Shown here piece after piece: positions 1 through 64,000 of a stretch of 64,000 nt of DNA. This DNA comes from an uncultured Verrucomicrobiae bacterium (lineage in GTDB: Bacteria; Verrucomicrobiota; Verrucomicrobiia; Chthoniobacterales; Terrimicrobiaceae): positions 64,001 through 128,000 of the forward strand of contig CAVPOC010000005.1 in assembly GCA_963706955.1 (NCBI GenBank), written 5' to 3'. Each line of letters starts with the position of its first letter. The stretch's first letter is position 1. Under the pieces are notes generated by a model. It was not told the DNA's origin, searched no databases, and was given only the letters and a program-made list of their open reading frames with translations. A program made the translations under genes and the position numbers.

Positions 1-20
1 TTAAGAATACCAGGGGTTCG

Positions 21-785
21 GTGGTGATTCAGCAGGAAACCGACGAGCTCGACGTTCCGAAAAGCAAGATCGTGCGCATCATCGACAATGCAGATAGCAA
101 CGTTCTCTATACCGGAATGAATCGGAAGGGTCAGCTGCCCTCCTGGCGTGTTATTGCCAACGATCTTCGCACACATGACGCCATCAAGTCGCTCGTGGAA
201 ATCCCGGCGACGGTGATCGACGTGGCCGACTTCAAAAACGTCCCCTACAAATCCTTTCGCGTTAATGAAGACGTCGAGCTAAACATCTATGGCGACCCCG
301 AGAATCCGGCCGGTGTGGAGCTTGGCATCTACGGTCCCCGCTCGATCGATCGGAAGCTGCGTAAGCTCTTGCGCGCCTACCTGGCGGGGTTTCTGACCAC
401 GCGGGAAGAGATTGCCGCCCTCTATGCGCTCGGTCTCAGCAAGGGTAAAACTCAAGTCGGCAACATCGTCCTCGAAATCACGCCGGCCAACGCGTTCGAT
501 GCCTATGGTGCTTGGTGGGTTTCTCTCTACAATCCCAGGGAACTCAATAAGGTGCGCCTCAGCGATGCCGAATACCAAAGGCTCGTCAGACCTGTCAGCG
601 AAGTCATCGATAGGAAGGGACGTGTTATCTCAGGAGGGTGGAGCCGCAAGGATGCTGAACGTTCCAGAAAAATCCGAGCCGAAGGAAGTTCCGCGCGAGT
701 CATTCTGAAGGGTTTTTATCGCGACGACGACGGTGTTTTCCGCTTGATCACCGAACCGCATCGCCAGGCCGCGGTGGCGCGTTGA
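21..785 (+). CDS. Hypothetical protein, probably 5'-truncated by the window edge
   Basis: 254-aa ORF with protein-like composition; the frame is also open from position 3 to 20. No recognisable motif. Confidence 0.55.
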   Translation: MVIQQETDELDVPKSKIVRIIDNADSNVLYTGMNRKGQLPSWRVIANDLRTHDAIKSLVEIPATVIDVADFKNVPYKSFRVNEDVELNIYGDPENPAGVELGIYGPRSIDRKLRKLLRAYLAGFLTTREEIAALYALGLSKGKTQVGNIVLEITPANAFDAYGAWWVSLYNPRELNKVRLSDAEYQRLVRPVSEVIDRKGRVISGGWSRKDAERSRKIRAEGSSARVILKGFYRDDDGVFRLITEPHRQAAVAR

Positions 786-902
786 ACTGCGTTGGTCGCC
801 GTCTTAACCAGGCCACAGGAATAGGATACCGAGCTCGGAGTCGAGCGCTCCGGTCGTTGCCAGAAGATCCACGATGCGGGATGGCAGACCTCCGGCAGCG
901 GA

Positions 903-2513
903 TCAACGAGACAAGCTTCTCTCTCGCTTCGAGCGGTCTGCATGGCGGGGCTCTTCCCGGACTACCTGTGTGGAATTCTTATCCTCGCGTAATCCGAGAA
1001 ACACTGGCTGACGAAGCCGATTGTCGCGGGTCCATTCCGAAAACTTCACCTGGCAAACAATGTTCGGCTCGACCCAGCGGCAGCGTCTCATCTCCGCAGC
1101 CGTGATCGTCTGGCTGTATCCTGCACCACGTTTTTCCGGTAGATTCGAAAACGGGCACGTGTCGCGGAGAATCTTCTGAAATCTCGCATGCAAGCTGTGC
1201 AGCAAGGCGCTATCAAAGCCCGTCCCAACCTTTCCGACGAAGATAAGCTTTCCGTGTTCATACACGCCCACGAGCAGCGCGCCGAAGTACTTTCTTGTTC
1301 CGCCGGGAGGTGTGAATCCGCCGATGACGAACTCCTGCTCGCACTGGAGTTTGAGCTTGATCCAGGCGCCGCTCCGGCGGCCGGATTCGTAAGGGGATTC
1401 TTTGCGCTTACCGATGAGGCCTTCCAGTCCGAGCTTGCGGACTTGTTCCAGCAGCTGCGTAGCGCTCCCTTCCAAGGAAGAGGATAGCCGGATGACCCCT
1501 GGTGGATTTTTCAAGAGGCGGCCTAGCCTTTCCTGGCGCTCATTCAGCGGCGTCTCACGGAGATCCTTTCCGTTCAGACGAAGCAGGTCGAAGGCATAAT
1601 AAAATATCGGAGGTCTCTCTTGGCCAAGCTCGAATGCCTGGAGGAGCTGGAAGGAGGAAATGCCCTGCTGGTCGAGCGCCACAATCTCTCCATCAATCAC
1701 CGCGTCTTTAGCGTTCAATTCGGAGATTGATTCGAGCACTTCCGGGAACTTTGCCCCGAAATCTTTTTCGTTTCGGGAAAGCAGGCGGGCTTCCGAGCCG
1801 CCTTTGAGAGCAATAGCACGGAAACCATCAAACTTGATTTCGTAGAGCCAATCTCCTCGCGGCGGCGATTCGACCAGCAGCGCTTTCATCGGCTCGACAA
1901 ACTCGGGTAGCGGTGCAGGCGGCGCCTGTTTTCGGCCCGCTCGATTCACGGGAGAGCCTGATCTCCAAATTCGGTCCCCCTTGGCGAGCTCTTTCATGCT
2001 CTTGCCGGAGAGTGCCGAAGTATCGTCAAGTTTCTTGGAAATCGGCGCCATGTCCTCCCCTCCACGGATGAGTAACCATTGCTTTTCGTCGCGTAAGCGC
2101 ACGAGATACCATTCGCCACGCAGTTTTTTGCCACTCAGGATCACATGCAGCTTTCCACCCGAGAGTTGTTTGAGCGGAGCGGCGCCGAGTGGCTCGAATG
2201 TGCCCAGGTCCCACACGAGCACAGTGCCGCCACCGTATTCACCTTTTGGAATTGAGCCTTCGAAATTGATGTACGATACGGGATGGTCTTCAACTTGCAC
2301 CGCGAGGCGCTTCTCTCCCTTCTTCAAGGGAATACCCTTTGGAACGGCCCAAGATTTTAGGGTGCCCTCGAATTCCAGGCGAAAGTCGTAATGCAATCGT
2401 GTCGCGTCGTGCTTCTGAACCACAAAGCGGCGCCTCGCGGCGGTGGAAAGTTCGCCCTCGGGCTCAGAAGTCTTGGAGAAGTCACGCTTTCTTTGGTAAT
2501 CCTTAAGGGACAT
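903..2513 (-). CDS. ligD: NHEJ DNA ligase D (3'-phosphoesterase + ATP-dependent ligase domains; no polymerase domain)
   Basis: N-term MSLKDYQRKRDFSKTSEP, FVVQKHDATRLHYDFRLE, SWAVPKG (PE domain); YEIKFDGFR, EGLIGK, WIKLK, LRQPVFLGLREDK (ligase/OB). Start taken at ATG 2513. Confidence 0.93.
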   Translation of the reverse strand: MSLKDYQRKRDFSKTSEPEGELSTAARRRFVVQKHDATRLHYDFRLEFEGTLKSWAVPKGIPLKKGEKRLAVQVEDHPVSYINFEGSIPKGEYGGGTVLVWDLGTFEPLGAAPLKQLSGGKLHVILSGKKLRGEWYLVRLRDEKQWLLIRGGEDMAPISKKLDDTSALSGKSMKELAKGDRIWRSGSPVNRAGRKQAPPAPLPEFVEPMKALLVESPPRGDWLYEIKFDGFRAIALKGGSEARLLSRNEKDFGAKFPEVLESISELNAKDAVIDGEIVALDQQGISSFQLLQAFELGQERPPIFYYAFDLLRLNGKDLRETPLNERQERLGRLLKNPPGVIRLSSSLEGSATQLLEQVRKLGLEGLIGKRKESPYESGRRSGAWIKLKLQCEQEFVIGGFTPPGGTRKYFGALLVGVYEHGKLIFVGKVGTGFDSALLHSLHARFQKILRDTCPFSNLPEKRGAGYSQTITAAEMRRCRWVEPNIVCQVKFSEWTRDNRLRQPVFLGLREDKNSTQVVREEPRHADRSKRERSLSR

Positions 2514-2684
2514 CAGCACATGATGCAATCGGTCTGGGCAGTTGGCCAGTCCCTATGATTACTCTGCCGAGATCTAATCTCTTTTCCGCAACGTCTCCCT
2601 CATGATTCGCCCTAGCCTGAACTCAGGGAGAGCATTCGAGGAGGATGACGGGCCGAGGTCCCCGCGAGCGGCGAAGCCATTGGT

Positions 2685-3185
2685 ATGAAAATAAACACAC
2701 TCCAAGATGCGCTTATTCATGAGATGCGGGATCTCTATAGCGCCGAAGTCCAACTCACCGAAGCGCTGCCGAGGATGGCCAAAGCGGCCTCTCACGAGCA
2801 GCTGGCGGAGGCGTTTGAGGAGCACCTCGCGCAAACTAAGGGACACGTTCAACGCTTGGAAGAAGCTTTCAAACGACTCGACGCCTCGCCGCGCGGGGAA
2901 AAGTGTAAGGCAATGGAAGGCCTCATCGAGGGAAGTAAGAGCACGCTCGAACTCGATGCCGACGATATGGTCCGCGATGCACTCCTCATAGGTATCGCCC
3001 AAAAGGTGGAGCATTATGAAATTGCAGCCTACGGAATGGCGCGCACGTTCGCCCAGCGCCTCGGAGAGGACAACATCGCTTCCCTCCTCGAACAAACGCT
3101 GAAGGAGGAATCGGAAACCGATCGCAAGCTTACGAAAATTGCCGAAAGCGCGGTGAATCCCGACGCCGAAGCGCCAGACGACTAA
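2685..3185 (+). CDS. Ferritin-like DUF892 (YciE/YciF) stress protein
   Basis: RDLYSAEVQL, HLAQTKGHVQRLE, CKAMEGLIEG, AQKVEHYEIAAYG, EESETDRKL. Confidence 0.9.
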   Translation: MKINTLQDALIHEMRDLYSAEVQLTEALPRMAKAASHEQLAEAFEEHLAQTKGHVQRLEEAFKRLDASPRGEKCKAMEGLIEGSKSTLELDADDMVRDALLIGIAQKVEHYEIAAYGMARTFAQRLGEDNIASLLEQTLKEESETDRKLTKIAESAVNPDAEAPDD

Positions 3186-3224
3186 GGCAACTTGGGATCG
3201 CTCTTCGTGGCCGGCGGGTGACGC

Positions 3225-5036
3225 TCATCCGCCGGCCGCAATTTTGTCGGGCTCCAACGTTGAGGGAGGTGACCCGGAAATCCGCTCTTGGCTAGGAAAA
3301 ACGAGATTTTGCCTTATTTCGGCGAGCGCGCTTTGCACGCTTGAGACGACGACGCTGGATGTGACCGCGCGGAGGCGTTCGACACGGTCCTGCGATGCCC
3401 CCCAGAGCGCCGTGACGATTGGCACGTTCGGCATGGCGCCCGTCAATCGCTTGAGTAAGTAACGCGCCTTTCGCTGGGCTAGCGGGGGCGAAGCTGAAAT
3501 GCAGATCTGTGCGCACGCACGATCGGACATGTCGGTGACTATTTCCCCAGCCAGGCTCTGTGAGGACAATATTTCGCAGCGAAAGCCTTCGGCCTCCAGC
3601 ATTCCAGACATCATCCGGACAATGGTTTCGTCGGTGGTTCCGCTTGCAGGCACAAAGACAACCGGCCCCGTGTCGGTTTTTATTCCTCCCGATGGCTGAA
3701 TCTCGCCGATTTGCTCAGCCATGAATTCGTCGATGGTGTCGCAGGCGAATTCGAGATGTCGCTCGTCCAAAACGCCTTCATTCAAACCTGCCTTGATTTG
3801 AATGAGCGCCGGGACGAGCAGCAAATCACAAAGTTCAACAAGCGAGTGTTCTTTGAGAAATTCGCGTGCGACTGTGGCGGCTTCGTCCTCACGGAACGAA
3901 AGTAGTCGTTGATAGAACTGGTCTGAAGGTGCCATCGCGGATCGGGTCCCAAGAAGAACATCGAGAAATCCCAGTTGCGGGATGTACTTTCCCATCACCG
4001 CAAGGCACACAGTGAGTGGCGTGGCGAGGAGCAAGCCAACGCCGCCCCACAACCATGCCCAGAAAATTGCCGCAAGGACAATTGCTGTTTTCGACAACCC
4101 GGTGCTGGAGGCATACAGCCATGGTTCAATAAGATTATTGCTGATAATCTCCATCACTAGAAAAAGTGCCAGCGTGAGGAGCGGCTGCGCCCACCCTTCA
4201 AATACGGCGAAGGAAAGGACTATCGGAAGGGCGGCACCGAGAATCGGACCCAGGTAGGGCACGAAGCGCAGGATAGCGCAAAGCAGACCCCATAGGCCCG
4301 CATTGGGGACGCCAATTAGAAACAGTCCCAAGGCAATGGGAATGCCGTAAGTCACATTGACTATCAGCTGCATCAGTAGGTACCTGCTCACGCGCTTCGC
4401 AGCGTCATTGAGTGCTCGCGTGGTCGTGTGAAAGCGCTGCCTGCCGGTGAGGGAAATAAGCCGATCCCGAATATCGTTGCGATCGATCAGGAAAAAGAGA
4501 ACGCAAACAAAAACGACCGCACCGGTTCCCAACATCGAGATGGCTTGCCCGAGCAGAGTTCGGACGAACTCAAAGGTAGTGGCAGGTTGGGTGGGCGGGG
4601 CAGGCTTGGGAGTTTCGGGCAATGGAGCTCTCGCGGCTGTCTTGCCTTCCATCTCGTCGAGCAAACCAGAGATGGTCGCCGTTGCGCGTGAAAACGGACC
4701 CATTTCAGGGTGCCTGATCGTCTCAAGCTTTTTGGAAATGGTCGCCCGATACTGCGGGAGCTTGTTGGCTAAATCCGCCAATTGGCCGGTGAAGGTGTAG
4801 GCGACTCCCCCCACTACGAGAACTGCGAGCGTAACCGCACAGACTGCAGCTACCACGGACCCCACACCTAACCGTTCGAGTCGGGTAGCTACAGGCGCCA
4901 ACAGGAACGTTAGCAGCACTGCCAGCGCCAATGGGATGAAGAGCTCTCGGAACCAGTAAAGTATTCCAACGATCACCACGAACGACACCAGCGCGCAGGT
5001 CCTCGAAACGACCGGCGGGAGCGAGGATTCCTGCAT
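3225..5036 (-). CDS. AI-2E family transporter with cytoplasmic C-terminal extension
   Basis: Multiple TM segments, RFVPYLGP, NNLIEPWLY, FWAWLWGGVGLLLATPLTVCL. Confidence 0.88.
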   Translation of the reverse strand: MQESSLPPVVSRTCALVSFVVIVGILYWFRELFIPLALAVLLTFLLAPVATRLERLGVGSVVAAVCAVTLAVLVVGGVAYTFTGQLADLANKLPQYRATISKKLETIRHPEMGPFSRATATISGLLDEMEGKTAARAPLPETPKPAPPTQPATTFEFVRTLLGQAISMLGTGAVVFVCVLFFLIDRNDIRDRLISLTGRQRFHTTTRALNDAAKRVSRYLLMQLIVNVTYGIPIALGLFLIGVPNAGLWGLLCAILRFVPYLGPILGAALPIVLSFAVFEGWAQPLLTLALFLVMEIISNNLIEPWLYASSTGLSKTAIVLAAIFWAWLWGGVGLLLATPLTVCLAVMGKYIPQLGFLDVLLGTRSAMAPSDQFYQRLLSFREDEAATVAREFLKEHSLVELCDLLLVPALIQIKAGLNEGVLDERHLEFACDTIDEFMAEQIGEIQPSGGIKTDTGPVVFVPASGTTDETIVRMMSGMLEAEGFRCEILSSQSLAGEIVTDMSDRACAQICISASPPLAQRKARYLLKRLTGAMPNVPIVTALWGASQDRVERLRAVTSSVVVSSVQSALAEIRQNLVFPSQERISGSPPSTLEPDKIAAGG

Positions 5037-5157
5037 GAGATCACTCTATTATCGCGCAATCGAGTCCCCTGCGCGCACTTTTTACAGGTTCTCCTTCACC
5101 CATGGGTCGCGTCCTTGATCGCCTGCGGAGTCTTCTTTAGATTTTCACCGTCATCTC

Positions 5158-6207
5158 TTGCCCTTGCGAAAAATCATTCACCTGGATATGGACTGCTTTT
5201 ATGCGGCCATCGAGCTTCGAGAAAGGCCCGAGCTCGTCGGCCACCCGGTTGCGGTCGGCGGCGGCAGCCCGCGTGGAGTAATTACGACATGCAATTACGA
5301 GGCTCGAGCGTTTGGCGTTCGTTCTGCGATGCCAGGATTCAAGGCGCGTGAACTATGTCCCGATTTGATTTTCCTTCCCGTTCGCTTCGATCTTTATCGA
5401 GCGAGCTCTGCGGCGATTCGTAAGATACTTCTGAGCTACACGCCACTGGTCGAGCCGCTTTCTCTCGATGAGGCTTTCCTCGACGTGAGCGCCTTGGGCC
5501 GCTACGCATGGGATATCGCGAAGGAGCTGCGCGGACGCATCTTTGATGAGACTGCCCTCACGTCATCCGCTGGCATCGCACCAAACAAGATGCTGGCCAA
5601 AATCGCCAGCGATTGGCGAAAGCCAAACGGTCAATTCGCCATTCCCCCGAGCAAGGTTGAAGACTTTATGAGGACATTGCCGGTGAAGAAGTTGTGGGGC
5701 ATCGGTCCGAAAGGGGCCGAGCGCTTCGCCAGCCTTGGCATCGAGACGTGCGGAGATCTTCAGAAATACTCGCTCACCGAAATGGTCCAGGCCTTTGGTC
5801 GATGGGGACGCGAGCTTTACGCGCTTTGCCGGGGCGAGGACGATCGTCCCGTGGAGCCTAATCGCATTCGCAAGTCTCTTAGTAATGAATGCACTTACTC
5901 TCAGAATCTTAGATCCCTCGGTGCGTGTGAGAACGCGATCGACGAACTAATTGCCGATCTGCAGGCCGAGCTCGGGCAAAAAGCATCGCTGCGCCAGATC
6001 CGAAAGGCTTTCGTAAAAGTTAAGTTTGCTGATTTTTCGCGCACGACCAAGGAGTGTCTCAGCCATGAAGCGACGCGGGAGGTTTTCCATGCTCTGCTCA
6101 AAGTGGCATACTCGCGGAAGGAGAAACATGTGCGTCTTCTCGGCGTCGGCGTGCGTTTTGAAGAGGAGCACGATGAAGAATCCAACCAGATTCTCATGCC
6201 GTTCTAG
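5158..6207 (+). CDS. dinB: DNA polymerase IV (Y-family)
   Basis: RKIIHLDMDCFYAAIE, CNYEARAFGVRSAMP, SLDEAFLD, AKIASDWRKPNG, VRLLGV. Confidence 0.95.
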   Translation: MPLRKIIHLDMDCFYAAIELRERPELVGHPVAVGGGSPRGVITTCNYEARAFGVRSAMPGFKARELCPDLIFLPVRFDLYRASSAAIRKILLSYTPLVEPLSLDEAFLDVSALGRYAWDIAKELRGRIFDETALTSSAGIAPNKMLAKIASDWRKPNGQFAIPPSKVEDFMRTLPVKKLWGIGPKGAERFASLGIETCGDLQKYSLTEMVQAFGRWGRELYALCRGEDDRPVEPNRIRKSLSNECTYSQNLRSLGACENAIDELIADLQAELGQKASLRQIRKAFVKVKFADFSRTTKECLSHEATREVFHALLKVAYSRKEKHVRLLGVGVRFEEEHDEESNQILMPF

Positions 6208-6318
6208 TAGTTGGCTTCAACGCTAGTCCACTTGGGTCAGGGTTCGGGAGAGGTGGCTGTGCCAAACTTACCCAGCCTTCACGTCAGTCTGCGCCGGAAC
6301 TGCGTGCGCGAATGCCAA

Positions 6319-6777
6319 TCACGCATGCGGAAAGATCTCAAGAATGGTTCTTTGGCGAAACTGAAAAATGGAATGAAGTTGGGCGCGCACGAGCGGCAGG
6401 GCCAGTTCGCCGAGGGGGGGAAAAGGCAGCGCGTACTTGACGCGGTCGCGGATGCGCGTCGTGCCCGCGTCCACCTCGTCAAAGATGTGATGGTGCACCC
6501 ATTTTCGGTAAGGGCCTTTCAATTGCTCATCAATAAACTCAAGCGGTGGGTTCCAGCGGCAGATTCGCGTCCGCCACCGCAAGGGCAGACGGTGAAGAAG
6601 GATCGTGTAGTCGATCAGTGTTCCTTCATCCATGCGAATCGGCATGGGGGTGAGGATCTTGAAGCCAAGGGACGGAGGAGTGATTCGCATCAAATTGGAG
6701 GCATCAGAAAAGAATGCAAAAATTTCCCGACGCGCGATGGGAACGACCACCTCAGTCTCGAGCAGATGTTCCAGCAC
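6319..6777 (-). CDS. SRPBCC (START/Bet v1-like) family protein
   Basis: FFSDASNLMRITPP, FIDEQLKGPYRKWVHHHIF, IFQFR. Confidence 0.85.
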   Translation of the reverse strand: MLEHLLETEVVVPIARREIFAFFSDASNLMRITPPSLGFKILTPMPIRMDEGTLIDYTILLHRLPLRWRTRICRWNPPLEFIDEQLKGPYRKWVHHHIFDEVDAGTTRIRDRVKYALPFPPLGELALPLVRAQLHSIFQFRQRTILEIFPHA

Positions 6778-6788
6778 TGCTCAGGAAA

Positions 6789-7766
6789 TTACGTGTGGGA
6801 TGATTTTCTCTTCGTCCCCGAGCTCCCATTGAGCGGCTTGAGCCTTGCCTCGATCTCGCGTCGGCGATGCTCAAGAAAGGGGGGCAGTGAGAGACTTTCC
6901 CCAAGCGTCTCGAGTGGTTCGTCGGCCGTGAAGCCCGGCTCGTCGGTGGCGATCTCGAAGAGGATGCCATTCGGATCACGGAAATAAAGGCTCCGAAAAT
7001 AGAAGCGATCTATCGGACCGCTCGAGGCAATTCGTGCTTCCGCGAGGCGCTCTACCCACCCATCGTGTTCTTTGTCAGTCGTGCGCAAGGCGAGATGATG
7101 GACGCTCCCAGCGCCCTGCCTCGCAAATGGCAGTTCCGGTTCAACGGCGACATGCAACTCCGCGGCGGGGCCGCCGGAACCCATTTCATAGACGTGGATC
7201 GTCGAGCTCTCACCTAACCTATATTGGCGGACTGCATGCATGCCCAGAACATCTTCGAGGATGCGCGCGGTGCGATCGAGCCTCGGAACACTGATCGTGA
7301 TCGGGCCCAACCCGCGAATCTGATGTTCGGGCGGGACGGGACTTTCTTCCCATGGGTAGACGCTGCCGGCCCGACCATCCTCAACGAGATTAAAACGTTG
7401 CCCCTCGGGATCTTCAAAGTCGAGGGTCAGTCGCCCGTCACGTGTAGTAACAACGCCATGCTTCACACTGTGACTTCGAAAGCGGCTCTGCCACCATTCG
7501 AAGGCGCTTTCTCCCGCTATTCGCAGCCCCGTCCGGACGATGCTGTGGGTGCCTCTTTCCTCAGGCGTGGCTGGCCAAACGAAGAAGGTTAAATCAGTGC
7601 CTGGACTCCCCTTCCCATCCGCGTAAAAAAGATGGTAGGCAGAGACATCGTCCTGATTGACAGTTTTCTTTACCAGACGCATCCCAAGCACGTCCGTGTA
7701 GAAATCATAGTTACCGCGCGCGTTCGCCGTGATTGCTGTGAGATGGTGGATACCGTGAAGCTGCAT
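6789..7766 (-). CDS. Ring-cleaving dioxygenase (VOC/glyoxalase, MhqO-like)
   Basis: [59 protein letters not shown]. Start reassigned to ATG 7766. Confidence 0.92.
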
Positions 7767-7872
7767 GAGACACCTTACACCATCCGAACCAGCTTGCCGA
7801 CGCCCGCGATCGAGGAAAATATCGCACCCAATTCCCGCGGCGGACCAGGAAAATTGTCCAGCGAGGCGGCGG

Positions 7873-8874
7873 CTAGGTTTCGTCAAAGGCTTCCATGACG
7901 ATCTCATAGCTGCGGCGTCGCGCCTGATGATCGAAGATCATGGAGTGGATCATCAGCTCGTCTGCACGCGTGAGCTGGCGCAGTGACTGCAATCCTTCTC
8001 GCACGGTCGCGAGACTTCCGATAATTGAACCGCGCACGAACGATGAATTTTCAATTCTTCCCGGGAACACTTCCTCGAAGCTGCCAACCGGAGGCGGCAA
8101 TTCAATTGGAACGCCTCGTGCCAGACTCACGTGCGCCTGCAGGTGCGAGGTCGCCAGGCAAATTGCCTCCTCGTCGGTCTCAGCAGCAAAAACATTGATT
8201 CCGACCATTGCGTAGGGCTCGGACAGCGCTCCCGAGGGCCGAAATCCGCGTCGATAAAGCTCGAGTCCCCCAAGTATGTTGTCCGGTGAGAAATGGCCCG
8301 CAGAGGCGAACGGCAGCCCAAGCTGACCTGCCAGTTGCGCGCTAAACCCGCCAGAGCCCAATAGCCAGATAGGAATGTCCAGCCCGGCGCCCGGGACGGC
8401 TCGGATCCGCTGCCCGGGCAAGGGAGGATTTAGAAGCGTTCGCAATTCCGCGAGCCTCTCTGGAAAGTCCTCTCCAGTAAGATCGGGGTTCTGGCGCAGC
8501 AGTCGGACGGTCGTCTGATCAGTTCCAGGTGCCCGGCCTAGACCCAGATCAATTCGCCCCGGAAACAAGGACTCTAGGGTGCCAAATTGCTCAGCAATCA
8601 GGAGCGGAGCATGGTTTAGCAGCATAATACCTCCCGAGCCGACTCTGATCTTCTCCGTGCCTTGCGCCAGATGGCCGATTACCACCGAGGTAGCAGCGCT
8701 GGAGATGCCAGGCATGTTGTGGTGCTCGGCTACCCAGAAACGTCGATAACCGAGCCGCTCCGTATGGCGAGCCAAGTCCAGCGATCGGGCGAATGCATCC
8801 GCGGCTGATCCCCCCGAGACGATCGGACAGAGGTCCAGAACAGAAAGCGGGATCCTGGTCAGTTCCTCGCTCAT
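7873..8874 (-). CDS. LLM-class flavin-dependent oxidoreductase (luciferase-like)
   Basis: [51 protein letters not shown]. Confidence 0.92.
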
Positions 8875-9088
8875 CGGAGAAGTTCGCGCGTCGATAGCGC
8901 GTTGGACTTCCGTGAATGCGGACAGATTCCTATGTACATATTTACAGTAAATAACAACTGGAATATGCTAATAATCAGATATCGCAAGCTGCATGCGCGA
9001 ATCAAGTGGTCGTTGGTGCCCGAGAGTGGATCTACCCACACGGGGCATGGGGACCACCGCTGCTCCGACCATTGGGACGCGCTAGTCA

Positions 9089-11187
9089 CTAAAAGGCTAC
9101 TCCGATGGCGAAATGGAAGGCACCCTGCGCCTCCCCTTGCTTTGGAGAGGGGTTCAGACCGTAGTCGAAGCGAACTGCGCCGATGGGCAGGTTATAACGA
9201 AGTCCTCCACCAACGGCGTAGCGCATGTCTTCGACTCCGAAGTGGGAAGCTTCTCGCACAACGTTACCCGCGTCTGCAAAAAGCGCTCCATAGAAATCAC
9301 CCCAAATGGGAAATGTATATTCGATATTAAACACGGTGAAACTCTCCCCCCAATCGGATAGCCGACCCTATCTTTCGGACCCAGAGTCAGTTCCGAAAAG
9401 CTGCGCACCGTGGTGGCGCCCCCATTGAAGAAGAGCTCGTCAATGGGCAGCTGATCATTGCTTAGGGATGAGATGATTCCTGCCCGGGCACCGAGGGCGA
9501 GCGAAGATTTTGACGTCACCTGAACGTAGTAGGAGAAACGAGCGTTGCCGCGAATGAAGGGAATTGCTCCCAGCCCCTCGGGTGCAAAATCCAGCGAGCT
9601 CGCAAAGATGAAGCCTTTGGTGGGCAGAACCTTGTTATTGCGGTAATCAAGCGTTTGAGAGATTCCCAGCCCCACTACCGAATAATCCTCCGGTCCAACG
9701 AACGTTTCGGGCGTTATCAGGATGTCGGTTAGGACGACATACTTTGCCTGCATGAACGCTGACACTTCCCAATGGGAAGTTACCTTTCGGGAGAAGGTCG
9801 GTTGCACCCCGAACTCACGTTTCGAATAACCTTTAAGCTCAGAGGTCAAAGCGTAGAGGCGTAATTCGAATCGGTAGTCGGTATCAAAGAGCCAGGGATT
9901 CGTGTATCTGAATTCTCCACTCAAGCCACGTTGGTTCCATTCCGCGCTAAAACTTATCGGCCGGCCGGAAGCCAGGAAATTTCGATCGGCGTAGCTAAGA
10001 TTAACAATCAGGCCGTAGAAGCTGGCATAGCCGATACCGAGACCGAGTTCCTTCGCGCGGGCCTCCTCCACAGTCACGTCCAATCGCACTTGGTCCCCCG
10101 CGATCGCTTCAGGGGTGATTCGCAAGTTCCGAAATAGACCGGTCTCGATCAGCTCACGAAAGCGACTATCGATCAACGCAGGATCATAGACCTTCCCCTG
10201 TAAGCGCTGGAGCCGTTTTTGAATGAACGAGGGTCTGACGCCTTCCGTGCCACTGACAGTGATCCCGTCGAATCGATATAAGGGACCCGGCGCAATCTTG
10301 AACGTCGCGGGCACATTGCCGCCTCGCGCAGCCTCAACATTGCCAGTGGCTTCAACGCTCGCCATGAAGTAGCCGCGTTTCTTGTAGAAGTCCTCAAGCT
10401 TGCGCTGCGCTGCGGCGAGCCTCCCCTCGGTATAAATGTTCTTAGTTTCCTCAAGGATCTCTGCCAGGAGGGTTTCACGAGGGAAGATGATCGGCCCTTT
10501 CAGCTCGATATCGCCGAAGTGGTATTGGATACCTTCCTTCAGTCTGAGGGTGATGGTCGCGGATGTTTTATCAGCATTCAGAGTGAACTCCGGGGGATCA
10601 ACCTGCGCGTCGAGGAAGCCTTCGGCTGCATAGAGGCGACGGATCAAGTCCACTCCGCTGTAAATATCCGTCTCAATGAAGGGAAGGCCGGTATCTTGAC
10701 GGATGCGCGGGTAGCGTTCGCGCGTCGGTCCGAGCAGATAGTTGGTCAATGCGGCCGTGTCATAAGCCTCATTGCCGATGATTGTAATCGTGCCAACTCG
10801 CGTAAGTGGACCTTCCACCACAGTCAACCGCAGCCGCCACGGGCCCAGGATCTGTGAGCTTACTTCGACCTGAGAATACCCATGTTTTCGATAGAACGAC
10901 TCCAGGAAAAAAACCGCATCATAGGCATTGGCATCATCGAGGCCATATTCTTCGATCGCTTGAATTTGGCGGGCGATGCCTTCCCGCAGCTGGGCTTCTC
11001 TGAAGGCCGATGTGCCTTGAAATTCGACCTGAAGCTTGCCTTGCTTCTTCGGCGCAGGCGTCACCGAGGGTTGCAAGCCCTGAGGCGGCGGCGGCATTTC
11101 GTGCACCGACTCCGCCTCAGGTTGAGAATGCATCCCGCTCGTCGAGATCAGCGCGAGCGCAAAGACAAGCAGCCAGAAGCGTCTCAT
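9089..11187 (-). pseudogene. Omp85 TamA/BamA-family outer membrane protein, frameshifted as assembled near 9346-9351
   Basis: POTRA-like repeats, FFNGGATTVRSF. The C-terminus (FNIEYTFPI...DAGNV...GGGLRYNLPIGAVRFDYG...HFAIGVAF) is in another frame; adding one G to a G6 run restores IGGESFTVFNIE. Confidence 0.85.
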
Positions 11188-14100
11188 TTGAATCGCACGA
11201 GGTATTTTATCTGGCCACGGAAGTTGCCGCCGACATCCAGTCCACCTACCAGGACGATTTGATTCGTCAGCGGAATACCAATGGAGGCTGCTTGCTTCCC
11301 CGTCTTGGGATCCATCGTGCCAATATCCAGTCGAACACGGCTCAGCAAGGAGTCTTGTGCTGGTGCCGGTTTGTTGCGGGCAAACACGCTCCGATAAATT
11401 TTTTGAAACAAGAGAATGGCGGCCCGGCCGGCCAGGGCATTTGGATCGCGGGAGAGCTCCTGAGTGGTTGCGCCGGTGGCGATGAGCGAGACTATCTCGG
11501 CCTGCGGCAGTGGCGGATCGCTGCTGAAGATCGCTTCGGGAGCGGTCGCCGGCCCGGTGATGTAAACAGTGATATTATAGTCACGGATCGTCGAGGTTCC
11601 GCGCAAATTGAGGATCGGGACAAAAGGCTGGTCCCGCTTGAAGTAGATGAACCCGGACTCAATCTGGAGCCGACTGAAAGGCAAGGTCGCCATGAGCTGT
11701 TCGATAAAGATCGTTCCGTCCATCCATGGTCGCAGACCAGTTCCGCCGAGCTTTAAATCCATGGTGATTCGACCATTGGCAAGGTTGCTCTGGATGAGGA
11801 AGGCGTCCTGTGTCCGAATGGAGATGTCGAATCTCCAGTCGCGGAGGGGAGGTTGCGGAAAGCTAATGAAAACCGGCTCCTGCGGGGGCTGGGGGGCAGG
11901 CCGCCCCGGCAGGCCGATGGGCAGAATGTCGATGTTCCTGAAGAATGCGCTCCTGGTGACGAAAACATTTCCGGTAACGCTGGCTGCATTGAGTGGCCCT
12001 TCGACGCGAATGTCACTATTGGCGCGAACGCTAAGATCATCGTTTTGCAAGATCAGGGCGTTTTGCGTCGTTAGACGCAAAGCCAAGGTCGGATTGTCCA
12101 ACGGTTGAACGATGACGCTGCCGCTGGCGGCGAAAGATCCGCCGCCGATCCGGCCTGTGCCTCGTTTGATGGTCACCCGATCGCGCGTGAAATCCACTTG
12201 CAATGCAACATCCGCGATCGGCGGAAGACTCGGATCCGTGAACCGCAACGCAGAAAGATCTGCCGTGATCTCGCCCGACAGAGTCGGTTGCGCAATAGTT
12301 CCGCGGACGCCTATATCAATTGCAGCGGTTCCACGGCTTTGACGAATAGCCGGCACGAGCGTGCTCACAAAGGCCAGCGAGGAACGCGGCATGATTACCT
12401 GCAACTCCACGGGGGTCTGAGGATCGATCTTTGCGTTATTCCTGAAGGCGACGATATCGAACGGAAGATTGCCGGAAATCCGCAATGGCTGGATTAACCT
12501 TTGTTGAACTGACCCATTGAGAGTCAGCCGATCATTCTGAAAATCGAGATCAAGCGAGATCATCGCAGGATCGAGTTGCGAGGCATCGGGCGATTGGATG
12601 CGGCTTGCACGCACTGTCGCTTTGGCGGCCAGTTCATCGAGCGTGCCGCCGGCGTTCACGTCGAGATTGACGATTCCGGTGACCGGCGGTTTCTTTTGTC
12701 CGAGTTGGGTAAAAAGCTTTCGGAGGTCGAGCTCTCGCGTTTGCAGAGCAAGCTTCAGAGGTTCGTTATTGGGAATCAGCCGATCGGGATGTTGCACCTC
12801 GGCGAGATGAAAGGGTAGCTCAGCCGAACCCTGAACCAGAATTAGTTTCTCTTGACGGACTGAGATGTCAAAAATGCTGAGTCGATTATCCTTCCAAAAA
12901 AGTGACAGCAGTGCCTCTCCAAGTCCGCGGGCGGAGACGGTGAGACCCGGCACGTTCACGAATTGTGGGGAATACGAGCCCTTCGCATGCGCAGCGAGGT
13001 TTTGAAGATCGCCGAATTCTCCGCCTCTTAAATCAATGGCGACATCACCGGTATGCTGTGGAGCGCGAAGATCACCAGTGCCCTTCCACGCGATACTTAA
13101 CGCACCGCCGAGGGCAGGCGCCATAGCTTCCTGTTCCAGCAGAGGTTGAAAGATCGAAAGATCCGCGAACTGAACGTCTAGCGATCCGCTGTAGTCAAAA
13201 GGATCCGTCAGGCGCATGGCTCCCTCGCCCCGAATCACATTCTTCTCGTTAAAGACAACCTGAAGTTGTGATAAACGCGCCTGATTCTCAGCCGCATCCA
13301 GGCGCGCGTCGATGCTGCGCACCGTCATTCCCATGGTTTCGATCCCCCGACCCTCGATGAAAAAGTTTCCGTCGTATGCCCCGTCCTTGGCGCTGCCTTT
13401 TCCCGCAATCTTCAGCGTGCCCTTGAGAGTCGCTCCGGTCTCCGGGGCGACAAACGCGCTCAAATCGGGAGCGTCGACACTTAGATTGAATTCCAAGGGT
13501 TGGCGCTCCCAAGATTTCAAGTCTGGCGGAAGGATATAATCCGCCTGCAGGCTCGCGTGGTTCGCACCTTTGGCGAGCGTCAGCCCCTCGAGCTGAACTT
13601 TTGCATCATTGCTCGACAACGCGAGGTTCACCGACTCGACAACATAGTCTTGCAAGCGAACAGCCTTGATGGATCCCTCGACCCGGCTGATGAGATCCTT
13701 AAACAGAGGTTCGTCCGCCTGCGCTTGAAAGTCCTTCGCCAGGTCGAGACGAAGATGTGTCTCCGTGAGCTCGGTTCCCGAAAAGGCCAGACTGGAGGAA
13801 TCGAGCACGCTTTGGGTAGAAAGCTTTCTATTCTCGAAGCGAAATTCCGTGTTCAGCGATAGATCACCGATTGCCGGCAGGTTGAGCGCGGCAAGGTCCG
13901 GAGCGAAAACTTGCAGATGACCACTCGCAGAAACCTTGTCGAGATCGTTAAAAGTCTCCGGCAAGGTGGAGTTTGCCTCGATGTCGATTCGATTCTCGTC
14001 ATCCAAGCGTGAGGCGAGCGTTGCCTTGAGCCGCTGGTCGGCCATATCGAGCTGCAGAGTTGTGTCGCCAAGCACCCGGCGGTCGTAAGTCGCGCCCGAG

Positions 14101-16049
14101 AGACGCACATCGGCTTGCCCGACCCAACTGGAAGGCTTAGAGGGCTCGCCTTGAAACGACACCACCAACCGGTCGAGAGTTCCCGTCACAGGGACGGGCA
14201 GATTGAGATGCTCCGCGATCCTTGGGAGAGACAGCGCGGAACTCTGCGCCTTCAGGTTGAGTCGAACTTTGTCAAAATCGTTGAACGTCTCGGGTAAGGT
14301 AGAGTCTGCCTCGATGTCGATGCGATTCTCCGGATCCATCTGCGAGGCGAGCGTTGCCTTGAGCCGCTGATCCGCCATATCGAGCTTCAGAGTTGTGTCG
14401 CCAAGTATCCGGCGATCGTAGGTCGCGCCCGAGAGACGCACATCGGCGCGTCCGATCCAAGTGGAAGGCTTAGCGGGCTCGCCTTGAAACGACACCACGA
14501 ACCGGTCGAGAGTTCCAGTTACAGGGACATTCAGATTGAAATACTCCGCGATCCTTTGGAGAGATAGCGCTGAAGTCTCGGCCTTCACGTCTAGCCGAAC
14601 CTCATCAAAGCCGTTGAATGTCTCAGGTAAGGATGAGTTTACCTCGACGTCGATGCGATGCTCCGGATCCAACTGTGAGGCGAGCGTTGCCTTGACCCGC
14701 TGGTCCGCCATATTGAGCTGCAGAGTTATTTCACCAACCGGCTGGCGGTTGTAGGTTGCGCCCGAGAGAAGCACATCGGCCTGTCCAACCCAGCCGGAAG
14801 GCTTAGCGGGCTCGCCTTGAAACGACACCACCAATCGGTCGAGAGTTCCAGTCATCGGGACATTTAGATTGAGATGCTCCGCGATGCTCTGGAGAGACAG
14901 CGCTGAAGTCTCCGCCTTCAGGTTGAGCCGAACCTTGTCAAAGTCGTCGAAAGTCTCGGGTAAGGTGGAGTCTGCTTCGACGTCGATGCGATTTTCGGGA
15001 TCCAGCTGTGAGACGAGCGTTGCCTTAACCCGCTGATCCGCCATATCGAGTTGCAGTGCTATCCCGCCAAGCGCCCGGCGGTCGTAGGTCGCGCCCGAGA
15101 GAAGCACATTGGCCTGCCCGGTCCAACTGGAAGGCTTGGCCGGCTCACCTTGAAACGACACCATCAATCGGTCGAGAGTTCCAGTAATCGGGACAGTCAG
15201 ATTGAGATACTCCCAGATCCTTTGGAGAGACAGCGCTGAGCTCTCTGCCTTCAGGTTAAGTCGGTTGCTCGCATTCAGATCGGAAACCTGCGCGCTGAGA
15301 CTGACCGGCGCATCGAAAAGAGAGCCGTCCAGGCTCAATCCCAATTCGGCTTCACTGAGTTTTGAAACATTCAGGTTGAACTTTCGCAGCGAGATCTCGG
15401 GCCCGATGATCAGATCGGTAATTATCAGATTACGGTCCCGAAAGCTTGTCGCACCGGAGATTTCTGTCCAGCGGCGCACTCCGGGGATATCCAGTGTTTC
15501 TATCTTCAGGACGCCGGGACGATCCGGTAGTAGGCTTAGAAACAAGCCACTCAACTCAGTATTTCCGTTCGGACCGTGCGCGATGAAATTTATGTTCTCG
15601 AGGTTAAGGATATCGGGGAAGAGCGCTGGAAATTTGAACTGTTGTGGCTGGCGTTCCTTATCGGCAGGCAAGGGTTCAGCGGGCGTTATTTCAATATAGG
15701 CATCGCGTATGTCGACCAGCTTGAGCAACCCCGGGAAGCCTTCGCGGATTAGCCCGATGAGGCTGTACCGCAAATTAAGCGTGCCGATCTCCAGGCGTTG
15801 AATTGGGCCTTGCTCCGTCGGAGTTCCGCGCAAGTTTGAAATCGTTAACGTCGTAAAGATCGATCCACTCGCGTCGTAGGAGAGATCGAGGTGCTGCTGT
15901 TTCGCTGCACGCACGATAAAGTAGCGCGTGCCCTCAAAGAATATGGGCCGGTGGAAAAGGGCTAATAAGACGAGAAGAAGCAGCAATGCAAGGCCGATCC
16001 AGCGAAGCCATCTGCCGCGACGCTTTGGTTTATTGCTCGACGCGTTCAT
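11184..16049 (-). CDS. tamB: TamB/AsmA-like translocation and assembly module protein (C-terminal DUF490-like), 1621 aa
   Basis: N-terminal TM anchor, long beta-rich body, C-terminal FSSDPPLPQAEIVSLIATG; overlaps the start of the Omp85 gene. Confidence 0.85.
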   Translation of the reverse strand: MNASSNKPKRRGRWLRWIGLALLLLLVLLALFHRPIFFEGTRYFIVRAAKQQHLDLSYDASGSIFTTLTISNLRGTPTEQGPIQRLEIGTLNLRYSLIGLIREGFPGLLKLVDIRDAYIEITPAEPLPADKERQPQQFKFPALFPDILNLENINFIAHGPNGNTELSGLFLSLLPDRPGVLKIETLDIPGVRRWTEISGATSFRDRNLIITDLIIGPEISLRKFNLNVSKLSEAELGLSLDGSLFDAPVSLSAQVSDLNASNRLNLKAESSALSLQRIWEYLNLTVPITGTLDRLMVSFQGEPAKPSSWTGQANVLLSGATYDRRALGGIALQLDMADQRVKATLVSQLDPENRIDVEADSTLPETFDDFDKVRLNLKAETSALSLQSIAEHLNLNVPMTGTLDRLVVSFQGEPAKPSGWVGQADVLLSGATYNRQPVGEITLQLNMADQRVKATLASQLDPEHRIDVEVNSSLPETFNGFDEVRLDVKAETSALSLQRIAEYFNLNVPVTGTLDRFVVSFQGEPAKPSTWIGRADVRLSGATYDRRILGDTTLKLDMADQRLKATLASQMDPENRIDIEADSTLPETFNDFDKVRLNLKAQSSALSLPRIAEHLNLPVPVTGTLDRLVVSFQGEPSKPSSWVGQADVRLSGATYDRRVLGDTTLQLDMADQRLKATLASRLDDENRIDIEANSTLPETFNDLDKVSASGHLQVFAPDLAALNLPAIGDLSLNTEFRFENRKLSTQSVLDSSSLAFSGTELTETHLRLDLAKDFQAQADEPLFKDLISRVEGSIKAVRLQDYVVESVNLALSSNDAKVQLEGLTLAKGANHASLQADYILPPDLKSWERQPLEFNLSVDAPDLSAFVAPETGATLKGTLKIAGKGSAKDGAYDGNFFIEGRGIETMGMTVRSIDARLDAAENQARLSQLQVVFNEKNVIRGEGAMRLTDPFDYSGSLDVQFADLSIFQPLLEQEAMAPALGGALSIAWKGTGDLRAPQHTGDVAIDLRGGEFGDLQNLAAHAKGSYSPQFVNVPGLTVSARGLGEALLSLFWKDNRLSIFDISVRQEKLILVQGSAELPFHLAEVQHPDRLIPNNEPLKLALQTRELDLRKLFTQLGQKKPPVTGIVNLDVNAGGTLDELAAKATVRASRIQSPDASQLDPAMISLDLDFQNDRLTLNGSVQQRLIQPLRISGNLPFDIVAFRNNAKIDPQTPVELQVIMPRSSLAFVSTLVPAIRQSRGTAAIDIGVRGTIAQPTLSGEITADLSALRFTDPSLPPIADVALQVDFTRDRVTIKRGTGRIGGGSFAASGSVIVQPLDNPTLALRLTTQNALILQNDDLSVRANSDIRVEGPLNAASVTGNVFVTRSAFFRNIDILPIGLPGRPAPQPPQEPVFISFPQPPLRDWRFDISIRTQDAFLIQSNLANGRITMDLKLGGTGLRPWMDGTIFIEQLMATLPFSRLQIESGFIYFKRDQPFVPILNLRGTSTIRDYNITVYITGPATAPEAIFSSDPPLPQAEIVSLIATGATTQELSRDPNALAGRAAILLFQKIYRSVFARNKPAPAQDSLLSRVRLDIGTMDPKTGKQAASIGIPLTNQIVLVGGLDVGGNFRGQIKYLVRFK
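13929..15260 (-). repeat. Four in-frame tandem repeats of 333 bp (111 aa) inside tamB
   Basis: TTGAAACGACACCA recurs at 14151, 14484, 14817 and 15150 (period 333). Unit: LNLKAxxSALSL...GTLDRxxVSFQGEPxKPSxWxG...DMADQRxKATL...LPETFxxFDxV. Confidence 0.95.
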
Positions 16050-16252
16050 GCCGCCGCGACCAAGACGAGAAAAGCCGCGAATTTACGGGCCGGCGGGTGA
16101 TGCTGCATACGTGCCAGGAGCTAATGCCATCGGCGTAGTGCCATGCTTCTGGCGTCACGTCAAAACTTCTCGGCGATTCGGCCCCGGCTGCACGCCGCGA
16201 GACGCTCGTGCGTCCCGTCAAGATGCCGCGGTCTGTTCGCTGGTAACGGCAC

Positions 16253-16372
16253 TCACGTGCAACCTCGAATCAGAAAGAGGATCAGCAGCACAGGGATCGG
16301 AACTCCGAGGAGCCAGAGAAGAATCCACCCGAGTTTTCCGGACTGCGCTGCACGTTGGCTGAGATACTTCAT
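16253..16372 (-). CDS. Small membrane protein (39 aa) MKYLSQRAAQSGKLGWILLWLLGVPIPVLLILFLIRGCT
   Basis: Manually translated, below the ORF-track cutoff; one hydrophobic segment with a LLWLLGVPIP-type motif; same strand as its neighbours. Confidence 0.7.
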   Translation of the reverse strand: MKYLSQRAAQSGKLGWILLWLLGVPIPVLLILFLIRGCT

Positions 16373-16457
16373 GTTCTTGAATCGCCTTCAGGGACGCTCC
16401 CGCGCGTATGGCCAGTCGCAATTGCGAGCCAGTCGGCTGGACACCCCTGGTGACCGT

Positions 16458-18236
16458 CTACTGAAAGGAGGGAGATATGATGCTCCCCTCCTGACGCTCA
16501 GCCGCCTCCCAGTAATCGTAGGCTGCTGCATACGCGGAAGAGGTAAGGAGAAGCATCTCATGGTCCCCATCGGCGTCCACGCGCCCATGCCGAAGGAAGA
16601 CGATCCGCTGCGCTCTGCGCAGCAGGGCGATTCGATGCGTCACCACGAGGGTGGTCCGGAATGCGCTCAGTTCTTCGAGAGACGCTTGGATCAGCGCCTC
16701 CGTCTCCGGTTCGACCGACGAGGTAGGCTCGTCTAGGATGAGGATCGGCGGATCATGGAGGAAGACACGGGCTATCGAGAGCCGCTGCTTTTGACCGCCC
16801 GACAGCTTTACTCCTCGCTCTCCAACGATTGTCTCATAGCCTTGCGGCAAGTTCCGGATAAAGGCATCGGCATGCGCACGCCGCGCCGCCGCCTGGACTT
16901 CTTCAAACGTCGCGTTAGGCCGAGCGTAGCAGAGATTTTCGCGAATCGTCGCGTTAAAGAGATACGTCTCTTGCAGGACCATGCCGATGGCAGCGCGAAG
17001 AGAATTAAGCGTTACCTCGCGGACGTCTTGGCCATCCACGAGAATCCTTCCAGCGATCGGATCAAAAAATCTTGCGACCAAGCTGACCAAAGTTGTCTTT
17101 CCAACTCCGCTCGTCCCGGCGATCGCGACGACTTCGCCAGGAGCAACTCTAAAGCTGACTCCATCCAGAATTAAGGGACCGGCGCCATAGCGGAAGGCAA
17201 CGTTCCTGAATTCGATTTCGCCGATGCGAACCTGCAGAGACACAGCGCCCGAGATATTCGCAACCTCCACAGGTGTATCCAACACCTCAATCACCCGGCG
17301 AGCAGCGGCCTTAGCCCGCTGAAGGATATCCGTCATTCGGGCGAGCGTACTTATCGGGCTTTGCAGCCGCCACCAATAGCCGCGATAGGCAATCAAACCT
17401 CCCACAGTAAACTCTCCCCTCCAGATAAACCAGACACCCATTCCCAGCATCACGATATTGCTCAAGAATCCGAGCATTCCTACCGCCGGGAAGAACGCGT
17501 TCCTCGCGCGCACCGCCCTCATACTCTGTTCATAGTGGCTCTGCGTCACCGCGCGGAACGCCAGCTTTTCGCGATCAATTTGCGCGAAGCTTTGCGCCAG
17601 TTGGATGCCGGCCAAGCGGTCGTGCACGAAAGTTCCGATATCTCCCAAACGAGCTCTGACCGCCTCGTAGACTCGCTTCACGCGGTCGCTAAATCGCCGC
17701 ACGACAAGGTAGGAGAGCGCCAACGGGATCATCACACAAAGACCGATTATCGGTTGCAGCCAGATGACCACCCCGGCCACGACGACAAATGTGACCAACT
17801 CGCCCAGGAGGTCGCTCAAGTTTGCCAGGACGGAGGTTTCCATCGCATCGACATCGCTGATCACCCGCGCGACCAAATCACCGGTATGCCGCTCATAGTG
17901 ATAGCTCATCGATTGCTCCTCGAGATGTGAAAAAACCGCGTTGCGCACATCGCGCACGAAGCCTTGCCCCGCCTTCTCGATGAAGTAGCTCTGCAACGCA
18001 GCGAATAATGTCGCGGCCAGTTGCGACGCCAGCATTACTCCTAAGGCAACCCACAGGCCGCCCGCGTTTCCTGCAAGCAATACGTCGTCGACCACGTATC
18101 TCCAAACCAAGGGATGAACTTGAGCCAAGGGTGCAGCAATGCAGAGAAACGCGAGCGACAGCACGAGCCAACCTCGGTAGGGAAAAAGGAAAAACCAGAT
18201 GCGTCCGATTAGTCGCTTCGTGTCCGCCGCGAACAT
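16458..18236 (-). CDS. ABC exporter, fused permease/ATPase (MsbA-like)
   Basis: TM domain, Walker [26 protein letters not shown]. Confidence 0.92.
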   Translation of the reverse strand: MFAADTKRLIGRIWFFLFPYRGWLVLSLAFLCIAAPLAQVHPLVWRYVVDDVLLAGNAGGLWVALGVMLASQLAATLFAALQSYFIEKAGQGFVRDVRNAVFSHLEEQSMSYHYERHTGDLVARVISDVDAMETSVLANLSDLLGELVTFVVVAGVVIWLQPIIGLCVMIPLALSYLVVRRFSDRVKRVYEAVRARLGDIGTFVHDRLAGIQLAQSFAQIDREKLAFRAVTQSHYEQSMRAVRARNAFFPAVGMLGFLSNIVMLGMGVWFIWRGEFTVGGLIAYRGYWWRLQSPISTLARMTDILQRAKAAARRVIEVLDTPVEVANISGAVSLQVRIGEIEFRNVAFRYGAGPLILDGVSFRVAPGEVVAIAGTSGVGKTTLVSLVARFFDPIAGRILVDGQDVREVTLNSLRAAIGMVLQETYLFNATIRENLCYARPNATFEEVQAAARRAHADAFIRNLPQGYETIVGERGVKLSGGQKQRLSIARVFLHDPPILILDEPTSSVEPETEALIQASLEELSAFRTTLVVTHRIALLRRAQRIVFLRHGRVDADGDHEMLLLTSSAYAAAYDYWEAAERQEGSIISPSFQ

Positions 18237-18361
18237 CTGCCTCTATAGTCCAAGCCGATCGCACTGGCAAAGGCCTTCAAGAGCGGACTGAACCCTTATC
18301 GGGTCAGTGGGCGTTGCGCCGCCGCCTATTCTAAACTCGGCGCTCCGTGCAGGCGATACGC

Positions 18362-19072
18362 TCATTTGCGCTGAGGCTCGACTTTGCCGCGCTTTTCCAG
18401 CCAATAGGCCGCCAGCCAGCACAGCAGCGCCCAGGCTGTTCCGCCGGCCCAGCCGGCAATGACGTCAGTGGGATAATGCACCCCGAGATAGACGCGGCTT
18501 GCGCCTATCATCAGGCTGAGCAGCAGGGCCACGGCCACGCAGTAGACTTTTACCCGTCGCCGTTCCATAGCTCGTGCGAGGAGAACGGCCAGAGTGAGAT
18601 ATACCACCGAGGACATCATCGAGTGGCCGCTCGGATAGCTCTTGAACAGCGTATCGGCAAGGTGTGGGACCACGGTTGGCCGATCGCGGTCGAAGTAGCC
18701 TTTGAGCACGTTCGTCAATAACATTCCTCCCCCAACAGCTATCACGAGCAAAAGGGTGGAAGCGTACCATCGCTCGATTAACAGGTAACCAATTACCACC
18801 AAGGTGATCAGAGTGAGAACTACGCCCCCACCGAGAACCGTAACTTCACGACTCACACTCTCCAGCCACGCCGGACCGATCGGTCGTGCGAGGTCCTCGG
18901 GAGACCGAAGATCTTTCATCCATCGGATCTCAGTTTGATGGAGATCCCCCTCCAGAACCAAGTCAGTGACGCCGACGAATACCAAGATTCCACCGAAGAG
19001 CGCGCCCACACTCAACAGCAGCACAAACTCGCGCCACCCGGCAGAGCTCAGCAGTTCACGAAGTCTTGTCAT
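18362..19072 (-). CDS. PAP2 family membrane phosphatase
   Basis: KGYFDRDRP, SYPSGH, SRVYLGVHYPTDV. Start at ATG 19072. Confidence 0.9.
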   Translation of the reverse strand: MTRLRELLSSAGWREFVLLLSVGALFGGILVFVGVTDLVLEGDLHQTEIRWMKDLRSPEDLARPIGPAWLESVSREVTVLGGGVVLTLITLVVIGYLLIERWYASTLLLVIAVGGGMLLTNVLKGYFDRDRPTVVPHLADTLFKSYPSGHSMMSSVVYLTLAVLLARAMERRRVKVYCVAVALLLSLMIGASRVYLGVHYPTDVIAGWAGGTAWALLCWLAAYWLEKRGKVEPQRK

Positions 19073-19418
19073 GGGCAAAACACAAGCCGAATTTCCCGGC
19101 AGAAGCAAACTGTGGCTGGGCAAGCATTCCTGGGACAAAGACTCGCGCCTGGAAACGAAGCGCCTATTTAAATGCGCGGAGCTTGGCCGACAACGGAGGC
19201 CCAGCGATGCCGCTCGCTCGTTGCTTCCTGATACCTAATGATGACAAGCATCGAGGCTAGTCAAACGCGGCGCGATTTCTAGAATCGAATCAGTTTGAGA
19301 AATGCACAAGCCAGACAGTGTTGAAAGTCCGAGGAGCCAAAAAATCGCCGACCCACCGCCGTCCCGCCAACTTAGGCCCGGTAAACACGGCACTGGCGGC
19401 TTTGCAATCGTGGCTTCG

Positions 19419-19592
19419 ATGAAACGCTTCCGGCAACTCGATTGGGCTGACCGATTGAACCTGATCCTCGCGACAATTCTTGGCTGTGCTCTCCTCCTGG
19501 CCCTTAGTCCCCTCCTTCTCGTCTCCTGGATCTGCATGCAATTTGCCAAGCATGGCCATCCTCGCCACCTAAGAGCCGACCGTCAGGCTTAG
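19419..19592 (+). CDS. Possible small membrane protein
   Basis: MKRFRQLDWADRLNLILATILGCALLLALSPLLLVSW..., one hydrophobic stretch. Confidence 0.35.
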   Translation: MKRFRQLDWADRLNLILATILGCALLLALSPLLLVSWICMQFAKHGHPRHLRADRQA

Positions 19593-19596
19593 CAGG

Positions 19597-20919
19597 CTAC
19601 TCGGCGACAGAATTCTCGAACCACTCTCCGATGCCGCGAATAAAGAGACCAAGGGCCGCGGCCGGCGATTTCTTGAGCAGCTCAGCCACCCGCGGACTAA
19701 GGTCCTCCCGCGGATTGGTCATCGTCCCACCCAACTGCACTGTGGTCCAGAGATAGCCATCACGTTGCCGGGTGAAGACTCGTTCCGCTTTGGGAAGCCA
19801 CTCGAGATACCCTGGTGTGACCCCGAGCTGGAGCTCTCCGCTTAAGCTCTTCTTGTTAATTGTTGCAGTTCCCTGAAGCCGGAAGACGCCTTCCGCCTCA
19901 ATATCCATCTGCTTGACTTGCACGCGGGGATATTTCCACTCAAATCCCAACGAAAAGCGACTCAGGCTTACTGTGTCGATCGGCTTGCCGATGAGGCTGG
20001 CGACATCCTCGAGAAATCGCGCCCCGGCCACGCGGCCATCTTCGAGTCGGACTTCTCCCCAGCCGGACGAACTCTCCATCCGCATGTCTGTGCCCTTCCA
20101 AGCGACGTTCCCGGAGGCCTTTCCTCTGATCAGCCTTGCCCAGGCTTTCGGTATCCAGGGATCAACCGGTATTTCTGAGAAATTCATCTCGGCGGAAACG
20201 CTCTTGTCGTTTTTCATCCCAGCCCATCCGCTGACACGAATTCGGCCACTGCTTTTCGCGCTGGGAGCAAGCTCAAGGTCGTAAAGTGTCAGGAGTTCTT
20301 TGGTAATGAGCAGGTGTAATTGACGCAGCACAAGATCGGGAACCATACCCGTCTTCATCACGCCGCCCTCCGCACGGTATTCAAAGTCGCGGCCGTAGGG
20401 TGTGATCAACAGGTGGGTCTCAAAAAATCCTGCCTTGCGATCGCGTAATTGCCAGGTCACATCCGCGGAATCACAAACCACCCGATTCAGGTGCACGCGC
20501 TCCGGTAAGAAGATTGCATACCATGGTTTCGGCGGCTTGTTTTCGGGTTTGGGTTCGTACGTCTGGATCTCCGCTTTGCCTGAAGGGATGTGGATGTATT
20601 CGAGCTCCCACCGTCGCAAAAAGATCCCCCATGGATCAAACTTCGCATCCACCTGCCCGGTCGAGAGTGTCTTGAAAGCCTTCACCCCATTGCGTGCTTT
20701 GAAGCCGTCTGTCTCGACGGTGAGAAGACCTGTCCGCCGGATCTTCTGGTACTCGCCTTCGAAATGCAGTCCTTTCGACGTTTGCTTATCGAGTTCACTG
20801 CGAAATGCATCGCTTTCGACGTACTCGGTCAATTTGCGATTCGCGAGCGGAACGGCCAGAAGAACGACAGCGACAAGCGCAACGAAGCTAAGAAGAAGAA
20901 TGAGGCGCGCTCGCTTCAC
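19597..20919 (-). CDS. AsmA-like periplasmic protein (hypothetical)
   Basis: N-terminal TM anchor, beta-strand-rich body, C-terminal VQLGGTMTNPREDL. Confidence 0.65.
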   Translation of the reverse strand: MKRARLILLLSFVALVAVVLLAVPLANRKLTEYVESDAFRSELDKQTSKGLHFEGEYQKIRRTGLLTVETDGFKARNGVKAFKTLSTGQVDAKFDPWGIFLRRWELEYIHIPSGKAEIQTYEPKPENKPPKPWYAIFLPERVHLNRVVCDSADVTWQLRDRKAGFFETHLLITPYGRDFEYRAEGGVMKTGMVPDLVLRQLHLLITKELLTLYDLELAPSAKSSGRIRVSGWAGMKNDKSVSAEMNFSEIPVDPWIPKAWARLIRGKASGNVAWKGTDMRMESSSGWGEVRLEDGRVAGARFLEDVASLIGKPIDTVSLSRFSLGFEWKYPRVQVKQMDIEAEGVFRLQGTATINKKSLSGELQLGVTPGYLEWLPKAERVFTRQRDGYLWTTVQLGGTMTNPREDLSPRVAELLKKSPAAALGLFIRGIGEWFENSVAE

Positions 20920-21030
20920 GGCAAACCTACTTTCCTAGGACGTGTAGCGCTCGACGCCGCGCCCTATCTAGCCTTTCCAATCAACAGTCGGGAATTCGGA
21001 TTCAAGATACACGCGCCGGTCTCATGCCTC

Positions 21031-21177
21031 TCACGGAAGCCTCCGTCCCGAGAAGAATTGCAAAACCAAGACGACGAGCGCAACCACCAGCAAGAGGTGA
21101 ATCAGATTTCCGGCTACCTGAAAGCTAAAGCCCAGTATCCAGAGGATCAGGAGAACAACAAGAGCAGTCCAAAGCAT
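21031..21177 (-). CDS. lmo0937-like (DUF5670) small membrane protein, 48 aa
   Basis: Manually translated MLWTALVVLLILWILGFSFQVAGNLIHLLLVVALVVLVLQFFSGRRLP; G-x-LIH-LLL signature. Confidence 0.85.
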   Translation of the reverse strand: MLWTALVVLLILWILGFSFQVAGNLIHLLLVVALVVLVLQFFSGRRLP

Positions 21178-21345
21178 AGAATTCCTTCATGGGTTCGTCG
21201 TTCAGCACGTCCGCGGATGCCTCGACATCCCACCTCACGACAGCTTTCCGGGCCGCCGAGCTCGGAGGGGGGGTTCATCGCACCGCTGGCGATGCTCAGC
21301 CGGTAACTGGAAACAGTTTCAACCTCGGCAACGCTCTCGATCTGT

Positions 21346-21675
21346 TTAAACCATCAAAACCTTGACCATCGTCGCCGCGATACCGCTGGGAATTTCGAAT
21401 CGTATGACATTGTCCTTGAGCATCTGTTGAGCTAGCAATGAGAGCCACTGCCGTGAGCAAGTGAGCTCCGTCGGAACAAAGAATGTTCGGCCGTCGCTTT
21501 CCTCGAGTATGTACTGCAAGCTCGCATCAATCGGCTCTGTTTCTCCAAGGAGGTTGGCCGTGAGTTGAATACGCTTTTCCTGGGTATCGATATGAAGAGT
21601 CGTCATTTTTCCGAAATCTTTGATCTTGTGGTTGAGGAAGGCTTTCAATAGCTGGCCGGTAATTCGGTTCCTCAT
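21346..21675 (-). CDS. Hypothetical protein
   Basis: 109-aa ORF with plausible composition; no motif recognised. Confidence 0.65.
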   Translation of the reverse strand: MRNRITGQLLKAFLNHKIKDFGKMTTLHIDTQEKRIQLTANLLGETEPIDASLQYILEESDGRTFFVPTELTCSRQWLSLLAQQMLKDNVIRFEIPSGIAATMVKVLMV

Positions 21676-22002
21676 AGAATTGAGTTTGTAACATCCTGGA
21701 AGGGACTTTGGGAACTGGTTGTCGAGGGGTGAGAATTTTCGACGCGAATATAACGTGCAGTTAGATTCTATAACTTATTACTGGGTAGTCCCCTGTACTC
21801 CATTTTACGTGTAACACGGTTTTGAATGCGAGCAGTCGCTTCTGAGAAAAACACGCTTTTCTCCATGAGAGATAAGGGGCAAGCATTGATGGCCGCTCCG
21901 AGATCTGCGAGCGTCACGCCAAAACTTTCTTTCCTTTTAAATCCCTCGGATGAAACAAGATGATGGTCAGTGTGAAAAAAGAGATTGCGAAACTTACGGC
22001 GA

Positions 22003-22020
22003 ATCGTGAATTTACACGAT
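22003..22020. promoter_or_regulatory. Palindrome ATCGTG-N6-CACGAT abutting the lexA start; candidate autoregulatory operator
   Basis: Perfect 6-bp inverted repeat ending at the base before ATG 22021; related CGTG-TAA-CACG at 21808-21818. Confidence 0.45.
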
Positions 22021-22659
22021 ATGAAAAGTCTGCTTTCTCCTGTTCACTATCGCATTGCTAAAGCGATCTTAGGCTTTGAGCAAAGAAAGGAACCCTCTTT
22101 CGTCTCGGATTTGGTAACGAAATTGGGATATGCGGCCGAAAGCAGTCTCACCGCAACACTTCGCATCATGGAACGAAATGGCTTTTTAGTTATCCAAGGC
22201 GGAGGAGAGCGAGGGCGCGCGCGTGTGGTGACATTGACAGCGAAGGCGCGGTTTGCGCTCGGGGTCGGTGGTATTCCGCTTTTGGGAACGATCCCGGCTG
22301 GTCCTTTGCAAGAAGCCTTCGCGCAAGCTGATGAGATTATCGAGACGAACAACCTTTTCCCTTCCAGAGAGGGAGACTTTTTCCTGCGCGTTCGAGGAGA
22401 CTCGATGATTGGCGATGGAATTTTGGATGGCGACTGGGTGCTCTTGCGTCCAAACCTTGAGGTGCAGCATGGCGAGATCGCCGCTCTTCTTGTGGGAGAA
22501 GCGCATGAAACCACGCTCAAGCGGATATTCTTTCTCCCTGAGCAGGCGGAGATCATCCTGCGCGCCAGTAATCCGCGCTATCCTGATCTCGTGGTAAATG
22601 CGCAGGATGTGAAAGTGGCTGGCATTTTTCGAGGGCTAATCCGACATGCAATCCCATGA
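22021..22659 (+). CDS. lexA: LexA-like S24 repressor heading the SOS mutagenesis cassette
   Basis: IPLLGTIPAG (Ala-Gly cleavage site), LRVRGDSM (catalytic Ser), TTLKR (catalytic Lys), N-terminal winged helix. Confidence 0.85.
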   Translation: MKSLLSPVHYRIAKAILGFEQRKEPSFVSDLVTKLGYAAESSLTATLRIMERNGFLVIQGGGERGRARVVTLTAKARFALGVGGIPLLGTIPAGPLQEAFAQADEIIETNNLFPSREGDFFLRVRGDSMIGDGILDGDWVLLRPNLEVQHGEIAALLVGEAHETTLKRIFFLPEQAEIILRASNPRYPDLVVNAQDVKVAGIFRGLIRHAIP

Positions 22660-23305
22660 TTCCAGACTCATTCAACTGGAAGCATTACGCAGTTTGGTGG
22701 CGGAAAAATTCCCTCCATCTCCGCGCAGATGTAATGGCCGATTCCTGACAGGTTGCCTCCCTTTTGATCAAAAGGGAGGTTTTCTCCAAGGAGCGATTAC
22801 GGAGGTCTGCGGCTCCGGCGCGGGAGGTTCATTGCTGTTGGCGGCGATGGTGAATGCAGCGGGGCGCGATGGATTTTTTATTGGGTTTATTGACGCGGCA
22901 AATTCATTCGAGCCTTCCGATTGGGCGGATGAACATTTACGCCGCATCCTCTGGGTGATGTGCGGGGCGGCGGCCCCGGCAATCAAGGCAGCGGACATTT
23001 TGCTGCGGGATGGCAATTTGTCGGTAGTAATTTTAGATCTGCAGATGTTGCCGGCCGCGCAATTGCGGCGCATTCCGGTAAGCACCTGGCATCGCTTTCA
23101 ACGAGTGCTCGAGCCTACTGGCACAGTCTTTGTGGTGCTTTGCCCAAATCCACTCGTCGAAAGCGTGCCAGTTCGCATGGCCATCCATACAGATGTGAGC
23201 TTGGCAGCCATGCATCTCCCGCGGGCTGCACTCTGGGAACACCTCCAGGTGCAGGTTTTTGAACGCGGTGCCGCCCCGCTGGCGGTGCTTCAAAAATCCG
23301 CATGA
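22646..23305 (+). CDS. imuA: ImuA/RecA-like accessory protein
   Basis: GAITEVCG, IDAANSFEP, AADILLRDGNLSVVILD; lies between lexA and imuB. Confidence 0.8.
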   Translation: MQSHDSRLIQLEALRSLVAEKFPPSPRRCNGRFLTGCLPFDQKGGFLQGAITEVCGSGAGGSLLLAAMVNAAGRDGFFIGFIDAANSFEPSDWADEHLRRILWVMCGAAAPAIKAADILLRDGNLSVVILDLQMLPAAQLRRIPVSTWHRFQRVLEPTGTVFVVLCPNPLVESVPVRMAIHTDVSLAAMHLPRAALWEHLQVQVFERGAAPLAVLQKSA

Positions 23306-23311
23306 GGTATC

Positions 23312-24775
23312 ATGTTTGGCTGCATTTTCCTGCCACGATTTCGACTTCAGGCAGCCTTGCGCTGGCATGATGTTCGTGGGCCGTCTGTAGTTGTCAATGA
23401 AACCACCCTGAAAGGCATTGTCGCGGAGGCGAGCGAAGAAGCCGCCGCCCGAGGCATCGTTGCCGGCATGACATCGGCCCAAGCCATGGCGCGTGTAAGA
23501 GGGCTGGTCATTCGCTCGCGCTCCCCCGCACAGGAACAATGCTTGAACCAAATCCTCGTGCAAACGGCTCTGGCGCTCTCCCCGGATGTGGAACTTTGCT
23601 GCGACGGCGCATGCATAGCTGATCTTTGCTGTGTTCGGAAGGGAACCTGCTGGCAGCAACTGGCCGATGAACAAGTGGCTCACCTTCGCACCCATGGTTT
23701 GTCCGCCGTGATGGGTGTTGCTCCCACGCCAGATCTCGCCTTTCTTGCCGCCCGCGGAGCGCGCCCCTCGGCTGTTATTTATGATCCTGGAGCTTTCGCC
23801 AGCTCCTTGCCCATTGAGACTCTCGAACCTCCCGAAGAATTTCTGCGAATTTTGCATGGCTGGGGGATTCGTCGCGTGGGGGAATTTCTTGCCCTGCCAA
23901 AAATGGAAACAATCGAGCGCCTTGGCCCTATCGCCGAAACCCTGCGCCGGAAGGTATCCGGACGCCACAAGCGCTTGCTTCGTTTGGTCCGTCCCATGCC
24001 CGAATATGCGGAGGCATTTGATTTCGATTGCGAGATCGAAACCATTGAACCGCTCTTGTTTTTGCTTCGCCGCTTTCTGGATGAGTTGTGCGGGCGGCTG
24101 CGGGGGGTCTATCGGGTGGCTCAACGAATGGTCCTCCGTCTCCCGCTTGAGAATGGTGGCTGCCATGACCGTGCTTTTTCCATTCCAGCACCGACGGCTG
24201 ATGTGGAAGTGCTCTTCCGCATCCTCCATACACATCTGGAAAATTTAAAACTTCCCCAGCGTCCCGTGGGTGTTCGGCTAAGCCTTCAGGCAGTCGCTCC
24301 CACAAGGGATCAGCTTCAACTCTTCGAAAGCACACTTCGCGATCCCAACCGCTTTGGCGAAACGCTTGCCAAATTAAAAGCGTTTCTCGGCAATGAACAT
24401 GTCGGTGTGCCTGCGAGAAGCAACACCCACCGGCCGGATAGCTATGTTTTGGAAGAATGCTTTCCTGCTTCAAAGCAAAAGCGAGAAGACCCCCGCGTGG
24501 CCCTCGAATCGCTTCGGGGGCTTCCCTTGCGACGATTTCGTCCAGCCATCTCGAGCTTGGTGGGTGTCCTAGAGGGCCGTCCGATCTCGGTGAAATCCTC
24601 AGCGTTGCGTGGCGTCATTCGCAGCTGCGCCGGCCCCTACAGGCTGTCCGGCAATTGGTGGGATTGCGAATGCTGGGAGCAGGAAGAATGGGATGTCGCC
24701 TTGGCTAAGGGCGGACTCTACCGACTCTCACGTCATGAAGCCGTCTGGAACATCGAAGGTTGCTATGAAACCTGA
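23312..24775 (+). CDS. imuB: ImuB, inactive Y-family polymerase
   Basis: GIVAGMT, WGIRRVGEF, QLQLF clamp-like motif, C-terminal GPYRLSGNWW...EEWDV...EGCYE. Confidence 0.88.
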   Translation: MFGCIFLPRFRLQAALRWHDVRGPSVVVNETTLKGIVAEASEEAAARGIVAGMTSAQAMARVRGLVIRSRSPAQEQCLNQILVQTALALSPDVELCCDGACIADLCCVRKGTCWQQLADEQVAHLRTHGLSAVMGVAPTPDLAFLAARGARPSAVIYDPGAFASSLPIETLEPPEEFLRILHGWGIRRVGEFLALPKMETIERLGPIAETLRRKVSGRHKRLLRLVRPMPEYAEAFDFDCEIETIEPLLFLLRRFLDELCGRLRGVYRVAQRMVLRLPLENGGCHDRAFSIPAPTADVEVLFRILHTHLENLKLPQRPVGVRLSLQAVAPTRDQLQLFESTLRDPNRFGETLAKLKAFLGNEHVGVPARSNTHRPDSYVLEECFPASKQKREDPRVALESLRGLPLRRFRPAISSLVGVLEGRPISVKSSALRGVIRSCAGPYRLSGNWWDCECWEQEEWDVALAKGGLYRLSRHEAVWNIEGCYET

Positions 24776-24890
24776 CCGGCGGGAACGTTACACCGCTTTT
24801 CACAGAAGGTCGCAAAGGGAGCTAAGCGTTCTTCTTCTCTTCGTGAGCAACGACAGGGCGGCCAGCTACACCTTCAAACCCTGCTGCAAA

Positions 24891-25154
24891 TTAGTCACGG
24901 CGCTCACGGAGGATCTTGAGCGACTTCATATCCACCTCCTAGCCATCCGGCGACGTTGCATCCGCCTCGAAGCGGCCGTCATCGACCTCCATATCGTTGA
25001 CGTTTTGATAACCGCGCTTCTCGAGCGCCTCGGTGACCCGCGCGCGTTCTTTGTTCGTGGCGGGACGGTCCTCAGGAGGAGCTGGGTCAGCCGCCGGAGC
25101 AGCTTGCGCGATGAAGACGATGGCTGCGAGAGTCCGAACAATTCCGGGAATCAT
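24891..25154 (-). pseudogene. PepSY-like secreted protein with in-frame TAG at 24939-24941
   Basis: Signal peptide, ALEKRGYQNVNDMEVDDGRFEADATSPDG*EVDMKSLKILRERRD*; PepSY-like sequence continues past the amber codon. Confidence 0.65.
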
Positions 25155-25317
25155 TTTTCCACCCTGATATGGTCGCCATGGGTGTTCAAACCAGAAGCGC
25201 CTCTCATCCGGCGGCTGCCGGGCCGCAAAGGAAGCAAAGCGTTTTTCCCAAGCAAGATCTTTTCATCCGTTGGCTCCCCTCTGGCGTCCTTCTGTTCAAA
25301 AGGTCTTACAAGGTACC

Positions 25318-28300
25318 ATGATCTACCATGAGCTGCATGCGCGCAGCGCCTTCAGCTTTCTGCGCGGCGCCTCCAATCCGGAAGATCTGGCCTGCGCCGC
25401 AGCACGGCTTAGCCTTCCGTCAATTGCGTTGTCTGATCGCGACGGAGTTTATGGCTCTCCCCGCCTGCACGCGGCTGCAAAAGAACAGGGCATTCGCGCG
25501 CTGGTCGGGGCAGAGCTCACCATGGAAGACAAATGCATTCTTCCGGTTCTGGTTGCCACTCGCACGGGATATCAAAACCTGTGTCGCCTGGTGACAAATT
25601 CCCGCCTGCGAGGCAGCAAAACAGAATCGACGGTGCTCTGGAACGAACTCCCCGCTTACGCAGAAGGACTCCTGGCCTTGACCGGAGACGAAGAAGGGAT
25701 CCTCCAGGATCCCTGCCATCCGCAAACTTCAAAAAGACTCGAGCAGCTGAGGACAGCTTTTGGCAACGGGAATGTTCTTGTTGAAATTCAGCGCCACCTG
25801 CGTCGCGGCGAAACCTGGCGCAACAAACAGCTCGTGGACCTCGCCCGAGGACACAAACTTCCTCTCGTCGCCACCAACGGGGTCCTCTATGCAGAACCGG
25901 ATGCGCGCCGCGCGCTTGATCTCTTCGCGTGTGCCCGGAATCACACAACTTTCGATTCCGCCGGACGTCTTCTAAGCATCAACGCCGAACGCTATCTGAA
26001 ATCCGCTGCGCAGATGGAGCGGCTCTTTGCCGATCTGCCCGAAGCAGTTGAAAATACCGCGAAGATTGCCGAGCGTCTCGAATTCTCTCTCGAGAATTTA
26101 GGCTACGAATTTCCAAAATATCCGGTGCCTCCCGAGGAAACAATGGATTCCTTTTTGCGCACGGTTGCCTTTGCCGGGGCGCGGGCCCGTTATTCTCATC
26201 TCAGCGCAAAGGTCCTCAAGCAATTGAACTTCGAGCTCGACTTGATCGAGCGGCTCGGCTTCTCCGGCTATTTTCTTATTGTCTGGGACATTGCCAACTA
26301 TTGCACCCAGAATGACATTTTTATGCAAGGGCGCGGCAGCGCAGCCAATAGCGTCGTCTGCTACAGCCTGGGCATCACCGCTTGCGATCCTATTGCTAAT
26401 AATCTGCTCTTTGAGCGCTTCCTAAGCGAAGGCCGAAAAACATGGCCGGACATCGATTTGGACCTTCCCAGCGGTGATCGTCGCGAACGCGTAATTCAGG
26501 AAGTTTATCGCCGTTATGGCAAACATGGGGCGGCTATGACCGCCAACGTCATTACCTACCGAGGCCGCAGCGCCATGCGGGAAATCGGCAAGGCGCTTAA
26601 CTTCTCACCAGATGTCATCGATCGGTTCTCGAGTCTCTACGGGCACGGTGATTTTCCGCACACGCTCGACTTGAGAGATCAACTGCAGCAAGCGGGGATT
26701 TCGGCTGACCATCCTCGCGCGGAAGCTGCCCTCGAGCTTTACGCTCAGATTTACGGTTTGCCGCGACATCTTGGCCAACACTCCGGGGGCATGATCATCT
26801 GTCAGGACGCGCTCAGCTCGATAGTTCCTCTCGAAAATGCCTCTATGCCCGGCCGCGTTGTCGCGCAGTGGGACAAAGACGATTGCGAGGATCTCGGCAT
26901 CATTAAAGTGGACCTTCTTGGTCTCGGTATGATGGCGGCAATGCAGGACGCCATAACTCTCTGCGCAGAGCGCAAACACCCTGTCGATATCGCTGCCATT
27001 CCGAAGGATGACTCCGCGGTTTACGACCTCATGACCCGCGCGGATACCATCGGCACTTTCCAGGTTGAAAGTCGCGCCCAAATGGCCACCCTCCCCCGCC
27101 TCAAACCCCGATGCTTTTACGATGTCGTCGTCGAAGTTGCGATCATCCGTCCGGGGCCAATCCAGGGTGGCATGGTGCATCCCTACTTAGCGCGACGCGA
27201 AGGCACCGAGCCAGTCACTTACATCGATGAGCGGCTGCGCCCAACTCTGGAGCGCACCCTCGGCGTTCCCCTGTTTCAAGAACAACTCTTAAAGATGGCC
27301 ATGGTGATGGCGGATTTCAGCGGCAGCGAAGCCGAGGAGCTCCGCCGCGCGCTCAGCTTTCATCGTTCTCAAGAGAAGATGGAAAAAGTCTGCGTCAAAT
27401 TGCGCCGCGCGATGGCAGCGAAAAATGTCAATCCCGAGGTAACAGAAAAGATTGTTCAATCCGTCCAATCTTTCGCTGTCTATGGCTTTCCCGAGAGTCA
27501 CGCGATCAGCTTTGCCCTGATCGCCTATGCGAGTTGCTGGCTAAAAGTGCATCGCACCGCGGAATTTTATTGCGCCCTGCTCAATAACCAACCGATGGGC
27601 TTTTACAGCAATGCCACACTGATTCGTGACGCCAAGGCACATGGCGTGATCGTGCGGCCGATCTCCGTCTTGTCTTCTGAATGGCTCTGCACGATCGAGA
27701 ATGATGGCGCCGTCCGTTTGGGACTTTCGATGATCAAAGGATTTGATTCTGCAATCGGCCAACGCATCGCTTTGGAAAAGCCTTTCGCCTCGTTGCAGGA
27801 TTTTCAGAATCGCGTCACGACTGACAAGCTGGCGCTCCGCATCCTGGCTCGAATCGGAGCTCTCAATGGCTTGGTCGAACATCGTCGGGACGGACTTTGG
27901 AAAATCGAGTCGACCCATCGGCCTGAAGATTTGCCAGGTCTCACTGCTGCCTCGGGCACACCTCGACCTCTTGCTTGCATGAATGCCTTTGAACGACTCG
28001 AGGCCGATTTTTCTGGCACCGGCGTCACCACGGGAAGGCATCCGATGGCCCTCATTCGTGAGCGACTTCGGGACGTAACCTTGGCGAGCGATTTGCCTCG
28101 GTGCCGGAATGGAAAGCCTGTTCATGTCGCGGGAATGGTCATTTGCCGCCAGCGACCAGGAACTGCTAAGGGATTTGTCTTTATAAGCCTCGAAGACGAA
28201 ACTGGTGTTTCCAATGTTATTGTCGATCCGCGACTCTTCGAACGGCGGAGGCTCACTATTACCCAGGAACCCTTCCTCTCCATCCAGGGTAAAGTTCAAA

Positions 28301-28392
28301 ACACGAGAAACACGACCATAGTCCAAGCTCGACTCATCGATCCCCTGCCCTACGAAACCCTCGGCGCACCGACTTCCCACGATTTTCGTTGA
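25318..28392 (+). CDS. dnaE2: Error-prone DNA polymerase DnaE2 (ImuC)
   Basis: YHELHARSAFSFLRGAS, GRGSAANS, PDIDLD, PRHLGQHSGG, YGFPESHA, LLNNQPMGFY, RQRPGTAKG, C-terminal SHDFR. Confidence 0.95.
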   Translation: MIYHELHARSAFSFLRGASNPEDLACAAARLSLPSIALSDRDGVYGSPRLHAAAKEQGIRALVGAELTMEDKCILPVLVATRTGYQNLCRLVTNSRLRGSKTESTVLWNELPAYAEGLLALTGDEEGILQDPCHPQTSKRLEQLRTAFGNGNVLVEIQRHLRRGETWRNKQLVDLARGHKLPLVATNGVLYAEPDARRALDLFACARNHTTFDSAGRLLSINAERYLKSAAQMERLFADLPEAVENTAKIAERLEFSLENLGYEFPKYPVPPEETMDSFLRTVAFAGARARYSHLSAKVLKQLNFELDLIERLGFSGYFLIVWDIANYCTQNDIFMQGRGSAANSVVCYSLGITACDPIANNLLFERFLSEGRKTWPDIDLDLPSGDRRERVIQEVYRRYGKHGAAMTANVITYRGRSAMREIGKALNFSPDVIDRFSSLYGHGDFPHTLDLRDQLQQAGISADHPRAEAALELYAQIYGLPRHLGQHSGGMIICQDALSSIVPLENASMPGRVVAQWDKDDCEDLGIIKVDLLGLGMMAAMQDAITLCAERKHPVDIAAIPKDDSAVYDLMTRADTIGTFQVESRAQMATLPRLKPRCFYDVVVEVAIIRPGPIQGGMVHPYLARREGTEPVTYIDERLRPTLERTLGVPLFQEQLLKMAMVMADFSGSEAEELRRALSFHRSQEKMEKVCVKLRRAMAAKNVNPEVTEKIVQSVQSFAVYGFPESHAISFALIAYASCWLKVHRTAEFYCALLNNQPMGFYSNATLIRDAKAHGVIVRPISVLSSEWLCTIENDGAVRLGLSMIKGFDSAIGQRIALEKPFASLQDFQNRVTTDKLALRILARIGALNGLVEHRRDGLWKIESTHRPEDLPGLTAASGTPRPLACMNAFERLEADFSGTGVTTGRHPMALIRERLRDVTLASDLPRCRNGKPVHVAGMVICRQRPGTAKGFVFISLEDETGVSNVIVDPRLFERRRLTITQEPFLSIQGKVQNTRNTTIVQARLIDPLPYETLGAPTSHDFR

Positions 28393-28618
28393 CAGCAGTC
28401 CCATGGCGAAGGGCTCGCATCGCTTCTGGAGCGACGGTGTCCTGCACCGTCAAAAGAGCCCTCGGACGTGGGGCCCGACCCACAGGGTCGCTACAAACTG
28501 CAAAGTAGCCTGCCGCTCTTCGCTCTGGAGAACCGCGTTGCTGAAACGATCTCAGACTAGTCAACAGGTGAACGCAAAACCTACACTCGCAAAACCGGCC
28601 TACATCGATCACTTAGTT

Positions 28619-29182
28619 ATGAACGCAAGTGTTGTTGACAAGAAAGTCGCCATCCTGGCGACGGATGGGTTTGAGCAATCTGAACTGGAAAGCCCGCTGG
28701 AGGCGCTGAAAGCGTCGGGGGCCCTGCCGAAAATCGTTTCTCTCAAAGCTGGGAAAATTCAAGCCACCGTTCACGGCGAAAAAGGCGATAACTTCGATGT
28801 TGATCTGGTCCTTGATCAAGCGAACCCTGAGGATTTCGACGCGTTAGTTCTTCCGGGAGGACTTTATAACCCGGATACCCTGCGAGCAAATTCGGCTGCG
28901 GTCGACTTCGTCCGCAGTTTTGCGCAAGCAGGGAAGCCGATCGCAGCAATCTGTCATGGCCCTTGGCTCTTGATCGAAGCAGACGTTGTGCGTGGTCGAA
29001 AGTTAACCTCTTGGCCGGCGATTAAGACGGACGTGCGCAATGCTGGCGGTCGCTGGGTGGATGAAGAAGTCGTCGTGGACAATGGTCTTGTCACCAGTCG
29101 CAAGCCGGATGACCTGCCCGCCTTCAACCGCAAAATGATCGAGGAGATCGGAGAAGGCGTCCATCCTCAGCTGATACACTGA
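28619..29182 (+). CDS. PfpI/DJ-1 family (type 1 glutamine amidotransferase-like) protein
   Basis: KKVAILATDGFEQSE, LVLPGG, AICHGPW, LVTSRKPDDLPAF. Confidence 0.93.
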   Translation: MNASVVDKKVAILATDGFEQSELESPLEALKASGALPKIVSLKAGKIQATVHGEKGDNFDVDLVLDQANPEDFDALVLPGGLYNPDTLRANSAAVDFVRSFAQAGKPIAAICHGPWLLIEADVVRGRKLTSWPAIKTDVRNAGGRWVDEEVVVDNGLVTSRKPDDLPAFNRKMIEEIGEGVHPQLIH

Positions 29183-29318
29183 AGAATGCGCGTGCGGGGG
29201 CTGCCTCTGCAAACTTTCGAAAGACACGCTATGGCGACCTCGATGTTTCAGGTCTCCCGTTTTGACATTTCTGTGACCTCAGCAGGTGGCATCCATGTCG
29301 GGAGGTCGCTGCGAAACA

Positions 29319-29552
29319 ATGAGCGAAGCGATGAAGACGAAACGCCCACGTCCTGAGAGGCTTTTCAAGGACAGTTGGCGCCCCGAAGACAAGGCGATCG
29401 AATCCGCGGAGGAGGAGGCCCTGGAACGAGACTATGGAGATGAGATTGCCAGGGATCGCGCCCAACGTCATCAACAAACTCCCGCGATAGGAGGGTTCGA
29501 GAAAGCTCCTTCGGAATTGTCCTCCAGAGACTCGCCTCCTGGAGGTCGGTGA
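29319..29552 (+). CDS. Small hydrophilic hypothetical protein
   Basis: Acidic/charged ORF between stress genes on the same strand. Confidence 0.45.
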   Translation: MSEAMKTKRPRPERLFKDSWRPEDKAIESAEEEALERDYGDEIARDRAQRHQQTPAIGGFEKAPSELSSRDSPPGGR

Positions 29553-29630
29553 ATACCCTGAGGGGCTTGTCAGGTAATCTCTCAGAGACGCGCTCCGTAT
29601 GGCGAACGATTTTGCTTAAACAACATCTCC

Positions 29631-29819
29631 ATGAAAATTGTCCAAATAATCTGCCTTTCCCTGGGAGTTACAGCTTTGATGGGTTGCGACGGCTCGAACC
29701 CGCCCGCCGCCGCGACACCCACCCCGGCGCCTCCGGCCGCACAAACTGCACCTGCACCCGCACCCGCCGCGCCCGCACCAACTCCTGCGACGACTCCAGC
29801 CGCGCCGCCCGCCTCGTAG
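29631..29819 (+). CDS. Small Pro/Ala/Thr-rich lipoprotein
   Basis: MKIVQIICLSLGVTALMG-C lipobox followed by a low-complexity PAPA tail. Confidence 0.65.
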   Translation: MKIVQIICLSLGVTALMGCDGSNPPAAATPTPAPPAAQTAPAPAPAAPAPTPATTPAAPPAS

Positions 29820-30333
29820 GTAGCCGCCTTGTGCCGCAAGTGGCTCTTGCCGGGAGGTCAAAAAACCAAGCAGCAGCTACGAAGGCCTCGCGCTCGGCAC
29901 CGTAGACATTCCTTTGGTGCAGGCGAGCTTGTCTTGGGCGTTTAGATGCTCTGCTTGGGCGAATTCGTGCGGTGCATCCAGTGGATCCGCTGAAAACGAC
30001 AGTAGGTAGCCACTCTGATGGGTCTTGGGCGAACTGGAAAGACTCTCACACTGCGGTTGCGGTAATCATTGAGACAGATGCCCACAGGATTAACTCCTGC
30101 GAGGCAAGATACAATGAAACAGAAAGCAAATGGTGCTTCGATCTCCAGTGGCATGCGGCCAGGAGGCTGCCTCCTTGCCCCATTTTCTGGAACGGCTTAT
30201 CGGGCACCTCGGGGTCAGGAGGTGCGCTGGTCTCCGAGCTCGAAGCAGTGAAGTCGTGATCGGCGACGATGGAACTTGCGTTCTGATCGGTGGTGGATAC
30301 GCGCGAGGATCGGCCGCCCCGCGATAAGAGGGT

Positions 30334-30411
30334 ATGGGCTACAATATATTCTATATCATTGGCGTGATCGTTGTCGTCGCATTGATTCTCAAGCTTCTCG
30401 GATTGTATTAG
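30334..30411 (+). CDS. 25-aa single-pass membrane peptide MGYNIFYIIGVIVVVALILKLLGLY
   Basis: Manually translated; AGAGGG just upstream of the ATG; AT-rich hydrophobic coding stretch. Confidence 0.65.
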   Translation: MGYNIFYIIGVIVVVALILKLLGLY

Positions 30412-30452
30412 TTTAGCGCCCGTTCACGAATCCTGCGTCTCTATTGCCGGGA

Positions 30453-31556
30453 ATGGCCAATCGGCCCGCGACTCAAGCATCCGACACCTCGTCTGAGCTG
30501 GCGATTTCAGCTCGTAATGCTGGCCTGCACTATGTCACCGACCGTCGACCAGGAATAGTTCGCGCGCGCAATCGCGGAGGAGCATTCGACTATTTCGATC
30601 CTCAGGGCCGTCGGATCCGCAAGTCACAGCCGCTCGAGCGGATAAAGCGGCTGGCAATTCCGCCCGCCTGGCAGGACGTATGGATTTGCCAGGATGCCTC
30701 AGGGCATCTTCAGGCCACCGGACGCGACGCGCGCGGTCGCAAACAGTATCGCTATCATTCAAATTGGCGCAGGACCCGCGACGAGACCAAGTACGATCGC
30801 GTGATCGGATTCGGCCGTGCTTTACAAAAGATTCGCCGACGGATCGCGCGAGATCTCTCCCGCCGCGGCTTGCCGCGCGAAAAGGTGCTCGCGACCATCG
30901 TCCGATTGCTCGAGACGACGCTGATTCGCGTGGGCAATGAGGAGTATGCGCGCGATAACAAATCTTACGGTCTGACAACGCTCCAGGACCGCCATGCGGA
31001 AATTCGCTCGGGCAAGGTCATCTTTAAATTTCGCGGCAAGTCTGGCAAAGATCACGTTTTCGACATTCGTAATCGCAAGTTGGCAAATATCGTCAAACGA
31101 TGTCGCGATCTTCCCGGCTACGAGCTTTTCCAATACGTCGACGATTCAGGTGCGCCGGTGGACATCACCTCCAGCGATGTAAATGCCTACCTGCGCGAGA
31201 TCTCAGGCGCGGATTTTACTGCCAAGGACTTTCGGACTTGGGCGGGAACAGTCCTGGCGGCAAGAGCGTTGCAAGAATTTGAGAAATTTACCTCCGAGGC
31301 CGAAGCGAAGAGGAATCTTTTGCAAGCGGTCGAAGCCGTCGCCCGGATGCTCGGAAACACTCCCGCCATCTGCAGAAGGTGTTACGTTCACCCCATAGTG
31401 TTGGATAGTTACCTCGATGGAACGCTTGTGGACCAACTAAAGCGTCGGGCCGAGCAAAAACTGATCAGCGGAATCCGAAAACTCCCGCCGGATGAGGCGG
31501 CAGTGCTGATGCTTCTCCAACAGACGCTCTCCCGACGACCCCGGAAGAAAGCCTAG
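30453..31556 (+). CDS. Bacterial DNA topoisomerase IB
   Basis: LAIPPAWQDVWIC, GHLQATGRDARGRKQYRYH, IRVGNEEY, FRGKSG, FTAKDFRTW, LGNTPAICRRCYVHP. Confidence 0.95.
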   Translation: MANRPATQASDTSSELAISARNAGLHYVTDRRPGIVRARNRGGAFDYFDPQGRRIRKSQPLERIKRLAIPPAWQDVWICQDASGHLQATGRDARGRKQYRYHSNWRRTRDETKYDRVIGFGRALQKIRRRIARDLSRRGLPREKVLATIVRLLETTLIRVGNEEYARDNKSYGLTTLQDRHAEIRSGKVIFKFRGKSGKDHVFDIRNRKLANIVKRCRDLPGYELFQYVDDSGAPVDITSSDVNAYLREISGADFTAKDFRTWAGTVLAARALQEFEKFTSEAEAKRNLLQAVEAVARMLGNTPAICRRCYVHPIVLDSYLDGTLVDQLKRRAEQKLISGIRKLPPDEAAVLMLLQQTLSRRPRKKA

Positions 31557-31562
31557 CGACAT

Positions 31563-31976
31563 TCAATCGTGCTTGTCGACGCGATTGGCGCCGGCGGCCC
31601 GCAACATCTCCATCGCCCGGTCAGCGTCCTTACCGCTAGCGCGCACGAGGACAAACCGTCCGCTGTGCGCGAATGTCGTGGCATATGCATCGATCACGTC
31701 TTCGGACAATCCGTAGTCTTCGTCGAGCCGGGCCCTGAATGCCCTGCTGAGAGCATTTTTATCGCGCTTTGGCATTAAGTTCGGTTCGTCTCTTCCTGCG
31801 ACAATCTCAGCGGCGGCACCCGGCACCAGCGCAGGCCCGACCGGGTCTACACTGCCCGGCTCCTGGGCGAGGCCGGTTTCATCAACAACCGCCGTGTCCA
31901 ACCCCGCAGTAGCAAGGCGATTGACTGCATCTTCGACCTGCTCGGCCGAGTCAAATATTGCGACAACGGTTGTCAT
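31563..31976 (-). CDS. Hypothetical general-stress-like protein
   Basis: [19 protein letters not shown]...FVLVRA...[11 protein letters not shown] pattern; overlaps the CsbD stop. Confidence 0.7.
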
Positions 31977-32158
31977 GGTTCTTCGATTGCGCGGCGGATT
32001 TCTTCCTCACTTTTGCCAAGTCGCTTTTGTAAGCGCCCCAGCATTTCGTCTTCCTTACCTTCGGCAAACGTGAGGTCGTCGTCTGTTAAGTCGGCAAACT
32101 TTTGTTTCAGCTTGCCCTTGACTTCGTTCCAACTGCCTTTGATCTGGAGTTTGTTCAT
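31973..32158 (-). CDS. CsbD family protein
   Basis: [24 protein letters not shown]...[12 protein letters not shown]. Confidence 0.92.
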
Positions 32159-32170
32159 ACTTGGGAATCG

Positions 32171-32827
32171 TTAGTCACTAGCCTGATGGATGTCGTCTCG
32201 CTTTTCCTCAGCGGCGACCCGGGAACCAGTGGCAGCAGTGCGTAAATCGCGGACGAAGAGGTCATACTCGCGCTTGGCATCACCTCGGTCAGTGAGGCGA
32301 AGGAGAAGCGAGGGATGAATGGTGACAAATACTCTCGCCGCGATCGGTGAGGAGAACGAGCGTCCTCTATCTCTCAGCACACGCACTTTTGGGCCCAGAA
32401 TTGCGACCGTGGCAGTGGCACCAAGGCAGACAACCGTCTTTGGCCGGACAACTCGCAGTTCTGCTTCTAGCCACGGACGGCAGGCGGCGATTTCCCTTGC
32501 CGATGGTTTCTTATGAATCCGACGCTTGCCACGCGGTTCCCACTTAAAGTGTTTTACTGCGTTGGTCACATAGGTACCGCTCCGGGCGATGCCGGCATCC
32601 TCCAAGGCACGGTCCAGCAGCTTTCCAGCTGGGCCGACAAATGGCCTGCCGGAGAGATCCTCCTGATCTCCGGGCTGTTCGCCGACAATCATGATGATAG
32701 AGGATGGCTTCCCCTCGCCGAAGACGGTTTGAGTCCCGCTCTTCCAGAGAGGACAATTCTTGCAATCCGCAGCCGCCCGTTTGATCGCAGACAGGCTGTT
32801 GCTTTCGAGAACCGAATTGGGAATCAC
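32171..32827 (-). CDS. udgX: UdgX family uracil-DNA binding protein
   Basis: CKNCPL Fe-S ligands, GEQPGDQED, TNAVKHFK, R-loop GKRRIH, TIHPS. Confidence 0.9.
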   Translation of the reverse strand: MIPNSVLESNSLSAIKRAAADCKNCPLWKSGTQTVFGEGKPSSIIMIVGEQPGDQEDLSGRPFVGPAGKLLDRALEDAGIARSGTYVTNAVKHFKWEPRGKRRIHKKPSAREIAACRPWLEAELRVVRPKTVVCLGATATVAILGPKVRVLRDRGRSFSSPIAARVFVTIHPSLLLRLTDRGDAKREYDLFVRDLRTAATGSRVAAEEKRDDIHQASD

Positions 32828-32906
32828 TGCTGAATCTCAGCGGTGGGCCGCATCCTTGCCACAATCTAGCCATCGCGCACTTTCCGAGAGCAGGCAACCC
32901 GGCGCC

Positions 32907-33140
32907 CTACGCGCGATCGCGGATTTCTTTCGAACCAGCCTGGCTCGCGCAGTGGGCGCAGCAATATACGGTCGAGTTGACTTCCACCCCGTGTCCGATG
33001 ACGCGACATCCGCATTGCGCGCATGTGGGCGCAAGAGCTTGGATGGCACACTCAAAGGAATCAAAGGTGTGCGATTGGCCCCAGACCAGGATCTGAAAGG
33101 CCTTGTCGTAGTTGTTTCCACATGTTTCGCAAACGGGCAT
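32907..33140 (-). CDS. Prokaryotic metallothionein-like Cys-rich protein
   Basis: CETCGNNYDKAF, TFDSFECAI, APTCAQCGCRVIGHGVE, YCCAHCA. Confidence 0.85.
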   Translation of the reverse strand: MPVCETCGNNYDKAFQILVWGQSHTFDSFECAIQALAPTCAQCGCRVIGHGVEVNSTVYCCAHCASQAGSKEIRDRA

Positions 33141-33286
33141 AAATCCTCCTCGGTCTAATCGAACATCGGAACTCAGATGCACGGCGCGCTTGTTTTCACC
33201 CGGCGCCACATCTGGGGAAAGTCACTGCCGATCTCGCACGGTCGTTCGCCAACCGGCCGGGGCTCTGACAATCCTGGAGAACTGCC

Positions 33287-34136
33287 CTAGGCCGCCTTCT
33301 TGCGTTTTGAAGCGGTCTTGGATCTCGCGCTCTTGGCCTTAGGTTTGCGCGCCTTTTCCGCATGTCCAGTTTCTTGAATGCTCTTTTGCAGTATAGCCAC
33401 CAGGTCGACCACGTTGGACGGCCTCTTTTTCTTGGTTGGCGTGGGAGTTGCCTTGTCTCCGTGCTCGATCTTTTCCTCGATCAGGTCCTTCAGAGCCTCG
33501 CGATAGTCGTCGGTATACTCTTTAGGTTTCCAGCCAGTGGACATGCTCTCGACCAGCTGCAAGGCCATGCGCATTTCGGATTTACCCACCGATTTCTGGG
33601 TCGGGGCTTTGAATTGGGAGGCATCGATCAATTCGTCTGGAAAGTGCATCAACTCCAACATCAGGCCTGAATTTTGCGGCTTTACGGCAGCCAAGTGTTG
33701 GCGCGCGCGAATCACCACTTTCGCAATGGCGATGCGGCCAGCCTCAACAAGCGCGTCTCGAAGAAGGACGTAAGCCTTCTGCCCGCCCTTCCCCACCTCC
33801 AGATAATACGGCTTGTAAAAGAGCAGTGGATCGACCTCCTTTAGCGCCACGAAATTGATGATGTCGACGGTTTGCGTCGCCTCGACATCAACGCGCGCAA
33901 AGTCTTCCTCCTTGAGAACGACATACTTTCCTTTCTCGGTACTCGTATCCCTTCACGATCTGATCCCACGGAACCTCCTTGCCATCGGTTTCGGCCACTC
34001 GCTTGTAGTTGATCGGACTATGATCAGATTTACGCAGCATCCGGAAGCTTAGCTCCTCTCTCGCGATGGCCGGATATAGCGACACCGGAATTGTCACCAG
34101 CCCGAAACTAATTGCCCCCTTCCAAAGTGGTCTCAT
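33287..34136 (-). pseudogene. ku: NHEJ Ku protein, frameshifted as assembled (+1 base near 33938)
   Basis: MRPLWKGAISFGLVTIPV...IVKGYEY in one frame, EKGKYVVL...YKPYYL...YTDDYRE...NVVDLVAILQKS in the next; removing one C from TAC-C-GAG joins them. Confidence 0.88.
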
Positions 34137-34742
34137 TTTCTCTGCCCTTCTGATTTCGAAGACTCCGGCTGCGACTGCCGGACATCTTTAAGGATGCGTC
34201 TAAGAAGGCTGAGGGCAGCGTCATGTCGCCCTTGGTGCAGCAGTTCAATGGCATCTTGCAGCTCGCTCTGAAGATCCTGGGCGGGCTTGACTGGCTCTGG
34301 AGGGGGTGGCGGGGCAGGGCTCGTGAACGGAATTATCTTCGCCGGCGAGGACGACTGAGTTTTCCTGTTGTCAGCCGCTTGTTCCTCTCTTCTTGATCGC
34401 TGTTGCTTTCGGGACGGTGCGCGAAGGAACCTGCGCGTCACCCTGCTCCAGGAGATCATACTTTATGGCAACCACGCTGCTGCCGGCAAACCGAGCCAAG
34501 GACTTTGGAAAAATGAGAAACTGTCTCGATTGGCCCGCACTAAAACCGATCGAGCCGCGATCCATCTTTCCGCGAGTTCGCCCCTGCTCGATAGTCATAA
34601 CACGATTCTGTTTGATGGCGCTCTGAAGCACTTTGTCGTTTTCAGGCGCTGTGAGGAGAACGTGAACGTCAGGGCGACCGGCGGCCTCAACGATCGCAGT
34701 GAATCGTGTGGTTTTTATCGGCTCTTGGACCTGGGTCTTCAT
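34133..34742 (-). CDS. Hypothetical protein upstream of ku, possibly one gene split by a frameshift (ORFs 34371-34742 and 34133-34459)
   Basis: Two overlapping protein-like ORFs on the same strand; the downstream one lacks a good start and ends overlapping the ku ATG. Confidence 0.5.
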
Positions 34743-35028
34743 TGCTTTTGATCGAGGAAGTCAGCGATAGTCGTCGATAGCTTTTGCTGAGGCTCGCCTG
34801 TCTTCGCGATAAGAGCTTGTTAGGTGTCTTATTGAAAGTTCGCAATTCCCGACGCCTTCGGCCGTTCCTTTGCTTGTACCGACGCGTTGGCGGATCGGCA
34901 GGTGCCTCCGCAGCCACGGTCGCCTTTAAACCGCGTTGCACGAATCTTATTTCGAATGCCGGAGCTGGAGTATTGCCATACAATCAAGAGCGTGCTGCGA
35001 TGCGATTCCAAGTAACCCGTGAAAAGCA

Positions 35029-35379
35029 ATGACAAATAACATCGACAGGCCAGACGACGAACGATCTCAAGAGTCATTCGAGATTGCTCAAGGAGCAACT
35101 GAAGACGCGCTGCGCGCTGGCAGGAAGTATCTTAGCGAAAATCCCATTCCAATCATTTTAGGCACGTTGATCGCAGGAGCGATTCTAGGCTTTCTTCTTC
35201 GACCAACTCCTCCCAAGCCGCCGGATCCCGCTCAGGCAGTGCGGGAATGGTTCGAAAAAGCCTTGGAAGAGTTGATCGCCAAATCGCCCGTCTCCAAGAA
35301 GCAAATGCGCTCAATTCAGGGAGACTTGGCAGATCGGGCCGAGGGTCTCCAGAAAAAGTTGCGCTTCTGGTGTCACTGA
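35029..35379 (+). CDS. Hypothetical membrane-anchored protein (ElaB/DUF883-like)
   Basis: YLSENPIPIILGTLIAGAILGFLLR segment. Confidence 0.65.
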   Translation: MTNNIDRPDDERSQESFEIAQGATEDALRAGRKYLSENPIPIILGTLIAGAILGFLLRPTPPKPPDPAQAVREWFEKALEELIAKSPVSKKQMRSIQGDLADRAEGLQKKLRFWCH

Positions 35380-35420
35380 CGACGGCTATTATCCCAGGAC
35401 AGCCGACTCCCTCATCTGTC

Positions 35421-35990
35421 CTACGCGCGATCTCTTTGCGGCAGAGGCGATGCCTTTAGGATCGCGCCGAACACGCGCCTCTTCTCGGACAAAAGCACTT
35501 CGACAAACACACCCACGAACAGACCCCAGACGAGGTGCACGAGGAACATTAATGCGTTGCGTGAGAGTGGGTGTTTGGTTGCAGGATTCAGCACTCCAAG
35601 GGCTGGAAGGAGTCCGAAATAGCCTGCAAGCCAGAGAAGCGCCCCGAAGATGGGCCCCTTAATCAGCGAACTCCCGGGAACCCGCCATTCTGCAAGTGAA
35701 TAGAGAACTGCAGCCATCGCCCCATAAGAGAAGTGGTTGATGAGAGTTAATGCCGCCCGCGCATCCGGGCCAACCTTCTTGTCGATACCCAGGCTCTCCA
35801 TCAGGTTCATGGTAATTTCCCGGGGAGGCAGTGAATAGCGGTGTTTTGGAGGAAGCAGCCGGTGCAACCAGATCATGCCAATCGTCATCGGGCCGGTGGC
35901 ACTTACGCCTCCCAAGGCGCCAACGAGCGAACGGAGCAGAGTGCGTGTCGAGTCCTCGCCAGGCGCCCGGGTCTTGTGAATTGAGGGCAT
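35421..35990 (-). CDS. Hypothetical multi-pass membrane protein
   Basis: Four hydrophobic segments, LPPREIT, HFSYG, HLVWG. Confidence 0.7.
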   Translation of the reverse strand: MPSIHKTRAPGEDSTRTLLRSLVGALGGVSATGPMTIGMIWLHRLLPPKHRYSLPPREITMNLMESLGIDKKVGPDARAALTLINHFSYGAMAAVLYSLAEWRVPGSSLIKGPIFGALLWLAGYFGLLPALGVLNPATKHPLSRNALMFLVHLVWGLFVGVFVEVLLSEKRRVFGAILKASPLPQRDRA

Positions 35991-36044
35991 CTACAACGGC
36001 TTCGTAGCGTAACTTAGCCCTGGACGTGTGGAGGACTCGACGCC

Positions 36045-38459
36045 TCAAGGATTTTGCTCTAAAGCATGACCGAGGACTTGATCGACGTTTTCAGCCGGCA
36101 CGAAACGCATTTTTTCGCGCGCTTCAGTGGGCACATCGATGAGATCTTTCTCGTTCAGCTTGGGGATGATCACGGTATCCACACCCGCCCGCATTGCCGC
36201 GAGACTTTTCTCCTTGAGACCTCCGATCGGGAGCACCAACCCTCGCAAGGTAATTTCTCCTGTCATTGCGACGTTGGCACGAACACGGCGATTGGTGAAA
36301 AGCGACGCCAGGGCCGTGAACATCGCAATTCCGGCCGAGGGACCGTCCTTGGGAATAGCTCCGGCCGGAACGTGCACATGGATGTCAGTGTCCTTAAAAA
36401 CCTCCGTATCGATGCCCAGCGTTTCCGCCCGAGCTCGCAAAAGACTCAAGGCGGCTTGCGCCGACTCTTTCATCACGTTGCCGATCTGGCCCGTGAGGGT
36501 GATGCCACCTTTGCCCGGGTAACGAATCGCCTCGATATACAAGACTTCGCCGCCCGTCGGAGTGTAGGCAAGTCCTGTGACCACCCCGGGAATATCAGGT
36601 TTCAGCCCCTGCTCCCGGACGTAGCGGGGAGGACCCAAGAGCACCGTCACGACCTCCGGGGTGACCGCCACCTTCTCCTGCTCGCCGCGAGCGATCTCTG
36701 CAGCTACCCCACGGCAGACAGCCCCAATCTGGCGCTCGAGCTCACGCACGCCAGCCTCGTGCGTGTAATCGCTGATCACGCGTCTGAGCGCTAATTCATC
36801 CCATTGGCATTGCTCAGGCTTCAACCCATTCTCGGTAAGCTGACGCGGCACGAGATACCGTCGGCCGATTTCCAGCTTTTCCGTCTCCGTGTAGCCAGGG
36901 ATCTCAATCACCTCCATCCGGTCACGCAAGGCGAGTGGAACCGGATCCATGTAGTTCGCCGTCGCTATGAAAATGACCTGGGAAAGGTCGAAGGGCACAT
37001 CCAGGTAGTGATCGACGAAGGAATGGTTCTGCCTCGGATCAAGAACTTCGAGGAGAGCGCTCGCTGGATCGCCCCGGAAATCTGCTCCGATTTTGTCGAT
37101 TTCGTCGAGCATAAGGACTGGGTTTCGTGTTCCGACACGTCGCAGCTCCTGGATGAGACGACCTGGCATGGAACCAATGTATGTTCGACGATGCCCGCGG
37201 ATCTCAGCCTCATCGCGAATTCCGCCCAGGCTCATGCGGGAGAACTTGCGCCCGAGAGCATCAGCGATTGATTGTCCGAGACTGGTCTTTCCCACGCCTG
37301 GGGGACCAAGGAAACAAAGGATCGGTCCGCGGCCTTCGGGATTTAGTTTGCGAACGGCAAGGTATTCGATGAGCCGACGCTTCACCTTTTCGAGGCCGTA
37401 ATGATCGCGATCGAGGATTCTTCGCGCTTCATCGAGGTCGATGACGTCTTCGCTCATCTTTTGCCAAGGGAGATCGGCCAACGTCTCGATGTAACTGACA
37501 ATGACTGAGAATTCCGGGCTTGCCGGTGGAATGAGATCCAGACGTTTCAACTCCCGTTCGGCTTGCGCCATGACCTCGGCGGGCGGATGTGCCGCTTCGA
37601 GTCGGGTTCGTAATTGGATGGCTTCCCCGCCCGTCTCGCCTTCGCCAAGTTCCCGCTGGATGGCCTTCATCTGCTCCCGCAGATACGTCCGTCGCTGTGC
37701 CTCTGAGAACTGAGATGCCAAATCCTTCTGCAACTTTTGCTGAATCTGTGCAATTTCGAGTTGGGCGGCGATGTGGGTCTGGACCGCCGTGACACGCCGG
37801 GCAACGTCCACCTCCTCCAAGAGAGCTTGTTTTTGCGCCGAATCGACGTTCAGGTTGGTAGCCAGAAAGTCAGCGAGCTGTCCGCCATCGGTGATGTTCA
37901 GCAGAACAGCCCGCGCCTGATCCGGAATGTCCGGCGAAAGTTCGATGATCTTCATTGCGTTTTCGCGCAAGTTCTTGATCTCGGCCTCCCATTGCTTGCT
38001 ATCCGCGGGCGGTGCGGAACTTTCGAGAACACGAATCTCCGCCTTGAGAAATGGATGCGTTAAGATGAATCGAGTGATCTCAATTCGCTGCAGGATCTGG
38101 ACAATAATAAGGATTGTCTCGTCGGGCTGCCGGAGAAGCTTGATGACGTTGCCCGCGGTTCCGACCGTGTAGAGTTCTTCAGGAGCCGGATCGTCTTTGA
38201 TAGCATCGCGCTGGGTGACCAGCCCGATGACCTTGCTTTCCGGCAATGAAGCATCCAGGAGTTTGAGTGAGGCCTCTCGGCGAATCGTCAGAGGAACCAC
38301 TGTGCCGGGAAATGCGACCATGTCCCTGATCGGCAGAATCGGCAAAGTGTCGGGGATGGCCGGCTGTTCATCTTTCGGAACATTTCCGGGCAAAGACGGC
38401 AGCCCTCCGGGCGAAGGTGTCCCGGAACCTTCCTTAACCACAAACGGTTCCTCGATCAT
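36045..38459 (-). CDS. lon: ATP-dependent Lon protease
   Basis: GPPGVGKTS, RRTYIGSMPG, DPASALLEVLD, PKDGPSAG (catalytic Ser), PIGGLKEK. Confidence 0.97.
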   Translation of the reverse strand: MIEEPFVVKEGSGTPSPGGLPSLPGNVPKDEQPAIPDTLPILPIRDMVAFPGTVVPLTIRREASLKLLDASLPESKVIGLVTQRDAIKDDPAPEELYTVGTAGNVIKLLRQPDETILIIVQILQRIEITRFILTHPFLKAEIRVLESSAPPADSKQWEAEIKNLRENAMKIIELSPDIPDQARAVLLNITDGGQLADFLATNLNVDSAQKQALLEEVDVARRVTAVQTHIAAQLEIAQIQQKLQKDLASQFSEAQRRTYLREQMKAIQRELGEGETGGEAIQLRTRLEAAHPPAEVMAQAERELKRLDLIPPASPEFSVIVSYIETLADLPWQKMSEDVIDLDEARRILDRDHYGLEKVKRRLIEYLAVRKLNPEGRGPILCFLGPPGVGKTSLGQSIADALGRKFSRMSLGGIRDEAEIRGHRRTYIGSMPGRLIQELRRVGTRNPVLMLDEIDKIGADFRGDPASALLEVLDPRQNHSFVDHYLDVPFDLSQVIFIATANYMDPVPLALRDRMEVIEIPGYTETEKLEIGRRYLVPRQLTENGLKPEQCQWDELALRRVISDYTHEAGVRELERQIGAVCRGVAAEIARGEQEKVAVTPEVVTVLLGPPRYVREQGLKPDIPGVVTGLAYTPTGGEVLYIEAIRYPGKGGITLTGQIGNVMKESAQAALSLLRARAETLGIDTEVFKDTDIHVHVPAGAIPKDGPSAGIAMFTALASLFTNRRVRANVAMTGEITLRGLVLPIGGLKEKSLAAMRAGVDTVIIPKLNEKDLIDVPTEAREKMRFVPAENVDQVLGHALEQNP

Positions 38460-38851
38460 GAAGTAAGGCGCAATGGAAGTTCGATCCAGAGCAGGCCGTC
38501 GCGCTGCTCGGCGGTGACCTTCTCAGGAATTACGTCCGCCGGAAGACGGACCTCCCGGGCAAAAGGCCCGTTGTCAATTTCGAGAGCGAGTATCTGCTGC
38601 GGACGGGACGATACCGGTTCGGGAGTTCGCCGTGTTCCTTTCAGAAGCAGCCTGCGGGGTTCGATTCGGAGATCGATATCCGCCCTCGGCACCCCAGCGA
38701 GCTCAAAGCAAATGCGAATGCAACCTTCGCAGCGATAGGCGTTCATGGGCGGTTTCCAGCCCTCCGGTTGCGTGTAGCGAGCGCTGGAAAGCTCGTAGGC
38801 AAGACCTTCCAACTGGTTGTGAAACCATTTAAGTTTAACGACTTTTTCCAA
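38456..38851 (-). CDS. Hsp20/alpha-crystallin family protein
   Basis: WKPPMNAY, ELAGV, GPFAREVRLP, DGLLWIELP; overlaps the lon start. Confidence 0.9.
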   Translation of the reverse strand: MEKVVKLKWFHNQLEGLAYELSSARYTQPEGWKPPMNAYRCEGCIRICFELAGVPRADIDLRIEPRRLLLKGTRRTPEPVSSRPQQILALEIDNGPFAREVRLPADVIPEKVTAEQRDGLLWIELPLRLTS

Positions 38852-39200
38852 GAGATGATTCTAGTTTGGCCACAAATTGCCTTCGTATGTTGGAAATCCT
38901 GCGGCCCGTTCGATTGCCATTTTCAAGTTCGTAACTCTGTTGCCATTGTCCTTTTTCCAGAGCCAGTGCTTCCACCTTGTTGGCTTCAGATCCGGAATCT
39001 CAGAGAAATTTCTCCTGATGAACAAGCCTAGCTTCCACCGCCTTTCTTGCAAGTCTCGGGCGGGAGATCGCGACCGTGCACAGGCCTGTTGCTCATTTGG
39101 CGGTCCAGCTCGACCAGTTGCGGCAGCGACGAAAGGAAAATCGCGTCCCAAAATTGCCTCGGCATCATCCTCGTTCATAGTATCGTTCCCAACCCGAAAG

Positions 39201-39836
39201 ATGAACTGCGCTTTTTTGTTGATCCACGTCCTGCGTGGCGGAAGACTCGTGTTGATCCTGACTGTGCTGTCTTTGATTGGCTGTTCCTCATTTTCCGAAC
39301 TCGACACAACTTCGCTCTCGTCGATGACCCAGTCGGTCCCGGAGTTCGGAAGGCGGTCCTTGAATAGTGTGACACGCTCGGTGCCCGAGCTGGGCATGGT
39401 TACGGATCAGGGCACCTCTGGCCGGTCAATTAGCGTGCGCCTCTCCGATCAAAGAGCATTTCTTTACAAGAGGGGCGAAGTCGTGGCCATCTCTCCCGCT
39501 TCGACCGGAAGAGAAGGCTATAATACGCCCATAGGCAGGCACCGCGTGATCAGCAAGGATATTGACCATCGCTCTAGCATTTACGGTGCGTATGTTCGCG
39601 ATGGTCAGGTGGTCAAGGCCGGTGTGGATGTGCGGAAAGATCCCAAGCCGCCCGGCGCCGTCTTCGTTGGCGCGCCAATGCCTTTTTATCTTCAAATTGC
39701 GCCTTCATACGGACTGCACGCCGGCCACGTTCCTGGATATCCGGCTTCTCACGGATGCATTAGGCTGCCGGCTCGATGGGCAAAACGCTTCTACCACGCC
39801 GTTAAAGTAGGAACACCGGTGCAGATTTACCGTTAG
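39201..39836 (+). CDS. L,D-transpeptidase (YkuD) family lipoprotein
   Basis: LIG-C lipobox, ASTGREGYNTPIG, GLHAG, ASHGCIRL. Start uncertain. Confidence 0.85.
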   Translation: MNCAFLLIHVLRGGRLVLILTVLSLIGCSSFSELDTTSLSSMTQSVPEFGRRSLNSVTRSVPELGMVTDQGTSGRSISVRLSDQRAFLYKRGEVVAISPASTGREGYNTPIGRHRVISKDIDHRSSIYGAYVRDGQVVKAGVDVRKDPKPPGAVFVGAPMPFYLQIAPSYGLHAGHVPGYPASHGCIRLPARWAKRFYHAVKVGTPVQIYR

Positions 39837-39867
39837 CTGGCGGGCATGCCGGAACCTCGTTTCGCTT

Positions 39868-40446
39868 GTGGAATCTGATCGTGCGAATGAACTCCAGTCC
39901 GAAATCGAACTCTTAAGGAAAGTCGGCCAGGGGGATCGCCGCAGTTTCGAGCAACTTTACGAGCGATTTTCCGGAGTCCTCTTCTCCATTGCCTATCGCA
40001 TGCTCAAAAGTCAGGAAGCGGCCGAGGATGTTTTGCAGGACGTCTTCGTTCAAATTTGGAAGAAGGCGCCTCTGTTCGATCCTGCTCGGGGGCGGCCGAT
40101 GACATGGGCAGTAACTCTTACCCGCAACAAGGCAATCGACTTGATGCGTTCCGCGCAGCGGCGCTCCGGCTTACATGAGACCATGCATCAAGAGAACGAA
40201 ACCTTTAGCCGCTTCGACGATCGGAGCTCGTTCGATGCGGTCGCTTCGGACGAGATGTGGAAGTTGGTGCGCGACGCCGTCAAGAAACTCTCAAAAGAGC
40301 AGCGGCAAGCGATCGAACTCGCTTTCTTTGCTTCAATGACCCAAACAGAGATCGCCGAGCACCTTGACGAGCCGCTCGGCACCATCAAAGCCCGCATCCG
40401 TCGAGGGATGCTGGCGCTTCGCGAGATGATCGAGCCCCAGCTGTAA
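39868..40446 (+). CDS. ECF sigma-70 factor (SigK-like)
   Basis: AEDVLQDVFVQIW, RNKAIDLMR, LAFFASMTQTEIAEHLDEPLGTIKARIRRG. Confidence 0.92.
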   Translation: MESDRANELQSEIELLRKVGQGDRRSFEQLYERFSGVLFSIAYRMLKSQEAAEDVLQDVFVQIWKKAPLFDPARGRPMTWAVTLTRNKAIDLMRSAQRRSGLHETMHQENETFSRFDDRSSFDAVASDEMWKLVRDAVKKLSKEQRQAIELAFFASMTQTEIAEHLDEPLGTIKARIRRGMLALREMIEPQL

Positions 40447-40484
40447 ACAGCCGGAGCTCAAGAGGCGCTGCCAACCCTGCTTCC

Positions 40485-41060
40485 CTATGCTCGCTCGAGA
40501 CCAGAGAGCTCGCGTTCACGCGCCACCAGCCACAGCGGCTCTCCCGATTCGTCACGAATCGGAGTAATGGAGATCTCAACCCAGTAGGGAAGACCGCTCT
40601 TATGGTAGTTCAGAATCGTTTCGCAGCAGGCGCGACATGCGTGCACCGCCTCCCGAATGCGGGCGGCCGTTTCGCGATCGGTCTTCTCGCCTTGTAGAAT
40701 CGGGCCCAGCTTTTTCCCGCGAAGTTCCTCCAGCGTGTACCCACACATTGCGCTGAAGGCTGGATTGACCCATTGCACTAGGCCGTCTGGCCCGGACATC
40801 ACCATGGCCTCCGGCTGGAACTCCTGCGGAGTGTTCGAAATGGCCGCAAAGATCCGTGCCTTGGCATCTGGAGTGGGGCCAACTCCGCTGCGATCCCGCG
40901 CGGCCAAAGTCACCGCAGCCCCCACTTCGACCATACGGCCAACGAATTCGCGAAGCTCATCGTGAAACTCCACCACAACCTCGAACTGCTCACGCTGCCT
41001 GCTCGTCATTACGCCGGCGGCGTACAGTGCAGCTTGTTCCTGAAGAAGTTCACTCAGCAT
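40485..41060 (-). CDS. Anti-sigma-like N-terminal domain fused to a PAS (LOV-like, lacking the photoactive Cys) domain
   Basis: N-term EQAALYAAG...QFE...ELREFV...PTPDAKARIFAAI; C-term VNPAFSAMCGYTLEELRG...LQGEKTD...NYHKSG.PYW...ITPIRD. Confidence 0.75.
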   Translation of the reverse strand: MLSELLQEQAALYAAGVMTSRQREQFEVVVEFHDELREFVGRMVEVGAAVTLAARDRSGVGPTPDAKARIFAAISNTPQEFQPEAMVMSGPDGLVQWVNPAFSAMCGYTLEELRGKKLGPILQGEKTDRETAARIREAVHACRACCETILNYHKSGLPYWVEISITPIRDESGEPLWLVARERELSGLERA

Positions 41061-41094
41061 CGGTGTGCAAAGAATTCAGCTATTTGACGGTTAA

Positions 41095-41120
41095 TACGCT
41101 TGCAAGCCGGATTTGGATTC
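41095..41120 (-). promoter_or_regulatory. Candidate ECF promoter GAATCC-N16-CGTA for the anti-sigma/PAS gene
   Basis: Read on the minus strand 34 nt upstream of ATG 41060; same motif and spacing as two other copies nearby. Confidence 0.55.
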
Positions 41121-41143
41121 TTGGAGCCGATAAGGATACGAGA

Positions 41144-41169
41144 AACGTTTGCCGCGCCTGACTGGATGC
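41144..41169 (-). promoter_or_regulatory. Second candidate ECF promoter GCATCC-N16-CGTT
   Basis: Tandem copy of the motif on the minus strand. Confidence 0.45.
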
Positions 41170-41201
41170 AGCCGAGCGGCAAATTTAACGAAATAGATTC
41201 T

Positions 41202-41227
41202 GCACCCAACGATGATCCTCCGGCGTT
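41202..41227 (+). promoter_or_regulatory. Candidate ECF promoter GCACCC-N16-CGTT for the fasciclin gene
   Basis: Plus-strand copy about 60 nt upstream of ATG 41287. Confidence 0.45.
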
Positions 41228-41286
41228 CCGTTTTCAGACATGAGCACTTCGCTCTGCGAGAACACAAAGAAAACATCCAATACATT

Positions 41287-41769
41287 ATGAAGAAAATAAC
41301 TCATTTCGCATCATTCCTCTGTGCGATTCTGCTGCTGACGCAGGCTCCTCTGCACTCAGCCGAACAGAAAACCATTGTCGCCGTCGCTTCCGACGCAGGG
41401 CAGTTCAACACGCTTGTCACTGCTATCAAGGCTGCGGGATTGGTGGAAACTCTGAACGGAAAAGGGCCATTCACGGTCTTTGCACCCACCGACGAAGCTT
41501 TTGCCAAATTGCCAAAAGGCACCGTCGAGGATCTGCTCAAGCCGGAAAATAAGGAGCGTCTGGTAGCCGTTCTTACCTACCATGTCGTCCCGGGCAAGAT
41601 CATGGCATCCGATGTGGTCACCACCGATGCCAAGACGGTAAATGGTAAGAAACTTCCGATCAAGGCGGACGCCGGAAAGGTGGAAGTAGGGAAGGCGAAC
41701 GTCGTGAAGGCGGATGTTCCGGCCAGCAATGGCGTCATCCACGTGGTCGACGGAGTACTCATTCCCTAG
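41287..41769 (+). CDS. Secreted fasciclin (FAS1) domain protein
   Basis: Signal peptide, GPFTVFAPTDEAF, LTYHVVPG, ASNGVIHVVDGVLIP. Confidence 0.93.
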   Translation: MKKITHFASFLCAILLLTQAPLHSAEQKTIVAVASDAGQFNTLVTAIKAAGLVETLNGKGPFTVFAPTDEAFAKLPKGTVEDLLKPENKERLVAVLTYHVVPGKIMASDVVTTDAKTVNGKKLPIKADAGKVEVGKANVVKADVPASNGVIHVVDGVLIP

Positions 41770-41954
41770 CCACGAATGCTTTGTGTGCTGCGGGTGAACG
41801 CCTTCGCCCGCGGCACGCAACCCTTCTCCCCCCAAATTCTCCGAATTTGATCCCTGTTTTGGGGGCTAATCATTGCCCTCTACCGAACAAGATATCCAGC
41901 TCAGTCCCGAAGACTCGCCGCATCCAGCAACAAACAGCGACAAGGTCGCCTTTT

Positions 41955-42488
41955 TTAGGCGCGCTTTTCGGCGACAAGCAGGGCTAGCAATCCCTCAGGG
42001 TCGGCGCAGCTCAGGAGTAAAAACTTGCCGTCATCCATGAGGATGCAAAGAACACGATGAAAGTCGGAAAGAAAAACAATCGCTCGTCGGCCATTCTGCA
42101 GCATGAACTCCCCAGATTGATAGCCAGGCAGGCTGGTGCCAATGATCTTGCGGCGGGGCCTGAAGTCAGGCCACTGCGTCAGGTCCAAGACGACCGATGG
42201 GCCGAGATTCATTGCAGAAAGCGGAAATCGCCAGCAAAAGATGTCTCCGCGGACAAACAAACGACCATCGGCGATCTCAAAGCGCACGTGCTTAGAGCGA
42301 TCAAGCACTAGAAACGCGAACACCAGCAGACCGGCCGCGACTCCGGCAATCCAAAGTGCTTGGTTGGGCTGATGCGCGAGAACCCCGACAGCCAACTGGA
42401 TGACGACGCTCACTCCAGCGACCAGGAGCGCGCACAAATACCATTTCCGCGGCGTGGTCGCGCGCGCGATGGAAATCGATGCCAGCAT
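41955..42488 (-). CDS. Bacterial PH-domain membrane protein
   Basis: Two TM helices, then GTSLPGYQSGEFMLQNG...LLLSCADPE. Confidence 0.7.
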   Translation of the reverse strand: MLASISIARATTPRKWYLCALLVAGVSVVIQLAVGVLAHQPNQALWIAGVAAGLLVFAFLVLDRSKHVRFEIADGRLFVRGDIFCWRFPLSAMNLGPSVVLDLTQWPDFRPRRKIIGTSLPGYQSGEFMLQNGRRAIVFLSDFHRVLCILMDDGKFLLLSCADPEGLLALLVAEKRA

Positions 42489-42769
42489 CTCTATACCTCT
42501 AGCCCCGCTTTCAAATTAGTTCATCTCACCCCTCGAAGACAACTTCATCTCGGACCCAAAATCCTGAACAAAGAGGACACGAAGTTTGCTAAACCAAAAA
42601 AGTTACCGCGCTATTATCGGCTCAGCGATTTGCGTGCATCAGCTTCAGTGTCCGATCGCTGAGAGAGGCGCCAGCTGGAGAATCATGCTCTGAGTTCTCT
42701 GTGTCTTCTGTGGTTAATAACTAAGCGGCCGGGTGTTGCGGCCCTGAACATTTTGCGCGAAAAGCTTCC

Positions 42770-43753
42770 ATGCACGCGATGGTCCTCGAAACCCCTGGCC
42801 GGCCGCTGGCGGCTCGTTCGGTGCCAATCCGAGATCCTGATCCAGGGGAAGTGCTCGTGCGCGTCTCTGCGTGTGCCGTATGTCGAACCGATCTGCACGT
42901 TGTTGATGGCGAGCTGCCCGATCCAAAACTTCCCTTAATTCCCGGCCACGAAATCGTCGGTCGGATTGAGAGGCTTGGCCAGGCCAGTCAACGCTTCCGG
43001 GTTGGCGACCGCATCGGAATTCCGTGGTTGGGATGGACGTGTGGCAAATGCCAATATTGCCGATCGCATCGAGAAAATCTCTGTGAGCAGGCTCGCTTTA
43101 CAGGCTACACGATCGATGGAGGATACGCCGAATTCACCCTCGCCCATGCTGATTATTGCTATCGACTTCCCGACGCGTTCGACGATGTCTCCGCAGCTCC
43201 TCTCCTCTGTGCCGGGCTGATTGGCTATCGCTCTCTTCGGAAGGCCGGCGATGCGCATCGCCTGGGGATTTATGGGTTTGGCGCCGCTGCCCACATCGTT
43301 GCCCAGATCGCGCGCTTCCAGGGACGCGAGGTTTTTGCATTTACCCGACCCGGGGATGAGAGCGCCCAGACATTCGCCCGCCGTCTCGGCGCGGCCTGGG
43401 CTGGCGATTCCGATAAGCCGGCCCCAGCCAAGCTCGACGCTGCGATAATTTTTGCTCCCGCTGGCGCCTTGGTTCCAGCCGCCTTACGTGCCGTCGATAA
43501 AGGCGGCGTTGTCGTCTGCGGGGGCATTCATATGAGCGACATACCCAGCTTCCCCTACCGGGAACTTTGGCACGAAAAAACGGTCTGCTCAGTGGCAAAC
43601 CTCACGCGCTCGGATGCCGAGGAGTTCTTCAAAATAATAGACCATCTTCCTCTCCGCACCGAGACCCAAACTTTTCCGCTCGATCAAGCGAATGTGGCTC
43701 TTGCCCGCCTGCGCTCAGGTCAGCTCACCGGCGCAGCTGTCCTCGTGACATAG
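42770..43753 (+). CDS. Zinc-dependent alcohol dehydrogenase family protein
   Basis: CAVCRTDLH, PGHEIVG, CGKCQYC...ENLC, APLLCAG, GIYGFGAA. Confidence 0.93.
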   Translation: MHAMVLETPGRPLAARSVPIRDPDPGEVLVRVSACAVCRTDLHVVDGELPDPKLPLIPGHEIVGRIERLGQASQRFRVGDRIGIPWLGWTCGKCQYCRSHRENLCEQARFTGYTIDGGYAEFTLAHADYCYRLPDAFDDVSAAPLLCAGLIGYRSLRKAGDAHRLGIYGFGAAAHIVAQIARFQGREVFAFTRPGDESAQTFARRLGAAWAGDSDKPAPAKLDAAIIFAPAGALVPAALRAVDKGGVVVCGGIHMSDIPSFPYRELWHEKTVCSVANLTRSDAEEFFKIIDHLPLRTETQTFPLDQANVALARLRSGQLTGAAVLVT

Positions 43754-44026
43754 GTGTGCGGATGAGAATCGCCGGTCGGGCATCGGCGAGAAATTCGTAG
43801 CAGACGCCGATTGGCGGATCTTCAGCACCCCGCAAAATCGCCTCCGCACCTCCGAATTCCTCCGAATCTTAACAAACTTGTAAACCCGCTCGACTATTTG
43901 CGGCCGCGGACGCGCGAGGGCGTGGTGCTGCTCAACAACGCATTGCCAGCGCAGTAATTTGGGCCCGCGGTGCCCGCGATTTGGTCCTCGGCGAGCCCCA
44001 CATTCACGTGTAGTAAGAGTACTCGT

Positions 44027-46207
44027 TTGGAGAAACGGATCTTCCATACCAAACCAACACTCGGACAAATCTTATTGCTGAGCTTCCTCGGGCTCGCCGC
44101 GGCGCTGGGGCTCGTCTTTGCAATTGTCCTGAACGAAACACGTGCGTCGATTATGACCAGCTCGGAGCGCGTGCGGGAGCAGGCCAGTCGGGAGATCGGC
44201 GAACGTGTCGTCAGATTTCTTGCGACAGCGCCAGATACCGTCGCGGCTTTGCAGGAACAGATTAAGTTGAGGCTGATAGATGCGAATGATCCGACAGCCG
44301 TAGAGACCGCCTTGTTCACCTTGCTGCTGGCTAAAAAGCAGATCGGGGAGATCTCTTTCACCCGCGCTGACCAGACCGGATTTGATGAGAACGGAGCAGC
44401 CCAGTTAGCGGCGAGACCGCGCTGGCAAATTAGTGTGGTTCGCTCGGAAACCGCGAGCGGTGAAGAGCAATTCTGGAGCCGACATGTTTACCCGGAGAAC
44501 TCCGGTTTTGTCGCAGAGCGTCAGACTCTTGAACCCGCGAGCTCAGCGACAATGCCTCCATCGACAAAAATGACTGCGATGGACCCGACCAGCCACCTCA
44601 CGTTTGCCACTCCCGCGAGTAAGGAGTTTCAAGGCGAGCTCTTATGGAGCGATCTCCACTGGTCCGAGCTCGATACGGCGCAGCGAGACGAAGAGAGGAC
44701 CGTCGAAGTCAGTGTGCAACAGACCATATCCGAAGCTGCCGGAAAATTCGCCGGGGTGGCGCGCGTCGGCCTGCTTGCCGAACAACTCGATCGCGTCGTC
44801 CAGCTGCGCCTAACCTCAATGCGTGAGCACGATCCGCACCGCATCTTTCTTTGTGATCTCGAGGGTCGTTTAATCACGCGTGGGGTCAGCTCCGACACGG
44901 TGACGCTGTCGGGCGATGATTTGCGTCTGACTCCGCCTGACCTCCCCTCTGAGATCGCTCACGCCCTCGCCGATTCGAAGTTGAACGCCATCGACGGCCA
45001 TAACCGGGTGATCTCAGGGCATTTTCGACAAGACGGGCGTGAATTCCTGACAACGTTTCGAGCGTTACCGGGAACACAGGACTGGCTCGTTGGAATCGTC
45101 GTCCCGCGCGAGTTCTATCTTGGAAAGCTGATCACAATCCGTAACCACATGCTGATCGCGCTTTCGGTTGTCATGCTGCTACTCTCGGCAGGTGCTATCG
45201 CCATTTTGCGAAGCATCAAGTACGCTCAGGAGCAGATCACTCGAGAAAGCCTGAAGATGAATGCCTTCGACTTTTCGCCCACTCAAACAACTTCCGCATT
45301 TCGGGACGTCAACGAGGTGCTGGAAAGTCTGGAGAAGGCGAAGACGGCGATGCGAGCGATGGGCAAGTACGCACCCGTCGATCTTGTGCGGAAGCTCTAC
45401 GGCGACAAGAAGGAACCTACCCTCGGCGGAGAACTCCTCGAGATTTCGATCATGTTTAGCGATATCAAAGGATTCACCTCGGTCTCCGAAACTCTTACCC
45501 CCAATCAATTGGCGCACGTGCTTGGTCTCTACCTCGAGGAGCTCTCGCGGATTATCCAAAGAGAGACGAACGGGACCATCGACAAGTACATCGGCGACGC
45601 GATCATGACGATCTGGAACGCGCCCGAGCCGGTGCCAGAGCATCCCAAAATGGCATGCCTGGCCGCGTTGCGCTGTTGCGATGCGGCCGCGGCGCTAGGT
45701 CGCACCCCAGACTGGCGGCATCTTTCCCCCTTTCAGACGCGTTTCGGTCTCCATTGCTCCACCGCGCTGGTCGGCCATTTCGGCGCCCGCGATAGGATGA
45801 ACTACACCGCCATCGGTGACGCCGTCAATCTCGCCTCCCGACTCGAGACATTGAATAAACAATATGGTACCTCGATCATTGCGAGTGAATCGATTTTTGA
45901 ACGTGCGCGGCAGAATTTTGATTTCCGCCTTTTGGATATCGTCGCAGTAAAAGGCAAGAGCAAGGCCATCAAAGTCTACGAACTGCTCGGTGCCAGCCAC
46001 ACGGCCGCGGACAAGAGGGAACTCGTCAAAACCTACGAAACTGCGTTCGCGGCCTACCTGGCACGAGATTTCGCGGGGGCAATGAAGATCCTCTCCCGGA
46101 ATGAAAGTGATGCGCCGAGCATTGTGCTTAGACAACGTTGTGAGACTTTCTTGCACACGCCGCCGCCAGCGGATTGGCAGGGCGTTCACATCTCGCTGGC
46201 GAAGTAG
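44027..46207 (+). CDS. Membrane-bound class III adenylate cyclase with extracytoplasmic sensor (Cache-like) domain
   Basis: Two TM segments, IMFSDIKGFT, IDKYIGDAIM, YTAIGDAVNLASRLE, VKGK. Start uncertain (43970 GTG or 44027 TTG). Confidence 0.88.
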   Translation: MEKRIFHTKPTLGQILLLSFLGLAAALGLVFAIVLNETRASIMTSSERVREQASREIGERVVRFLATAPDTVAALQEQIKLRLIDANDPTAVETALFTLLLAKKQIGEISFTRADQTGFDENGAAQLAARPRWQISVVRSETASGEEQFWSRHVYPENSGFVAERQTLEPASSATMPPSTKMTAMDPTSHLTFATPASKEFQGELLWSDLHWSELDTAQRDEERTVEVSVQQTISEAAGKFAGVARVGLLAEQLDRVVQLRLTSMREHDPHRIFLCDLEGRLITRGVSSDTVTLSGDDLRLTPPDLPSEIAHALADSKLNAIDGHNRVISGHFRQDGREFLTTFRALPGTQDWLVGIVVPREFYLGKLITIRNHMLIALSVVMLLLSAGAIAILRSIKYAQEQITRESLKMNAFDFSPTQTTSAFRDVNEVLESLEKAKTAMRAMGKYAPVDLVRKLYGDKKEPTLGGELLEISIMFSDIKGFTSVSETLTPNQLAHVLGLYLEELSRIIQRETNGTIDKYIGDAIMTIWNAPEPVPEHPKMACLAALRCCDAAAALGRTPDWRHLSPFQTRFGLHCSTALVGHFGARDRMNYTAIGDAVNLASRLETLNKQYGTSIIASESIFERARQNFDFRLLDIVAVKGKSKAIKVYELLGASHTAADKRELVKTYETAFAAYLARDFAGAMKILSRNESDAPSIVLRQRCETFLHTPPPADWQGVHISLAK

Positions 46208-46281
46208 CCTTCCCGCAGGCGCTGGGTGGCGTCTTTAGCTGTTTAGTGTAAGGTATTCTCGGCCACCCCCGACACACTGGC

Positions 46282-47958
46282 GTGACAAAGAAGCGCATCC
46301 TTATTCTTGGCGGCGGATTCGGCGGCGTTTACGTCGCAGTGCATCTCGGACGGATCCTCTCCCGAGAAGAGCTTGAACGAACCGAGATCGCCCTGGTCAA
46401 TCGAGAAAACTATATCGTCTTCCAGCCGCTGCTTCCGGAAGTAATCTCGGGCTCCGTCGAGCTCAACCATGTCATTTCTCCGATTCGACGCATGGCGCCG
46501 CGGACGCGCCTTTACACCCGTGACATCGAGTCGATAGATCCCGTCGCACGAACCGTCACTCTCACCCCGGGCATCCGGCCGACGACCCTGATTCTCGATT
46601 ACGATCAGTTGGTCATCGCCATGGGAACCCGGCTAGATCACTCGAAGATTCCCGGAATGCGCGAACATGCCAGTCCATTCAAGTATCTTGGAGACGCACT
46701 TTACCTGCGCAATCAGCTGGTGCGGATGTTGGAGGAAGCGGAGGCCGAGAGCGATCCGGAACGCCGCAAAGGGCTTCTTACGTTCGTCGTGGCCGGCGGC
46801 GGATTTTCTGGGGTCGAGTGCATAGCGGAAATGAACGACTTTTTGCGCCAAGCTGTCCGCGCCTACCACAACATCACAGAGGCCGATTTGCGGCTGATTT
46901 TGCTGCAGCGCGGCGAACGGATTCTTCCCGAGGTAACGGCTTCTCTGGCCGCTTTCGCCCATCGTCTGCTGGTCGGCCGGGGCGTGGAAATCCGGCTCGG
47001 TGCTAGTCTGCGGGCCGTTACCGCGAATGCCGTAGTCGTGGAAGACCGGACGCAACGGATGGAAACCATCTCCACGCGCACAGCTGTCGCCACGGTGCCG
47101 GCAGGACCTCATCCAATCCTCACTCAACTGCCCATCCCGCAGGATAAAGGCCGAATCGTCGTCGATCAAACGACCGAGGTCCCTGGCTGGCCCGGGATGT
47201 GGGCGATCGGGGATTGTGCCGCGATTAAGCAGGTCGATGGAAACATCTCACCTCCAACCGCGCAACACGCCCTCCGCCAGGCCAAGACCTGCGCCCAAAA
47301 TATTGCGGCGGTGATGCGCGGCACGAAGAAAACTAACTTCGCCTTCACAGGACTTGGAAAACTTGGCTCGCTCGGAAGGCGCTCTGCCGTGGCGGAAATT
47401 CTTGGCCTCCATTTTAAGGGGCTCTTCGCCTGGCTGCTTTGGCGCGGCGTCTACGTGACGAAATTTCCGGGTTTAGACGGTCAGCTGCGCCTGATCGCCG
47501 ACTGGATCTTGGACGTTTTTCTTCCACGAGACATCACGCAGCTTCGGTTATTTAATGATGAGGCCGTCCATCGGGAGCACTTTGAGACCGGAGAGCGCGT
47601 CTTCTCGAGCGGCGATTTTGGCGATAAAGTTTATTTCATGGTTAAGGGAGAAGCGGTCGTCGAGCGCGAAGGTCTTCACGTGGCGACCCTCGGCTGCGGC
47701 GACGTTTTCGGCGAAGCAGCTCTCATCTCCAATCAGCCGCGAAATGCAACAATTCGTGCCATCACGCCTATCGATACGGTCGTCGTTTCGCGACAAGCTT
47801 TCCAACAATTATTGATGCATCTACCGGGACTCAATGAGACGATGCAGCAGTTGATGTCTGGCCGGCTTAAACAGGGACAAGATCTGGCCGGCCTGATGGC
47901 AGAGGTAGGTTCGCAAGGCGACCGAGGAGCCAACCCCGCCAATTCCGCTCAGGGTTGA
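46282..47958 (+). CDS. Type II NADH dehydrogenase-like flavoprotein with C-terminal cyclic-nucleotide-binding domain
   Basis: GGGFGG, AGGGFSGVE, WAIGDCA, PPTAQHALRQ; C-term GDFGDKVYFMVKG...FGEAALISNQPRNATIRA. Confidence 0.88.
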   Translation: MTKKRILILGGGFGGVYVAVHLGRILSREELERTEIALVNRENYIVFQPLLPEVISGSVELNHVISPIRRMAPRTRLYTRDIESIDPVARTVTLTPGIRPTTLILDYDQLVIAMGTRLDHSKIPGMREHASPFKYLGDALYLRNQLVRMLEEAEAESDPERRKGLLTFVVAGGGFSGVECIAEMNDFLRQAVRAYHNITEADLRLILLQRGERILPEVTASLAAFAHRLLVGRGVEIRLGASLRAVTANAVVVEDRTQRMETISTRTAVATVPAGPHPILTQLPIPQDKGRIVVDQTTEVPGWPGMWAIGDCAAIKQVDGNISPPTAQHALRQAKTCAQNIAAVMRGTKKTNFAFTGLGKLGSLGRRSAVAEILGLHFKGLFAWLLWRGVYVTKFPGLDGQLRLIADWILDVFLPRDITQLRLFNDEAVHREHFETGERVFSSGDFGDKVYFMVKGEAVVEREGLHVATLGCGDVFGEAALISNQPRNATIRAITPIDTVVVSRQAFQQLLMHLPGLNETMQQLMSGRLKQGQDLAGLMAEVGSQGDRGANPANSAQG

Positions 47959-48008
47959 TTCACTCTTGGGTTGTCAGCCGCGAGGCGTTGCCGCAGAGAT
48001 CCGACGAC

Positions 48009-49043
48009 TCAGCCGTCGATTCTTGATGTTTCCGGGTTCGGCTTGTTCCAGATGCGCTGCCAAATCTTTCCGAGACGCGAGCGGTCCTCGAACGCCCAGT
48101 GGAGACGTTTGACCGGTATAGGTCGCCAGTTGCCTTTCTCGTCGATTTCCGCGACGACGTACCGGAAGACGTAATCCGGTTCAGATCCCATTCGCAGGTC
48201 GGAAAGCACCAACCGGCCATCGTGCTGCTCTGCCTTTAAAAATCCATGAGTAAACCAGGTAAGTCGCTGGACCGAAGGAAGCGCGGAGACCTTCTGCAAG
48301 GTGACGTGATCACTTGCATACGAGCGAAAACTCATCGGCGTGCTGTCAGCGACGAGGGAGCGTTCACCTTCGAGGAAACCATTTGGTGTTAGCACTACGA
48401 CACGCCAAAGCAGTGTGGTAAACGGCATAGGCACTGAGAAATGAGCTGAGCCCTGTAGACCCTTGCTGGTCAGGGCCGTTCTCATGTCCCGTTCGACGAT
48501 CGCCTTTGCCGTCAGAGACCACCCGAGGTAAATCAAACCGAGCGCGATGCCCGCGGCCAAGCACCAAGTCGCGGAGCGACGCGCTCGTAACCACCAGGCG
48601 GCCAGACAAGCCGCGAGCAGCGGAACGGTGTAAATCGGGTCGATGATAAATATGCTCGCCACCATTGTCGGTCGGGCCGGCAGCGGCCAGATGAGCTGCG
48701 TGCCGTAGACAGTGAAGGCGTCGAGAAGTGGATGAGTCAGCAGGGCCAGTTCGATTGCCCAAAACCAGCGTCCTGGCGCTTCCCGGACGGGTCCCCACGT
48801 TCGCCGCAGCACTAACCAGAGAAGCCACCCGGTCACCGCCAATACCAGCAAGGAATGCGACGGACCTCGATGCCAGGTAACGAAAGCAACTGCATCAGCC
48901 CGAGAAAGGAGCAGCGGAATAATGTCAAGATCGGGTAGCGTGCCAAGGACCGCGCCTGCCGCCAATGCCGCACGACGATGCTGCCTCGGGGCGATCACCG
49001 CCGCCGTCGCGCCTCCCAAGGCAATTTGCGTCAACGAATCCAT
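48009..49043 (-). CDS. Metal-dependent membrane hydrolase (YdjM-like)
   Basis: MDSLTQIALG, LPDLD, HRGPSHS, THPLLDAFTVYGTQL, IFIIDP, DLRMG. Confidence 0.88.
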   Translation of the reverse strand: MDSLTQIALGGATAAVIAPRQHRRAALAAGAVLGTLPDLDIIPLLLSRADAVAFVTWHRGPSHSLLVLAVTGWLLWLVLRRTWGPVREAPGRWFWAIELALLTHPLLDAFTVYGTQLIWPLPARPTMVASIFIIDPIYTVPLLAACLAAWWLRARRSATWCLAAGIALGLIYLGWSLTAKAIVERDMRTALTSKGLQGSAHFSVPMPFTTLLWRVVVLTPNGFLEGERSLVADSTPMSFRSYASDHVTLQKVSALPSVQRLTWFTHGFLKAEQHDGRLVLSDLRMGSEPDYVFRYVVAEIDEKGNWRPIPVKRLHWAFEDRSRLGKIWQRIWNKPNPETSRIDG

Positions 49044-49123
49044 TCAGCAGCCCTCCTCAAAAACGTGCTTGCCTCGCTCGCTGGACATTGACACACCAAC
49101 CGCGAGGAACGAACCCGTCGTAT

Positions 49124-50062
49124 TCACACCGACTCCGCGGCAATTCGCTCTCTCAGGTCACCGTTTGGAAGAGGTTCCGATCCCGCTCTCATATTGTCGC
49201 GCAAATGAGACACTTTTGATGTCGCCGGGATCGCGCAAGTAACCGCGGGGTTTGAGATAACGAATTTGAGGAGCAACTGTGCCCATGTCGTGCAGTTGAT
49301 CTCTGCGGCCCATTCAGGAAGCGGCTTATTTCGCACCCGCCGGAAGAGGTCTCCTCCCGCAAAAGGCCGGTTCGCAAGCACGGCGACACCTCGTTCCCTG
49401 GCCAGCGGTAAAAGACTGCGCTCCGCCTCGCGCTCGCCTACGGAATAGTTGATCTGGATAAAATCAAGCGGTTCGGACGCGACGAGACGGGCCACCGCAT
49501 CGTGACCCCCGGCGGTGTAGTGCGTAATTCCCAGATATCGAATTCGACCCTGCTGTTTCCATTCTCGCAAGGTTTCTAGCTGCGTCGCCACATCCACCAA
49601 ATTATGCACCTGCATCAAATCGATGCGACTGGCGCGCAATTTCTGGAACGACTCTTCCATCTGCCGGATCCCCGCCTGCTTTCCCGTCGTCCAAACTTTT
49701 GTCGCGAGAAAGAGTCGGTTCCGAAGGTTGAGAGCCGCGGATATTTCGCCCACGACGGCTTCGGATCTGCCATACATCGGAGAGCTGTCGACAAGTCGGC
49801 CGCCCAGGTCGACGAAATTCTCAAGAACCTCTTGGAGAGTTCTCTGCTCGGCAGACCCGCTTTCGATGTCAAAGGTTTGCCAGGTTCCTAAGCCAATCAC
49901 CGGGAGCACCTCGCGAGAGGATGGAATTTCTCGACTGATCATCGGGGGCGCGGAACTACGGTCCGCTGACCATGCCTGGCCAAATCGGGCGCTCGCGAGG
50001 GCAGCGCTGCCGGCGAGGACCATGCGCACGGCTTGGCGCCGGCTTATGTGCGTCTTGCTCAT
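49124..50062 (-). CDS. Aldo/keto reductase with Tat-like signal peptide
   Basis: SRRQAVRM, IGLGTW, DSSPMYG, LATKV, DLMQVHN, IPATSK. Confidence 0.9.
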   Translation of the reverse strand: MSKTHISRRQAVRMVLAGSAALASARFGQAWSADRSSAPPMISREIPSSREVLPVIGLGTWQTFDIESGSAEQRTLQEVLENFVDLGGRLVDSSPMYGRSEAVVGEISAALNLRNRLFLATKVWTTGKQAGIRQMEESFQKLRASRIDLMQVHNLVDVATQLETLREWKQQGRIRYLGITHYTAGGHDAVARLVASEPLDFIQINYSVGEREAERSLLPLARERGVAVLANRPFAGGDLFRRVRNKPLPEWAAEINCTTWAQLLLKFVISNPAVTCAIPATSKVSHLRDNMRAGSEPLPNGDLRERIAAESV

Positions 50063-51501
50063 TTTGTCTCGTTAGGACACGGCGATCCCGCAGGAACAGC
50101 ATCGCCGGTCTTCTGACATTTCTCAAATTCCTCAAGTCTTGTATGGAGAATTGCGCAACTGTAGGCGGGCAGCATCGCCTTATCGAACGCCGGCGGAGCA
50201 CTCACCGAGTAAAAGCGCATATAAAGATCCTGCACAGAGGTATTCGTCTGCAAGTCGCGGGCAATTGAACGTACGGCAGAGATGTCCAGCCTCTCTTGGC
50301 AATATGTCGAACCAAAGTCATACTCGAGTAACCATTGCAGGTCCTCGAGTTCTGTCGGTCTTTCCGCGGTAGCGAGATTCGCCAGATAGTAGGTCTGATA
50401 GCTGGTGATTGCACCGGTGCTTCCGTTGAATCGATAGACCTGAAAAGCAGGATTGTTCCTGAAGATCGGACTGATTGACGGCACCAGCTTGTTTACGACA
50501 AGTGGCGTCTCTCCCATTCCAACGATGCGGAAATCATCCATGTGTGTATGTCCGGCGAAGACCACTTGGAGGGTCTTCCTGTGCTGCAAGATGAGATCGA
50601 GAAAATGTCGAGTATAGACCGGCTTCCAGAATTCAACCGGGAGAGAGCCAGCTTCCTCGTTCTTGACCGTATTGTAGTCATTTATCCCGACCGGAATGTG
50701 CATCAGCAACCAAACCCGTTCGCCCGCGTTACTGGCTTCAGCGAGCGCCTCCGCCAGCCAGGACATCTCCTCGCCACCAGGATCTTGCGCTTCCGATCCG
50801 CAGGAATTCTCATACAGATTGGAAAAGAATACGCTGTTCACAACAACGATGCGGTGCCTGAAAAGCGTCGGGATTCGCACGCTATAGTGCCCACCATGCG
50901 CGAAACTTGCGCGCAGCGACTCCGCCTTCACATCCGGACCGAACCAACCGAACCACGCTTCGGCAAACATCTTCAGAAATTTTCCCGCGGGCTCGATCTG
51001 GTAGTCGCCGCAAAAGGCGTCTTCGTTGCCGAGAGCAGGCAAAACGGGAACGTTGGGAAAATGCTTTCGAAACTCCAGGGCAAGGAACTGAATACTTTTA
51101 CGCGTGAACTCGCGATACGCCTCTTCGCCGTCGCGGCTGGAACGCTTCGAAGCCTTTTCGTAGCGTGCTCGCCAATTATGCGCCAGGCTATCGCCCGGAT
51201 ACAAAATAAACTCCGGACGTGGACATGTCTGCGCCGCTGCCGTTAAGCAGCTCTCGAGAAGCACATAGTTGCTATCGCTTCCGAGTTGGCTTACGCCACG
51301 CTCGGATGATGACGTGAGCAGCCGGCCCCACTCTGAAACCGGCTCTCTGGCTAAAGATTCGAATAAGCTCGGTTCGGCAAAAGGATCAAAGTGGATATCC
51401 GAAATGAGCAGACACTCGCGCAAACCTTCCTCCGGCGCGGCAGGAACCAACGACACGTGGAACAACAGCAAGCTAATGAAAAGCAAATACCGCCAAAGCA
51501 C
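50059..51501 (-). CDS. Secreted metallophosphoesterase (acid sphingomyelinase-like)
   Basis: Signal peptide, ISDIHFDP, GDSLAH, LGNED, LMHIP, FAGHTHMD, PSISP...NNPAF. Confidence 0.82.
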   Translation of the reverse strand: MLWRYLLFISLLLFHVSLVPAAPEEGLRECLLISDIHFDPFAEPSLFESLAREPVSEWGRLLTSSSERGVSQLGSDSNYVLLESCLTAAAQTCPRPEFILYPGDSLAHNWRARYEKASKRSSRDGEEAYREFTRKSIQFLALEFRKHFPNVPVLPALGNEDAFCGDYQIEPAGKFLKMFAEAWFGWFGPDVKAESLRASFAHGGHYSVRIPTLFRHRIVVVNSVFFSNLYENSCGSEAQDPGGEEMSWLAEALAEASNAGERVWLLMHIPVGINDYNTVKNEEAGSLPVEFWKPVYTRHFLDLILQHRKTLQVVFAGHTHMDDFRIVGMGETPLVVNKLVPSISPIFRNNPAFQVYRFNGSTGAITSYQTYYLANLATAERPTELEDLQWLLEYDFGSTYCQERLDISAVRSIARDLQTNTSVQDLYMRFYSVSAPPAFDKAMLPAYSCAILHTRLEEFEKCQKTGDAVPAGSPCPNETK

Positions 51502-51860
51502 GAGCGCCCTTAAACCATCCAGCTGCCAGAGGAAAGCCGGATCACCTCAGGACAGCGATTCCATCGCCCTGGTGGAACTTTCCAGATCGCAGCGACAACC
51601 CCCTAGTTTGGCGTAGAACAGATATTTACCTCCGTCTAATGAGAAAAATTCTTACCCTCGCCAACGGGGCCCTCTAGCTTCTGGAGAGGCTGGATGTCAC
51701 TGCTCGGGACGTTTTACAATCTCGGTGACGCTTTGATTTCCGGACGATGACTCGCAGGTAATCGCCTCGCTGACGACGCCGGGTAAAGGAGATCGCGCCA
51801 CCGCGTTCCGCTGAATCAAACAAGCTGGACCCCTGCCCATCAGTGGGCCAGATTGCAAGC

Positions 51861-52337
51861 ATGGCCGCAACCTGCTTCGATACCTCTTTGGGTCATTGCG
51901 CGATTGCGTGGGAACCAAGCGTGATCACTGGCTTCTCATTGCCGCCAAACCGTTGCCGAGTTCAGCCGCCGCCGCCGTGGGTGACCGGGATCATCGCCCG
52001 CGTGCAACGCCATCTCACCGGAGAGATGCAGGACTTTGCCGACCTGCCATACTGCTGGGCCGCGGTTTCGGAATTCCAGCAACAGGTGTATCGAGCAGCA
52101 TTATCGGTGAAACCGGGACAGACGGCGAGCTACGGTCAGCTTGCCGCCGCGTCCGGCCATCCTTCCATGTCAAGGCAAGTCGGCCGCGCCTTGGGGCAAA
52201 ATCCCTGGCCACTCCTCATCCCATGTCATCGTTTCATTGGCGCTGATGGGCGGATGACAGGATTTTCCTCACCTGGCGGAATCAAGACGAAGTTGCGTCT
52301 CCTGACGCTCGAGGGCGCGCAATTGTTTGCGGAATGA
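51861..52337 (+). CDS. ogt: Methylated-DNA--protein-cysteine methyltransferase
   Basis: SEFQQQVY, SYGQLA, RQVGRALGQNP, IPCHR. Confidence 0.92.
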   Translation: MAATCFDTSLGHCAIAWEPSVITGFSLPPNRCRVQPPPPWVTGIIARVQRHLTGEMQDFADLPYCWAAVSEFQQQVYRAALSVKPGQTASYGQLAAASGHPSMSRQVGRALGQNPWPLLIPCHRFIGADGRMTGFSSPGGIKTKLRLLTLEGAQLFAE

Positions 52338-52990
52338 GCGCCGCCAGTGGCAATGTCGACGAACCCGCACGCGCGCTGGCGGCGAGTGATCCTGTGCTCG
52401 CACGCGTAATTGATTGCGTTGGGCCTTCTACGCTTGAGCCGACAGGTGAACTCGATCTCTTCCAGGCGCTCTTGCGTTCAATCATTTTTCAACAACTGCA
52501 CGGCAAGGCAGCCACGGCGATACACGCGCGGGTTATCGCGCTGATGCCGGAAGCCAACGCCAGTGCCTTGCAGGCCTTACCGGATGCGTCCCTGCGGGCG
52601 GCAGGTCTCTCGGCGAACAAGTTGCTGGCAGTGCGCGACCTCGCCTCAAAGACCCTCGAGGGGACTGTCCCCCCAATCACGATGGCCGCTAAGCTAAGCG
52701 ATGATGCACTCATCGAATGCCTCACCCAAGTGCGCGGCATTGGACCTTGGACCGTGCAAATGCTCATGATATTTTATTTAGGCCGTCCCGACGTGATGCC
52801 GACGTCCGATTTTGGTATTCGAAAAGCGTTTGGCCTTCTCTACCGACGCGGCCGCCCGGTAACCCCCGCTGCGATTCTTCAGCACGCCAAGCGCTGGCGA
52901 CCATACCGCTCGCTCGCCAGTTGGTATTTGTGGCGCTCACTCGATGCTGAGCTCGCACTCGAACTGCCGGCGCCTCCGCGTAGAAGGTGA
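52334..52990 (+). CDS. alkA: DNA-3-methyladenine glycosylase II (AlkA family)
   Basis: SIIFQQL, LTQVRGIGPWT, RPDVMPTSDFGIR, WRPYRS. Confidence 0.9.
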   Translation: MSAASGNVDEPARALAASDPVLARVIDCVGPSTLEPTGELDLFQALLRSIIFQQLHGKAATAIHARVIALMPEANASALQALPDASLRAAGLSANKLLAVRDLASKTLEGTVPPITMAAKLSDDALIECLTQVRGIGPWTVQMLMIFYLGRPDVMPTSDFGIRKAFGLLYRRGRPVTPAAILQHAKRWRPYRSLASWYLWRSLDAELALELPAPPRRR

Positions 52991-53122
52991 TCTGCTGCGG
53001 CCGCATCAGGACGTCGGATCACATCTCCGCTGAGCTGCACCCTCCAAGGTTTTCACTGCGCTTCGAATGGTCGAGACGCACGCGGACGACACCTCTAATT
53101 TAACTGTAAGGCAGCGCAGTTC

Positions 53123-54013
53123 ATGCTTAGACCATCCGATCGCTCCAGCAATCAAATTCACCAGGGCGAGTCCGTCCCTCATAGGACCTTGATAGGAGGT
53201 ATGTTCGTGTGCGCTTTGTTGGTTCTCGGTGGATATCTGTTGTTCGTGAACACGCGGTGGGGCCAAATGGTCGACAATGCGGCCTATTCCGGAAGGAACA
53301 TCATTAGGCCTGCTCTCATCGAATATGACCATGTGCTCTTGAATGCGGTGAGCGTCAGAACTCTCGTCGTCGCGATCATCCTCATTCTCGTGGTGGGCGC
53401 TTTGCGCCATTGCTTAACCGCGGCTGCCATGATCGCAGTCGGATTCGCCTGCACGGTGGCCGGAGGCGAGCTCCTGAAGCATGGGCTCCCGTGGCACGCA
53501 CTCGTCCTTAACGACATCCAGCTGCCGCTCGATCTCCAGCGGCACACATATCCGAGCGGACATACCACGATCGGAACCTCACTCGCAATCGCATTGGTTT
53601 TGGTAAGCCCAACGCGATGGCGACTACGGATGGCGGTGGTCGCCGGTCTTCTCAGCGCCTCTTTCGCTACCGGTGTTCTTTTCGTGGGTTGGCACCGACC
53701 ATCGGACGCCCTCGGGGGAATTTTTTGGTCCGGCTTTGGCATGTCCCTGGCTGCACTCTCAGTTATCTCCTTGGGCGGTAAACCGATTCGTGGAGGTCAA
53801 CCTGCTACCGCTCTTCTCAGCAGCATTCTGCTGATGATTGTCGCGGCGATAGCCGTTCCCTTCTGCTTCACCACCTGGAACCTCGCGGATTCACAATTCG
53901 CTCCTCAGGTGTCCTTCTTGATCTTGACTCTGCTCATCATGATCAGTTCTTTCGGCGTCGCGCTCTGGTTCGGTTGGCAGCTACGCTGTGTCGACTGGGT
54001 GGACTACACCTAA
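53123..54013 (+). CDS. PAP2 family membrane protein
   Basis: ELLKH, YPSGHTT, GWHRPSD; many TM segments. Confidence 0.8.
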   Translation: MLRPSDRSSNQIHQGESVPHRTLIGGMFVCALLVLGGYLLFVNTRWGQMVDNAAYSGRNIIRPALIEYDHVLLNAVSVRTLVVAIILILVVGALRHCLTAAAMIAVGFACTVAGGELLKHGLPWHALVLNDIQLPLDLQRHTYPSGHTTIGTSLAIALVLVSPTRWRLRMAVVAGLLSASFATGVLFVGWHRPSDALGGIFWSGFGMSLAALSVISLGGKPIRGGQPATALLSSILLMIVAAIAVPFCFTTWNLADSQFAPQVSFLILTLLIMISSFGVALWFGWQLRCVDWVDYT

Positions 54014-54321
54014 CTTCCATCCGCCTGCTGCCGCGGCGCACTCCACCTGCCAAACTTCAGGCAATTTTGACTTGGAGCAGGATCTCCATCGCCGAACTCC
54101 CGACTGCAAGAACATGTTCGCTGAATCAATTAAATGATTTCTCGGATTGACGTCCCAAAATAACGGGTTTTCCAGAATGGGGGAAACCCCGACCGCGTTC
54201 TCAGTTGGGTTTCTGACAGCACTGTGTCCTAGCGGAGACGAAGCCTTGTTGAGTTCACAGTCTAACAAGATTTGAGTTCCGGTGGCGATGCGCCACCGAT
54301 CACCAGCAAAGGCGGTGACGT

Positions 54322-55227
54322 ATGACCCTCCTATTGGCACCCTTTGACGTTTTGAGGCGACCTTCGCCGACGGTCTCGAACTGTTCGGAAGATCAAGGCC
54401 GACGAAGATCAGGCAAACTTCCCCACCAAAGACGACTGAGCATCGTCGTGGGAAGCCTAGCTTGGCTATGGACGCTGCTCGCGGCCGTGTTGGTCATTGT
54501 CGTCCCTGCCCTCTTAAGCAATAAGTCCACCCTTTTTTTCGGTCGGAATGTCGACCAGGACAGGGATGAACCAGCATATGAGACCGCTGTCGAGATTCTG
54601 TTTGACTCGCCATACCCTGTGGAAGCGCCGCGAATGTTCGCGCTCGGAGAAGAGTCTTTTGCACCAACAATCCTCTCGTATCACGGGAATATCTTAAATA
54701 GAGCGAAGTCGCTCCTTGCCTCTGAAAACGTGGCGCTGCTGGACGCGCTTCAACCTGCGGGGCTCCACCTCGAGTATCCGGTCAAAGTCAATCTCGGAAG
54801 TTTGACCGTCGCCGAGAACCTTATCAATTTCGGCAAGAAGGCCAATCGCAAGAATGCGAGTCTGGCATCACGCCTTGCACGTGTAACGGTCTATTGGCCC
54901 GAGGAGGGTGATTTCTATACAAGGAACCGGAAAAGTTCCACGGGCACTCGCCTCCGGGATGGCCACTGTGCGGTGGATCCTAAGGTGATCCCTTATGGAA
55001 GCGTGGTGAAGGTTCCCGGAGTGGGACGTTTGGTTGCAGTCGACACAGGCAGAGCGGTGATTTCGAGGCGTGCGGCACGACTCACCGGTCGGACGCGCGA
55101 GCAGCGCAGCGCCATTGTCATCGATGTGTTCTGCTCTACGCGAGCAAAGGCGCGAGCCTTGATCAAACGACTCAAGCACTTTGCCGTCGTCACGTGGCAA
55201 GGGCCGGACCGGGTGGCGGAGCTGTAG
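54322..55227 (+). CDS. 3D-domain (MltA/RlpA-like) cell-wall protein
   Basis: ARVTVYW, CAVDPKVIPYGS, AVDTG, IDVF. Start uncertain. Confidence 0.75.
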   Translation: MTLLLAPFDVLRRPSPTVSNCSEDQGRRRSGKLPHQRRLSIVVGSLAWLWTLLAAVLVIVVPALLSNKSTLFFGRNVDQDRDEPAYETAVEILFDSPYPVEAPRMFALGEESFAPTILSYHGNILNRAKSLLASENVALLDALQPAGLHLEYPVKVNLGSLTVAENLINFGKKANRKNASLASRLARVTVYWPEEGDFYTRNRKSSTGTRLRDGHCAVDPKVIPYGSVVKVPGVGRLVAVDTGRAVISRRAARLTGRTREQRSAIVIDVFCSTRAKARALIKRLKHFAVVTWQGPDRVAEL

Positions 55228-55741
55228 TCTCAAAATCGTCGATGATATTGACCAACATTGCTCCCGCCATGATCAGGTTTCCGTCGACTCCGGCCGTCGC
55301 GTCGCAAGATATTCCTTTTTGGCTAACGCCGACTCGTCAAACGCGTCGTCTCGCTTGATGCTTCTCGAGAGAACGAGGACGCAGTTCATCTCAAACGGCC
55401 AAGATCCAGACGCAATTACTGGAGTGTGGTGGCCTTACGGTGACAGAGGATCCGGCCCAGGTACTTGGCTAGATTCGGAATCGCTTCTTGCAGCGTGAAG
55501 CGTCCATCGTCATCGTGGAATTCGAATTGGTATTGGCGATGATGAATGGTTCGATTTCAGCGGAACGCGCACTTGAGGCTTGGGGAGCAGCAGTTGTGCA
55601 AAGATGTGGGTCCAAGCGCGGTCTAGCGCCACACCCACTGCCAGGCTCGGAGCGGAGAAGATTTGCTGATTTAAATTCCTGGCGCGGTCGCTCTGCCTCT
55701 CGTGTCATTCGTCACACTCTCGCCGCGTAAAGCTCACTCCT

Positions 55742-56029
55742 ATGCAGAGGCAAGTCGAAATCATCAACAAGCTTGGATTGCATGCACGCCCGGCCGCGCT
55801 TTTCGTGCAATGCGTGATACGTTTTCGAAGCACCGTCTCTATCCAAAAGGATGGCGAACGTTACTCGGCGGCAAGCATCCTGGAAGTTCTCGCTGCCAAT
55901 CTTGATTGTGGAACAAGGATTATCATCGAGGCAGTGGGGCCCGATGAGAAAGAGGCGCTTGATGAGCTCGAAGCACTGCTCAAGCGCCTTCCCGAAGTGG
56001 AAGCCGAAGCCGGCTCGCCAGATTCGTAA
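55742..56029 (+). CDS. ptsH: HPr family phosphocarrier protein
   Basis: NKLGLHARPAA (His15), AASILEVL, GPDEKEAL. Confidence 0.9.
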   Translation: MQRQVEIINKLGLHARPAALFVQCVIRFRSTVSIQKDGERYSAASILEVLAANLDCGTRIIIEAVGPDEKEALDELEALLKRLPEVEAEAGSPDS

Positions 56030-56155
56030 CACCTCAGCTTCTGGTCCTACCATCCGAGACATTTACGCGAAAGCGTGATCCGCCCGCTCCCGCGGTGTCA
56101 AATAAGGCGCTCTCAAAACGAGAACGCATCCGTGGCATACTCGAATGGCACCCGA

Positions 56156-56518
56156 TCACGCTGTGACCAACGTCTGAAATCCACCGTAGGCCATGCGCTT
56201 GTAGTCGAACGGCACCTGGCCCTTTTCGCACATACCTTTGAGGCGCTCGTCAGCCATCACTTTCGCATTAACTTCGTCGCGGCTGGACCTCGATTCGAAG
56301 AGTATCCAGGCGAAAACAACCGTTTCATCGGGACCCGCGCTCGCCAATCGTGGAAATGACACCATCTCTTTGGCATCCATGTCCTCTGCGATGCATTCGC
56401 GATACTCAAGCGCGCCGTGCTCGCGTCAAATCTTCGCGGCCTCTTCCGCGATGCTCCGATAGAGGTCTACCTTGTCTTTCGGGATCGGTAGAACGAATCC
56501 GTCAACGTATTGTGCCAT
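56156..56518 (-). pseudogene. DUF1428 family protein with in-frame TGA at 56426-56428
   Basis: MAQYVDGFVLPIPK...AAKI*REHGALEYREC...SFPR...ETVVFAW...VMAD...PFDYKRMAYGGF; the stop sits where a Trp (TGG) is expected. Confidence 0.85.
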
Positions 56519-57089
56519 ATTTTTCTCCTTTTGGTTTGTTACAGTGGAACACGCTCGATTAGGTCAAGCATGCGAATCTCGACAGGCGACTTCAATGAAC
56601 GACACGATTTAGAATGTTTTCGACTCGGTGCGTGCCGGGACGCGAAGGCCTCCCTGCGTCGGCGTTTGCGGTGGGGATATTTGACCCAATGGCATGGTGT
56701 CATTCAACCCTCGCGCCCGTGAGGATGCGCTTCCCCTCGGCTGACAACGCCTTTTCGTGCCACCAAGACTCTTCCTTGATGAAATCTGCGCGTCCCTCAT
56801 TACCAATGCTTGTCCGAAGATACGACGAACCAAAAATGTCTGACAGGACATCGAACAGAGAAAAATCTCACAAGTTCTACAAGGGGCTCGTCGACCGCTC
56901 TCGAATTCCTCTTCATTGGGCCGGCTGAGCGAGAAGCTCGGCCGACGTCTCGATGGCAGAACAGCCAATCAAGGATGATAACCTGTATGCCTGTCTTGAA
57001 AAGCGCATGCGAGGGAGGAATCTGCCTCGCGCCCGCAGGGCCAAGTTGAAGGAGCCCGTCGCGCAACCTGTAACAATAAAGACCACCCG

Positions 57090-59132
57090 GTGATCCCAGG
57101 AGCCCACTCACCTGGGGCGAGAATTTTTCTTGCCTCCTTTCTTGTACTTTTCCTTGAGATCGCGCTGATTCGCTGGATGCCAGCTTACATCCGGTTGCTC
57201 GCTTACTTTTCGAATTTTATCCTCCTGGCCAGCTTTCTCGGAATCGGGGTCGGCTGCCTGCTGGCGTCGTCACGAAAACAGCTCTTCACACTGTTTCCAC
57301 TAATCCAAGCGCTCGTCATCGCGATGGTTTACTTTTTCCGGCTCGAAGTAGCTGTCGCCCCGACCGGGAGCCTCTACTTCTCGAGCGGAACTGCCGAGCA
57401 GGTCGTGGCCGTGGAAAGCACATTGCTGCTGCCGGTGATATTTGTGGTCGTGGCGGCCCTGTTTACCACTCTCGCCCAGCGCATGGGAAAGGAGATGGGC
57501 ACACTTCCGCCGCTCCGCGGATACACGCTAAATCTGCTCGGCAGCCTTACAGGTGTTGGACTCTTTGCGCTCATTTCCTGGTTGCAACTCTCGCCAACCT
57601 GGTGGTTCGCCATTGGCTTCGCCGCGGCAATTCCACTCCTGCTGACCTCCGAGCCGGGCACGGGCCACTCTGCGCCTAAGGGCGTCGCACTCACGACGAA
57701 CATCATTCTCCTGCTCGCCGCGCTGTTTTGTGTTCATCTCCTCGCACGAGGCGCACGCTGGTCACCATACTACAAAATTACCTTTGGACGAGCAGATGGG
57801 GACGCGGTGATAGAGGTGAACAACATTTTTCACCAATCAATGGCCCCGGTAGGCCAGAAAGAATACTTCTACCAATGGCCCTACATGGCCTTTGGGGACA
57901 CGTTTCAAAACGTTCTCGTCCTCGGCGCAGGCTCGGGAACGGATGTTGCCGCGGCCTTGAAACATGGCGCCATTCATGTTGATGCCGTCGAGATTGATCC
58001 CGTAATTGTCCAGCTCGGGCGTGAATATCATCCTGATAGGCCCTATTCCGATCCTCGCGTTAACGTCATCATCGACGACGCACGACATTTTCTCAGGACA
58101 ACAACGAAGAAGTATGATCTGGTAGTTTTTGCCTTGATCGATTCGCTGACGCTGCAATCAAGCTTCTCCGGCGTCCGGCTGGAGAGTTATATGTTTACGG
58201 AGGAAGCCTTCCAAGCTGTCAAGAATCGCCTCGCCGCAGACGGGTTGCTGGTCGTCTACAACTACTTCCGCGAACCATGGCTCGTCGATCGGCTGGCAAA
58301 CATCTCGGCTGCGGCCTTTGGGCAGGAACCACGTGTGCACGTCCATGAAGCGCGTGCCTATCTTGGGGTCTTAATGGCTGGGCCGAGACTATCCAAGTTG
58401 ACAAAGGATCCATCGATCCCGGTGCGCGTTACTGCGTATGGGCAGTCGCACGCACCAAGTCCGGCACGTATCCATAGACGCGATGCGACCATTGAACCGG
58501 CAAGTGACGATTGGCCGTTTCTTTACCTTCGTGACCGCCACATCCCCCAGCACTATCTTTCCGCATTGGGTCTCATCCTGGCAGTATCTACGGTTGCCGT
58601 TTTCCTCGTTCTTCGGGGACATCCCGGGAGATGGGCATGGGACTTCTTCCTTCTCGGAGCTGGATTCATGCTCCTCGAGACCCGATCGATCACTCAGTTT
58701 GCGCTGTTGTGGGGATCAACGTGGGTAGTGGCATCGCTCGCCATTGCCTCTGTCCTGGCGATGGCGCTCGTGGCCAACTTCATTGTCTCCAAAGTTGAGA
58801 TCGTCAGATTATGGTTGGTCGGAGGTATTCTTTTCACCCTCCTGGCGGTGAACTTCTTGATTCCTGTCGGCTCAATCAGCTTTGAGTCCCGTATCGTCGA
58901 ATCGCTTTTCTACGCCGGCCTAATGTTTAGCCCGATCTTGTGTGCGGGACTGTTGTTTGGTTCTTCCGTTAAGCGATCGACGGCGCTCGCTCGGGACTAT
59001 GGCACCAATCTTCTCGGCGCGATGTTCGGCGGAGTCAGTGAATACCTCGCCTTAGTCACCGGCTTCGGCACACTACTGTTCGCCATCGCACTTTGCTACG
59101 TCGGCGCCATTGTTGCCATGAAACGACACTAA
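57090..59132 (+). CDS. Multi-pass membrane protein with spermidine-synthase-like class I SAM-binding domain
   Basis: N- and C-terminal TM bundles, VLVLGAGSGTD, AVEIDP, DDARHFL, SDDWPFLY. Confidence 0.85.
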   Translation: MIPGAHSPGARIFLASFLVLFLEIALIRWMPAYIRLLAYFSNFILLASFLGIGVGCLLASSRKQLFTLFPLIQALVIAMVYFFRLEVAVAPTGSLYFSSGTAEQVVAVESTLLLPVIFVVVAALFTTLAQRMGKEMGTLPPLRGYTLNLLGSLTGVGLFALISWLQLSPTWWFAIGFAAAIPLLLTSEPGTGHSAPKGVALTTNIILLLAALFCVHLLARGARWSPYYKITFGRADGDAVIEVNNIFHQSMAPVGQKEYFYQWPYMAFGDTFQNVLVLGAGSGTDVAAALKHGAIHVDAVEIDPVIVQLGREYHPDRPYSDPRVNVIIDDARHFLRTTTKKYDLVVFALIDSLTLQSSFSGVRLESYMFTEEAFQAVKNRLAADGLLVVYNYFREPWLVDRLANISAAAFGQEPRVHVHEARAYLGVLMAGPRLSKLTKDPSIPVRVTAYGQSHAPSPARIHRRDATIEPASDDWPFLYLRDRHIPQHYLSALGLILAVSTVAVFLVLRGHPGRWAWDFFLLGAGFMLLETRSITQFALLWGSTWVVASLAIASVLAMALVANFIVSKVEIVRLWLVGGILFTLLAVNFLIPVGSISFESRIVESLFYAGLMFSPILCAGLLFGSSVKRSTALARDYGTNLLGAMFGGVSEYLALVTGFGTLLFAIALCYVGAIVAMKRH

Positions 59133-59210
59133 GAGCTCGGCTGCCAGTTTCGACAAGGGGAGAGAATCCAGGCGAGCTCGTTCGCCGGATCGAATCTCCG
59201 CTGGACTAGT

Positions 59211-59339
59211 TTATCTCCAAGTGTAATCCCGAAAGAGTCGTCTGGCCGTTGCCCCTTTTGGGTCCTTGCTTGGCTTCAGGTCCTTGACTTGAATTGTGCT
59301 CTTTTCTTTCTTCGGCTGTTTGTTTGATTTGGCTTTCAT
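59211..59339 (-). CDS. Leader/core precursor peptide F, 42 aa: MKAKSNKQPKKEKSTIQVKDLKPSKDPKGA-TARRLFRDYTWR
   Basis: Manually translated; paralogous leader, ATG start, TAA stop. Confidence 0.85.
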   Translation of the reverse strand: MKAKSNKQPKKEKSTIQVKDLKPSKDPKGATARRLFRDYTWR

Positions 59340-59362
59340 TCTGGCGGTTTGATGGTGGCTTG

Positions 59363-59469
59363 AGGCCGTTAATAAAATCCTGCTAACGAGAGGGACCGTG
59401 TGCTGAACTCCCGGTCGGAATAATTCGCCGATGTTCAGCTTAGCTCATCAGGTCCCGCAGGAACGGCTT
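59363..59469. other. Nested inverted repeats (long multi-helix hairpin) between peptides E and F
   Basis: GCCGT/ACGGC, TCCTGC/GCAGGA, GGGACC/GGTCCC, GCTGAAC/GTTCAGC in nested order. Confidence 0.55.
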
Positions 59470-59502
59470 AATGGGCCGACTTATCGAACTTAGGCAATAA
59501 CG

Positions 59503-59661
59503 TTATGCGAAACCACCGCCGGCTCCAAGTCGGCGAAGAGGTCTACCAGGCATCTCCCGACCCCGTATTCCTTGCCCCTTCGAGTCCTTAGTTGGCTCCA
59601 GGTCCTTGAGTTGAACAGTGGGGTTAACCTTCTTGGGTTGTTTCGATGACATTTCTTTCAT
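59503..59661 (-). CDS. Precursor peptide E, 52 aa: MKEMSSKQPKKVNPTVQLKDLEPTKDSKGQ-GIRGREMPGRPLRRLGAGGGFA
   Basis: Manually translated; paralogous leader. Confidence 0.85.
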   Translation of the reverse strand: MKEMSSKQPKKVNPTVQLKDLEPTKDSKGQGIRGREMPGRPLRRLGAGGGFA

Positions 59662-59705
59662 GTCGCTGGTGCGTTTGCGGCTTCTAAGACATCACTGCGC
59701 ATGCC

Positions 59706-59858
59706 CTAGAATGCCAAAGGGCGAAGGGGTCCGGGACGACGCATGGGTAACTCCCGACCAGGTCGGAGTTGCCCCTTTGAATCCTTGGTAGGTTGAAGGT
59801 CTTTGAGTTCGACACCGGGTTTGTCTTTTTTGGACTGTTTCGTTGGTTTCTCTTTCAT
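59706..59858 (-). CDS. Precursor peptide D, 50 aa: MKEKPTKQSKKDKPGVELKDLQPTKDSKGQ-LRPGRELPMRRPGPLRPLAF
   Basis: Manually translated; paralogous leader. Confidence 0.85.
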   Translation of the reverse strand: MKEKPTKQSKKDKPGVELKDLQPTKDSKGQLRPGRELPMRRPGPLRPLAF

Positions 59859-59983
59859 GCTTGTGGTTCGTTCTGTTGTTGTTCTTGCGACTTAGCGCCA
59901 AAACACCGTTTGGCGCCTGCTTTCGCTTGTTCTTACAAAAGTTTGCTGAGTCGGACTTGATTCCTGGGTGATGTCTTCGCCTG
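59855..59983 (-). pseudogene. Decayed copy of the partner peptide gene (QAKTSPRNQVRLSKLL*EQAKAGAKRCFGAKSQEQQQNEPQA*)
   Basis: Aligns to 61076-61243; internal TAA at 59933-59935; final TGA overlaps the ATG of peptide D. Confidence 0.7.
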
Positions 59984-60100
59984 GAAGAGTGCACTAACAA
60001 CCGCGACGTCCCGGTCGAGGATCCCCTTGCGAGCTCGGCGTCCGTCAGCAAATCGCGAGCGAGACAGAGGCGGCAACGTTCAATAAGCGGGATCTCGACC

Positions 60101-60250
60101 TTACAACCGCGAAAGACCTCCGGGAATTCGAAGAATATCACGAGAAGCCATCAGTCGCTTTTGCCCTTGGGCATCTTTGATCGGCTTGAGGTCCTTAATT
60201 TGGACGCCGGGTTTTTCTTTTTTGGACTGGTTCGTCGATTTTTCTTTCAT
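60101..60250 (-). CDS. Precursor peptide C, 49 aa: MKEKSTNQSKKEKPGVQIKDLKPIKDAQGQ-KRLMASRDILRIPGGLSRL
   Basis: Manually translated; paralogous leader. Confidence 0.87.
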   Translation of the reverse strand: MKEKSTNQSKKEKPGVQIKDLKPIKDAQGQKRLMASRDILRIPGGLSRL

Positions 60251-60348
60251 GGTTGTGGTTTGTTCTACTGTTGTTCTCGCGATTTCAAACGACGCGAAGT
60301 TGTGTTGCCGAGCTTAGTGTCCCCCTTGGGTGTAGAATCGTGGAATCG
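60247..60348 (-). pseudogene. Decayed copy of the partner peptide gene (RFHDSTPKGDTKLG...KSREQQ*NKPQP*)
   Basis: Matches the RLDDLIPKKDAKAG register; TAG at 60265-60267; final TGA overlaps the ATG of peptide C. Confidence 0.55.
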
Positions 60349-60502
60349 ATTTGACTTGCCGATGACCCTTCTCGTCCCGGCGGCCGATCCTCGGTTCGCC
60401 GAGGCGTGTTAACTAATAACGGCTACCGTTTAAAAAAATGGCCCCCAGACTCGCCCACTTCGTAGCGACATTGAACGACTGACCGCTGAGTCGCGATCGA
60501 CC

Positions 60503-60676
60503 TCAACGGCGCGGAAAGCGTTCTCCAGGAAGTTGAATTATATCTGGAGAAAGCATTCTCATATCTTGAGAAGGCATCAGTCGCTTCTGTCCTTGGGCAT
60601 CTTTGGTCGGCTTGAGGTCCTTGATTTGAACAGCGGGTTTGTCTTTCTTGGACTGCTTGGATGATTTCTCTTTCAT
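60503..60676 (-). CDS. Precursor peptide B, 57 aa: MKEKSSKQSKKDKPAVQIKDLKPTKDAQGQ-KRLMPSQDMRMLSPDIIQLPGERFPRR
   Basis: Manually translated; leader identical in protein to peptide A. Confidence 0.88.
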   Translation of the reverse strand: MKEKSSKQSKKDKPAVQIKDLKPTKDAQGQKRLMPSQDMRMLSPDIIQLPGERFPRR

Positions 60677-60789
60677 GCGTTTGGTTGGTTCTTTTTTGAC
60701 TTCTGCGGCTTGGCTTCCAAAGTCGGTCCGGCGTGCGGCTTCACCTCGCTCTCGGGAGGAGATTCGTTGAGCCGAATGTGTTTGGCCAA
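60673..60789 (-). pseudogene. Diverged copy of the partner peptide gene (LAKHIRLNESPPESEVKPHAGPTLEAKPQKSKKNQPNA*)
   Basis: Retains IRL and AKPQ..KK..P but has lost DDLIPK and FG; only a TTG start is available; TGA overlaps the ATG of peptide B. Confidence 0.6.
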
Positions 60790-60932
60790 TGAGCTTTTCT
60801 CTTCACGAAAGGCGTATAGGCACTAAGCTGTGGTCGTTAACGTAGCTGCGACTATGGATACGCGTTTGCAACTCGTCCACGCCGCCTCAACAGCAACGAA
60901 TAGCCTTTAGGCGCGGTTCGACCTTTAACCCC

Positions 60933-61073
60933 TCAGAAGCCTCCAGGTCTCCGAAAAATCTCTTCAGAGGCCATCATTCGCCTCTGCCCCTGAGCATCCT
61001 TGGTTGGCTTGAGGTCTTTGATTTGGACAGCTGGTTTATCTTTCTTGGACTGCTTGGATGATTTCTCTTTCAT
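60933..61073 (-). CDS. Precursor peptide A, 46 aa: MKEKSSKQSKKDKPAVQIKDLKPTKDAQGQ-RRMMASEEIFRRPGGF
   Basis: Manually translated; ATG 2 nt after the partner gene stop. Confidence 0.88.
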   Translation of the reverse strand: MKEKSSKQSKKDKPAVQIKDLKPTKDAQGQRRMMASEEIFRRPGGF

Positions 61074-61075
61074 GC

Positions 61076-61243
61076 TTACGGTTCACTCTTTTTTGGGTTT
61101 TGCGGCTTGGCACCAAACACCATTCGGCGGCCCGCTTTGGCGTCCTTCTTGGGTATGAGATCGTCGAGCCGAATCTGATTCATCGGCGACGTTTTCTCGG
61201 CGCGGGCAGGGGTCGAGCGATGCTTGGGCGGTTGATCACTCAC
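61076..61243 (-). CDS. Partner peptide, 55 aa: MSDQPPKHRSTPARAEKTSPMNQIRLDDLIPKKDAKAG-RRMVFGAKPQNPKKSEP
   Basis: GTG start just downstream of the sigma-54 promoter; contains the related motif DL-x-P-x-KD-x-K-AG. Confidence 0.75.
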   Translation of the reverse strand: MSDQPPKHRSTPARAEKTSPMNQIRLDDLIPKKDAKAGRRMVFGAKPQNPKKSEP

Positions 61244-61265
61244 GTTTAAGCCTCGGACGTCTAAG

Positions 61266-61281
61266 ATCAAATTTCATGCCA
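61266..61281 (-). promoter_or_regulatory. Sigma-54 (-24/-12) promoter TGGCAT-GAAAT-TTGAT driving the peptide array
   Basis: Matches TGGCAC-N5-TTGC(A/T) with exact GG-N10-G spacing (GA at -12); lies between the activator gene and the first peptide ORF. Confidence 0.7.
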
Positions 61282-61414
61282 CCTCGCGCGCGGACCCAGC
61301 AAAATAGGGAAAAGGCTAATTCCAAGGCGCTTAATCGAAGCACGCCTGCAAAGGACAAACGATTCTACTGGTAACGAATCAGCGCAGCCCTGCTTCGAAA
61401 TAGCTCCGGTCGCT

Positions 61415-62399
61415 TTAGTTTGGAGCCAGGCCGCGCAGATGCCGCGCAAGTTTCCCTCTCGAAATCCGGAGGATCCGGGCAGTTTCGCGTTGGTTGCAAT
61501 CCGACATCTCGTAGACGCGACGGACGTGCTCACGGATAATGGCGTCAAGAGCAAACTGGTTTGCAGCTTCCTCGTGCGCGGCAGTTCCCTTGGCACCATT
61601 TAGTGGTCGCTCCACTGCGAGATCGCGCTCAAACGAGACGTGCTTAGGGTGAACCACGTTGCCATCACAAAAGAGCGCAACGCTACGCATGGTATGGTAG
61701 AGTTCGCGTAGGTTTCCCGGCCAGGCATGATTCAGCAGCATCTCCATGGCCGCAGGATGAATGGATGTGATGCGATTTCCCGATCTCAGCCGCTGCGGCC
61801 TCAAGTTCCATGGCGATCAAAGAGGGCAAATCTTCCTGGCGCTCGCACAGCGAAGGGATGAACAGCACGAGGCCATCAAGGCGATGATAGAGATCCTCGC
61901 GAAATTTTCCCGCGGCAATACGCTCCCGCAGCGAGCAATTCGTTGCGGAGATGATGCGGACATTCGAACGGTGCAGGCGCTCACCTCCGACGCGCTCGAA
62001 CTCGCCATACTCCACCGCGCGCAGGATCTTCGCTTGGGCAAGTGGGCTCATGTCCGCAATTTCATCGAGGAAAAGCGTGCCGGTGTGAGCCGTCTCAAAC
62101 TTTCCTCGATGCACCTGCATTGCTCCGGTGAACGCGCCGCGTTCGTGGCCGAAAAGCTCGCTTTCGAGCAGCGTGTCACTCATTGAGGATGCGTTGAAGG
62201 AAACAAATGGTCCGTGCGCTCGCGCCGAAGAATTGTGAATAGCATGCGCCAGCAGGGTCTTGCCCGTTCCGGTCCGGCCGAGAATGAGCACCGGAGCGTC
62301 GCTTTTGGCAGCAAAGGATGCCAGTTGGAGACACCGTCGCATGACGGGATTACGCGAAGTGAGTTCCTCCAAACGCAGATCGGTAATGGTCCGCATCAT
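61415..62399 (-). pseudogene. Sigma-54 enhancer-binding protein (AAA+ and HTH, no N-terminal sensor), frameshifted as assembled near 61775
   Basis: GRTGTGKT, ESELFGHERGAFTGA, LFLDEI, FREDLYHRL in one frame; HAWPGNLREL and HTH NQRETARILRISRGKL in the next. Removing one base from GGG AAA T CGC ATC joins them. Confidence 0.85.
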
Positions 62400-62403
62400 G
62401 AGG

Positions 62404-63591
62404 TCACGGTTGAAGATTCTCCCGCAGCTGGCGGATCGGCTCAAAGGCATGCTCGATCAAAGTGCGACTGCCGACGGTGACACGCGCCTCACCCTGCATG
62501 CCAACTCGCAAAGGGCGCTCTTCGCTTTTCACGCGAATGAAGGGCCGATCGAGCGACGCCGCGGCGGTGAACTGTCGGCTGCGCTCGGAGGCAACAGCCG
62601 CGGCGCTGATCCATTTTAGCTCGCCTGTCACCGTGCCGTAACGCTGATACGGAAATGCATCGAAGAACAATCTGACATGCTGCCCGATGGTCAGCCGCGC
62701 GAGGCCAGATTCACGAACGACCAAGCGGGCGTATGGGATGGCATCGATCGGGGCAAGTTGGCAAAGTTCCGCCCCCGCTGGCACGACGCTGCCCGCGTTT
62801 CGCTGGGCAAGCGAGATGACCACCGCATCATAGGGTGCGCGGATCGACAGGAGGTCGTTGCGCGTGCCAAGGAGATCGCGTTGCAGAGCATCGATCTGCA
62901 ACTTGAGTTTCTGCACATCCGCGATCTCCTCAGTTCGACGACGCGCCCGCTCGGTATCGAGCTTGCTGCGTTCGAGTTTCAGTGCCTCCAAGGATCTTCC
63001 GGCCACATGGAAATCTTTCTCGGATTCAGCGAGGTCCAACTGCACGCGTGTCAATTCGAGGTGCGAGACGCCGCCCATCCGCGCGAGTCTGTCGAGCCGC
63101 TCCACCAAGTCGCGACTCGTTGCGGTATGTGTCCCGCGAAACTCCAGCTCGCGTTCGAACTGAGCGATCTCCTCGCTTTTGATTCTTCGCTGGGCGATAT
63201 GGGCCGCCTCCATTTTGACGATCGTGTCCTCTTGGGTTCGGAGGTCCTGTGTCAACGTCTGAAGCTGCGTATGTTTCGCGCGAACCTCATCGGAGCGGAG
63301 GACGAAGAGTTCCGCGCCGGCGGCGACCTCTTGCGCCTCGACAACGCGAACGTCGCTGACGACACCGTGATAGGGCGCTTGGATCGGATCGGCACCATGT
63401 CTTGGCGCGAGCACAAATTGACAGCGCACCGTCTCCGGAACCTGAACGACAAGGGCCGCGATGAGCGCAACAACGAAGATTAGTGCCAATAGCCACGCCG
63501 TGCCCGAGACGATCAAAGGCGGTGGCTCGACCGGAAGCATTTCAGCCTGCTCATCTGACTCGCGTTTGCTCTGCGGGAGGGTCGAATTCAT
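62404..63591 (-). CDS. HlyD family membrane-fusion (periplasmic adaptor) protein
   Basis: TM helix, IQAPYHGVV, coiled coil, IRAPYDAVV, FDAFPYQRYGTVTG, LRVGMQGEA, RTLIEHAFEP. Confidence 0.92.
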   Translation of the reverse strand: MNSTLPQSKRESDEQAEMLPVEPPPLIVSGTAWLLALIFVVALIAALVVQVPETVRCQFVLAPRHGADPIQAPYHGVVSDVRVVEAQEVAAGAELFVLRSDEVRAKHTQLQTLTQDLRTQEDTIVKMEAAHIAQRRIKSEEIAQFERELEFRGTHTATSRDLVERLDRLARMGGVSHLELTRVQLDLAESEKDFHVAGRSLEALKLERSKLDTERARRRTEEIADVQKLKLQIDALQRDLLGTRNDLLSIRAPYDAVVISLAQRNAGSVVPAGAELCQLAPIDAIPYARLVVRESGLARLTIGQHVRLFFDAFPYQRYGTVTGELKWISAAAVASERSRQFTAAASLDRPFIRVKSEERPLRVGMQGEARVTVGSRTLIEHAFEPIRQLRENLQP

Positions 63592-63600
63592 GAGCAAAAT

Positions 63601-64000
63601 TCAGATACCCAACTGTTGGCTGGAGAGATGGAAATAGAGACCGCGCCTTGCCATGAGCCCATCGTGTGTGCCGGTCTCGACAATTTCGCCTTTCTCCAAG
63701 ACGACGATCATATCGGCCTCGCGAATGGTGCTCAGGCGATGGGCGATGACAATGCAGGTCCGCCCAACCATCATGCGACTGAGATTGTCCTGGATCGCGC
63801 GTTCGGATTCGGTATCAAGCGCGCTGGTCGCCTCGTCGAAAATGAGAATTGGTGGGTCTGTATAGAGTGCGCGCGCGATGGCGACGCGTTGTTTCTGTCC
63901 GCCGGATAGGGCGATGCCAGTCTCACCGATGCTCGTCTCGTAGCCCATGGGCATCCGCATGATGAAGTCGTGAGCATTGGCGACCTGGGCACACCAAAGG
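63601..64000 (-). CDS. C-terminus of an ABC exporter ATPase (HlyB/peptidase-containing transporter-like); partial
   Basis: ANAHDFI...[39 protein letters not shown]; frame open to the window edge; directly upstream of HlyD. A C39 domain cannot be seen in this window. Confidence 0.88.

Follow-up and report, generated by a model that had tools for sequence, protein, structure and literature searches.

A soil Verrucomicrobium carries seven small open reading frames in tandem (Z, then A to F, 42–57 aa), raising the question of whether these are genes and, if so, what their products do. The window, i.e., the whole stretch of 64,000 nucleotides that was analyzed, holds this array beside genes for a transcriptional activator, an adaptor protein, and a peptidase-containing ABC transporter (PCAT; Table 1). 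The stop codon of Z lies 2 nt ahead of the ATG of A, and Z orthologues were identified in genomes G001, G004, G007, G017, and G029 as well as at loci L037, L044, and L045. Pfam and NCBIfam searches of all seven peptides, up to E = 10, matched no family, and the NHLP and Nif11 leader models of NCBIfam gave no match for any of the seven at the same threshold. In the ESM Atlas, the nearest clusters to peptide B were unnamed hypothetical proteins, from Verrucomicrobiota wherever the phylum was known.

Table 1. Peptide array and neighboring features in the window.
Feature	Position	Strand	Description
Peptide F	59211..59339	-	42 aa; leader ends in GA
Peptide E	59503..59661	-	52 aa; E-type core (GIRGREMP...)
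Peptide D	59706..59858	-	50 aa; D-type core (LRPGRELP...)
Peptide C	60101..60250	-	49 aa; A-type core
Peptide B	60503..60676	-	57 aa; leader 60676-60587; 27-aa core with a 21-nt internal tandem duplication
Decayed Z copy in repeat unit B	60673..60789	-	Leader motif gone
Peptide A	60933..61073	-	46 aa in the window; leader codons 1-30 at 61073-60984; core RRMMASEEIFRRPGGF, C-terminus uncertain owing to a 1-nt indel at 60939
Peptide Z	61076..61243	-	55 aa, GTG start; first of the array and its seventh member; leader ...QIRLDDLIPKKDAKAG; core RRMVFGAKPQNPKKSEP
Sigma-54-like -24/-12 element	61266..61281	-	TGGCAT-N5-TTGAT; upstream of Z
Sigma-54 enhancer-binding protein (EBP)	61415..62450	-	Sigma54_activat match; AAA+ domain, lid, and HTH; no N-terminal sensor domain
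HlyD-family membrane-fusion (adaptor) protein	62404..63597	-	397 aa; HlyD_3, TIGR01843; adjoins the PCAT gene
Exporter (PCAT), 3' end	63601..64000	-	1039-aa gene, continuing past the window to G000:C5:130720

Peptides A to F consist of an N-terminal, Lys-rich leader of 30 residues with the invariant motif D-L-x-P-x-K-D-x-x-G followed by a core, and the cores of the array are 12–27 aa long, rich in Arg, Pro, and Gly, free of Cys, hydrophilic, and cationic. Sequence comparison upheld the core subfamilies proposed in the earlier note (A to C, D with E, and F by itself), and the internal duplication that it had seen in the B core was a 21-nt tandem repeat with 16 of 21 bases alike, giving MPSQD and MLSPD. 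The B-type core was found again, insertion included, in 11 metagenomic cluster representatives, and the F core TARRLFRDYTWR was kept in five genomes. The core lengths given for A and B (16 vs. 27 aa) agree with the window, where the A figure may stem from a 1-nt assembly indel, since an extra base follows position 60939 both in nearly identical contigs from the short reads of run X1 and in an X18 contig from an RNA library. With this base there is no stop after ...PGGF and the frame reads L-L-R-G-stop to give a 19-aa core; P0103 holds a third recorded version of the A C-terminus. The origin of the array by serial tandem duplication was also borne out, the repeat unit having taken in the upstream Z, whose copies before B, C, and D decayed; relics like that in repeat unit B also precede C and D. 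Nucleotide identity between repeat units was 77–90% in the leaders, 51–62% in the Z-like region, and 31–47% in the flanks.

The leader motif, written DLxPxKDxxGG, defined a family of at least 486 cluster representatives with no Pfam or NCBIfam model, for which almost all source-supplied names listed were "hypothetical protein" and which, among the genomes searched, was confined to the order of the window. Family cores were hypervariable. Across 237 motif instances, the dipeptide at the leader end was GG (163), GQ (48), GA (12), AG (9), AA (2), or GK, AQ, and GS (one each); the window has AG in Z, GQ in A to E, and GA in F, and its genus has GQ, GA, AG, or AQ where the wider family has GG. Counted back from the GQ/GG, the leader has Ala, Ser, or Pro at -4, Thr, Ile, or Ser at -7, Pro at -8, and Lys at -12, with hydrophobic residues at -10 (Leu), -13, and -15. 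The recognition pattern for double-glycine leaders given in the accessible part of its source, Leu(-12)-X3-Glu(-8)-Leu(-7) with position -4 hydrophobic or Val (PMC6363468), is lacking in the window leader, which in this differs from the ComA and LahT substrates treated there. The same part of that source records GG, GA, and GS as cleavage sites (PMC6363468), so cleavage at this site is not assured in A to E, where Gln precedes the presumed cut. The motif itself, the Pro at -8, and the dipeptides of the genus further separate the array from typical double-glycine leaders, and its leader would appear, by sequence, to be an undescribed variant of that type. Searches of the available literature found no paper with KDAKGG, KDVKGG, or KDPKGG, an unrelated paper as the sole match to KDLKP, and none joining Verrucomicrobia or Chthoniobacter to two or more of double-glycine, leader peptide, and peptidase-containing ABC transporter.

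Pfam and NCBIfam assigned the exporter two cNMP-binding stretches (PF00027, E = 3e-47) followed by a C39 peptidase domain (PF03412, E = 1.6e-36), an ABC transmembrane domain (PF00664), and an ATPase (PF00005). Its C39 motifs were intact (Q..DCG as QIDEMDCG, and NHW..DP), with the Cys, His, and Asp all there, and it was the only strong C39 match of the genome. The pairing of a PCAT with a membrane-fusion protein, required for diderm export of the class II microcin type, was present. Directly upstream of the exporter gene, a conserved gene with 96 homologues encodes a 357-aa protein with no obvious export signal, whose AF2 model (pLDDT 88.7) includes a parvulin-like domain. Its best Foldseek matches were the foldases PrsA and SurA (E of about 1e-5); together with Cj1289 these spanned E of 1e-5 to 2e-4 (probability 1.00), at TM-scores of only 0.2–0.5, values to be expected because such proteins are hinged and multidomain. 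The same gene order was identified in G001, G004, G017, and G029. Among 25 genome-contig loci, the region directly upstream of the peptides held an EBP in 19, HlyD in 17, and an ABC gene in 15; contig ends interrupt several of those that lack them. On inspection, the ORF lists gave no sign of a further conserved frame among the peptide genes or next to them. Between lineages of the GQ and GG types, the C39 domain had nine group-specific columns, none of them at the catalytic motifs, which is too little to claim a change in C39 specificity. A complex prediction for the C39 domain with peptide A, run without controls, gave a score of 0.01 (mark, 0.32), which bears neither way on binding.

The element upstream of Z resembles a sigma-54 promoter with TGA at -12 in place of the canonical TGC. 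The form TGGCAY-N5-YTGAT was present at equal spacing in all five genomes of the genus, against a regex background of 0.018 per 450 nt; outside the genus, the strict motif was upstream in 0 of 21 loci and looser TGGCAY-N5-xTGxT forms in 6 of 15. The EBP gene is split in two ORFs in the window by a 1-nt insertion near 61775 and is intact in G004, G017, and G029 (327–336 aa), and an rpoN fragment was found in the genome. Scanning the array for terminators and sigma-70 promoters gave no terminator and one promoter-like site, with no excess over shuffles. RNA-library contigs from two studies, in which DNA carry-over is possible, covered parts of 59968–61092 including A, B, and C, and the lack of cover over D, E, and F is no evidence of silence. 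The X18 contig joins 60658 to 61094 by 37 differing letters and probably came from a relative with another unit arrangement.

The array is probably an operon-like set of leader-core precursors exported by the neighboring cNMP-C39-ABC transporter (PCAT). Its transcription would start from the one sigma-54-like promoter before Z under control of the adjacent sensor-less EBP, and the leader would mark the precursors for recognition, cleavage, and export by the transporter working with the HlyD adaptor. The cut would be made at or beside G-Q, G-A, or A-G, aligned with the G-G of the family, and the core would then be set free outside the cell, the cytoplasmic PrsA/SurA-like protein encoded just upstream of the exporter probably handling the precursors. 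The best guess for the mature peptides is secreted, un- or lightly modified molecules for competition or signaling, along the lines of class II microcins or pheromones. As in PCAT-exported double-glycine peptides (class II bacteriocins/microcins and pheromones), the precursors are small with a leader ending in a Gly-containing dipeptide, their genes adjoin those of a HlyD-type adaptor and of a C39-ABC exporter whose Cys and His are intact, and several tandem precursors combine one conserved leader with diverse cores. The array differs from these systems in that Pfam and NCBIfam recognized no immunity gene among the eight neighbors scanned and in that its short cores are hydrophilic and cationic. 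The exporter shares the order of cNMP-binding, C39 peptidase, ABC transmembrane, and ATPase domains with HetC of Nostoc PCC 7120, a PCAT bearing an N-terminal cyclic-nucleotide-binding domain (PMC10986499), a likeness drawn from predicted domains that does not extend to the two cNMP-binding stretches found here. Candidate substrates adjoin the present exporter, unlike hetC, near which no substrate gene is known according to the accessible part of that source (PMC10986499). The array peptides may also be likened, by description and not by sequence, to EbfG of Synechococcus elongatus in being small, bearing a GG-type motif, and being predicted to be secreted; as far as the accessible part of the source states, EbfG are small secreted GG-motif proteins that serve biofilm formation, not antibiosis (PMC4997328).

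Less likely by a wide distance, the peptides could be RiPP precursors whose leader recruits the PrsA/SurA-like partner and an enzyme encoded elsewhere, the cores, often Pro-rich, being post-translationally modified before export. Prochlorosins and NHLP/Nif11-type precursors combine, in many copies, one conserved leader with hypervariable cores. The array resembles these families in its conserved leader, diverse cores, and many paralogues, and differs from them in matching no NHLP/Nif11 leader model and in having neither a lanthipeptide synthetase nor any other recognized modifying enzyme among the eight neighbors scanned. Modification would suit the conserved protein of PrsA/SurA-like fold and the best NCBIfam match of the exporter, the NHLP-type RiPP exporter model TIGR03796, although this reached 545.7 bits against a cut-off of 853.3. 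The 357-aa protein likewise matched TIGR04500, a model for PpiC-related putative peptide maturation proteins, weakly, at 33.2 bits over one 50-residue stretch with a cut-off of 180. In the accessible part of its source, the TIGR04500 protein MirC of the rosaritide (graspetide) cluster is a partner with a chaperone domain, encoded beside a PCAT and needed for graspetide maturation (PMC13097080), and the present protein is similar in being SurA-like, in having no obvious export signal, and in lying beside a TIGR03796-like PCAT and precursors. Unlike the MirC cluster, no ATP-grasp ligase was identified among the eight neighbors scanned, which also lacked radical SAM, lanthionine synthetase, cyclodehydratase, and other modifying-enzyme families, and Cys, present in just 12 of 237 family cores, is rare.

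It is more doubtful still that the peptides are intracellular small proteins, neither cleaved nor exported, with the conserved, Lys-rich N-terminal part as the functional domain, the variable part as a tail, and a regulatory or coincidental link to the exporter. The GQ in A to E in place of GG, the lack of a classical leader helix pattern with Pro at -8, and the absence of exporter genes from the 6 kb upstream in 3 of the 25 loci (L050, L051, and L054) would fit such proteins. These points are opposed by a gene arrangement (C39-ABC exporter, HlyD, and EBP) that two taxonomic families of the order have in common, by the GG that aligns there in 163 of the 237 members of the peptide family, and by the conserved N-terminal and hypervariable C-terminal parts in tandem copies, which are the signature of leader-core precursors.

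If the array is exported as proposed, seven precursors must all fit one exporter, and strong purifying selection on the leader would follow. The earlier note had counted nine synonymous and no non-synonymous differences between the A and B leaders, and the count and its coordinates proved exact: both encode the same 30 residues (MKEKSSKQSKKDKPAVQIKDLKPTKDAQGQ) and differ at the third positions of codons 12, 14, 16, 19, 23, 25, 27, 28, and 29 only, by eight transitions and one transversion (Nei-Gojobori S = 17.3, N = 72.7, and pS = 0.52). The probability that all nine would be synonymous was 3.6e-7 under uniform mutation and about 5e-6 in 200,000 simulations keeping eight transitions and one transversion. 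For 16 leaders with DNA from five genomes of the genus, maximum likelihood gave an omega of about 0.11, the estimate being limited by synonymous sites near saturation (pooled pS 0.62), with lnL -850.4 vs. -914.4 at omega = 1. Omega per group was 0.026 (A type; omega = 1 rejected at p = 1.6e-13), 0.061, 0.136, and 0.089, with every p ≤ 1e-7. Variable sites in the six window leaders of A to F numbered 12, 8, and 26 of 30 at codon positions 1, 2, and 3, and the sense frame, without a stop in 16 of 16 leaders, had a pN/pS of 0.25, below that of each of the other five frames, in line with the proposal that the repeats are selected as protein.

Gene conversion (concerted evolution) in place of purifying selection as the source of leader identity among paralogues is highly improbable. 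Codons 1–11 of A and B are identical over 33 bases, with all nine third-position differences falling in the following 19 codons (Fisher p = 0.011), as might be seen with a converted tract, but the synonymous sites of the leaders are heavily diverged both between A and B and in the pooled set, a divergence that conversion would have wiped out and by which this explanation is largely refuted. Moreover, nine of nine A/B differences are synonymous, the same leader constraint holds between orthologues of different genomes, and the 40 nt before the A and B ATGs agree at just 29 of 40. An overlapping RNA element or antisense gene, finally, was refuted as the cause of leader conservation, since the one frame competing with the sense frame, antisense with coinciding third positions, despite seven synonymous and no non-synonymous A/B changes, had stops in 8 of 16 leaders (A and B among them) and a pN/pS of 0.40 against the 0.25 in sense, RNAalifold found no conserved pairs in 16 leaders, five of six leader RNAs folded no better than shuffles (z of +0.4 to +2.0; copy C did, at z = -2.8), Rfam gave no credible match on 58800–61700 (sole match a fly lncRNA, E = 0.36, outside the peptides), and variation gathers at third positions.

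The companion claim, that the leader is constrained and the core free, with leader dN/dS far below 1 and core dN/dS near or above it, stood for the leader and was upheld only in part for the core, which is relaxed in some types and constrained in F. Core omega was about 0.44–0.57 in the A, E, and D+E groups and below 1 in all of them (A 0.46, p = 0.044; E 0.57, p = 0.096; D+E, p = 0.002). In the F type, the core omega of 0.071 (p = 1e-7) was lower than that of its own leader (0.136), and the F-type cores G000_F and G017_3 differed by five synonymous and no non-synonymous changes. Every core subfamily had orthologues in other genomes and metagenomes. The cores thus compared appear to have diversified among paralogues while staying conserved inside each type, as would happen if tandem duplication of the Z+peptide unit preceded the diversification and each type was then conserved among orthologues. 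This leader/core selection pattern is textbook and expected for any leader-core precursor family, and so it mainly certifies the array ORFs, which appear to be real, previously unannotated peptide genes.

A joint and improbable extension of the export reading holds that the substrates of the genus left Gly-Gly with a near-unchanged C39 domain and that the conserved five-part module is a distinct, regulated Chthoniobacterales peptide-secretion system. If the first part were true, the C39 peptidase would take Gln at P1 or cut G|Q, and in the latter case the released cores would carry an N-terminal Gln that might cyclise to pyroglutamate. If the second were true, the system would comprise the PrsA/SurA-like partner, cNMP-gated PCAT, HlyD, sensor-less sigma-54 activator, and an invariant Z at the head of a variable array, with Z as the conserved signal and A to F as variable effectors.

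The array points to a large unnamed family of predicted exported peptides, with no existing model, in a poorly studied soil order. The leader departs from the classical rules for double-glycine leaders, and searches that rely on them would be likely to overlook the family. The change from GG to GQ is a natural specificity experiment on what C39 peptidases accept, and acceptance of GQ would be relevant to their use as leader-removal tools. To our knowledge, no substrate is known for any HetC-like cNMP-gated PCAT, and the locus puts candidate substrates beside such a transporter.

A codon-by-codon comparison of peptides A and B, two of the six small ORFs (A-F) with a common 30-residue leader and a variable core, reproduced exactly the pattern reported in the earlier note: the residues were identical over codons 1-30, the leaders differed only in the third base of codons 12, 14, 16, 19, 23, 25, 27, 28, and 29, and almost all codons differed from codon 31 onward. 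Nei-Gojobori counting gave nine differences over 17.3 synonymous sites (pS 0.52) and none over 72.7 non-synonymous sites. The probability of nine random changes all being silent was 3.6e-7 under uniform mutation and 5e-6 in 200,000 simulations keeping the eight transitions and one transversion; the pattern is correct and highly non-random. The seven extra codons of B originated from a 21-nt tandem duplication whose copies agree at 16/21 bases. Codons 1-11 (A 61041-61073 and B 60644-60676) were identical at all 33 bases, while third positions differed at 9 of the 19 codons after codon 11 (Fisher p = 0.011) and 29/40 positions matched in the 40 nt 5' of the two ATGs. It may be due to chance, to gene conversion over a short tract, or to selection acting on the initiation region.

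Positions of the peptide array and neighboring features in the window
Feature	Position	Strand	Description
Candidate sigma-54-like element TGGCATGAAATTTGAT	61281-61266		between activator and Z
Sigma-54 enhancer-binding protein (EBP)	61415-62450	minus	without sensor domain; split into 255-aa and 129-aa ORFs
Peptide Z	61076-61243	minus	55 aa; GTG start at 61243; intact ORF in unit A
Peptide A	60933-61073	minus	46 aa
Peptide B	60503-60676	minus	57 aa
Peptide C	60101-60250	minus	49 aa
Peptide D	59706-59858	minus	50 aa
Peptide E	59503-59661	minus	52 aa
Peptide F	59211-59339	minus	42 aa
Membrane protein	57090-59132	plus	680 aa; convergent; spermidine-synthase-like domain; adjoins array

The antisense frame whose third positions coincide with those of the sense frame likewise showed no replacement between A and B (seven synonymous, zero non-synonymous), and therefore all six frames were compared over 16 leaders, comprising the six from the window and ten identified by genome search in four other genomes of the genus. 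The sense frame had the lowest pN/pS of the six (0.25) and no stops in any of the 16 leaders compared to 0.40 and stops in eight leaders, including A and B, for the competing antisense frame, and an antisense gene was rejected. Over the 30 codons, the six window leaders varied at 12 first, 8 second, and 26 third positions, and the full set of sixteen varied at 22, 14, and 28, respectively. An overlapping RNA element was also rejected, as RNAalifold found no conserved base pairs in the 16 leaders, five of the six window leader RNAs folded no better than their own shuffles, and Rfam gave no credible match at the array. The lowest pN/pS in a stop-free sense frame, together with no conserved RNA structure, supports the claim that the repeats are selected as protein.

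Under the GY94 codon model in IQ-TREE, omega of the 16 leaders was ~0.11 (lnL -850.4 versus -914.4 with omega fixed at 1) and 0.026-0.136 by group, values that are rough because synonymous sites are near saturation (pooled pS 0.62-0.67), and purifying selection on the leader was thus borne out. Pooled pairwise pN/pS agreed with the codon model (leaders 0.20, cores 0.45). The cores had been described as free, with dN/dS expected near or above 1; those of A-E types were relaxed (0.44-0.57) but not neutral, and the F-type core was more constrained than its own leader, with five synonymous and zero non-synonymous changes between the window's genome (G000) and G017. The freedom of the cores was therefore overstated, whereas the leader and tandem-duplication parts of that interpretation were right. 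Among the 48 listed GQ-type cluster representatives, 11 had the B-type core including the insertion (…DMRMLS.D…PGGGLPRR), and A-type and C-type core orthologues were also present (P0110, P0121), such that the A/B duplication is old and each core type has been maintained. The selection pattern is textbook for leader-core precursors.

Omega of leaders and cores by peptide group (p versus omega = 1 in parentheses)
Group	Leader	Core
A type (A, B, C, and one G007 copy)	0.026 (1.6e-13)	0.46 (0.044)
E type	0.061 (6.9e-11)	0.57 (0.096)
D+E	0.089 (2e-15)	0.44 (0.002)
F type	0.136 (1e-7)	0.071 (1e-7)

Alignment of the four upstream units revealed that the repeat extends ~110 nt 5' of each ATG, with between-unit identities of 77-90% in the leader, 51-62% in the upstream Z-like region, and 31-47% in the remaining flanks. 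Peptide Z (…QIRLDDLIPKKDAKAG-RRMVFGAKPQNPKKSEP) carries a variant leader (IRLDDLIPKKDAKAG), and 2 nt separate its stop from the A ATG. The Z core (RRMVFGAKPQ...) is conserved genus-wide and can be recognized in other families of the order. A conserved Z was present in G029 and each of the four other genus genomes, starting with GTG in three of these and with ATG in G004 and G029, and Z was also found at three further loci (L037, L044, and L045); no other array member is invariant. The Z copies preceding B, C, and D had lost the motif or gained stops, and therefore the array grew by duplication of a Z+peptide unit, which upholds the proposed serial tandem duplication with Z included in the repeat. 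The redundant Z copies decayed after duplication with the peptide leaders retained, and the decayed copies serve as an internal neutral control for leader conservation. A 100-aa metagenomic ORF (P0120) contained a Z-type peptide followed by a GG-type peptide in one frame, either as a natural fusion or a gene-calling read-through.

A profile of six peptides (A1) matched 4/18 other genomes of the genus, and one of 21 peptides (A2) matched 58/401 genomes of the order, including G000 and one genome flagged unpublished (G193). Excluding G000, the A2 matches were in families f14 (49/71), f1 (4/71), f6 (3/30), and f8 (1/71). Three of 401 genomes in a phylum sample matched, including G000, all within the order, with none among the ~391 sampled genomes outside it; related contigs were labeled Terrimicrobium, Terrimicrobiaceae, Chthoniobacterales, or Verrucomicrobiota. 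A2 also retrieved 380 proteins from one collection and at least 486 representatives at 50% identity from another, nearly all unnamed or 'hypothetical protein'. Outside the genus, the consensus was …V(K/R)DLKPxKDAKGG, after which come short, hydrophilic cores that are often of low complexity. The dipeptide at the aligned position in 237 motif instances was GG (163), GQ (48), GA (12), AG (9), AA (2), and GK, AQ, and GS (one each). No copy in the window's genus had GG, with AG in Z, GQ in A-E, GA in F, and AQ in one G001 copy. Only nine group-specific columns, none catalytic, distinguished the C39 domains of GQ-type lineages from those of GG-type lineages. Many cores in GG-type relatives (L041:1167-1328, L048:6010-6479, and L049:5992-7203) consisted of short motifs repeated in tandem (for example GRTVA x4, GAGNLGASNQ, and SRQG), which suggests internal duplication as a means of core growth, as seen in peptide B. 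Other cores (P0179, P0181, P0209; P0171, P0183) resemble pieces of motifs from other proteins, presumably an H-X9-DG C-terminal motif in one group, where two are so annotated by their sources, and an Asp-box-like S-x-D-x-G-x-T-W in another.

With its conserved leader, exporter, and HlyD adaptor, the array is predicted to work like double-glycine-leader systems with a peptidase-containing ABC transporter (PCAT; C39-ABC). Classical leaders are described as having a recognition pattern of Leu-12, Glu-8, Leu-7, and Val-4 on a short helix and a dipeptide set of GG, GA, and GS (PMC6363468). Unlike this pattern, the array's leader has Pro at -8 and hydrophobic residues at -10, -13, and -15, and Gln before the presumed cut lies outside the described set; it thus departs from the classical family in one defining feature, the recognition pattern. 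The exporter shares its cNMP-C39-ABC architecture with HetC, which has no known substrate (PMC10986499). No description of the leader motif was found in the literature searched, and no Pfam or NCBIfam model matched the peptides.

Upstream on the same strand were, successively, the EBP, an HlyD-family adaptor, the exporter, and a 357-aa protein whose gene overlaps the exporter start. Compared with G007 and G017, the EBP gene is split by one extra nucleotide near 61775, a base that is absent from a relative's DNA contig (X5). The gene is intact in G004, G017, and G029, and the split points to an assembly error or else to a pseudogene. The exporter (1039 aa, only the last 400 bases of its gene falling within the window) has two cNMP-binding stretches, a C39 peptidase domain with intact Cys, His, and Asp motifs, ABC membrane domains, and an ATPase; the genome has no other strong C39 exporter. 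The 357-aa protein had 96 homologues, for which the only source-supplied name was 'hypothetical protein'; its confident AlphaFold2 model (pLDDT 88.7) best matched the PrsA and SurA foldases (E ~1e-5, probability 1.00, TM 0.2-0.5), and its TIGR04500 match was weak. The characterized TIGR04500 member MirC is a chaperone-domain partner encoded beside a PCAT (PMC13097080). The candidate sigma-54-like element recurred as TGGCAY-N5-YTGAT at the same position in 5/5 genus genomes (regex background 0.018 per 450 nt), its -12 part being TGA and not TGC; outside the genus, the strict motif was found at 0/21 loci and looser forms at 6/15. An rpoN (sigma-54) fragment at the contig start outside the window (G000:C5:65-1050) consists of two overlapping frame pieces with an internal stop, another apparent frameshift. 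Module gene order was the same in G001, G004, G017, and G029. Of 25 loci on genome contigs, 19 had the EBP directly upstream, 17 had HlyD, and 15 had the ABC gene, with L035 and L043 cut by contig ends and L053 having only 2.3 kb upstream; the three genes were absent from the 6 kb upstream in L050, L051, and L054. The 680-aa membrane protein adjoined the array in G000, G001, G007, and G017 but not G004 and is probably a mere neighbor.

Contigs from two metatranscriptomic libraries of different studies matched stretches within 59968-61092, peptides A, B, and C among them, and differed from the window by 0-6 letters. They hint weakly at transcription, as the libraries may contain carried-over DNA. 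One RNA-library contig (run X18) joined the B leader region (60658) to the Z end (61094) with 37 other letters between, probably from a related strain with a different unit number or order. Near-identical X1 contigs and an X18 RNA-library contig had one extra base at 60939-60940, with which the core of A would be lengthened to end LLRG-stop instead of GF-stop; P0103 displayed a third version of this C-terminus. The 60939 difference, the split EBP, and the split rpoN fragment suggest indel errors in the assembly.

As predicted from sequence, the locus is a seven-gene array of putative exported-peptide precursors that forms a conserved module with a chaperone-like protein, a cNMP-PCAT, HlyD, and a sigma-54 activator. 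Its leader would be a previously undescribed double-glycine-type variant restricted to the order. Of most value are the family of leaders, the shift from GG to GQ, and Z as a conserved first peptide.
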